Source: Candidatus Sericytochromatia bacterium
Lineage (GTDB): Bacteria; Cyanobacteriota; Sericytochromatia; S15B-MN24; UBA4093
Length of the DNA stretch: 33,579 bases
Direction: 5' to 3'
NCBI GenBank assembly: GCA_036676495.1
Contig: JAKFCT010000022.1
Span: 1 to 33,579 of the forward strand
Part shown: piece after piece, positions 1 through 33,579 of the stretch
Layout: each line of letters begins with the position of its first letter
Position numbering within the stretch: position 1 is the first letter of the stretch
Notes under the pieces: generated by a model
What the model was told of the DNA's origin: nothing
Databases searched by the model: none
Seen by the model: the letters and a program-made list of their open reading frames with translations, nothing else
Position numbers and translations under genes: made by a program

Positions 1-191
1 CGCTTTGGCCCGAAGAGACAGGGGCCCCGACCACCAGGCCTCCTCAGCAAGGCCCGGATCCCCAGGCCCAGGCTCTCATCCAAACTCCAGCCTGGGGAAG
101 CGTTCGAGATCCGCGGAGGACCGACCGACCGGACCGAGCCGCTTCCTTGCGGGTGAGCCTGAAAATGGATTGACCCCTTCCATAAGAAGCA

Positions 192-214
192 AGCCCCGGA
201 TTCCTCCGGGGCCT
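192..214. terminator. GC-rich hairpin, probable terminator downstream of the 293-586 gene
   Basis: GCCCCGGA-ttcc-TCCGGGGC inverted repeat; short T-tract on the minus strand. Confidence 0.5.
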
Positions 215-292
215 GTGATGATCAGGAGCAAACGGCGCGTCGATGCGCGGCCGAACGCGGGCGAAAAGAGAGCAGGTCAGCGTGAGGACGCG

Positions 293-586
293 CTAGTCGC
301 GTCCAGTCAAACGACGAACCAGCCAGCAGTTTTCCTTGTTGAGGTTGTAATCCTCGAGCACGAAATCCAGGGCAGCCCGCATGATCTCGGACTTGCCCAC
401 CTTGATCCGCTGCTCCGTGCGAAGCTTGAGCATCACGACCTCCAGAGCGAGCAGTTGCTCCTCGGAGAAATAGAAGGTCGCGCGCTGGTTGTACTGTTCC
501 TCGACCTCGTCGGTCCCCACGCTGGCGGGGGGCTCGACATAGTTGGCGGGGGCCTTCTTGGCCGTGGGGCGTCTCCTCATCGTCAT
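293..586 (-). CDS. Small putative ribbon-helix-helix DNA-binding protein (97 aa)
   Basis: RATFYFSEEQ strand followed by helices ending KSEIMRAALDFVLED; purine-rich RBS-like stretch upstream; resembles, from memory, small actinobacterial ParA-partner proteins ending in LVRRL. Confidence 0.6.
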   Translation of the reverse strand: MTMRRRPTAKKAPANYVEPPASVGTDEVEEQYNQRATFYFSEEQLLALEVVMLKLRTEQRIKVGKSEIMRAALDFVLEDYNLNKENCWLVRRLTGRD

Positions 587-736
587 CCCTTTCTCTTTCG
601 CGGCAGATCACGCTGCTGAGAAGGCATCGTAACAACCGAACACCCCACTGGTATGTAAACTCGATCACAAGGTCAACAACCCGTCAACGCGCGTTGCTTT
701 CTCGCATGGCGGCGTTGCGCACCCCGAAAGCCCGCC

Positions 737-758
737 AATGGTGACGCTCGTCACCATT
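737..758. promoter_or_regulatory. Perfect 10-bp inverted repeat, candidate operator in a divergent intergenic region
   Basis: AATGGTGACG-ct-CGTCACCATT; contains GTGA-N6-TCAC; TATAAG -10-like box at 803-808. Confidence 0.45.
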
Positions 759-860
759 TCGAACTCCATGCAGCCGCCCGGTACAACCCCAAAGGGTCGG
801 GGTATAAGACCAGCGATTGCTCGATAGCCAAGCCCTTATCAAAGGAGGACATAGCAAGCC

Positions 861-1490
861 ATGGGTGACCTTACCAGAAGGCTGGCACAAGGTGCGGTTC
901 TGGCCGCGCTGGCGGCCACGACCGCCGCTTGCGACGCATTCATGATGGGGAACCCCTTCCTCCCCAAAGCCTACGTCCTCATCGACGCCGAGCCCCAGAC
1001 GACCGTCATGAAGCTGACCTACGACTTCACGACCGGATCCTTCCAGCGCGACAAGGAAGCGGAGTCGAAGATCGTGATCAAACCGCGCCCCGGAGACATC
1101 ATGCCGGGCGTCCGCTTCACCGACTACAAGCTGAGATACAAGGACAACAAGGACCAGCTCATCGACACCTACCTGATCCAGGAGCAGCATCTCGGCACCG
1201 CCGTCTACATCCCCAAGACCTCCGGCACGAACGCGCAGGCCGCCGCCAACAAGGCCATCGAGATCCCGGTCGTCTCCCCGCAGCTCTGGGAGTTCGGCGA
1301 GAGCAAGGGCTTCATGGCCGGAGCGAGCAATGGAGTCGCCGGCTTCGTCCCCACCACCACCCCCTGGTCCCAGAACCTGGTGGGCGTCGTCACCTTCTAC
1401 GGCAAGGACGACAACGGCTTTCCCATCCAGGCCGAGGGCACCTTCACGGTGAGGTTCGAGACCGGGATCGTCCCGGCGACCATCAACTAG
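861..1490 (+). CDS. Hypothetical lipoprotein (209 aa)
   Basis: AAAGGAGG RBS at 841-848; signal peptide ending TAAC; strong GC3 codon bias. Confidence 0.8.
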   Translation: MGDLTRRLAQGAVLAALAATTAACDAFMMGNPFLPKAYVLIDAEPQTTVMKLTYDFTTGSFQRDKEAESKIVIKPRPGDIMPGVRFTDYKLRYKDNKDQLIDTYLIQEQHLGTAVYIPKTSGTNAQAAANKAIEIPVVSPQLWEFGESKGFMAGASNGVAGFVPTTTPWSQNLVGVVTFYGKDDNGFPIQAEGTFTVRFETGIVPATIN

Positions 1491-1501
1491 AGAGAGAGAC
1501 G

Positions 1502-2371
1502 ATGAAGAAGTTCGCGCGCGCCCTCGCCCTCGTCAGCGGCCTCGCCTTCTTGGCCGGCTGCGACGCCGTGAGCCAGAACTGGCTCCCCATCGCGACCGAT
1601 CACCGCCCCGAGGTCAAGACCAGCACGCTCTCGGGCTTCGTCGAGGACTCCGTGGGCAACATCATCCCCAACGCCGTGGTCACCAACGGCGCCTCGGTCG
1701 CGGCCACCGACGGCAACGGTTTCTTCACGCTCACGAAGATCAAGACCGGCTACCAGTCCTTCACCGCCAGCTACGACGGCAAGACCTCCCCCGCCAACAT
1801 GCGCACGATCAAGGCCGACTCGAACCCGAACATCACGCTCAAGATCCCCACCGTCGGCCCCGTTTCCGACACCCTCCAGGCAGTCAAGCTGGGCAGCATG
1901 CCCCTCCTCACCCTGACCGCCTCCTACAGCATCGCCACCACCTCGGTCTCGCCGCTGGTCCCCGTTCCCCAGGAGACCCGCTACCCGACCGGCAAGGACC
2001 TCACGCTCGTGCTCTCCGCGCCGCCCAACGGCGCGGGAGTGACCATCAAGTCCTACAAGGTCGTCTACGACGACAACGCCGCCCCGACCCGCTCGGAGAG
2101 CCTCTGGCCGGAGGTCGTCGTGGACCCCGGCGGAGATTTCGAGTCCGGCCCCGCCAAGAACGTGTTCCTCAAGAACATCGGCCCCAGTTCCGCCGCGTTC
2201 TCGACCTACATGGACGCCACCCGCAGCGTGAAGGCCACCATCTCCCTCTACACCGAGCTGACCCCTCAGGACGCCACCACCTCGGTCGCGCTGCACGCCC
2301 CCAAGAAGGGCAACCCAGACGACGTCAGGCCCCTCGAGATCCAGATCTCCATTCAGAAGGCCGAGCAGTAA
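1502..2371 (+). CDS. Lipoprotein with carboxypeptidase-regulatory-like beta-sandwich domain (289 aa)
   Basis: MKK-hydrophobic-LAGC lipobox; LSGFVEDSVGNIIPNAVV...TDGNGFFTL motif; ATG 11 nt after the previous stop. Confidence 0.8.
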   Translation: MKKFARALALVSGLAFLAGCDAVSQNWLPIATDHRPEVKTSTLSGFVEDSVGNIIPNAVVTNGASVAATDGNGFFTLTKIKTGYQSFTASYDGKTSPANMRTIKADSNPNITLKIPTVGPVSDTLQAVKLGSMPLLTLTASYSIATTSVSPLVPVPQETRYPTGKDLTLVLSAPPNGAGVTIKSYKVVYDDNAAPTRSESLWPEVVVDPGGDFESGPAKNVFLKNIGPSSAAFSTYMDATRSVKATISLYTELTPQDATTSVALHAPKKGNPDDVRPLEIQISIQKAEQ

Positions 2372-2384
2372 GCCCCACCTGAAA

Positions 2385-2420
2385 ACCGCCCCCCGGTGCC
2401 ACGCGGCGCCGGGGGGCGGT
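2385..2420. terminator. Hairpin terminator between convergent genes
   Basis: ACCGCCCCCCGGTGCC-acgc-GGCGCCGGGGGGCGGT, with TTTT following on the minus strand. Confidence 0.75.
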
Positions 2421-2440
2421 CCTTCATGCAAGCGTTACGC

Positions 2441-3499
2441 CTACTCGTTGAGCAGGAATTCGGTCTCGACCTGGCTGCCCTCGCCGCCGAAGGCCTCGAA
2501 GCGGTCGTTGTCGGTATGGAAGACCGCCTTGTCCGCGTTGATCCAGTCGCCCGTGTCGCGGCGAATCTTGACGTTCTGGGTCAGGGTGATGGTTTGATCC
2601 TGATCGGAGTAGACCGCCCGCTCGCTGGTCGCCACGCGGCCCTTCTGCTCCACCCGGACGATCTTGCCCGTCATGACGGCATCGTTGGTCCGCTGATCGA
2701 TCTCCAGCTTGTCGCCGGTCATGACCGTCTTGTCCTTGACCACCTTGTCCCGCTCGGGATCCGGCTTGCTGTCGTCGACGATGCCCTCACGGACCAGCCA
2801 GTCGCCCTTGATCTGGGTCAGGACGACGTTGCCGTCCATGAAGATCTTGTCCTGGGAGTTGTTGAGCAGGGCATGATCGGCGGTGGCCTTCTTCTCCTTC
2901 TGGTAGGCGTGCACCTTGCCCGTGAAGTCCGCATCCTTGCGATCGGTCCAGTAGGTCATCTTCTCGGACTCGATGTAGGTGTCTTCCTTCTTGAGGGCGG
3001 TCTTCACCTTGTCGCGCTTGGTGGGCCCCTGGGGCTGGGCCTCCGGGGTGCCTGCGCGCTTCAGCTTGACGGAGCCCTCGACGAAGACCCGCTTCTCGCT
3101 GTGGTAGAAGGTCATCTTGTCGCCGTTGAGGGTCGTCTTGGGATCGGGCTCCTTCTCCTGGATCAAGGTGAAGGGCACCTCGATGAACGAGATCTTGCCC
3201 TTGGAGTCGTGCTTCACCCGCTCGGTGGTGATGGTCGTGTCCTCCTGGAGGATCTTGACCTTGCCGCTGAGCGTGGCCAGTTCCGACTTGCGATCGTAGG
3301 TGAGCTGCTCCGAGAAGATCCGGACCTTCTTGCTCTCCGCCGCGGGCGCGGGCGTGGCGGCGGGCGGGACCTTGGGGGCCGGCTTGGCTTTCGCCGCGGG
3401 CGCCGGGGCCTTGGGAGCCGCCGTGGCGGTCATGGCGCCTCCCAGGGTCGAGGCGAGGAGGGCCGTGAGGGCGAGCGGGGTGAGGATGTGGTGACGCAT
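2441..3499 (-). CDS. lptA: LptA/OstA-family periplasmic LPS transport protein, extended (352 aa)
   Basis: Signal peptide, Ala/Pro linker, repeated beta-jellyroll motifs (LSGKVKILQ, FTGKVHAYQ, MDGNVVLTQ, LTQNVKIR); directly follows an lptC-like gene. Confidence 0.75.
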   Translation of the reverse strand: MRHHILTPLALTALLASTLGGAMTATAAPKAPAPAAKAKPAPKVPPAATPAPAAESKKVRIFSEQLTYDRKSELATLSGKVKILQEDTTITTERVKHDSKGKISFIEVPFTLIQEKEPDPKTTLNGDKMTFYHSEKRVFVEGSVKLKRAGTPEAQPQGPTKRDKVKTALKKEDTYIESEKMTYWTDRKDADFTGKVHAYQKEKKATADHALLNNSQDKIFMDGNVVLTQIKGDWLVREGIVDDSKPDPERDKVVKDKTVMTGDKLEIDQRTNDAVMTGKIVRVEQKGRVATSERAVYSDQDQTITLTQNVKIRRDTGDWINADKAVFHTDNDRFEAFGGEGSQVETEFLLNE

Positions 3500-3504
3500 G
3501 GGAA

Positions 3505-4137
3505 TTACAGCCCTTCCTGGCTATTGAGGGGACTGGTGAGCTCCACGTTGCCCTGGAGGTTCACCGCCTCGATCTCGATGTCCGCGGTCGCCTGATCGGC
3601 CTTGATGGTCGTCCCGTTGTGGCTATCGAGCTGCACGGGCTTGGGCATCCGCACTTCCTTGAGCCGCGCCGAGTAGAAGACCTCGTCGGTCTTGATCACG
3701 TCCTGCTCGTCGGTGGTGAAGACCGCGTTGCCCTTGATGGTCATGGCCTCCGACAGCGAGTCGTACTCGGCCTTCTCGGCGACCCAGTCGACCTTCCGGT
3801 TGGACGCGGTCGCCTCCGGCGCCGGATCCCAGTTCTTGAGGTTGTAGAAGGTCCCGCGCGGCTTCGAGTCGAAGTAGACGAACTGCTGGTTCTGGGACGA
3901 GGAGACGTCGTCGGCGGTGATGGTCCAGCGCACCGTCCCCTTCTCGCGGCCCTGCATCTGGACGCCCGTGAACTGCAGCTCGATATGGGGCTCCATCTTG
4001 ACGGCGGCGGCCGGCAAGATCGGGCTCTGAACCGGATCCTGCCGGCTCAGCCACCATTGCCCCCCGACCAGGACCGCCACCAAGGTGAGGTAGACCGGCC
4101 AGGTGCGCTTCAAGTTCGCCCAGATCGCTTTGATCAC
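3505..4137 (-). CDS. lptC: LptC-like LPS export periplasmic protein (210 aa)
   Basis: Single N-terminal TM helix, WTITAD motif, AEKAEYD, VNLQGNV; lpt gene context. Confidence 0.75.
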   Translation of the reverse strand: MIKAIWANLKRTWPVYLTLVAVLVGGQWWLSRQDPVQSPILPAAAVKMEPHIELQFTGVQMQGREKGTVRWTITADDVSSSQNQQFVYFDSKPRGTFYNLKNWDPAPEATASNRKVDWVAEKAEYDSLSEAMTIKGNAVFTTDEQDVIKTDEVFYSARLKEVRMPKPVQLDSHNGTTIKADQATADIEIEAVNLQGNVELTSPLNSQEGL

Positions 4138-5768
4138 GAAACCCTTCCTACCAAGGCCCTCCCGACCAGGAGGGCGGAGCCCGCCAGCGCCAGGATGCTC
4201 AACCAGTCCCCGAAGCGGTTATACGGGGTCTGCTCCGGGACGACCCGGATCTCCCCCGTCACCACGGTCGGCTCGAAAAGCGGAGCCGTCTTCACGACCC
4301 TCCCGTACGGATCGACGATGCCCGAGGCTCCCGTGTTCGCTGCCTGGATGAAGTACCGCCGATTCTCGACCGCGCGCAGCGCCCCCTGGGCCAAATGCTG
4401 CCAGGGCGCGGCCGTACGCTTGTACCAGGCGTCGTTGGTGACCAGCACGAGCGCATCGGAGACCGAGGCCGTCTTGCGGATCACGTCCGGGAAGATCGAG
4501 TCGAAGCAGACGCTCGTCCCGATCCGCACCCCCTCCACGGAGAAGGGCCGCGGCGTCTCGCCGGGGGTCAGGTCGTACGGAAGCAGGTTGAGACCCGCCA
4601 TGAAGTCCGGCATCCACGTCCGACCCGGGACGTACTCCCCGTAGGGTACCAGATGGCGCTTGAAGTCGAAACCCAGGTTTCCAGCGCTCGGAGACCAGGC
4701 GCTGACAGCGTTGTAGACCTTCCACTCCCCGTCGGAGCCGAGGTCCCGGTGGAAGCCGCCCGTCATGAGGTACTGGCCGCGAGCCTTGGCTTCCTGGGCG
4801 AGCCGATCCCAGACCCGCGGGTCCTCGCGCAAAAACATGGGGATGGCGGATTCGGGCCAGATCACCAGCTTCGCGTCGGCGGCCGTCCCGGTGAGGCCCA
4901 GGTAGCGATCGAGCATCGAGAGGTGGGGATCCGCCTGGCTGCGATCCCATTTCTCATCCTGGGTGACGTTGCCCTGGACGACGGCGACCTTGAGGGTGGG
5001 GCCTTCGAGGGGGCGGTTCATGGCCCAGAGGCCGTAGCCGCCCCATGCGGTGACGACGGCGAGGGCGATCGCCACCGGCCCCGGATGCCGCGTATGCCAG
5101 ATCCAGGCCAGGCCCGCGTTGACCGCCACGATCAGCCCCGCCAGCGGGAAGGGGCCCACCAGCTGGATGCCCTGCAACAGGGGGAGGAACGCCGTCTGGG
5201 TGGTGGCGAGGTTTCCCCAGGTGAAGCCGAAGATCCCCTGGGCCTGCACCCATTCCATGGCCGTCCACAGCAAGGTCGGCACGAGCACGGCCATGAGGCC
5301 GCCCAGGCCCTTCCTTCGGGACTCCCCGCGGTAGGCCACGCCCAGGCAGAGGCCCATGAAGGCGACGCCCACGGCCATGGCGCCGGCGACGCCGAGCCAT
5401 GCGACGGTCACGATGGCCAGGGAGAGCGGCACCGTGATCTGCGGGCCGATCCATGTGAGCGGATGCATGGCCAGGAGCCAGTACATCAAGCCTCCGAACA
5501 AACCGAACCCGAAGGCCAGCGAGATCGTCCCGTAATCGCGCTTGCGGCGCGGCACCATCATGAGGGCGAGGTAGGGCGCCATGGCGACCCATGCGAGTCC
5601 GCCCCAGCCGACGCCGGGGAAGGCCAGGGAGAGGAGCACTCCGGAGAGGAGGGCGATCGCATGCAGGCGTGGGCTCACCGCCTGGGTGGCGGAAGGCACG
5701 CGGCTCTTGATGCGGTTCTGGATGATGCCGTAGGCGGGGAAGTTCATGAACGCAGGCTCCGGCCGCAT
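4134..5768 (-). CDS. lnt: Apolipoprotein N-acyltransferase (start may be 5747)
   Basis: Multi-TM N-terminus plus nitrilase triad: WPESA (E), KRHLVPYGEYVP (K), VCFDSIF (C); TNDAWY, RAVENRR, AANTGAS. Confidence 0.95.
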   Translation of the reverse strand: MRPEPAFMNFPAYGIIQNRIKSRVPSATQAVSPRLHAIALLSGVLLSLAFPGVGWGGLAWVAMAPYLALMMVPRRKRDYGTISLAFGFGLFGGLMYWLLAMHPLTWIGPQITVPLSLAIVTVAWLGVAGAMAVGVAFMGLCLGVAYRGESRRKGLGGLMAVLVPTLLWTAMEWVQAQGIFGFTWGNLATTQTAFLPLLQGIQLVGPFPLAGLIVAVNAGLAWIWHTRHPGPVAIALAVVTAWGGYGLWAMNRPLEGPTLKVAVVQGNVTQDEKWDRSQADPHLSMLDRYLGLTGTAADAKLVIWPESAIPMFLREDPRVWDRLAQEAKARGQYLMTGGFHRDLGSDGEWKVYNAVSAWSPSAGNLGFDFKRHLVPYGEYVPGRTWMPDFMAGLNLLPYDLTPGETPRPFSVEGVRIGTSVCFDSIFPDVIRKTASVSDALVLVTNDAWYKRTAAPWQHLAQGALRAVENRRYFIQAANTGASGIVDPYGRVVKTAPLFEPTVVTGEIRVVPEQTPYNRFGDWLSILALAGSALLVGRALVGRVS

Positions 5769-5816
5769 GCCCAGATGAGGCAGATGAGGAAAGGGTTCCG
5801 GGGATTGACTATGGCG

Positions 5817-5825
5817 ATCTTACCA
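5817..5825 (-). promoter_or_regulatory. Extended -10 promoter for lnt-lptC-lptA
   Basis: TGGTAAGAT (TGn-TAnnnT) on the minus strand about 50 nt upstream of lnt. Confidence 0.5.
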
Positions 5826-5899
5826 TGCGGGGCCCCGGCGAATGCGCGACGCGCATGACCGCCTACCCGCATGGGCCATGCGCCTCCCCGCGAGGGACG

Positions 5900-5908
5900 T
5901 GGTAGAAT
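5900..5908 (+). promoter_or_regulatory. Extended -10 promoter for the lptF operon
   Basis: TGGTAGAAT ending 10 nt before the MRILDRY start codon. Confidence 0.55.
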
Positions 5909-5918
5909 GGGCGGTCTG

Positions 5919-7004
5919 ATGAGAATCCTGGATCGTTACGTCATCGGCGAGCTCTTTCGCCCCTTCGGATTCGGTGTGATCGGGTTCATCCTGATCATGC
6001 TCTCGGTGAAACTCTACGAGTTCACCGATCTGATCTTCATGGCGGGCGCCCCGGTCGGCACGGTCACCCAGCTGCTCCTCTACACGCTCCCCTCCGTCGT
6101 CGTCCTGACCTTCCCGGTGGCCTACCTCTTCGCGAGCCTCCTGGGCATCGGCCGCATGACCAAGGACTTCGAGATCATCGCCTTGCGCGGCTCCGGGGTC
6201 TCGTTCCGGCGGATCATCGCGCCCGTCCTCGCAGGCGCCGTCGTGGTCAGCATCGGGAACTACCTCTTCAACGAGAAAGTCGTCCCCTTCTCCAACAAGA
6301 AGGTCGGAGAGCTGAAGGGCGAGCTTCAGACCCAGATCTCCAAGCCCCTGATCAAGCCCAACGTCTTCTTCAAGGGCACGGATCAGCGCTACTTCTACGT
6401 CAAGGAAGTCGAGCCCAGCGGCCTGATGCGCGACGTCTTCATCCTGGATCAGACCCAGATCGGGCCCCCGCAGGTGATCACCGCCGAGCGCGCCCGCTGG
6501 CTCAATCAGAAGGACGCCTCCGTCTGGGTGCTCGAGGACGGCTCGGTCCACAAGTACAACCAGTCGGGCTACGTCGACCATGAGATCAAGTACGACCAGC
6601 TCAACATCCAGTTCAAGCTGCAGCAGGGCGGCTACTACGGCGGCGACCTCGACCCGGCCTCCCAGAACTCCGCCGAGCTCGAAAGTCAGGTCGCGGGCCT
6701 CAAGAAATCCGGCGTAGACACCAAGAACCTGGAGGTCGCCCTCCACATGAAGTACTCGGTGCCCCTGGCCACCTTCTTCGCCGCCCTGATCGCCGCCCCC
6801 CTGGGCCTGATGTTCTCGCGCATGGGCGCCTACATCGGCGTGGCCCTCAGCATCATCCTGGTCTTCCTCTACTACGTGATCATGCAGACCTTCCAGGCCA
6901 TGGGCAACGCCGGCATCGTCGCGCCCTTGATCGCCGCCTGGACCCAGAACGCCCTCTTCGGCGTGATCGGCCTGGTCCTCATGCTCCGGATCGATCGGAG
7001 GTAG
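5919..7004 (+). CDS. lptF: LptF/LptG-family LPS export ABC permease (361 aa)
   Basis: MRILDRYV start, EIIALRGSGVS coupling helix, 3 TM + periplasmic jellyroll + 3 TM, AAWTQN; F versus G assigned by order only. Confidence 0.9.
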   Translation: MRILDRYVIGELFRPFGFGVIGFILIMLSVKLYEFTDLIFMAGAPVGTVTQLLLYTLPSVVVLTFPVAYLFASLLGIGRMTKDFEIIALRGSGVSFRRIIAPVLAGAVVVSIGNYLFNEKVVPFSNKKVGELKGELQTQISKPLIKPNVFFKGTDQRYFYVKEVEPSGLMRDVFILDQTQIGPPQVITAERARWLNQKDASVWVLEDGSVHKYNQSGYVDHEIKYDQLNIQFKLQQGGYYGGDLDPASQNSAELESQVAGLKKSGVDTKNLEVALHMKYSVPLATFFAALIAAPLGLMFSRMGAYIGVALSIILVFLYYVIMQTFQAMGNAGIVAPLIAAWTQNALFGVIGLVLMLRIDRR

Positions 7005-7007
7005 GCC

Positions 7008-8165
7008 GTGAACGTCCTGGCCCCGCTCGGCAAGTTGAGGAACGCCGGGGATCGCGCCAACGAGCTCTTCCGGCGCCTCCTGCCCTTCAAGATCATCGAC
7101 GCCTACTTCGTCGCCGAACTGGTCAGCCCCTTCACCATGGGCGTCTTCGGGTTCATCGTCATGAACCTGGCGAACCTCCTGTACATCTACGCCAACCTGA
7201 TCTTCTCCTCGGGGGTCTCGGTCGGCGTCGTCCTGCAACTGCTGGCCTTCAACATGCCGGCGATCGTGGTCATCACCTTCCCGGTGGCCTTCCTCTTCGC
7301 CACCTTGCTCGCCACCGGCCGCTTGGGACGCGACTCCGAGGTGACGGCGCTGCGCGCCTGCGGCACCAGCTTCCGGCGCCTGGCGGTCCCGATCATGGTC
7401 GGGTCGATCTTGGTCTCCGGGGCCGGGTTCTGGGTCAACGACGAGGTCGTGCCCCGCGCCAACCGCGCCGTGGTCGACCTGGTCCGCACCATCATGCTCC
7501 GGCAGTCCAAGCCCGTCTTCAAGGACAACGTCTTCTTCAAGGGCAAGGATAACCGCTACTTCTACATCAAGCAGGTCGACCAGCGCACCAACATCATGTA
7601 CGACATCATGATCTTCGATCGCACCGGAGATCTGCCGGTCGTCATCACCGCCAAGGAGGGCACCTGGTCCGGCACGGCCTGGCACCTCACCAACGGCGTG
7701 ATCCATCGCTACGGCACGACGGACTTCGTCCAGACCGAGCAACCCTTCTCCAACTACGAGGTCACGGTCGACACCAACCCGGAGACCTTCTTCACCCAGG
7801 GGGACCTGAGCCCCCAGGAGCAGAACTCCCGCCAGCTCAAGGAGCAAATCGACACCATGAAGAGCGGCGGCGTCGACACCAAGGCCATCGAGGTGGACTA
7901 CTACCTCAAGTTCAGCCTGCCCTTCGCCACGTTCTTCGTGGCCTTGCTCGCGGCCCCCTTGGGCCTCAAGTTCGCTCGCCTCGGCGCCTTCATCGGAGTC
8001 GCCTTGACGATTGCCCTCGTCTTCGTCTACTACATCGTCATGTCTATCGCCCGATCCATGGGCAACGCGGGGATGATCGACCCGATCACCGCGGCATGGA
8101 TTCACAACTACCTCTTTGGCATCGTGGGAGCGTTCTTGCTGTGGCGCGTCGATCGGAGTTCCTAA
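7008..8165 (+). CDS. lptG: LptF/LptG-family LPS export ABC permease (385 aa)
   Basis: IIDAYF, DSEVTALRACGTS, same topology; clearly paralogous to the upstream gene. Confidence 0.9.
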   Translation: MNVLAPLGKLRNAGDRANELFRRLLPFKIIDAYFVAELVSPFTMGVFGFIVMNLANLLYIYANLIFSSGVSVGVVLQLLAFNMPAIVVITFPVAFLFATLLATGRLGRDSEVTALRACGTSFRRLAVPIMVGSILVSGAGFWVNDEVVPRANRAVVDLVRTIMLRQSKPVFKDNVFFKGKDNRYFYIKQVDQRTNIMYDIMIFDRTGDLPVVITAKEGTWSGTAWHLTNGVIHRYGTTDFVQTEQPFSNYEVTVDTNPETFFTQGDLSPQEQNSRQLKEQIDTMKSGGVDTKAIEVDYYLKFSLPFATFFVALLAAPLGLKFARLGAFIGVALTIALVFVYYIVMSIARSMGNAGMIDPITAAWIHNYLFGIVGAFLLWRVDRSS

Positions 8166-11047
8166 ACGCCTCCCCCCGCGACGGGGAGACGACAGCGGGA
8201 GGATTCACTCCCCGCTCCTGGCGCCCCTCGGGGCGTCGCTTCCTGGCGCTGAGCCTGGCCGCTTTTTTTTGCCTGCATCCCTCGCTTGCCGCACCCGCGC
8301 TCGCGCAGGGACCGGAGACGCCGCCCGCTCCTGAGCCGGTGCCTCCCGGCCCCGGCGAACCCGGCCAGCCTGGCCAGCCAGGACCTGGCCAGCCAGCGCC
8401 TGGCCAGCCAGGGCCGACCGCCCCCGGGGAGCCCGCGGCGGCTCCCGGCGGCATGCGCGTCAAGATCAAGGCCGACCGGATCAGCACCGATCGCGCCACC
8501 GGGATCTCGACCGCCGAGGGGAACGTCCGGATCGAGGTGCAGGGCGTCGTCATCACCACCGAGGCCATCCAGTTCAACCAGCAGACCCGCACGGTCAGCA
8601 CGACCCGGGACTTCACGCTGGTCCAGGCCGATGCGCAGGGCAAGCAGCAGGTCATCAAGGGCACCGGGCTCAGCTACGAGATTGCCACCGAGACGGCGAC
8701 CGTCGAGGGAGCCACCCTGACCGTCCCGGCCAAGACCCCGGGCCAGGTGGTCTTCATCCGGGCCGATCGCCTGATCTCCTTCAAGAAGGAGCGCTTCCAG
8801 ATCGAGAACGGGTACTTCACGACCTGCGACTGGATCGAGCTGGAGCGCGTCCCCCACTACGACGGCCGTGCGGATTGGATGGAGTACGACCCTGACGACT
8901 ACATCCACGGACGCAACCTGGAAGCCTACGTCGCAGGCAGGCGGGTCTTCTGGCTGCCGTGGTTTTATATCCCCCTGCGCCGGCGGGAGACCAGCTTCCA
9001 GATCGGCCGAAACAACCTCGAAGGCACCTTCGTCCGTTCTACGTGGGCTTACCAGCTCAATCCCTACCACTATGGGAACCTGTACGCGAACCTGTTCGAG
9101 TTTCCCGGCAACCCCTTGACCCCTCCGCTGGGCTTCCCCCCCGCGCCCTACGCGCCGTTGGGGCCGGGCGTGGGCGTGGATCACGTCTGGTCAGCCGTTC
9201 CCAACTCGCTCTCGGCGCTCACGTTCTACGGGCTCGTCTTCCCGGACGTCACCGACTACGTTCCGCAGTTCGTGAACAACGATCCCAGCCTGGGCCTCGA
9301 CGAGGCGACGGACCGCGCGCGCAACCCCTGGCGCGTGAACGGGTTGGATCCCAACGCCCCGCGCAACTTCCAGGATCATATCTTCCGGCTGAGGCACCAG
9401 CAGCGCTGGTTCGGCTCGGACTTCGTCACGGACACGTGGTTCGAAGACAACAACATGTACGATCTTCAGCGCGTGGGGCCGACCTTCCTGCGCGAGTCCT
9501 TGTGGACCAACCCGACCCAGCGTTACCGTGACAACCACTCGGCATGGTTCGCGGGCCTCAACGACCGGCGCTGGGGCACCACCTACAGCCTGAGCCGGAA
9601 CTTCCGCGACGAGCGGGGCTTCAGCCCCTACCAGGCCACCCAGGATCAGGCGCAGGCCAGCGGGAACTGGGGCGGCACGTCGGTCAACTTCAGCCTGAAC
9701 AAGAACACCCAGCAGCAGGGCCTCATCCCGGGCTCCCCCGCGGGCGTGGCGCCTCCGTCGGCCACCGTCACCGAGTCGAACAACCTGACGGTGACGCAGC
9801 GCATCACCCCGCAGCTGCAGTTCAACAGCAACACGAACCGCACCTACAACCAGAGCGCCAACAGCCTCAGCGAGACCCTCAACCAGACGCTCGATCTCAC
9901 CCAGAGCGCCGACTGGGGCACCCTCAGGGGGACCTTCGCCAAGCGCTACGACCTGGCTCCCCCGGTCGGCAGCCTCCAGCAGCAGTACCAGCGGCTGGGG
10001 GGCCTCGAGAAGCTGCCAGAGGTCGACTTCACCAGCCGCAACCTGCTCGATCAGTTCCAGCCCCTCACGGCGGCGGCGGGCGTGGGGCGGTACTTCGAGC
10101 CGGCTCAGTTCAACCCCGGCCTCTCCTTCACCACGGCGCCGATCAACCGGGTCTACGGGAAGCTCACGGCGGTCTCTCGCCAGATCGGCCTTCCCGGCAA
10201 CTCCCAGATCGACTTCGGGGGGACGGGTTTCGAGCAGCGGCTCTACTCCACGGGAGACGCCGGCGCCCAGTTCTCCACGGTCTCGGCCCTGACCACCCGG
10301 TACACCGACTGGGCCAACTCGAACCTCAGCTACCGGCGGGATTACACCCTCGAGGACAGCACGAGCCCCTTCCGGTTCGACAACTTCTCGATCTCGAAGC
10401 AGAACCAGCTCAACGCGCAGGTGAACTTCGTGGCGGGCGATCGCTTCAACTGGACCCACTCGACGGGCTACAACTACGAGAACCGGGTTTACCTGCCCTA
10501 CAACACGGGCTTGACCTTCCGGCCCAATGCTCGGGTGAACCTCACGCTGGGCACGGGGTACAACTTCCCTCAGACTCCGCACCTGGAGCTGAAGGGCGGC
10601 ACCTGGTACCCGCTGAACTCGACGCTGCTGATCCGCTCCAGCGAGACGGCCTTCGGGGGGCTGTACGGGAAGGAGAACCTGACTCCGGGCTGGCAGGTGA
10701 ACAACACGCTCAGCTACGACTTCACGCGCGGGGAGTTCACGGCCCTGACCAACCGGCTGCAGATCGCGACGGGGACGACCTGGCAGAACCACTGGGAGCT
10801 GGTGGTGGAGGGGCAATTCGACGTCTTGGACAAACAGTACAAGCTGATTGACATCGGGATCAACAAGGACCTGCATGATTTCATCCTCGGGCTCACGTAC
10901 AATCGCCGGCTCGAGGCGTACACCGTCAACTTGGCCATGGTCGCTTTCCCGACTCAGCTGATAAACTTGTCGAACAAGAGCTTCGGGGGGATCGGGGATC
11001 CCAGCTCGCTGATCGGCGGAGCCACGGGGGGCCAATGGGGATTCTAG
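8141..11047 (+). CDS. lptD: LptD-like LPS assembly outer-membrane protein (about 968 aa; start uncertain, GTG 8141 or ATG 8096)
   Basis: Signal peptide; OstA-like domain (IKADRI, AEGNVRI, YFTTCD, PHY, VFWLPWFYIP); long amphipathic beta-strand region; C-terminal Phe; GGGAG 10 nt before GTG 8141. Confidence 0.8.
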   Translation: MARRSEFLNASPRDGETTAGGFTPRSWRPSGRRFLALSLAAFFCLHPSLAAPALAQGPETPPAPEPVPPGPGEPGQPGQPGPGQPAPGQPGPTAPGEPAAAPGGMRVKIKADRISTDRATGISTAEGNVRIEVQGVVITTEAIQFNQQTRTVSTTRDFTLVQADAQGKQQVIKGTGLSYEIATETATVEGATLTVPAKTPGQVVFIRADRLISFKKERFQIENGYFTTCDWIELERVPHYDGRADWMEYDPDDYIHGRNLEAYVAGRRVFWLPWFYIPLRRRETSFQIGRNNLEGTFVRSTWAYQLNPYHYGNLYANLFEFPGNPLTPPLGFPPAPYAPLGPGVGVDHVWSAVPNSLSALTFYGLVFPDVTDYVPQFVNNDPSLGLDEATDRARNPWRVNGLDPNAPRNFQDHIFRLRHQQRWFGSDFVTDTWFEDNNMYDLQRVGPTFLRESLWTNPTQRYRDNHSAWFAGLNDRRWGTTYSLSRNFRDERGFSPYQATQDQAQASGNWGGTSVNFSLNKNTQQQGLIPGSPAGVAPPSATVTESNNLTVTQRITPQLQFNSNTNRTYNQSANSLSETLNQTLDLTQSADWGTLRGTFAKRYDLAPPVGSLQQQYQRLGGLEKLPEVDFTSRNLLDQFQPLTAAAGVGRYFEPAQFNPGLSFTTAPINRVYGKLTAVSRQIGLPGNSQIDFGGTGFEQRLYSTGDAGAQFSTVSALTTRYTDWANSNLSYRRDYTLEDSTSPFRFDNFSISKQNQLNAQVNFVAGDRFNWTHSTGYNYENRVYLPYNTGLTFRPNARVNLTLGTGYNFPQTPHLELKGGTWYPLNSTLLIRSSETAFGGLYGKENLTPGWQVNNTLSYDFTRGEFTALTNRLQIATGTTWQNHWELVVEGQFDVLDKQYKLIDIGINKDLHDFILGLTYNRRLEAYTVNLAMVAFPTQLINLSNKSFGGIGDPSSLIGGATGGQWGF
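8360..8415 (+). repeat. Coding tandem repeat (PGQP units) in the LptD N-terminal linker
   Basis: Repeated CCTGGCCAGCCAG units with about 15-bp period, encoding PGQPGQPGPGQPAPGQPGP. Confidence 0.7.
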
Positions 11048-11055
11048 GGGGCCGC

Positions 11056-11856
11056 ATGCGCGCGCCGTACAAGAGGGTCATCGGGATCGTGGCGATCGCC
11101 GCCGTGCTGGGCGCGGCGGGCTGCGCGCGCAACGTCACGGCGCAGGCGCGCGAGGTGCTGCGCATCCAGATCCAGACCAAGGGCCCGATCCTGACCAACA
11201 CTCCGGCGGTGAAGTACTACCTGGTGCTCAACACGACGAGCAGCGTGGAGGGTCCCCGCGGCTACGGCCCCTGGCCGAACGACGCTCCGCGCCTGGGCTG
11301 GCGCCTGCCGTTCTACCTCAGCTCGCAGACGCCGACCTACCAGGGCACGGTGCCCTTGCTGCCGGTGCACTTCACGGATTACTTCGTCCTCACCAACGTG
11401 GCGGGGACGCCCCAGGTGACCCAGGGGCGCCTGGTGGGGCCCACCGATGCCCAGGGGCTCTCGCAGCCGCCCGTCGGGGGGCTCTTCGCCGCCGGCAACA
11501 ACCTCCTCGAGAACTACCGGGTGCTGCAACAGGGGCAGGACTGGACCGTCTCGGGCAATACCTGGAACCTGACCTTGACCAAGGCGGATCTCACGGGGAT
11601 TCCCGAGGGCGGGAACGCCCCGATCAGCGCCAACCTCTTCAGCACCAACGCCTCTCCGGATCGCGGGGATCAGATCATCGATCGCTGGACCCTTTCCGAG
11701 AACGACTTCTTCACCCTGCAGACCCGGGCGGGGACGCTGACGAGCGATCGGAACTTCGCCTCCCCCCTGATTCGTCCGGAGAACAAGCCTACCAACGTGG
11801 ACGCGGACTCCGTGGACTTCAGCGCGTACCAGGTGGAGATCCGCAGTACGCAGTGA
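11056..11856 (+). CDS. Hypothetical lipoprotein (266 aa)
   Basis: Basic N-terminus, hydrophobic stretch, AAGC lipobox; 8 nt after the lptD stop. Confidence 0.75.
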   Translation: MRAPYKRVIGIVAIAAVLGAAGCARNVTAQAREVLRIQIQTKGPILTNTPAVKYYLVLNTTSSVEGPRGYGPWPNDAPRLGWRLPFYLSSQTPTYQGTVPLLPVHFTDYFVLTNVAGTPQVTQGRLVGPTDAQGLSQPPVGGLFAAGNNLLENYRVLQQGQDWTVSGNTWNLTLTKADLTGIPEGGNAPISANLFSTNASPDRGDQIIDRWTLSENDFFTLQTRAGTLTSDRNFASPLIRPENKPTNVDADSVDFSAYQVEIRSTQ

Positions 11857-11899
11857 AGAGCGGGGGCTTTCGGGTACAAAGTGAGGGGAGGGAAGACCT

Positions 11900-12358
11900 A
11901 TGGCCGGACGGCGCATCATCACGATCATCTCGACCCTGGCCCTGTGCATGGGGGCTGGCTGGGCCACCGCGCACGCGGCGCGACCGCCGGCCGTCCTCGG
12001 CATGGCGCGGCCTCCCGCGGAGAAGGCGAAGCCCTACCTCGAGGGCGAGATGCTGGTGAAGTTCAAGGACGGCGTGACGGACGCGCAGATCGCGGCGTTC
12101 ATGGCCGAGACCGGCTGCACGATCTCCGACACGATCTCGGGCCTCGGCATCTACCGCCTGCGGCTCCCCGACGGGGCCGAGGTGCCCGCCATGATCGCCC
12201 GCTACGAGGCGTCCGGGCTGGTGGTCTTCGCCGAGCCCAACCACCGGGTCTCGATTCCCGCGCTGCCGGGACCTCGACCGGATCGCCGTCCCGAGCCGCG
12301 CTTCGACATGGACGCTTTGCCCGAGTCCGCGCCCGCTGAGGCGGGGAGGTCGCTGTGA
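11900..12358 (+). CDS. Secreted stand-alone subtilase propeptide-like (I9/fervidolysin N-pro-like) protein (152 aa)
   Basis: Signal peptide (AHA); YLEGEMLVKFK...GIYRLRLP...VVFAEPNHRV is the typical S8 prodomain pattern; no catalytic domain; GGAGG RBS. Confidence 0.75.
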   Translation: MAGRRIITIISTLALCMGAGWATAHAARPPAVLGMARPPAEKAKPYLEGEMLVKFKDGVTDAQIAAFMAETGCTISDTISGLGIYRLRLPDGAEVPAMIARYEASGLVVFAEPNHRVSIPALPGPRPDRRPEPRFDMDALPESAPAEAGRSL

Positions 12359-13719
12359 GGCCCCTGCACCTGGGCGTCGCCCTGGCCGTGATCGCCACGG
12401 GCTGTCAGCCTCCGGCGGTCATGGCGCCGCCGACCGCCGAATCCTACCTGGCCGGCCAGGTGCTGGTCCGCTTCGAGCCCGAGACCGGGGAAGCGGCCCG
12501 CATGGCCCTGCGCGAGAAGTACGGGGCCCGCGACGTCGAGGCGCTGCCCAGCGGGACCGAGCGCTGGCATGTCTCGGGGACGGCGCGGGAGCTTTCGGGG
12601 GCGATCGCCCGCGAAACCGGCGTCAAGGCCGCCCAGCCCAACTGGATCCGACGGCTCCAGGCCTTCACCCCGCAGGACATGGACTACGCCGGATCCACCA
12701 AGAAGCAGTGGCACCTCCTGAAGGACTACCTCGACATGGCCGAAATCTGGAAGGATACCGGCTTCACTACCCAGACCCTGCCCGGCAACGGCATCACGGT
12801 CGCCGTCGTCGACTCGGGGGTCGACCTCAGCCATCCGGACCTGCTGCCGAGCCTCCACAAGTCGGCCACCGGCAGCGCCCTCTACCTCGACGAGATGCCC
12901 GAGGATCAACATCCGGCGCCGACGCTGGACGGCAACGGGCACGGCACCCACGTGGCCGGCATCATCGCCGCCTCGCCCGCGGCCGACGGCAGTGCCTACG
13001 GGCCGAGCAGCAACCAGGGCAACGTCGTGGGAGTGGCCCCGGGAGCGCGGATCCTGGCCGTCAAGGTCATGCGGCGGGACGGCGGAGGCAACGACTTCAC
13101 CATCGCGAAGGGCATCGACAATGCGGTCGCCTGGAGGCACCCCGAGAACTCCAGCATCCGGGTCAACGTCATCAACCTCTCCATCGGCGGGTCCGAGCCC
13201 TCTCCCACGCTCGCGGCGTCGCTGGCCAACGCCACCCAGAACGGCGTGCTGGTCATCGCGGCGGCGGGCAATTCCGGCTCTCCCATCATGTACCCGGCCG
13301 CCTATCCCGGCGCCCTGGCCGTCGGAGCGCTGACCCCGCGCAACCAGCGCGCCAGCTACTCCTGCTACGGCCCTCAGCTCTCCATCGTCGCCCCCGGCGG
13401 AGCCGATCCGCACGAGCCCACCGAGTCCCTCAACACCTGGAGCGGCATCTACTCGACCTTCCCGACCTACTCCAACTACACGAACCAGCAGTACTACGGG
13501 GCGCAATCCGGCACCTCGATGGCCGCCCCGGTGGTCACCGGCATCGCGGCCCTGATCCTGTCCCAAAACAAGAACCTGACTCCGGACCAGCTCAAGATGC
13601 GGCTGGTGGCGACCGCCGACGACATCGGCACTCCGGGCTTCGACAACCAGACCGGCTGGGGCAAGATCAACCCGCGGCGCGCCCTGGACTGGACCGCGCA
13701 TGACGGAGTCACGCCATGA
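12355..13719 (+). CDS. S8 subtilisin-family serine protease, lipoprotein (454 aa)
   Basis: ATGC lipobox; own prodomain (GQVLVRF...AQPNW); triad VAVVDSG / HGTHVAG / GTSMAAP; oxyanion AAAGN. Confidence 0.95.
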   Translation: MRPLHLGVALAVIATGCQPPAVMAPPTAESYLAGQVLVRFEPETGEAARMALREKYGARDVEALPSGTERWHVSGTARELSGAIARETGVKAAQPNWIRRLQAFTPQDMDYAGSTKKQWHLLKDYLDMAEIWKDTGFTTQTLPGNGITVAVVDSGVDLSHPDLLPSLHKSATGSALYLDEMPEDQHPAPTLDGNGHGTHVAGIIAASPAADGSAYGPSSNQGNVVGVAPGARILAVKVMRRDGGGNDFTIAKGIDNAVAWRHPENSSIRVNVINLSIGGSEPSPTLAASLANATQNGVLVIAAAGNSGSPIMYPAAYPGALAVGALTPRNQRASYSCYGPQLSIVAPGGADPHEPTESLNTWSGIYSTFPTYSNYTNQQYYGAQSGTSMAAPVVTGIAALILSQNKNLTPDQLKMRLVATADDIGTPGFDNQTGWGKINPRRALDWTAHDGVTP

Positions 13720-14996
13720 GGCGCTCGACGTCATCGGCGCTTGCCCTCCTGGCGAGCGTCCTCTTGCTCACGGGCTGCCCGGGCCCCGCGACGGTCAAGC
13801 TCGAGCCCATCCCGCGGCCTCCGGGCGTCGTCGCCCGCGTGGACGCCGAGGTCGAGACCACGGCCCTGGCCCTCAACGGCGGATCGCTCATCGTCTCGCT
13901 GGTCAAGGCCGGCACCGGCGAACGCATCGCGAACGCCAGCTTTTCGCTCGTCGGCCCCACCCTGGGGTCCGGCGCGATCCGCAACGGCACCGACCTCGCC
14001 TTCTCCCCCTTGATCCCGGGAACGTACCAGCTGCGCGTCACCGCGCCCGGTTACCAGACCCTGATCGACCGGAATATCACGCTCGAGGCCAAGCAGATCC
14101 TGGAGCGCAAGGTCGAACTCGCTCCCGAGGGCGGCACGGTCACGGGCACGGTCACGTCCGGCGGCCAGCCCGTCTGGGGCGCTCGCGTGCTCCTCGGGGA
14201 TACATGGGCGTTCACGGGCCAGGACGGCACGTTCACGCTGACGGGCCTGGGAGCCGGCGAGGGGACGCTCAAGATTCGCAAGGGGGGCCTCCAGGGGCTG
14301 GATCGACCGATCACCGTCAACGGGAAGACCTCGGCCGACGGCCTGACCCTGAGCCCTCTGAGCGGCAAACGCACCGTGGCGCTCGTCAACCCGGATGAGG
14401 TCTTCGGTGGCACGTACGCGAAGAACGCCCTCTCCGGCCTGATGTACGCGGTGGATCAAGCCTCGAACCTCGCGCAGGCCGCGCCCGCCGCCGCGAACGT
14501 TCGCTTGCTGGTGAGCCCCCAGGCGACCCCCGACGTCGCGGAGACCCAGGCCTTCGTCCGGGCGGGCGGCACGCTGATCATGACCGGAGAATGGGGAGGC
14601 TTCGGGGACTACGACCCGGCGGCGCTCAACGCGCTGGTGCGCCCCTTCGGACTCGCCGTGAGGCCCGACCTGGTCCGGATTGCGGGTCAGTCGACCCAGA
14701 GCGAATGGATCAGCGCCACGGTCAACCCCGCGCTGCCCACGAGCCAGAGCGCGAGCAGCGTGAAGCTGTTCACGAGCTGCTCGGTCATGGCGAGTCCCAT
14801 GGCCGCGATCCTTGCGGATTCGGGGGCGAGCGGCTATCGGGTCCAGGCCGTGACGGCGGGAGCCCAAACCTTGGCGGCGGCGGTTCCCTACGGGGACGGC
14901 CTGGTCGTTTTGGTCGGAGACACGTCGGCATGGGCCGGAAGCCACCTCAATGAGCCTGGCAACCGGCAATTTATGCTAAACTTGTTCGGTTGGTAG
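13716..14996 (+). CDS. Lipoprotein with two carboxypeptidase-regulatory-like repeats and a C-terminal class-I-GATase-like (DUF4350-like) domain (426 aa)
   Basis: LTGC lipobox; LIPGTYQLRVTAPGY, VTGTVT..GQPVWGARV; FVRAGGTLIMTGE, YGDGLVVLVGDTS, NRQFMLNLFGW. Confidence 0.75.
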   Translation: MRRSTSSALALLASVLLLTGCPGPATVKLEPIPRPPGVVARVDAEVETTALALNGGSLIVSLVKAGTGERIANASFSLVGPTLGSGAIRNGTDLAFSPLIPGTYQLRVTAPGYQTLIDRNITLEAKQILERKVELAPEGGTVTGTVTSGGQPVWGARVLLGDTWAFTGQDGTFTLTGLGAGEGTLKIRKGGLQGLDRPITVNGKTSADGLTLSPLSGKRTVALVNPDEVFGGTYAKNALSGLMYAVDQASNLAQAAPAAANVRLLVSPQATPDVAETQAFVRAGGTLIMTGEWGGFGDYDPAALNALVRPFGLAVRPDLVRIAGQSTQSEWISATVNPALPTSQSASSVKLFTSCSVMASPMAAILADSGASGYRVQAVTAGAQTLAAAVPYGDGLVVLVGDTSAWAGSHLNEPGNRQFMLNLFGW

Positions 14997-15017
14997 GATT
15001 GCGGAGGTCCAGGGAAC

Positions 15018-16310
15018 TTGCTTTGCCCCAACTGTCAGGCCGAGAACGCAGCGGAAAATCGTTTCTGTTGTGATTGCGGCAAGCCCCTCAAGATCGCCGT
15101 GACGGCCGTGGCGTCGCGTTCGCACGTCACTCAGCCCGCCGGATCGGCCGGCTCCGGTGGCCTGCTGGCTCCGAGCACGCTCCTGCAAGATCGCTACCGC
15201 ATCACCCAGTTGCTGGGCCAGGGCGGCATGGGCGCGGTCTACCTCGCCAACGATACGCGCTTCAGCAGCAAGGTCTGCGTGGTCAAGGAGATGCTCGACC
15301 ACTTCCACGACCCCGAGCAGCGCGAGATCGCCACCCAGAACTTCTACCGCGAGGCGGATCTTCTCGCCAACCTCAAGCACAACTCGATTCCCGAGGTCTA
15401 CGACCGCTTCACCGAGGCCAACCGCCACTACCTGGTGATGGAGTACATCAACGGGACCGACCTCGAGCAGCGCATCAACGAGCAGGGCAACCAGCCCTTC
15501 GAGGAATCGGCCGTGATCGGCTGGGCCATCCAGGTCTGCGACGTGCTCAGCTACCTGCACCACCAGAAGCCGCCCATCATCTACCGGGACATGAAGCCCG
15601 CCAACCTGATCCTGACCAACTTCGGGAAGATCTACCTGGTGGACTTCGGCATCGCCCGGTTCTTCAACCCCTCGGCCCGCGGGACCATGATCGGCACGCA
15701 GGGCTACGCGCCTCCGGAGCAGTACCGGGGCCAGGTCGAGCCGCGCACCGACATCTACGCCATCGGCGCGACCATGCACTACATGCTGACCGGCCGCGAT
15801 CCGCAAAATGAGCCGCCCTTCTCGTTCCCGCCCGTGCGCGAGCTGAACCCCGCCGTCTCCGAGGAGACCGAGAACCTCGTCATGAAGGCGCTCGACGCCG
15901 AGATGGACAAGCGCTACGCCTCCTGCGACACCATGCTGGTGGAGCTGATCCGGATCGGCGGCGCGGCCTCCAACGCCGTCCGCCAGTGCCCCCACTGCGG
16001 CGAGAACATCTCCAAGTCCCGGCAGTTCTGCCCGGTCTGCCGCAACTACATCGCGGCGCACCACGCCTCCACCAACGCGCAGATCTACGAGCGCGCGGCC
16101 ACCGCCATGAACCTGTCGCTTCCGACGGGAAGGACCGAGCGACCGCCTCGGCGCCCCTGGCTCTGGGCCGTGCTCGGAGCCTCCGTCGCCGTGGTCGTCC
16201 TCGCGGGCGCCCTCGGCTTCTGGTTCCTCGGGCGCGGAAGCGCCAGCATGCCCACGAGCCTGACCCCGGAACCCCGCCCGTCGTCCACGGCGCAAGCCTT
16301 GAACGCCTAG
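15018..16310 (+). CDS. Hanks-type Ser/Thr protein kinase with two Zn-ribbon modules and a C-terminal TM helix (430 aa)
   Basis: GGAGG RBS + TTG; LGQGGMGAVY, VVKEM, YRDMKPAN, DFG, GTQGYAPPEQ, DIYAIG; CPNC..CCDC and CPHC..CPVC; hydrophobic WLWAVLG...FWFL. Confidence 0.95.
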   Translation: MLCPNCQAENAAENRFCCDCGKPLKIAVTAVASRSHVTQPAGSAGSGGLLAPSTLLQDRYRITQLLGQGGMGAVYLANDTRFSSKVCVVKEMLDHFHDPEQREIATQNFYREADLLANLKHNSIPEVYDRFTEANRHYLVMEYINGTDLEQRINEQGNQPFEESAVIGWAIQVCDVLSYLHHQKPPIIYRDMKPANLILTNFGKIYLVDFGIARFFNPSARGTMIGTQGYAPPEQYRGQVEPRTDIYAIGATMHYMLTGRDPQNEPPFSFPPVRELNPAVSEETENLVMKALDAEMDKRYASCDTMLVELIRIGGAASNAVRQCPHCGENISKSRQFCPVCRNYIAAHHASTNAQIYERAATAMNLSLPTGRTERPPRRPWLWAVLGASVAVVVLAGALGFWFLGRGSASMPTSLTPEPRPSSTAQALNA

Positions 16311-16325
16311 AAAGGAGGCCTCGCC

Positions 16326-17984
16326 GTGTCGAACACCGTCAAGGAACAAGATCTGGGCCCCCTTTCGCCGCTGGCCGCGGAAGTGCTCTTGACCGATCGC
16401 TACCAGATCGAACGTTTCCTCGAGTACAAGAACGCCTCGAACCTCTACCGGGCCATCGACCGCGCCACCGGCCTGGTCGTCATCATCAAGGAAAAGGCCG
16501 ACGAGGCCCCCCGCGCCTCGAAGCTGCCCAAGAGCGAGTGGTCCGACAAGGTCGCGGACAACCCCTGGCAGAACGAGTTCCTGATCCTGCGCTCGGTCTC
16601 CTACCCGACCGTGGTCAAGGCCATCGACGTCTTCAAGGAGAACGGGCGCGCCTACCTGGTCATCGAGCAGCTGGAAGGCCGCGATCTGGCCTACCTCCTG
16701 CGCAACGAGATCGCCGTCACGGTCCAGCAGTCGATCGACTGGATGGTTCAGCTTTGCCAGTCCGTCGGACAGCTGCACCGCCGGCAGATCCTTCACCTGG
16801 ATCTTCAGCCCCGCTACATCGTCGTCACTCCGGATGGCCAGCGGGTCCGCCTGACCGGCTTCCACCGCGCGGCCATCATGCCCGGCGAAGGCCCCTTCGA
16901 GGTCAGCCACGGCTACTCCGCTCCCGAGCAACACGGCCACCTCGGCGGCCACGTCGACGAGCGCACCGACATCTACGCCCTCGGCGCCATCTGGCATTAC
17001 CTGCTCACGGGAAATCCCCCGGACACCTACTGGGACAACGAGGAAACCCGCTTCAACTTCCCGGACGCCTCGGCCTTCCGGCCGACCATCCATCCGCAGG
17101 TCGAGCGCCTCATCCGCAAGATGCTGGAAGTCGACCCCAACGAGCGCTTCGGCTCCATCAACGAGCTCAAGGCCCAGCTGCTGACGCTGGTCAACAACCC
17201 GATCCGCCGGGTCGGCCACTGCTCGGACGTCGGCATGTACCGTTCGGGCAACGAGGATTCGCTGGCGGTCTTCGAGCTGAACTTCACCACCCAGTCGAAC
17301 CACTCGGGTCTGGGGCTTTACGTGGTCGCCGACGGCATGGGCGGCGTCAACGCGGGCGAGATCGCCTCGGCCCTGGCGGTCGACGAGGTCACCTCCTACG
17401 TCCAGCAGGCCCTCACGTCCCTGGGCGAGTCCATGGAGGACCCCGGCTCCGAGATCCGGGCCGCCCTCCAGCAAGCCATCAAGAACGCCAACACGCGCAT
17501 CTACGAGACCGGCCGCTACAACTCCGAGCTTTCGGGAATGGGCACGACCCTCACCGCCGGCCTGGTCTTCGGCCAGAACGTCTTCATCGGGCACGTCGGA
17601 GACTCGCGCGCGTACATCATCAACCGGGACGGCATCGAGAAGATCTCCCGCGACCACTCCCTGGTGGGCCGCCTGGTCGAGATCGGCCAGATCACCCCCG
17701 AGGAAGCGGCCATCCACCCGCAGCGCAACCTCATCTACCGTTCGCTAGGCAGCTATCCCAACGTCGAGGTGGACATCTACCAGCGTCCGCTCAAGATCGG
17801 CGATTGGCTGTTGCTGTGCAGCGATGGCCTGACCGGCCATCTCTCCGACGAGGAGCTCCATGAGACGGTCATGGGCTCCCGGGATCCCTTGCTCGCCGCG
17901 CAACAACTGGTCAACCAGGCCAACCAGCGCGGAGGAGAGGACAATATCACGGTCATCCTGGTCCACTTGGCCGAGTACATGTAG
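16326..17984 (+). CDS. Pseudokinase - PP2C/PPM Ser/Thr phosphatase fusion (552 aa)
   Basis: AAAGGAGG RBS; degenerate kinase N-half (HLDLQPRY, TGFH, GYSAPEQ, DIYALG); intact PP2C motifs RSGNED, VADGMGG, HVGDSRAY, DHSLV, CSDGL, GEDNIT. Confidence 0.9.
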   Translation: MSNTVKEQDLGPLSPLAAEVLLTDRYQIERFLEYKNASNLYRAIDRATGLVVIIKEKADEAPRASKLPKSEWSDKVADNPWQNEFLILRSVSYPTVVKAIDVFKENGRAYLVIEQLEGRDLAYLLRNEIAVTVQQSIDWMVQLCQSVGQLHRRQILHLDLQPRYIVVTPDGQRVRLTGFHRAAIMPGEGPFEVSHGYSAPEQHGHLGGHVDERTDIYALGAIWHYLLTGNPPDTYWDNEETRFNFPDASAFRPTIHPQVERLIRKMLEVDPNERFGSINELKAQLLTLVNNPIRRVGHCSDVGMYRSGNEDSLAVFELNFTTQSNHSGLGLYVVADGMGGVNAGEIASALAVDEVTSYVQQALTSLGESMEDPGSEIRAALQQAIKNANTRIYETGRYNSELSGMGTTLTAGLVFGQNVFIGHVGDSRAYIINRDGIEKISRDHSLVGRLVEIGQITPEEAAIHPQRNLIYRSLGSYPNVEVDIYQRPLKIGDWLLLCSDGLTGHLSDEELHETVMGSRDPLLAAQQLVNQANQRGGEDNITVILVHLAEYM

Positions 17985-18009
17985 AGCAAGCACAAGGAGG
18001 AAGCATCCC

Positions 18010-18384
18010 ATGAGCGATACCCCCTCGAATCCGCTGACGGAAGCCCCCGCCACCACGGCCAAGCTGGTGATCACGCGCGGCGGGACGGTCGGCAAGGAAT
18101 TCACGGCCGAAGCATCTGGTGAGACGCTCATCGGCCGCTGGGACCCCGATGGTGGCGCCTTCCCCGAGGTCGACCTCACCGGTGATGACCCTGAGGCCAA
18201 GATCTCGCGCAAGCACGCCCGGATCTTCGTCCAGGACGGCGAGTACTACCTGGAGGACCTCGGCTCCCTCAACGGCACCTACGTCAACCGTGGGCCCCGA
18301 CTCCTGCCCGGCAGCCCCCACCCCCTGAAGAATGACGACGAGATCGTCATGGGCAAGACCTTCTTCAAGTTCGTGGTCGGCTAA
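18010..18384 (+). CDS. FHA-domain protein (124 aa)
   Basis: AAGGAGG RBS; IGR, ISRKHA, DLGSLNGTYVN FHA motifs. Confidence 0.92.
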   Translation: MSDTPSNPLTEAPATTAKLVITRGGTVGKEFTAEASGETLIGRWDPDGGAFPEVDLTGDDPEAKISRKHARIFVQDGEYYLEDLGSLNGTYVNRGPRLLPGSPHPLKNDDEIVMGKTFFKFVVG

Positions 18385-18408
18385 GAGAGCGAGGAGGTTT
18401 CGACGATC

Positions 18409-18906
18409 ATGGTGACCTGCGCGAGTTGTTCGCATGAAAACCAGGCGGGAGTCCAGTTCTGCGACGAGTGCGGAGCGAAGCTGGAGATCAACGCCGCGAT
18501 TCCCGCTGCCGAGAAGGTAGCCGCCGGCGTCTCGTCCGGGCTTCCGCCGAGCCTGAGCTCGGGAACCGCCGACCAAACCGGCAAGCTGGTGATCTCGCGC
18601 GGCGGGACGGTCGGCAAGGAGTTCACGCTGGAGCAGTCGGCCGAAACCCATATCGGCCGCTGGGATCCCGATGGCGGTTCCTTCCCTGAGATCGACCTCA
18701 CCGGCGACGATCCCGAAGCCAAGATCTCGCGCAAGCACGCCCGGATCTTCGTCCAAGACGGCGAGTACTACCTGGAGGACCTCGGCTCCCTCAACGGTAC
18801 TTACGTCAACCGGGGGCCCCGCCTCCTGCCCGGCAGCCCCGAGCGCCTCAAGAACGACGACGAGGTCGTCATGGGCAAGACCTTCTTCAAGGTCGTGATC
18901 GGGTAA
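18409..18906 (+). CDS. Zn-ribbon + FHA-domain protein (165 aa)
   Basis: GAGGAGG RBS; CASC..FCDEC zinc ribbon; FHA motifs as in the upstream paralog. Confidence 0.92.
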   Translation: MVTCASCSHENQAGVQFCDECGAKLEINAAIPAAEKVAAGVSSGLPPSLSSGTADQTGKLVISRGGTVGKEFTLEQSAETHIGRWDPDGGSFPEIDLTGDDPEAKISRKHARIFVQDGEYYLEDLGSLNGTYVNRGPRLLPGSPERLKNDDEVVMGKTFFKVVIG

Positions 18907-18915
18907 CGCGTTCTC

Positions 18916-18946
18916 AAGGGGCCGCCTCACGCGAGGCGGCCCCTTT
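18916..18946 (+). terminator. Intrinsic terminator ending the kinase/FHA operon
   Basis: AAGGGGCCGCCTC-acgc-GAGGCGGCCCCTTT. Confidence 0.75.
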
Positions 18947-18973
18947 CGCATGCGGAACACCCCTCAACCGCAC

Positions 18974-19065
18974 GAACGACTACTCCTCACCCCCGTGATC
19001 AACTTCTCGTCACCCCCGTGAACGACTTCTCGTCACCCCCGTGAACAACTTCTCGTCACCCCCGC
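18974..19065. repeat. Four tandem 23-bp repeats
   Basis: Units at 18974, 18997, 19020, 19043; consensus GAACRACTTCTCGTCACCCCCGT; no spacers. Confidence 0.9.
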
Positions 19066-19146
19066 GGAAGCGGGGGTCCAGCGCAGGCATCCACGTGAGC
19101 TGCCGGCAGGTGGATACCCTGGATTCCCGCTTCCGCGGGAATGACG
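19054..19146. repeat. REP/RPE-like palindromic doublet (CGTC-ended type)
   Basis: CGTCACCCCCGCGGAAGCGGGGGTCCAG ... CTGGATTCCCGCTTCCGCGGGAATGACG: two inverted, internally palindromic units flanking an internal hairpin. Confidence 0.8.
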
Positions 19147-19148
19147 CC

Positions 19149-19191
19149 AAAAAAACCCGAGGCGGGATCCCGGTTGGGATCCCGCCTCGGG
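19149..19191 (-). terminator. Intrinsic terminator of the recombinase-like gene
   Basis: 16-bp stem CCCGAGGCGGGATCCC / GGGATCCCGCCTCGGG followed by T7 on the minus strand. Confidence 0.85.
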
Positions 19192-19230
19192 CTGAGAGCG
19201 TGTCGGTTGGATTGGCCGTGGAGGCTGAAG

Positions 19231-20019
19231 TTAGCAGACCTGCAGGATGGCTTCCGAGTGGTTGACCTGGCCGAAGAGCTCCTTGGAGATGATGGCCTCG
19301 TGGTCGTTCTCGTAGAGGCGGTTCTGGCACTGGTAGTCGCCAGTATAGAAGATGTTCTCGAGGATGGTCTTGACCGTGTTGGCCTGCCAGCGGCCTCCGC
19401 GCTTGGTGGCGACACCGTCGCGGGTCAGGTCGTTGGCAATCTGGCGGAGCGAGCGACCGAGCGAGCGCTCCCGGAAGATCCGCTGCACGACGGCGGCCTC
19501 GGTGGGGTTGGCGACGAACTGGTTGGTCGCCTCGTCGAGCGAGTAGCCGTAGGGGCAGGTGCCGCCGTTATGCAGCACTTCGCGGGCCCGGACGAAGACC
19601 TTGGGAGCCGCGGTGGTCTCCTTGGGAGGACGCACCCAGCTGGCGACCTGAGGAATGGTGACGAACAACTTGAGAAGCTGCTGACCGTCGGGACGACCGG
19701 TGTCGATGTTCTCCTGGACCGAGATCAGGCGGATGTCCTTGTGGTTGAACTCGGAAAGCACGGTGGCGACGTCGTGGAAACGACGGCCGAGGCTGACCAG
19801 GCTCGTGACGATGACCGTGGCCCGCTCGTTGGAGGTCAATTCCTTCATGCGGGGACGCTCGAGGGCCGCGCCGAGGGCGCCCTCATCGATGGCGACATCC
19901 TCGAGGGCGAGGTTGTTCGCATTGCAGTAGGCGCTAAGAGTCTGCTTCTCCGCTTCGAGGCGCTTCGCGTCTCCCGTCTGCTCCGGATGGATCCAGAGGT
20001 AACCAACCACCTTGCTCAT
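19231..20019 (-). CDS. Serine recombinase-family protein (resolvase + recombinase domains), catalytic motif degenerate (262 aa)
   Basis: DEG..G..LERP, SLGR, LISVQENIDT, GGTCPYGY, EAAVVQRIF, SLRQIANDL..G..T.RGGRW, ILENIFYTG, HEAIISKELF; GGAGG RBS; YLWIH replaces YxRxS. Confidence 0.85.
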   Translation of the reverse strand: MSKVVGYLWIHPEQTGDAKRLEAEKQTLSAYCNANNLALEDVAIDEGALGAALERPRMKELTSNERATVIVTSLVSLGRRFHDVATVLSEFNHKDIRLISVQENIDTGRPDGQQLLKLFVTIPQVASWVRPPKETTAAPKVFVRAREVLHNGGTCPYGYSLDEATNQFVANPTEAAVVQRIFRERSLGRSLRQIANDLTRDGVATKRGGRWQANTVKTILENIFYTGDYQCQNRLYENDHEAIISKELFGQVNHSEAILQVC

Positions 20020-20174
20020 CGTGCTTCCTCCAATCGGGCCACGCTCTCATCAGGCCCATACATGGTCTATCGCGGAAGGCACGGGGGATCTTGCGACTCG
20101 GCGGTTAAGGCGGATTTAAATCTATCCAATCTCGACATTAAACTTGCCCGGCACTCGGCCAGGGAGCCGGGGAT

Positions 20175-22547
<2,373 letters not shown>

Positions 22548-22796
22548 GTGCCAGTTCCTGGGCCGCGGCCCTACCTAAAACATTCAGGCGCCGAAGGCGC
22601 TACAACCCTCCAGTATAGCGCGTTCCCCGCCGCCTTGCAGGCACCCCCCGCGCGAGACTCCGTAGTTTACCCGGATTTTGACGATGCGCTGGAACCGATA
22701 CCGTCAAGCGAGGGTCAATCCCCCTATTGCGCATCCGTTGGGCCTCGGAAAGGCCTCCCAAGCAGCGGAGCCCTGTTTGAAAGAGGAGACATCCCC

Positions 22797-23303
22797 ATGA
22801 AGCACCTGGCTCTTGCTGGACTCTTGGTCCTGGGAGGCGGCGCCTTCGGTATCGCCGCAGCGGTGGCCGCCGAGGACCCGCACCATTCGCATTCGGAGCA
22901 CGCCGCACCGGCCCGCAAGGCCCCCGCCGTCAAGGCTCCCGCCAAGGCCCCCGCCGGCACCGTCGCGATGAACCCCGTCCGACACGAGATGATCCTGCTC
23001 AGCGACGCCATGAACGTGATCATGCTCGCCGTGGCGAACAACAACTTGAAGGCCATTCCCCCGGCCATCCAGAAGGTCCACAGCGCCCGCATGGTCACCG
23101 AGAAAGCCCTCTTGAACGGCGAGTACCAGCCCCCCAAGAATGGGAAGAACGTCGACGCCTTCATCAAGCAGGACGAGGCGTTCCACGACGAGCTGGTCAC
23201 CCTGATGAAGGCCGTGAAGGCCGACGACCTCAAGGCCGCCACGCGGCAGGTGGGAGTCATCGTGAACAGCTGCACCGACTGCCACACCCAGTACCGGTTC
23301 TAG
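22797..23303 (+). CDS. Periplasmic class II (c'-like, four-helix) cytochrome c (168 aa)
   Basis: GAGGAG RBS; signal peptide; helical body; single CxxCH (CTDCH) at the extreme C-terminus. Confidence 0.8.
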   Translation: MKHLALAGLLVLGGGAFGIAAAVAAEDPHHSHSEHAAPARKAPAVKAPAKAPAGTVAMNPVRHEMILLSDAMNVIMLAVANNNLKAIPPAIQKVHSARMVTEKALLNGEYQPPKNGKNVDAFIKQDEAFHDELVTLMKAVKADDLKAATRQVGVIVNSCTDCHTQYRF

Positions 23304-23405
23304 AGCCGCCACGCGGACTTCAGGACCGCTTCACACGGCGGATCTGAGCCGCCGGCATGGATCACCTGGGCCCGTCGACCGTCATGGTCGGCGGGCCCGC
23401 ATGCG

Positions 23406-24674
23406 TCAGGGCTGGGGCGAGAGCGCCACGGGAGAGCGGCTGGGATCCGGCACCCGCCGCAGCAAGGCCAGGCCCGCCAGGACGAAGATGAGCTGGGCTC
23501 CGAGCGCGAGCTGGTACTTGCCGATCGGCATGAAGGCGAAGGCGCTCGTGATGAGGCCCCAGGTGAGCGGCCCGACGACGGCGGCGAACTTCCCGGCCAG
23601 CGAGTAGAGCCCGAAGAACTCTCCCTGGCTCTCCGGAGGCGCCAGGCTCGCGAGCAAGGCCCGCGAGGCCGTCCATGTGCCGCCCATGGCGATCCCGACC
23701 ATCGGGGCCAGCACCCAGGTGGCGATCGCCTTGTCGCGAATCGCAATGAAGCCCATCAAGGCCACGATCCAGAGCAGGAGGTCCAGGACCAGGCTCCGCT
23801 TGGCGCCAATCCGATCCACCAGCGCTCCCCAGCCGAACGAGCCCACGAAGGCGAAGACCGTCGCCAGCATCAGGACCATCTGGACCTCGTTCTTCGCCGA
23901 GTCGAAGCCCAGCACCTGGGTGGCGTAGATGGCCATGAAGCCGATCACCGTGTTCAGGGCATCGAAGAAGAGCAGGTTGGCCAGCAGGTACCGGGTCATG
24001 CCGGGGACCTTGCGGGCGGCCTTCCAGGACTCCACGAGCTGCCCCAGGCCGGGCCGCTTGGCCTCCGGGTTCGGCTTGCCCCGGTCCTTGACGCCCAGCA
24101 GGAGCGGCAGCGAGAAGAGCATGAAGAGGACCGCCACCGGCAGGAAGGCTCCCGTGTTCCCGCCCGCCGGAATGGGGGTCGCCAGGCCGAAGAGCTTGCC
24201 CGAGACAAAGGGCATGATCGCGATCACCCCGACGATCGAGCCCAGGTAGCCGATGGCCGTGCCGTAACCCGAGACTTTGCCTATCTCCTGCGGCTCCGCC
24301 AGCTCGGGAAGCATCGCATTATAAGAGACCTGCGCCATCTGATAGGCGAAAACGCTGAGGATGAAGAGGCCCAGGCCGACGTAGAGGTTGGTCACCCAGG
24401 TGACGGCGGCGATCGTGGCGCAGCAGATCCCCGTGAAGATGCCGATGAAGGGAATTCTCCGGCCCGAACGATCCGACCAGGCGCCGAAGGTCGGCGAGAG
24501 GAGGGCGACGGCGAGCAGGGAGACGGAGGCGGCCACGGAGTAGGCGAGGTCCGGCGCCTTCATGTCCTGGGTGACCCAGAGGGCGAAGTAGAGCGAGACC
24601 ACGTTCATCGCGAAGAGGGTGTTGGCGAAGTCGTAGAGGGCCCAGTAGTGAATGGCGTGGGAATGGCGCTTCAT
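23406..24674 (-). CDS. MFS transporter, UMF1/Atg22-like family (422 aa)
   Basis: AGGAGG RBS; WALYDFAN, YNAMLPEL, GKVSGYG, SRALLASL.P...GEFFGLY; about 12 TM helices. Confidence 0.9.
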   Translation of the reverse strand: MKRHSHAIHYWALYDFANTLFAMNVVSLYFALWVTQDMKAPDLAYSVAASVSLLAVALLSPTFGAWSDRSGRRIPFIGIFTGICCATIAAVTWVTNLYVGLGLFILSVFAYQMAQVSYNAMLPELAEPQEIGKVSGYGTAIGYLGSIVGVIAIMPFVSGKLFGLATPIPAGGNTGAFLPVAVLFMLFSLPLLLGVKDRGKPNPEAKRPGLGQLVESWKAARKVPGMTRYLLANLLFFDALNTVIGFMAIYATQVLGFDSAKNEVQMVLMLATVFAFVGSFGWGALVDRIGAKRSLVLDLLLWIVALMGFIAIRDKAIATWVLAPMVGIAMGGTWTASRALLASLAPPESQGEFFGLYSLAGKFAAVVGPLTWGLITSAFAFMPIGKYQLALGAQLIFVLAGLALLRRVPDPSRSPVALSPQP

Positions 24675-24745
24675 GAGGTCCTCCTGAGGGATCTCCACGT
24701 TCGGTCGGGAGGCGCCGCCTCCAGGGGCGTGGGGGAAGGGAGCAT

Positions 24746-26098
24746 CTAGGCCACCGGGACGCACGCCGCGTCCGCCAGAGGCATGGTCAGGCGGAAGGTA
24801 CTGCCCTTAGCGAGCTGACTGGCCACGGTAATCGTACCTCCCATGGCCTCCACCAGGGTCTTCACGATGGGCAAGCCCAGGCCAGAGCCCCGGTGCTGGC
24901 GGGTGAGGCCGGAATCCACCTGGAAGAAGGGCTCGAAGACTTGCGGCAGGTCCGAAACGGGGATGCCGATGCCCGTGTCGCTCACCGTGACGCTCACGCC
25001 CTCGGGAGTCGCGGCGGCGGCGATCCGGATGGTTCCGCCTTCCGGCGTGAACTTCACGGCGTTGCTCAAGAGGTTAGCCATGACCTGAGAGAGGCGCAGG
25101 GCGTCGCCCTGGACCAAGGGCAACTCGGCTTCGATGCTCAATTCGAGGTTGAGGCGCTTCTGGGCGGCCCAAGCGGCGATCGCCTGACGGGCCTGGGGCA
25201 GGAGAGCGTTGAGGTCCACCGCTTCCCGCTTGACCTTGAAGGCGCCGGCCTCCATCTGGGCGGTGTCCAGCAAGGATTCCACCAGCTCCGAGAGCTGGCT
25301 GGCCCCCCTCTGAACCTCTCGAACGTAGCCTTCCTGGGCGGGCGTGAGCGGCCCGCCGATCCCGTCCTCGAGCAGCTCGAGGTTTCCGACCATCCCGGTG
25401 AGCGGCGTTCGCAGCTCGTGACTGACCGTGCTGAGGAAGCTCCGCTTGAGTTGCTCCAGGCGAAGCAACTGCTCGTGCTGGGCCTGGAGACGGGCGTAGA
25501 CCGCCTCCAGGAGGTAGACGCTCATCCCGACCCCGACCAAGACGTTCAAGAGGCCCATGACCCAGTACCCGAGCCAGGAGAATGGCGTCAAAATGAGCGC
25601 CGGATAGGTGAAAATGAGCAGGCCCAAGAGGAAGAACGGAATCCCCAGCAGCGGCGCGGGAGTCGCGTCCTTGCCCGGAAAGACGAGGGTCAGGCCGAGA
25701 GCGAGGTTCCCTGCGACGATGAGGAGGGCGATGGGGGCGATGACGACGTGGAAGGGGAGGCCCGCAGCAGTCGCGAACCCGGTCACGCCCCCACCGAGGA
25801 GGGCCGTGGCGGCGATCAGGCGAAGATCGAGCGTGGAGCCGCGAAGCATGCGGTACACCCGATAGAGGAAACCGGCCGTCGTGAGGGCCGCCGCCGCGTG
25901 GAGGGCGACCATCGGGCCGGTACGGCCGATCTGGCCTCCAAGGATGTCGAGCGCGAGCACGGCGAACATGGCGCCGTACGCACTCGTCCAGGCACGGAAG
26001 AAGGGCGACGGGTGACGCCTGAGCATCACCAGCGATAGGAGGAGCACCACGGCGATGCCGGAGAGGTTGAAGAGTGTGGCGACGTCAGTCAGGGTCAT
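24746..26098 (-). CDS. Membrane sensor histidine kinase (450 aa)
   Basis: About 7 TM N-terminus; SHELRTPL H-box, NLLSNAVKF, DTGIG, F..F, GSGLGL. Confidence 0.92.
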   Translation of the reverse strand: MTLTDVATLFNLSGIAVVLLLSLVMLRRHPSPFFRAWTSAYGAMFAVLALDILGGQIGRTGPMVALHAAAALTTAGFLYRVYRMLRGSTLDLRLIAATALLGGGVTGFATAAGLPFHVVIAPIALLIVAGNLALGLTLVFPGKDATPAPLLGIPFFLLGLLIFTYPALILTPFSWLGYWVMGLLNVLVGVGMSVYLLEAVYARLQAQHEQLLRLEQLKRSFLSTVSHELRTPLTGMVGNLELLEDGIGGPLTPAQEGYVREVQRGASQLSELVESLLDTAQMEAGAFKVKREAVDLNALLPQARQAIAAWAAQKRLNLELSIEAELPLVQGDALRLSQVMANLLSNAVKFTPEGGTIRIAAAATPEGVSVTVSDTGIGIPVSDLPQVFEPFFQVDSGLTRQHRGSGLGLPIVKTLVEAMGGTITVASQLAKGSTFRLTMPLADAACVPVA

Positions 26099-26109
26099 GG
26101 CTTCACGAG

Positions 26110-26134
26110 AAAAGGGGCGGCCGAAGCCGCCCCT
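26110..26134 (-). terminator. Intrinsic terminator after ftsH
   Basis: AGGGGCGGC-ttcg-GCCGCCCCTTTT on the minus strand. Confidence 0.75.
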
Positions 26135-26146
26135 GGACGGGTAGTC

Positions 26147-27973
<1,827 letters not shown>

Positions 27974-27986
27974 ACGGTGATCCTCC

Positions 27987-29459
27987 TTATCGATCAGCCC
28001 TCATGGTAGGTATCGAAGGGGGGGTTGTCAAACCTTGCTTCCCTGCCCACGAGGCCGTGAAGACCGTCTTTTCCCCCTCCTTCAGGGGAAAGAGCGCGGA
28101 TCTCCGCATCCCCACCACCCATAACACGTCCGATCCGCTCGCGATGACCCAAAGACGCCGCCTGAGCGGTTCGAAAACTTTTGCCCGGGCCATGAAACGA
28201 TTCAGCGCATGCGTTCCGTGGTGCCCCCAGGGCACGAAGCGATCCCGCTGCGGATCCGCCCGCCGCATGACGGCATCCACGGGCCATGCGTCCGCCGCGA
28301 ACGCGACGTCCGCGTCCCCGGCCGGCCGGGATGTCCCAGCGCTCGGCGTCTCGGCGCTTGGCGTCTCGGCGCTGCACAGCGTCAGGGTCCCCTCGTCCAC
28401 GGTAACGGTCTGCACGGGCGACTCCGGGGTGAGCCGCCTCAGGGGAATCGGCTCCACGGGCGCGGGATCGCGATCGAGGGCGACCCAAGCGCCCTGTAAG
28501 ACGGCCCTCACGCCGTCCGCCAGATCGATCCCCCCCGGCTCTCCAGCTGCCCAGCGATCCAGGACATGCTCGAGGCCGCGGGCCGTGAGCCGCCGCAGCC
28601 TCCCCCCGACCTCGCGGAACGCCGCGTGGAGCGCCCGGCGCTGCAGCACTCGCGGCAAGGCGACGAAGCCCTCCCGATCCCAGGCGACCAGGCCTTCCAG
28701 CTCGAGCCGGCGCCACGCCGCCTCCGCCCGCTGCGCCTCGCGCGCGAGCCAGTCATGCTCGTCGGAGAGGACTTCCAGGTGCAGGGGCAGCGCCTCCAGC
28801 AGGCGCGGATTGAGCTCCTCGAGGACGGGGACGACGACCTGGCGCAAGCGGTTGCGAGGAAAGCCCAGTTCGCGGTTGGTCGCATCCTCCCAGACCGGCA
28901 GGCCCCGGGCGGCATGATACGCCTCGATCTCGGCGCGCGGCACCTCCAGCAGTGGCCGGACGATCGGAGGCCCCGCATGCTGCTCTCGGCGAGGCCGCAT
29001 CCCGGTGAGTCCTCCGGCCCCGGCGCCCTGGACCCAGCGGAAGAGCACGGTTTCGAGCTGATCGTCGGCATGATGCGCCAAGGCCAGATGGGTCGCGCCG
29101 ATCCGGGCGGCGACGGCGTTCAAGGCGTCGTAGCGCGCATGCCGGGCCGCCTCTTCCGGGCTGCGCCCGTCGGGGGCGATCGCCACCCGTTCGGTCCAGT
29201 AAGACAGGCCCCGCTGCGCGCAATAGCGCCCGAGCTCGACCGCCTCGACGTCGGCCTCGGGGCGCCAGCCATGGTTCACGTAGAGGGCATGGAGCTCCCA
29301 GCCCGCTGCAGGGGCCAGGGTGAGCAGGACATCGGCGAGCGTCACCGAATCCACCCCGCCGGAAAGCCCCACGAGAATCCGCGAGCCGGCGGGCAGAAGG
29401 TCGTGCCGAGCGATGAAGGCCTGCGTGCGTGCGATCAAGGTAGCCGGGATCAGGAACAC
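27987..29459 (-). CDS. tilS: tRNA(Ile)-lysidine synthetase (about 490 aa; start approximate)
   Basis: GLSGGVDS PP-loop, VNHGWR, EEAARHARY, AHHADDQLET, IVRPLL, EDATN, RNRLR; upstream of ftsH. Confidence 0.93.
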   Translation of the reverse strand: MFLIPATLIARTQAFIARHDLLPAGSRILVGLSGGVDSVTLADVLLTLAPAAGWELHALYVNHGWRPEADVEAVELGRYCAQRGLSYWTERVAIAPDGRSPEEAARHARYDALNAVAARIGATHLALAHHADDQLETVLFRWVQGAGAGGLTGMRPRREQHAGPPIVRPLLEVPRAEIEAYHAARGLPVWEDATNRELGFPRNRLRQVVVPVLEELNPRLLEALPLHLEVLSDEHDWLAREAQRAEAAWRRLELEGLVAWDREGFVALPRVLQRRALHAAFREVGGRLRRLTARGLEHVLDRWAAGEPGGIDLADGVRAVLQGAWVALDRDPAPVEPIPLRRLTPESPVQTVTVDEGTLTLCSAETPSAETPSAGTSRPAGDADVAFAADAWPVDAVMRRADPQRDRFVPWGHHGTHALNRFMARAKVFEPLRRRLWVIASGSDVLWVVGMRRSALFPLKEGEKTVFTASWAGKQGLTTPPSIPTMRADR

Positions 29460-29487
29460 CCCCTCGCGATAAGGAACCTGGGAGCAG

Positions 29488-29600
29488 TAACACCCCCCTG
29501 GCTTCGCCCGTCCCCCCGCCAAGGAAGAAGATGAGAGGCCATGGCTGCGCCGGCTAACACCCCCCAGGGGCTTCGCCCCGCCCCCCCATCGAGGGGGGGC
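29488..29600. repeat. Two copies of a short palindromic REP-like unit
   Basis: TAACACCCCCCtGGCTTCGCCCGtCCCCCC (29488-29517) and TAACACCCCCCaGGGGCTTCGCCCCGCCCCCCC (29555-29587), the latter followed by atcgaGGGGGGGC. Confidence 0.6.
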
Positions 29601-29620
29601 AAGATAGGGAAGATTATATG

Positions 29621-29654
29621 AAAACGACGCCCGGCGTGGGCCGGGCGTCGTTTT
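29621..29654 (-). terminator. Intrinsic (bidirectional) terminator right after the tRNA
   Basis: AAAACGACGCCCGG-cgtggg-CCGGGCGTCGTTTT. Confidence 0.85.
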
Positions 29655-29659
29655 AAGAG

Positions 29660-29732
29660 TGGCACTGGCTGGATTTGAACCAGCGGATGAGCGGGTATGA
29701 ACCGCTTGCCTTAACCACTTGGCGACAGTGCC
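29660..29732 (-). tRNA. tRNA with CAT anticodon, non-initiator (elongator Met or Ile2); CCA not encoded
   Basis: Cloverleaf: GGCACTG/CAGTGCC, D stem GCC/GGC, anticodon arm AGCGG-TTCATAC-CCGCT, T arm GCTGG-TTCAAAT-CCAGC, discriminator A. Confidence 0.92.
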
Positions 29733-29754
29733 GTAATGTCTCGAAGCGAAATCC

Positions 29755-29782
29755 ATTATAACAAACGGTAAGCGTCCGTCAA
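29755..29782 (-). promoter_or_regulatory. Sigma70-type promoter for the tRNA
   Basis: TTGACG-16 nt-TATAAT with extended TGn. Confidence 0.85.
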
Positions 29783-29811
29783 GCACCCTGAAACTTCACA
29801 TTCCGAAAGGG

Positions 29812-29839
29812 TTTGCAGGCGAGCAGCCAAGGGTATAAC
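29812..29839 (+). promoter_or_regulatory. Probable promoter for the HD-GYP gene (leaderless candidate)
   Basis: TTTGCAG ... TATAAC (29834-29839) ending 7 nt before the GTG start; no SD. Confidence 0.45.
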
Positions 29840-29846
29840 CGAAGGC

Positions 29847-30938
29847 GTGAGACTTCAACGCTTAGCCAACGTCAAACCCGACGAGGTGAAACTCGGCCGC
29901 ACCATCTTCGCAGAGGATGGCCGCATCCTGCTCCAGCGCGGAACGGTCCTGACCGGGGCCTACCTGGACACCCTGAAGCGCTACGGCTTCGAGGTGATCT
30001 ACGTCCAGGATCCCACGGTTCCGGCGGTGGAGCTGCGCGAACCCGTTTCGGAGCGTACCCGCTCCGAGGCCATCGGGTCCGTGCGCGATGCCTTCCGGAC
30101 CTTCCGCACCCCCAACCGCAAGCTCGACCAGGATTGGACCGGTCGGAGGATCCTCTACAACACGGCCTCGTCCATCGTCAACGACCTGATCGGCAACAAG
30201 GAGCTGAACCTCCAGCTCACCGAGATGCGCACGCAGAACTCCTACGTCTTCGCGCATTCGGTCAACGTCTGCATCCTGGGCTTGGCGCTGGGTCAGAAGC
30301 TTCAATTCAATTACGGCAAGCTGGCCGATCTCGCGATGGGCCTGTTGACCCACGACATCGGGAAATCGCTGCTCCCGCCGGAATCCGCCACGCTTCACAC
30401 GCACTTGCGCCCCGTCGCCGATGCCGGCTACCAGACCCATCCTCGGATGGGCTTCGACATGCTGCGCCAGGTGGGCCGGGCGCTGGGCGCCCCCAGCAAG
30501 ATCGTCTCCCTTCAGCACCACGAGCGCTGGGACGGCCAGGGATTCCCCTCGGGCCTCAAGGGCGACGACATTCACGAATTCGCGCAGATCGCGGCCATCG
30601 TCAACGCCTACGACAACCTCTCCCACCTGAGCTTCGACGGTCAGCCGATTTCGCCCAGCGAGGTGATCGAGTTCCTGATGGCGTCGGGGGGAACGCTCTT
30701 CAACCCGCAGATGGTGGAGACGTTCATCAAGATGCTGGTGCCTTATCCGCTCGGCAGCTACGTCACGCTGAGCAACGGCGCGCAAGGCTTCGTGAGCGGC
30801 GTCGATCGCACGGTGCCGATGCGGCCGATCGTCGTGGTCGCGATCGAGCCGGAGGGCCATGCGACCCCCCGGCCTTACGACCTCGATCTAAGACAGCACG
30901 CGGACATCACGGTCGTCAGCGTGCGCGCTCACGGGTAA
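29847..30938 (+). CDS. HD-GYP domain protein, putative cyclic-dinucleotide phosphodiesterase (363 aa)
   Basis: HSVNV, HDIGK, QTHP, HHERWDGQGFP.GLKG..I, C-terminal YPLGSYVTLSNG..RP. Confidence 0.88.
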   Translation: MRLQRLANVKPDEVKLGRTIFAEDGRILLQRGTVLTGAYLDTLKRYGFEVIYVQDPTVPAVELREPVSERTRSEAIGSVRDAFRTFRTPNRKLDQDWTGRRILYNTASSIVNDLIGNKELNLQLTEMRTQNSYVFAHSVNVCILGLALGQKLQFNYGKLADLAMGLLTHDIGKSLLPPESATLHTHLRPVADAGYQTHPRMGFDMLRQVGRALGAPSKIVSLQHHERWDGQGFPSGLKGDDIHEFAQIAAIVNAYDNLSHLSFDGQPISPSEVIEFLMASGGTLFNPQMVETFIKMLVPYPLGSYVTLSNGAQGFVSGVDRTVPMRPIVVVAIEPEGHATPRPYDLDLRQHADITVVSVRAHG

Positions 30939-32033
30939 CGGCCCCAAGACCAAGCGATAACCGAAGATCAGCAGCGCGCGCACGATGGCCGCCACCGGGA
31001 CCGCGAAGAGCAGTCCGATGGCTCCGCCGTAGTGCTCGCCGATGAGCAGGGCGAAGATCACCAGGATCGGATGGATCTCGGCGTTGTGTCCGAGCACCTT
31101 CGGATTCAGGAAGTTGGCCTCGATCAGGTGGATCAGGGCGATCATGCCGACCACCTGAAGCGCGACGATCCAGGACTGGGTCAGCGCGATCAAGACGGCC
31201 GGAATGGTGCTGATGACCGTGCCGAAGATGGGGATCATGCTGAAGACCCCCGCGATCAGGCCGATGGTCACCGCGTACTTCACCTGCAACAGCAGCAGTC
31301 CCGCCGTCGTGAGCACGCCGTTGATGAGGCAGACCAGCAACTGTCCGCGGATGGCGCCGTTGAGCCCCCGGTCGATATCACGACCGATCGCCAGGACCGT
31401 GTCGCGGTGGCCGGCGGGGACCAGGCCCAAGATCTTCTGCTGGAGCCTGGGCCAATCGAGCAGCATGAAGAGCGTGAGCATGAAGACCAGGACCACCGAG
31501 ATGATCGTCGAGAAGACACCCTTCACCAGGTCTTGGGCCTGCTTCACGAGGCCTGCGGTCTGCCCCTCTCCGATATGGGCGAAGCTGGAAACCGATTCCT
31601 TGAGAATCCGCTCGGCATCCACGGGAAGGCCGTAAGCGTCGAAGAGCCCCTGCGCCCGGTCGACGTAGATCGGCAGGGTCTGGGCCTCGAACTTCTGGAT
31701 GGTCTGGGGCAGCTCGCGGGCGATGCGAGCGCCTTCCGCGTAGAGCTGAGGCACGACGAAGAGGCTGCCCATCGTCAAGAGCCCGAAGAAGCCGACGAAG
31801 ACGATGGCCACGGCTCCCTTGCGTCCGAGCGAGAAGGAGAGTTCGAGGCGTCCCAGGCGCAAGCCGTTGACGCGCGCTCCCGAAAGCCAATCGACCAGGG
31901 GATTCAGCAAGTAAACGATCAGGAAGGCCACGAGGAATGGCAAGAGGACGTGATGGATGGCCCAGAGGAAGTAGAGCAGGGCGATGCCCGCCACGACGGC
32001 GATGATCTTCTTGGTACGAGGGGTCAAATCCAT
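30888..32033 (-). CDS. AI-2E (PerM/TqsA) family transporter (381 aa)
   Basis: LLPFLVA..IVYLLNPLV, IRGQLL, IPIFG, EANFLNPKVLG, IHP. Confidence 0.92.
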   Translation of the reverse strand: MDLTPRTKKIIAVVAGIALLYFLWAIHHVLLPFLVAFLIVYLLNPLVDWLSGARVNGLRLGRLELSFSLGRKGAVAIVFVGFFGLLTMGSLFVVPQLYAEGARIARELPQTIQKFEAQTLPIYVDRAQGLFDAYGLPVDAERILKESVSSFAHIGEGQTAGLVKQAQDLVKGVFSTIISVVLVFMLTLFMLLDWPRLQQKILGLVPAGHRDTVLAIGRDIDRGLNGAIRGQLLVCLINGVLTTAGLLLLQVKYAVTIGLIAGVFSMIPIFGTVISTIPAVLIALTQSWIVALQVVGMIALIHLIEANFLNPKVLGHNAEIHPILVIFALLIGEHYGGAIGLLFAVPVAAIVRALLIFGYRLVLGPLPVSAHADDRDVRVLS

Positions 32034-32173
32034 TAAGCGTTCTCCGGGGCGATGCAGCCCCTAGTCTTGGGGTGACTGGATACTGGGGGTGCCCCGGGGG
32101 AAGGCCCTCGCCACGGGCGCTTGCCCATGGCCGCGAGCGAGGCAGCTTGGGCATTATACCTCATGGAAGGCCA

Positions 32174-32205
32174 AGAGGGCCTCAAGCCGAAGCTCGAGGC
32201 CCTCT
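32174..32205 (-). terminator. Hairpin downstream of the phosphorylase gene
   Basis: AGAGGGCCTCaAGC-cgaa-GCTcGAGGCCCTCT. Confidence 0.55.
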
Positions 32206-32284
32206 CTCAATCCAAGCGTTTAGCTTTAGCGCCCGCAGCTGTTTCGTAGGGCAGCGTAGCTGCCCTGTAGAAATGACGTTAGCT

Positions 32285-33136
32285 TTAGAGCGCGACCAGG
32301 ATGGCCGCGACGAGCTCGCGGAAGCGGGCGGAGGTCTTGGAGACGGTCTCCAGGATCTCGGTCTCGGTGGCGTGGCCGCCGAGGTCCGGGTTGGCCATAT
32401 CCGAGATCATGCCGAGGCCCAGGACCTTCATGCCGCCGTGGACGGCGGCGATGGTCTCGTGGACGGTGGACATGCCGATGGCATCGGCGCCGATGGTGAT
32501 CAGGTGGCGAACTTCCGCTTCGGTGAAGAAGGCGGGACCCGCGATGCCGGCGTAGACGCCTTCCTGGAGGGTCTGTCCGAGGCTCTTGGCGACGGAGTGG
32601 GCGATCGCCCGCAGCTCTGCCTTGTAGGCGTCGAACATGACGGGGAAGCGGGGGCCCATGTCGGGGTCGTTGATGCCGATCAGGGGGTTGTTGCCGGTGA
32701 GGTTGAGGTGGTCGGTGATGAGCATGAGGTCACCGGCCTTGAAGGCGGGGTTGAGGCCGCCGGTGGCGCAGGTGACGACGAGGGTCTCGACGCCGAGGGC
32801 GCGGAAGACGCGGACGGGATAGGTGGTCTGCTGGGGGGTGTAGCCCTCATAGGCGTGGAAGCGGCCCTGCATGAGGACGACGTCCTGGCCGCCGAGGCGT
32901 CCGAAGACGAGGTTGCCGGCGTGTCCGGGCGCGGTCGAGAGCGGGAAGTGGGGGATCTCGGAGTAGGGGATGACCACGGCGTCCTCGACGTCATGGGCGA
33001 GCCCTCCGAGGCCGGAGCCGAGGATGACGGCGATCCGGGGCTTCACGGATGCGCGCTCCTGCAGGAAACGGGTGGTCTCAGCAAGGCGAGAGCGCTGCTC
33101 GACGACGGCAGCGGGCAGGGTGGTCGTGGTAGCCAT
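32285..33136 (-). CDS. punA: Purine nucleoside phosphorylase, trimeric PNP/XapA/MTAP family (283 aa)
   Basis: GGAGG RBS; ILGSGLG, IPY..IPHFP, PGHAG, QGRFH.YEG, DHLN, NPLIG, GPRFP, DAIGMSTV. Confidence 0.9.
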   Translation of the reverse strand: MATTTTLPAAVVEQRSRLAETTRFLQERASVKPRIAVILGSGLGGLAHDVEDAVVIPYSEIPHFPLSTAPGHAGNLVFGRLGGQDVVLMQGRFHAYEGYTPQQTTYPVRVFRALGVETLVVTCATGGLNPAFKAGDLMLITDHLNLTGNNPLIGINDPDMGPRFPVMFDAYKAELRAIAHSVAKSLGQTLQEGVYAGIAGPAFFTEAEVRHLITIGADAIGMSTVHETIAAVHGGMKVLGLGMISDMANPDLGGHATETEILETVSKTSARFRELVAAILVAL

Positions 33137-33233
33137 GGTCTGGGGCTTCCTCCGTTAATCGGGGTCGGGGGCCAAGAGGAAGGAGAGCGGATAACGGACC
33201 CCGACAGGGGGGTGGGTTAGCGGCTCTGAAGAG

Positions 33234-33323
33234 CGGGGAGAGGGGGATTCGAACCCCCGAGACCGTTTGACACGGCCTACATTCTTTCCAGGAATGCCTG
33301 TTCAACCACTCCAGCATCTCCCC
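33234..33323 (-). tRNA. tRNA-Ser(GGA); CCA not encoded
   Basis: GGGGAGA/TCTCCCC acceptor, CATTC-CTGGAAA-GAATG anticodon arm, long variable arm, GGGGG-TTCGAAT-CCCCC, discriminator G. Confidence 0.96.
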
Positions 33324-33372
33324 GAGTGGTGCCCCCGGGGTCAGGACCTGACCATCACGGGTGCGAGGGTTA

Positions 33373-33401
33373 AGCATAGCACCCGACTGCGCGGGTGTCT
33401 A
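33373..33401 (-). promoter_or_regulatory. Sigma70-type promoter for tRNA-Ser
   Basis: TAGACA-17 nt-TATGCT with extended TGn. Confidence 0.65.
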
Positions 33402-33412
33402 GTGTTTAACCG

Positions 33413-33443
33413 GCGTCGCCCAGCCGCTGGGGCTGGGCGACGC
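33413..33443 (-). terminator. Hairpin after rpmA
   Basis: GCGTCGCCCAGCC-gctgg-GGCTGGGCGACGC; weak T tail. Confidence 0.55.
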
Positions 33444-33456
33444 GGCTAGAACCGGT

Positions 33457-33579
33457 CTAGCGGACCGAGATCTTCTGGCGGTCGGCGCCGTAGCGCTCGA
33501 ACTGCACGCGGCCTTCGACGGTGGCGAAGATGGTGTAGTCCTTGCCGATGCCCACGCCGTCGCCGGGGTGGAACTGGGT
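33457..33579 (-). CDS. rpmA: 50S ribosomal protein L27, C-terminal fragment (truncated by window edge)
   Basis: Manual translation [40 protein letters not shown]-stop. Confidence 0.95.

Follow-up and report, generated by a model that had tools for sequence, protein, structure and literature searches.

Enzymes that lose catalysis and turn into regulators are well known. Sin is a precedent among serine recombinases: according to the accessible part of PMC2428073, it is catalytically inactive when bound at site II, where flexible linkers let it bind direct repeats and its catalytic serines stay more than 12 Å from the DNA. At their accessory (regulatory) sites, Sin and gamma-delta/Tn3 resolvase present a serine-recombinase dimer that binds DNA without catalysis, as is proposed for the protein described here. 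However, these resolvases are fully active at another site and carry a small helix-turn-helix domain, whereas the inactivity of the window protein is hard-wired and a larger Recombinase domain would be its DNA-binding module. MrpR (YopR), the master repressor of Bacillus phage SPbeta, is described in the available text of PMC10516654 as a tyrosine-recombinase fold that has lost its recombinase function; residues crucial for catalysis are absent, no recombination activity is seen, and the protein represses by binding DNA at repeated elements. MrpR is encoded by a phage gene and has the unrelated tyrosine-recombinase fold, while the window protein has a serine-recombinase fold and is encoded by a chromosomal core gene of a bacterial class. 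Our literature search, which covered part of a 2022 review of mobile-element recruitment (PMC8987985), found neither a catalytically dead serine-recombinase family nor a dead serine recombinase that had become fixed in the core chromosomal gene set of a bacterial lineage.

The catalytic-domain and Recombinase-domain folds of the large serine integrases (SPbeta, Bxb1, phiC31, TP901-1, LI/A118) both match the window protein. Unlike these integrases, it has no zinc ribbon, no coiled coil, no Arg8, Ser10 or Arg68 and no full helix E, and its gene is surrounded by housekeeping and signalling genes instead of a mobile element. Closest outside its own family are the short two-domain serine recombinases (P0096, P0112, P0128 and the prophage ORF L052:2992-3687), which score 192 bits and below against the family profile at 33-38% identity. 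Like the window protein, they are composed of a Resolvase and a Recombinase domain without a zinc ribbon (about 230-264 aa), contain the TKRGG.W motif and have PHROG 95 ('integrase') as best phage family. However, YxRVS(T), DRLxR and an unbroken helix E (AQWERE...ER) are present in them and absent from the window protein. They are also sporadic, multi-copy or prophage-borne, whereas the window family is single-copy and class-wide.

The gene, its domains and its fold

The window (the whole 33,579-nt stretch that was analysed) carries at 19231..20019, on the minus strand, the gene of a 262-aa putatively dead serine-recombinase derivative, assigned from the ORF, Pfam, an AlphaFold2 model, Foldseek and per-region conservation. 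The sequence-only reading had described this gene as intact, with host-like codon bias, a good ribosome-binding site and a strong terminator of its own, and each of these features was found. The frame at exactly 19231-20019 (minus strand) begins with ATG and has zero internal stops. Its GC3 of 0.87 falls inside the range of 0.80-0.94 for 13 flanking ORFs (12355 to 33136, taken as genes). A Shine-Dalgarno sequence, GGAGG, can be read at 20027..20031 (minus strand), 8-12 nt 5' of the ATG. The intrinsic terminator at 19146..19193, also on the gene's strand, consists of an 18-bp stem (13 G-C) with a 4-nt loop, at 19193-19154, and a T-run. An Rfam scan of 18800-20300 gave no match near the gathering score.

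The protein was divided into an N-terminal resolvase-fold domain (about residues 1-108), a helix E remnant (109-129), a flexible Pro-rich linker (130-147) and the Recombinase (DNA-binding) domain (148-255). The two domains named from the letters alone were recovered by profile search: Resolvase (PF00239) matched residues 18-122 (E 6.5e-14, 52.7 bits against a cut-off of 23.3) and Recombinase (PF07508) residues 172-254 (E 5.4e-22). The Resolvase match begins at profile position 13 and leaves the catalytic N-terminus unmatched. The AlphaFold2 model has a pLDDT of 88.9. Its best Foldseek matches are the SPbeta, Bxb1, phiC31 and TP901-1 integrases, the large serine integrases ranging from E 1e-13 to 1e-8. 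Compared with the catalytic domain of TP901-1 integrase (3bvp), the model gave a TM score of 0.78 on the target, indicating a resolvase-type alpha/beta fold, and its Recombinase domain fitted 4kis with an rmsd of 2.1 Å over 104 columns. As shown by the predicted structure, the fold of both domains is retained. A homodimer prediction from two copies with the alignment scored 0.09 against a mark of 0.42, and the ESM Atlas returned nothing beyond generic 'recombinase family' clusters.

No zinc ribbon or coiled coil was matched by Pfam in the protein, which stops at residue 262. This tail is absent, as first noted, but its absence is not a peculiar truncation: the nearest active relatives are short recombinases (about 230-264 aa) that share this two-domain build, and the lack of a zinc ribbon therefore goes back to the ancestor. 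All 92 family matches were 176-300 aa long in a homologue search limited to 144-459 aa.

Catalytic residues and helix E

In Tn3 resolvase, mutating Y6, R8, S10, D36, R68 or R71 greatly reduces cleavage and recombination, while none of the mutations strongly inhibits site binding, as given in the accessible part of PMC2794168. Three of these six essential residues (the equivalents of Arg8, Arg68 and the nucleophile Ser) are missing from the window protein. The former Y-x-R-x-S motif reads Y-L-W-I-H at codons 7-11 (19987..20001, minus strand), where alignments place Trp9 for Arg8 and His11 for the nucleophile Ser10. The former D-R-L-x-R motif reads V-S-L-G-R-R at codons 75-80 (19780..19797, minus strand), with the equivalents of Asp67 and Arg68 lost and that of Arg71, R79, kept. 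Alignment with an active relative upheld the description of both motifs as degenerate: GYLWIHPEQ at the N-terminus of the window protein stands against AYIRVSTDQ, and VSLGRR against DRLTRS.

Across the family, every one of the 89 rows with a residue in the Arg8 column has Trp, and the sole Arg there belongs to the active outgroup P0093. Position 11 is far more variable. Among 94 aligned rows it is S in 37 (one being P0093), A in 14, H in 12, N in 10, P in 8, Q in 4, T and E in 2 each, R and L in 1 each, and a gap in 3. The nucleophile Ser is thus kept in 36 of 93 family rows, with nine other residues elsewhere, and families f2, f4 and f7 each hold both Ser and non-Ser forms. Positions 75 and 76, equivalent to Asp67-Arg68 and occupied by Val75-Ser76 in the window protein, are variable as well; Arg is present at position 76 in 5 of 94 rows, the outgroup included, and Asp at position 75 in the outgroup only. 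The equivalents of Tyr6, Arg45 and Arg71 are kept (Y7 in 90 of 90 covering rows, R55 in 92 of 92, R79 in 92 of 94), as are R80 (93 of 94 rows) and D83 (94 of 94).

Active serine recombinases form their dimer/tetramer and rotation interface with the C-terminal half of helix E. In the family, this half gives way to a variable Pro-rich linker. The alignment sets VSVAQWERETIGERTRDAL of active P0093 against VTIPQVASWVRPPKETTAAPKVFVRAREVL of the window protein, from which the ER...ER residues of active relatives are absent. Helices of the model run over residues 110-121 and 123-129, broken at a nearly invariant I-P-Q, and stop at residue 129; pLDDT drops to 57-73 over residues 131-150 in the low-confidence Pro-rich linker that follows.

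The Ser-to-His change on which the sequence-only reading was built is true of the window protein but lineage-specific, and the family-wide lesion is Arg8-to-Trp. That reading had held that orthologs with the catalytic Ser would speak against it. Such orthologs make up the 36 rows above; still, Trp in place of Arg8, the absence of the Asp67-Arg68 pair and a shortened helix E are family-wide, and together they indicate that function was lost in the whole family. The alignments and model therefore support the protein as a catalytically disabled serine-recombinase derivative, though Ser-keeping members may have residual or altered chemistry, as Y7, R55 and R79 are retained. As read from the aligned rows, the distribution of these changes shows an order of decay in which all members have Trp for Arg and have lost helix E, while the nucleophile Ser decays later and repeatedly.

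Descent, selection and neighbourhood

Of the 47 genomes of the class, 43 have one strong orthologue (E ≤ 4e-46), and the 23 high-quality genomes are all among them. The name of the class, Candidatus Sericytochromatia, was taken from the source names of close homologues; it is a poorly known, uncultured sister group of cyanobacteria. No orthologue was detected among 254 other genomes of the phylum, where the best match had E 1.6e-23 and the matches were active-type recombinases. Among 1.84 billion representative proteins, the Trp motif was confirmed in seven representatives, six of them full-length with at least 297 bits and one a fragment (P0097, 192 bits). The next rows inspected, P0095 (218 bits) and P0096 (192 bits), had active motifs.

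In the gene tree, the family was separated from eight active short recombinases with a support of 100/100, and f2, f4, f6 and f7 were each monophyletic. Mapping taxonomy on the tree required 7 label changes, the minimum possible, against a mean of 29.6 for shuffled labels. The tree and genome counts support vertical inheritance of a single-copy core gene whose tree follows taxonomy. A dN/dS of 0.035-0.41 was obtained over 10 pairs (N-terminal domain 0.04-0.47, Recombinase domain 0.02-0.31) by a simple Nei-Gojobori estimate, which is rough as extreme GC3 distorts dS. The low dN/dS expected by the earlier reading was thus observed and, with the presence in 43 of 47 genomes and a tree that matches taxonomy, agrees with its claim of a gene maintained as a normal chromosomal one. 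By the same estimate, purifying selection acts on both domains. Mean pairwise identity was 65% in the Recombinase domain and 38% in the N-terminal domain, and a Recombinase-domain stretch, GRSLRQIA...TKRGG(R/K)WQANT, was invariant across the class. Some of this domain's conservation stems from motifs that its entire Pfam family shares; TKRGG.W is present in active relatives too.

Upstream on the same strand lies mutS2 (MutS_V, Smr and MSSS). A scan of 23 neighbouring ORFs found no transposase, integrase or phage family, only housekeeping or signalling genes or ORFs with no family, and no repeats or cargo flank the target gene. At the source locus, the position downstream of mutS2 without mobile-element cargo was therefore as first described. 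Synteny with mutS2 was shared by 10 of 21 loci, in two of five sampled taxonomic families, but not by the other 11. No conserved neighbour or operon partner was found across the 21 loci, and the target itself was alone common to all.

TTAA arrays, proposed role and expression

A promoter-like element, CAAG-N15-CGCGATAG, is located at 20067..20093 (minus strand). Of 36 upstream regions of orthologues, 25 contain this pattern; the reverse strand has it in 1 of 36, and shuffles gave a mean of 0.9. Three TTAA boxes at 20105..20141 on the same strand (20141-20138, 20119-20116 and 20108-20105) keep an 11-bp register; relative to the -35 element they lie at -48, -26 and -15. Slots -15, -26, -37 and -48 recur in the orthologous promoters of f1, f2 and f4, and the single f5 promoter has the -26 slot only. 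In genome G000, spacings of neighbouring TTAA peak at 11 (88 pairs), 22 (30) and 33 (11) over a background of about 3, and nearly all of the 143 TTAA clusters lie on a gene's promoter side, with gene orientation judged by GC1>GC2. TTAA-N7-TTAA exceeded its reversed control 4- to 77-fold in 25 of 28 genomes of f1-f5 (64 vs 0 in one genome). The ratio was at most 1.14 in all 114 outgroup genomes, which are likewise without the gene. G020, a 64% complete genome in which no orthologue was found, had 22 N7 pairs, 11 N8 pairs and 40 reversed-control pairs, a weak signal; f6 is AT-rich, which makes the signal unreadable there. Judged from these patterns, the boxes of the target promoter are part of a genome-wide, class-specific array system.

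The arrays consist of two to four direct repeats of an 8-bp unit, YTTAAMCY, with a 3-bp linker. They resemble the cyanobacterial Pho box CTTAACCT, which is bound by the OmpR-family regulator SphR as reported in part of PMC1906773. A classical Pho regulon was rejected: no PstB above the curated cut-off was found in G000, and 0 of 20 scanned array-side proteins belonged to a phosphate-acquisition family. By this comparison the arrays are shaped like Pho boxes, but the adjoining genes do not look like a Pho regulon.

On balance, the protein is probably a recombinase-derived pseudo-enzyme, encoded by a core gene, that binds specific DNA sequences without recombining them, as a regulator or an architectural protein; the conserved Recombinase domain makes a regulatory or architectural role the best inference. 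Its ancestor would have been a short two-domain phage-type serine recombinase (catalytic plus Recombinase domain), captured once at the base of the cyanobacteria-related class Candidatus Sericytochromatia, which would then have lost its recombination chemistry and been inherited vertically in single copy. The Recombinase domain would bind, without cutting, a specific DNA sequence conserved across the class, and the protein would act as a transcriptional regulator or an architectural protein. The remodelled former active-site pocket, in which Y7, W9, R55, R79, R80, D83 and E103 are conserved, may have been kept for a non-catalytic job, possibly contact with a partner subunit, a ligand or a phosphate of the DNA. 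With its flexible linker the protein could bind direct or inverted repeats, like Sin resolvase at its non-catalytic regulatory site. Its promoter with TTAA boxes would make the gene a member of a class-specific regulon with many lipoprotein and peptidoglycan-remodelling genes. The family would offer a natural DNA-binding-only Recombinase domain, with a target expected to be conserved across the class and a possible use as a non-cutting recognition module in recombinase engineering.

A more specific version of this explanation is that the protein itself reads the phased TTAA arrays, as an autoregulated global regulator of about 140 promoters of lipoprotein and cell-wall-remodelling genes. Its own promoter has two to three boxes in fixed slots in f1, f2 and f4, G000 shows the 11/22/33 peaks and 143 promoter-side clusters, the signal is present in 25 of 28 f1-f5 genomes and absent from the 114 outgroup genomes without the gene, and the Recombinase domain keeps its recognition stretch unchanged throughout the class. 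Serine recombinases can also bind direct repeats via a flexible linker (PMC2428073, in part). However, the form of the arrays is that of the SphR-bound Pho box (PMC1906773, in part), the genome's best PhoB-like response regulator (C31:49072-49752) has its own array 36 nt upstream, and the shared distribution of gene and arrays counts as a single evolutionary event. In f7, moreover, arrays are not evident at the gene's promoter despite the invariant DNA-binding stretch. We therefore consider this version unlikely, and hold it equally unlikely that a serine recombinase was exapted at the class root into a global transcription factor or nucleoid-organising protein that reads TTAA arrays and controls a lipoprotein/peptidoglycan-remodelling secretome together with its own gene. 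It is quite unlikely that the function is not a DNA one, with the Recombinase domain reused for another ligand in RNA binding or as a protein scaffold: the domain superposes on the DNA-bound domains of large serine integrases, the most conserved basic stretch of the family, TKRGGRW, is kept, and no partner gene is conserved.

Two further explanations keep the protein closer to recombination. As a regulatory or inhibitory subunit on active serine recombinases, it would be dominant-negative against incoming phage integrases or a helper of a host recombinase. The catalytic-domain fold that serine recombinases use to oligomerise is kept, and the source genome has one active-type large serine recombinase of 522 aa. 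Yet the class has no active serine recombinase in common, second matches being sporadic, and the variable linker takes the place of the main dimer/tetramer interface, the C-terminal half of helix E. The best-conserved part is the DNA-binding domain and not the oligomerisation surface, phage integrases are too diverse to be poisoned by one invariant protein, and the PADLOC defence models gave no match. A subunit role is thus very unlikely, and its dominant-negative form, proposed from the letters alone, found no support. That the protein is still a recombinase or nuclease with unconventional chemistry (e.g. another nucleophile), at least in Ser-keeping members, would accord with the Ser in 36 of 93 rows, the kept Y7, R55, R79 and D83 and the extra invariant Arg, R80. 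Against this are the Trp for Arg8 in 89 of 89 rows and the absent Asp67-Arg68 pair, single R8 or R68 mutations being enough to reduce Tn3 resolvase activity greatly (PMC2794168, in part). The Ser position takes ten residues, Pro, Ala and His among them, under otherwise strong purifying selection; the helix E rotation interface is gone, and flanking repeats or cargo are lacking. Retained chemistry is accordingly extremely improbable.

The preferred reading, a DNA-binding pseudo-enzyme, concerns a gene that appears to be transcribed alone, from a conserved non-sigma-70 promoter behind phased TTAA boxes. RNA contigs of 815-842 nt in three libraries, and three shorter ones in a fourth (four studies by run table), cover a relative's copy that is about 92% identical. 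They span from the stop codon to 3-31 nt 5' of the ATG and leave the neighbouring genes uncovered. These contigs were assembled from metatranscriptome libraries, which can contain DNA, and come from relatives rather than the source organism. No sigma-70-type promoter match was found in 18850-20250. Transcription is predicted to begin near 20058-20060. The -10 element resembles the flagellar/group-3 sigma consensus GCCGATAA (PMC8325347, in part), while the -35 element differs, being CAAG and not TAAA. The sigma assignment is uncertain, and FliA proper is weakened as a candidate, as the genome's own flagellin gene is preceded by TAAAG...CGAATAG and not CAAG...CGATAA. A paralogous group-3 sigma factor (C88:41580-42248, 125.6 bits) is an alternative to FliA.

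Domain folds and lost catalytic residues

The gene at 19231-20019 of the window, on the minus strand, is an uninterrupted ORF of 262 codons with an ATG start. Its product matched the Resolvase family (PF00239, residues 18-122, Pfam E 6.5e-14) and the Recombinase family (PF07508, residues 172-254, Pfam E 5.4e-22). Since the PF00239 match starts at profile position 13, the catalytic N-terminus was left unscored. CcrB, CcrC and XisF gave only partial, sub-threshold NCBIfam matches. Among solved structures, its sequence came closest to the integrase of SPbeta and the catalytic domain of TP901-1 integrase, and Foldseek comparison of an AlphaFold2 model confirmed that each domain retains the fold seen in large serine integrases. 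By fold and descent the protein falls within the serine-recombinase superfamily. The motifs YLWIH and VSLGR, from which the sequence-only reading had called it a catalytically dead recombinase, were confirmed, as were both domains and its description as an intact gene of host-like character. GC3 is 0.87, similar to that of neighbouring genes, a Shine-Dalgarno-like GGAGG is read 8-12 nt upstream of the ATG, and on the strand of the gene 19193-19154 forms a terminator, in which a T-run follows a stem of 18 pairs.

The protein was aligned with 93 database matches (94 rows) from a search restricted to 144-459 aa. One row, P0093 (231 aa), is an active-type recombinase, whose motifs AYIRVSTDQ...DRLTRS correspond to GYLWIHPEQ...VSLGRR in the window protein. 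Trp occupied the column equivalent to Arg8 of Tn3/gamma-delta resolvase in 89/89 family rows covering it. In the nucleophile column of the 94 rows, Ser occurred 37 times (one of them P0093), Ala 14, His 12, Asn 10, Pro 8, Gln 4, Thr and Glu twice each, and Arg and Leu once each. Families f2, f4 and f7 of the class each contain Ser as well as non-Ser forms, indicating that Ser was replaced repeatedly while Trp9 stayed unchanged throughout. The Ser-to-His change first noticed is lineage-specific; many rows keep Ser, and the invariant substitution is Trp9. The columns equivalent to Asp67 and Arg68 were variable; Arg stood in the latter in 5 rows with the outgroup included, being missing in all family rows except 4, and the canonical Asp67-Arg68 pair was missing in all. 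Y7, R55 (Arg45), R79 (Arg71), R80, D83 and E103 are invariant or almost so.

In Tn3 resolvase, mutations of Y6, R8, S10, D36, R68 and R71 greatly reduced cleavage and recombination, and none strongly inhibited binding to the site (Olorunniji and Stark, PMC2794168). Set against these six residues, the alignment shows that the window protein lacks three, and that every family member lacks at least R8. Helix E is also shortened, reading VSVAQWERETIGERTRDAL in the active P0093 and VTIPQVASWVRPPKETTAAPKVFVRAREVL in the window protein. The AlphaFold2 model (pLDDT 88.9, 48-row alignment) has helices at 110-121 and 123-129, followed by a linker with confidence 57-73; residues 122-124 (I-P-Q) are almost invariant. 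The fold is retained, and catalytic residues and the rotation helix are lost. Missing in comparison with serine recombinases are the defining Ser10, Arg8, Asp67-Arg68 and long helix E, and in comparison with large serine recombinases the zinc ribbon.

Distribution, descent and genomic neighbourhood

The gene is present in a single copy in the window's own assembly (G000; 4.14 Mb, 106 contigs), where the sole other match is an active-type large serine recombinase of 522 aa (YTRVST, DRLSRS, Cys clusters). Exactly one strong orthologue was found in 43/47 genomes of the class (E <= 4.2e-46, ~250-262 residues aligned, no internal stops), including all 23 genomes with at least 90% completeness and at most 5% contamination; the four genomes with no strong orthologue are 64-83% complete. 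Among the 254 non-class genomes of a 301-genome phylum sample the best match reached 1.6e-23, and matching frames were ~500 aa or ~230-250 aa long. Active-type on inspection were the class's own recombinase of ~231 aa, at locus L052, and the profile-search rows P0095, P0096, P0100, P0101, P0103, P0105, P0112, P0126 and P0128. When 1.84 billion representative proteins were searched with a profile, six full-length representatives of the Trp type scored at least 297 bits; of the next rows inspected, P0095 (218 bits) and P0096 (192 bits) have active motifs, whereas P0097 is a fragment of the Trp type. The source names of close homologues were Candidatus Sericytochromatia, Blackallbacteria and unclassified cyanobacterial MAGs.

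In a maximum-likelihood tree, midpoint-rooted for drawing and with the active rows on long branches, 37 orthologues were split from 8 active short recombinases with 100/100 support. Families f2, f4, f6 and f7 and the order comprising f1-f4 were recovered as clades, and label changes numbered 7, the minimum (shuffled mean 29.6). In 10 pairs, whole-gene dN/dS (Nei-Gojobori; a rough estimate because of the extreme GC3) was 0.035-0.41; taken separately, the N-terminal domain gave 0.04-0.47 and the Recombinase domain 0.02-0.31. Pairwise identity averaged 65% over the Recombinase domain, compared with 38% over the N-terminal domain and 31% over the linker. The gene is inherited vertically across the class under purifying selection, with the strongest constraint on the DNA-binding domain, which bears out its description as a normally maintained gene. 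It is a class-wide pseudo-recombinase and no relic, and as such of more interest than one odd gene.

The short two-domain layout is shared by the nearest active relatives, such as P0096 (253 aa), P0112 (258 aa), P0128 (264 aa) and, from genome G012, an ORF of 231 aa. The last, at L052:2992-3687 (G012:C11), carries YVRVSTQEQ and DRLTRS in a Resolvase and a shortened Recombinase domain, and lies 137 nt downstream of an unannotated 172-aa ORF. By eye, a 410-aa ORF ~1.2 kb upstream reads as a ParB-like methyltransferase and a 520-aa ORF ~1.3 kb downstream as a terminase large subunit, so that the region resembles a prophage. Several copies of similar frames occur in genomes G021 and G027. PHROG 95 'integrase' was the best phage family for dead as well as active forms. 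A zinc ribbon or coiled-coil region was not found in the window protein, in agreement with the sequence-only reading, but since the active relatives are equally short, this is a trait inherited from a short phage-type ancestor and not a truncation.

The chromosomal surroundings comprise Lpt genes, Lnt, a subtilase, two Ser/Thr kinases, two FHA proteins, mutS2, FtsH and TilS, and no mobile genes were found among the neighbours. In 10/21 loci (the window and nine others, all f1 or f4) the gene immediately upstream, on the same strand, is mutS2; it is non-adjacent in f2, f6 and f7, so the synteny holds for part of the class. Besides the target, no gene is common to all 21 loci, which argues for a stand-alone, presumably trans-acting product. 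At 15018-18906 the window encodes a Ser/Thr kinase with a zinc ribbon and a kinase-PP2C fusion, along with a tandem pair of closely similar FHA-domain proteins, of which the second has a zinc ribbon at its N-terminus; this cluster adjoins the target in 7/21 loci, all f1 or f4. Downstream of lptF/lptG, at 8096-11856, two long high-GC3 ORFs (983 aa and 273 aa) had no Pfam match at E <= 1e-4.

Promoter, RNA contigs and phased TTAA arrays

Within the 155-bp spacer that follows mutS2, a promoter-like CAAG-N15-CGCGATAG lies at 20093-20067 on the minus strand. Upstream of 25/36 orthologues, at 33-102 nt from the start codon, CAAG-N14-16-nnn[GT]ATAn is conserved, compared with 1/36 on the reverse strand and a mean of 0.9 (maximum 4) in 200 shuffles; the counts are non-independent because the genomes are related. 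No sigma-70-type match was found within 18850-20250. The -10 element is similar to that of the flagellar/WhiG consensus (-35 TAAA, -10 GCCGATAA; PMC8325347), and a FliA/WhiG-family sigma exceeded the curated cut-off with 268 bits in G000 and was also present in 40/47 class genomes. The flagellin gene G000:C29:16938-17345 is preceded by TAAAG-N14/15-GTCGAATAG (TAAAG...CGAATAG), which resembles the canonical flagellar promoter, so the CAAG-type -35 may belong to a paralogous group-3 sigma. In G000, CAAG-N15-nnCGATAA occurs upstream of ~30 genes that are unknown or code for lipoproteins, which points to two related group-3 sigma specificities within the genome.

Metatranscriptome contigs from four libraries of 4 studies span a relative's copy (~92% identical) from the stop codon at 19231/2 to 20022-20050, as contigs of 815-842 nt in three libraries and three shorter pieces in the fourth, with neighbouring genes uncovered. 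As such libraries can contain DNA, they hint weakly at a monocistronic transcript with a 5' end fitting a start near 20058-20060. Between the FHA gene and the terminator, a short hairpin-forming stretch at 19119-19145 has exactly matching 31-nt contigs, whose depth in a single RNA library reaches 4900; the stretch matched no Rfam family and looks like a widespread short repeat outside the gene.

Upstream of the -35 element, TTAA boxes occur at 20105-20141 (-48, -26 and -15). Across 22 orthologous promoters, boxes occupy slots -15, -26, -37 and -48 with divergent sequence between them, and are spaced by 11 (12 times) or 22-23 (12 times), plus 16, 33 and 39. Other genes have such arrays as well. 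TTAA is rarer than expected in G000 (1419 observed, 3491 expected), and the spacing of neighbouring TTAA peaks at 11 (88 pairs), 22 (30) and 33 (11), other spacings having ~3. G000 holds 143 phased clusters on the promoter side of genes, only 2/135 scorable ones lying between convergent genes. The box consensus is YTTAAMCY, its flanking bases being biased because site orientation was picked by that asymmetry. Against the reversed control AATT-N7-AATT, TTAA-N7-TTAA was in 4- to 77-fold excess in 25/28 genomes of f1-f5 (64 and 0 in one genome). The excess was ~1.3- to 4-fold in 7/13 genomes of f7, with six of genus g24 below 1, and the signal was unreadable in the AT-rich f6. In all 114 genomes from the phylum's other classes the ratio was at most 1.14, mostly 0.3-0.6.

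Lipoprotein signals are over-represented among array-side genes of G000: 36/155 of their proteins have a strict lipobox, compared with 112/3197 background ORFs (odds ratio 8.3). Examples are C10:115499-117127, C31:70854-74771 and C28:109315-110652. Among 20 array-side proteins scanned were a LysM-M23 peptidase, a 1305-aa peptidoglycan-binding and LysM protein, a subtilase, a PLD and an EF-hand lipoprotein, as well as a Fur-family regulator, a histidine kinase and a response regulator of the OmpR family; six had no family. WalR-type control of wall hydrolases acts through direct repeats with 11-bp periodicity, a parallel to these arrays. A classical phosphate-acquisition gene was not among the 20, and no PstB above the cut-off was found in G000. 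The FliA-like group-3 sigma paralogue G000:C88:41580-42248 has a phased array upstream of its own gene.

Reader of the arrays and proposed function

The recombinase-like protein might itself read the TTAA boxes, since gene and arrays are both class-specific, its recognition stretch is invariant, and the serine recombinase Sin is able to occupy direct repeats in an inactive configuration (PMC2428073). We consider this unlikely. In form, with an 8-bp unit, a 3-bp linker and two to four direct repeats, the array resembles the cyanobacterial Pho box, which has at least three tandem 8-bp repeats of consensus CTTAACCT and is bound by the OmpR-family regulator SphR (PMC1906773). The best PhoB-like OmpR-family response regulator of G000 (C31:49072-49752) also has a phased array of its own, 36 nt upstream of the start. 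Both points make an OmpR-family regulator the more likely reader, ahead of the dead recombinase, whose gene would then sit within the regulon, not at its head.

The earlier interpretation as a domesticated recombinase was right in outline, while the idea of an inhibitor is unsupported. The Recombinase domain would bind DNA sequence-specifically and without cleavage, with a regulatory or architectural outcome, and the former phosphate-binding pocket (Y7, W9, R55, R79, R80, D83, E103) may be reused for a non-catalytic contact. No dead serine-recombinase family is described in the full-text literature searched, which covers few subscription journals and makes the absence provisional. Passages on resolvases and serine recombinases in a review on mobile-element recruitment mention only active serine invertases and integrases (PMC8987985). 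The closest functional precedent found is MrpR/YopR of phage SPbeta, which has the fold of a tyrosine recombinase, no longer functions as a recombinase and works as a repressor that binds DNA at repeated elements (PMC10516654).
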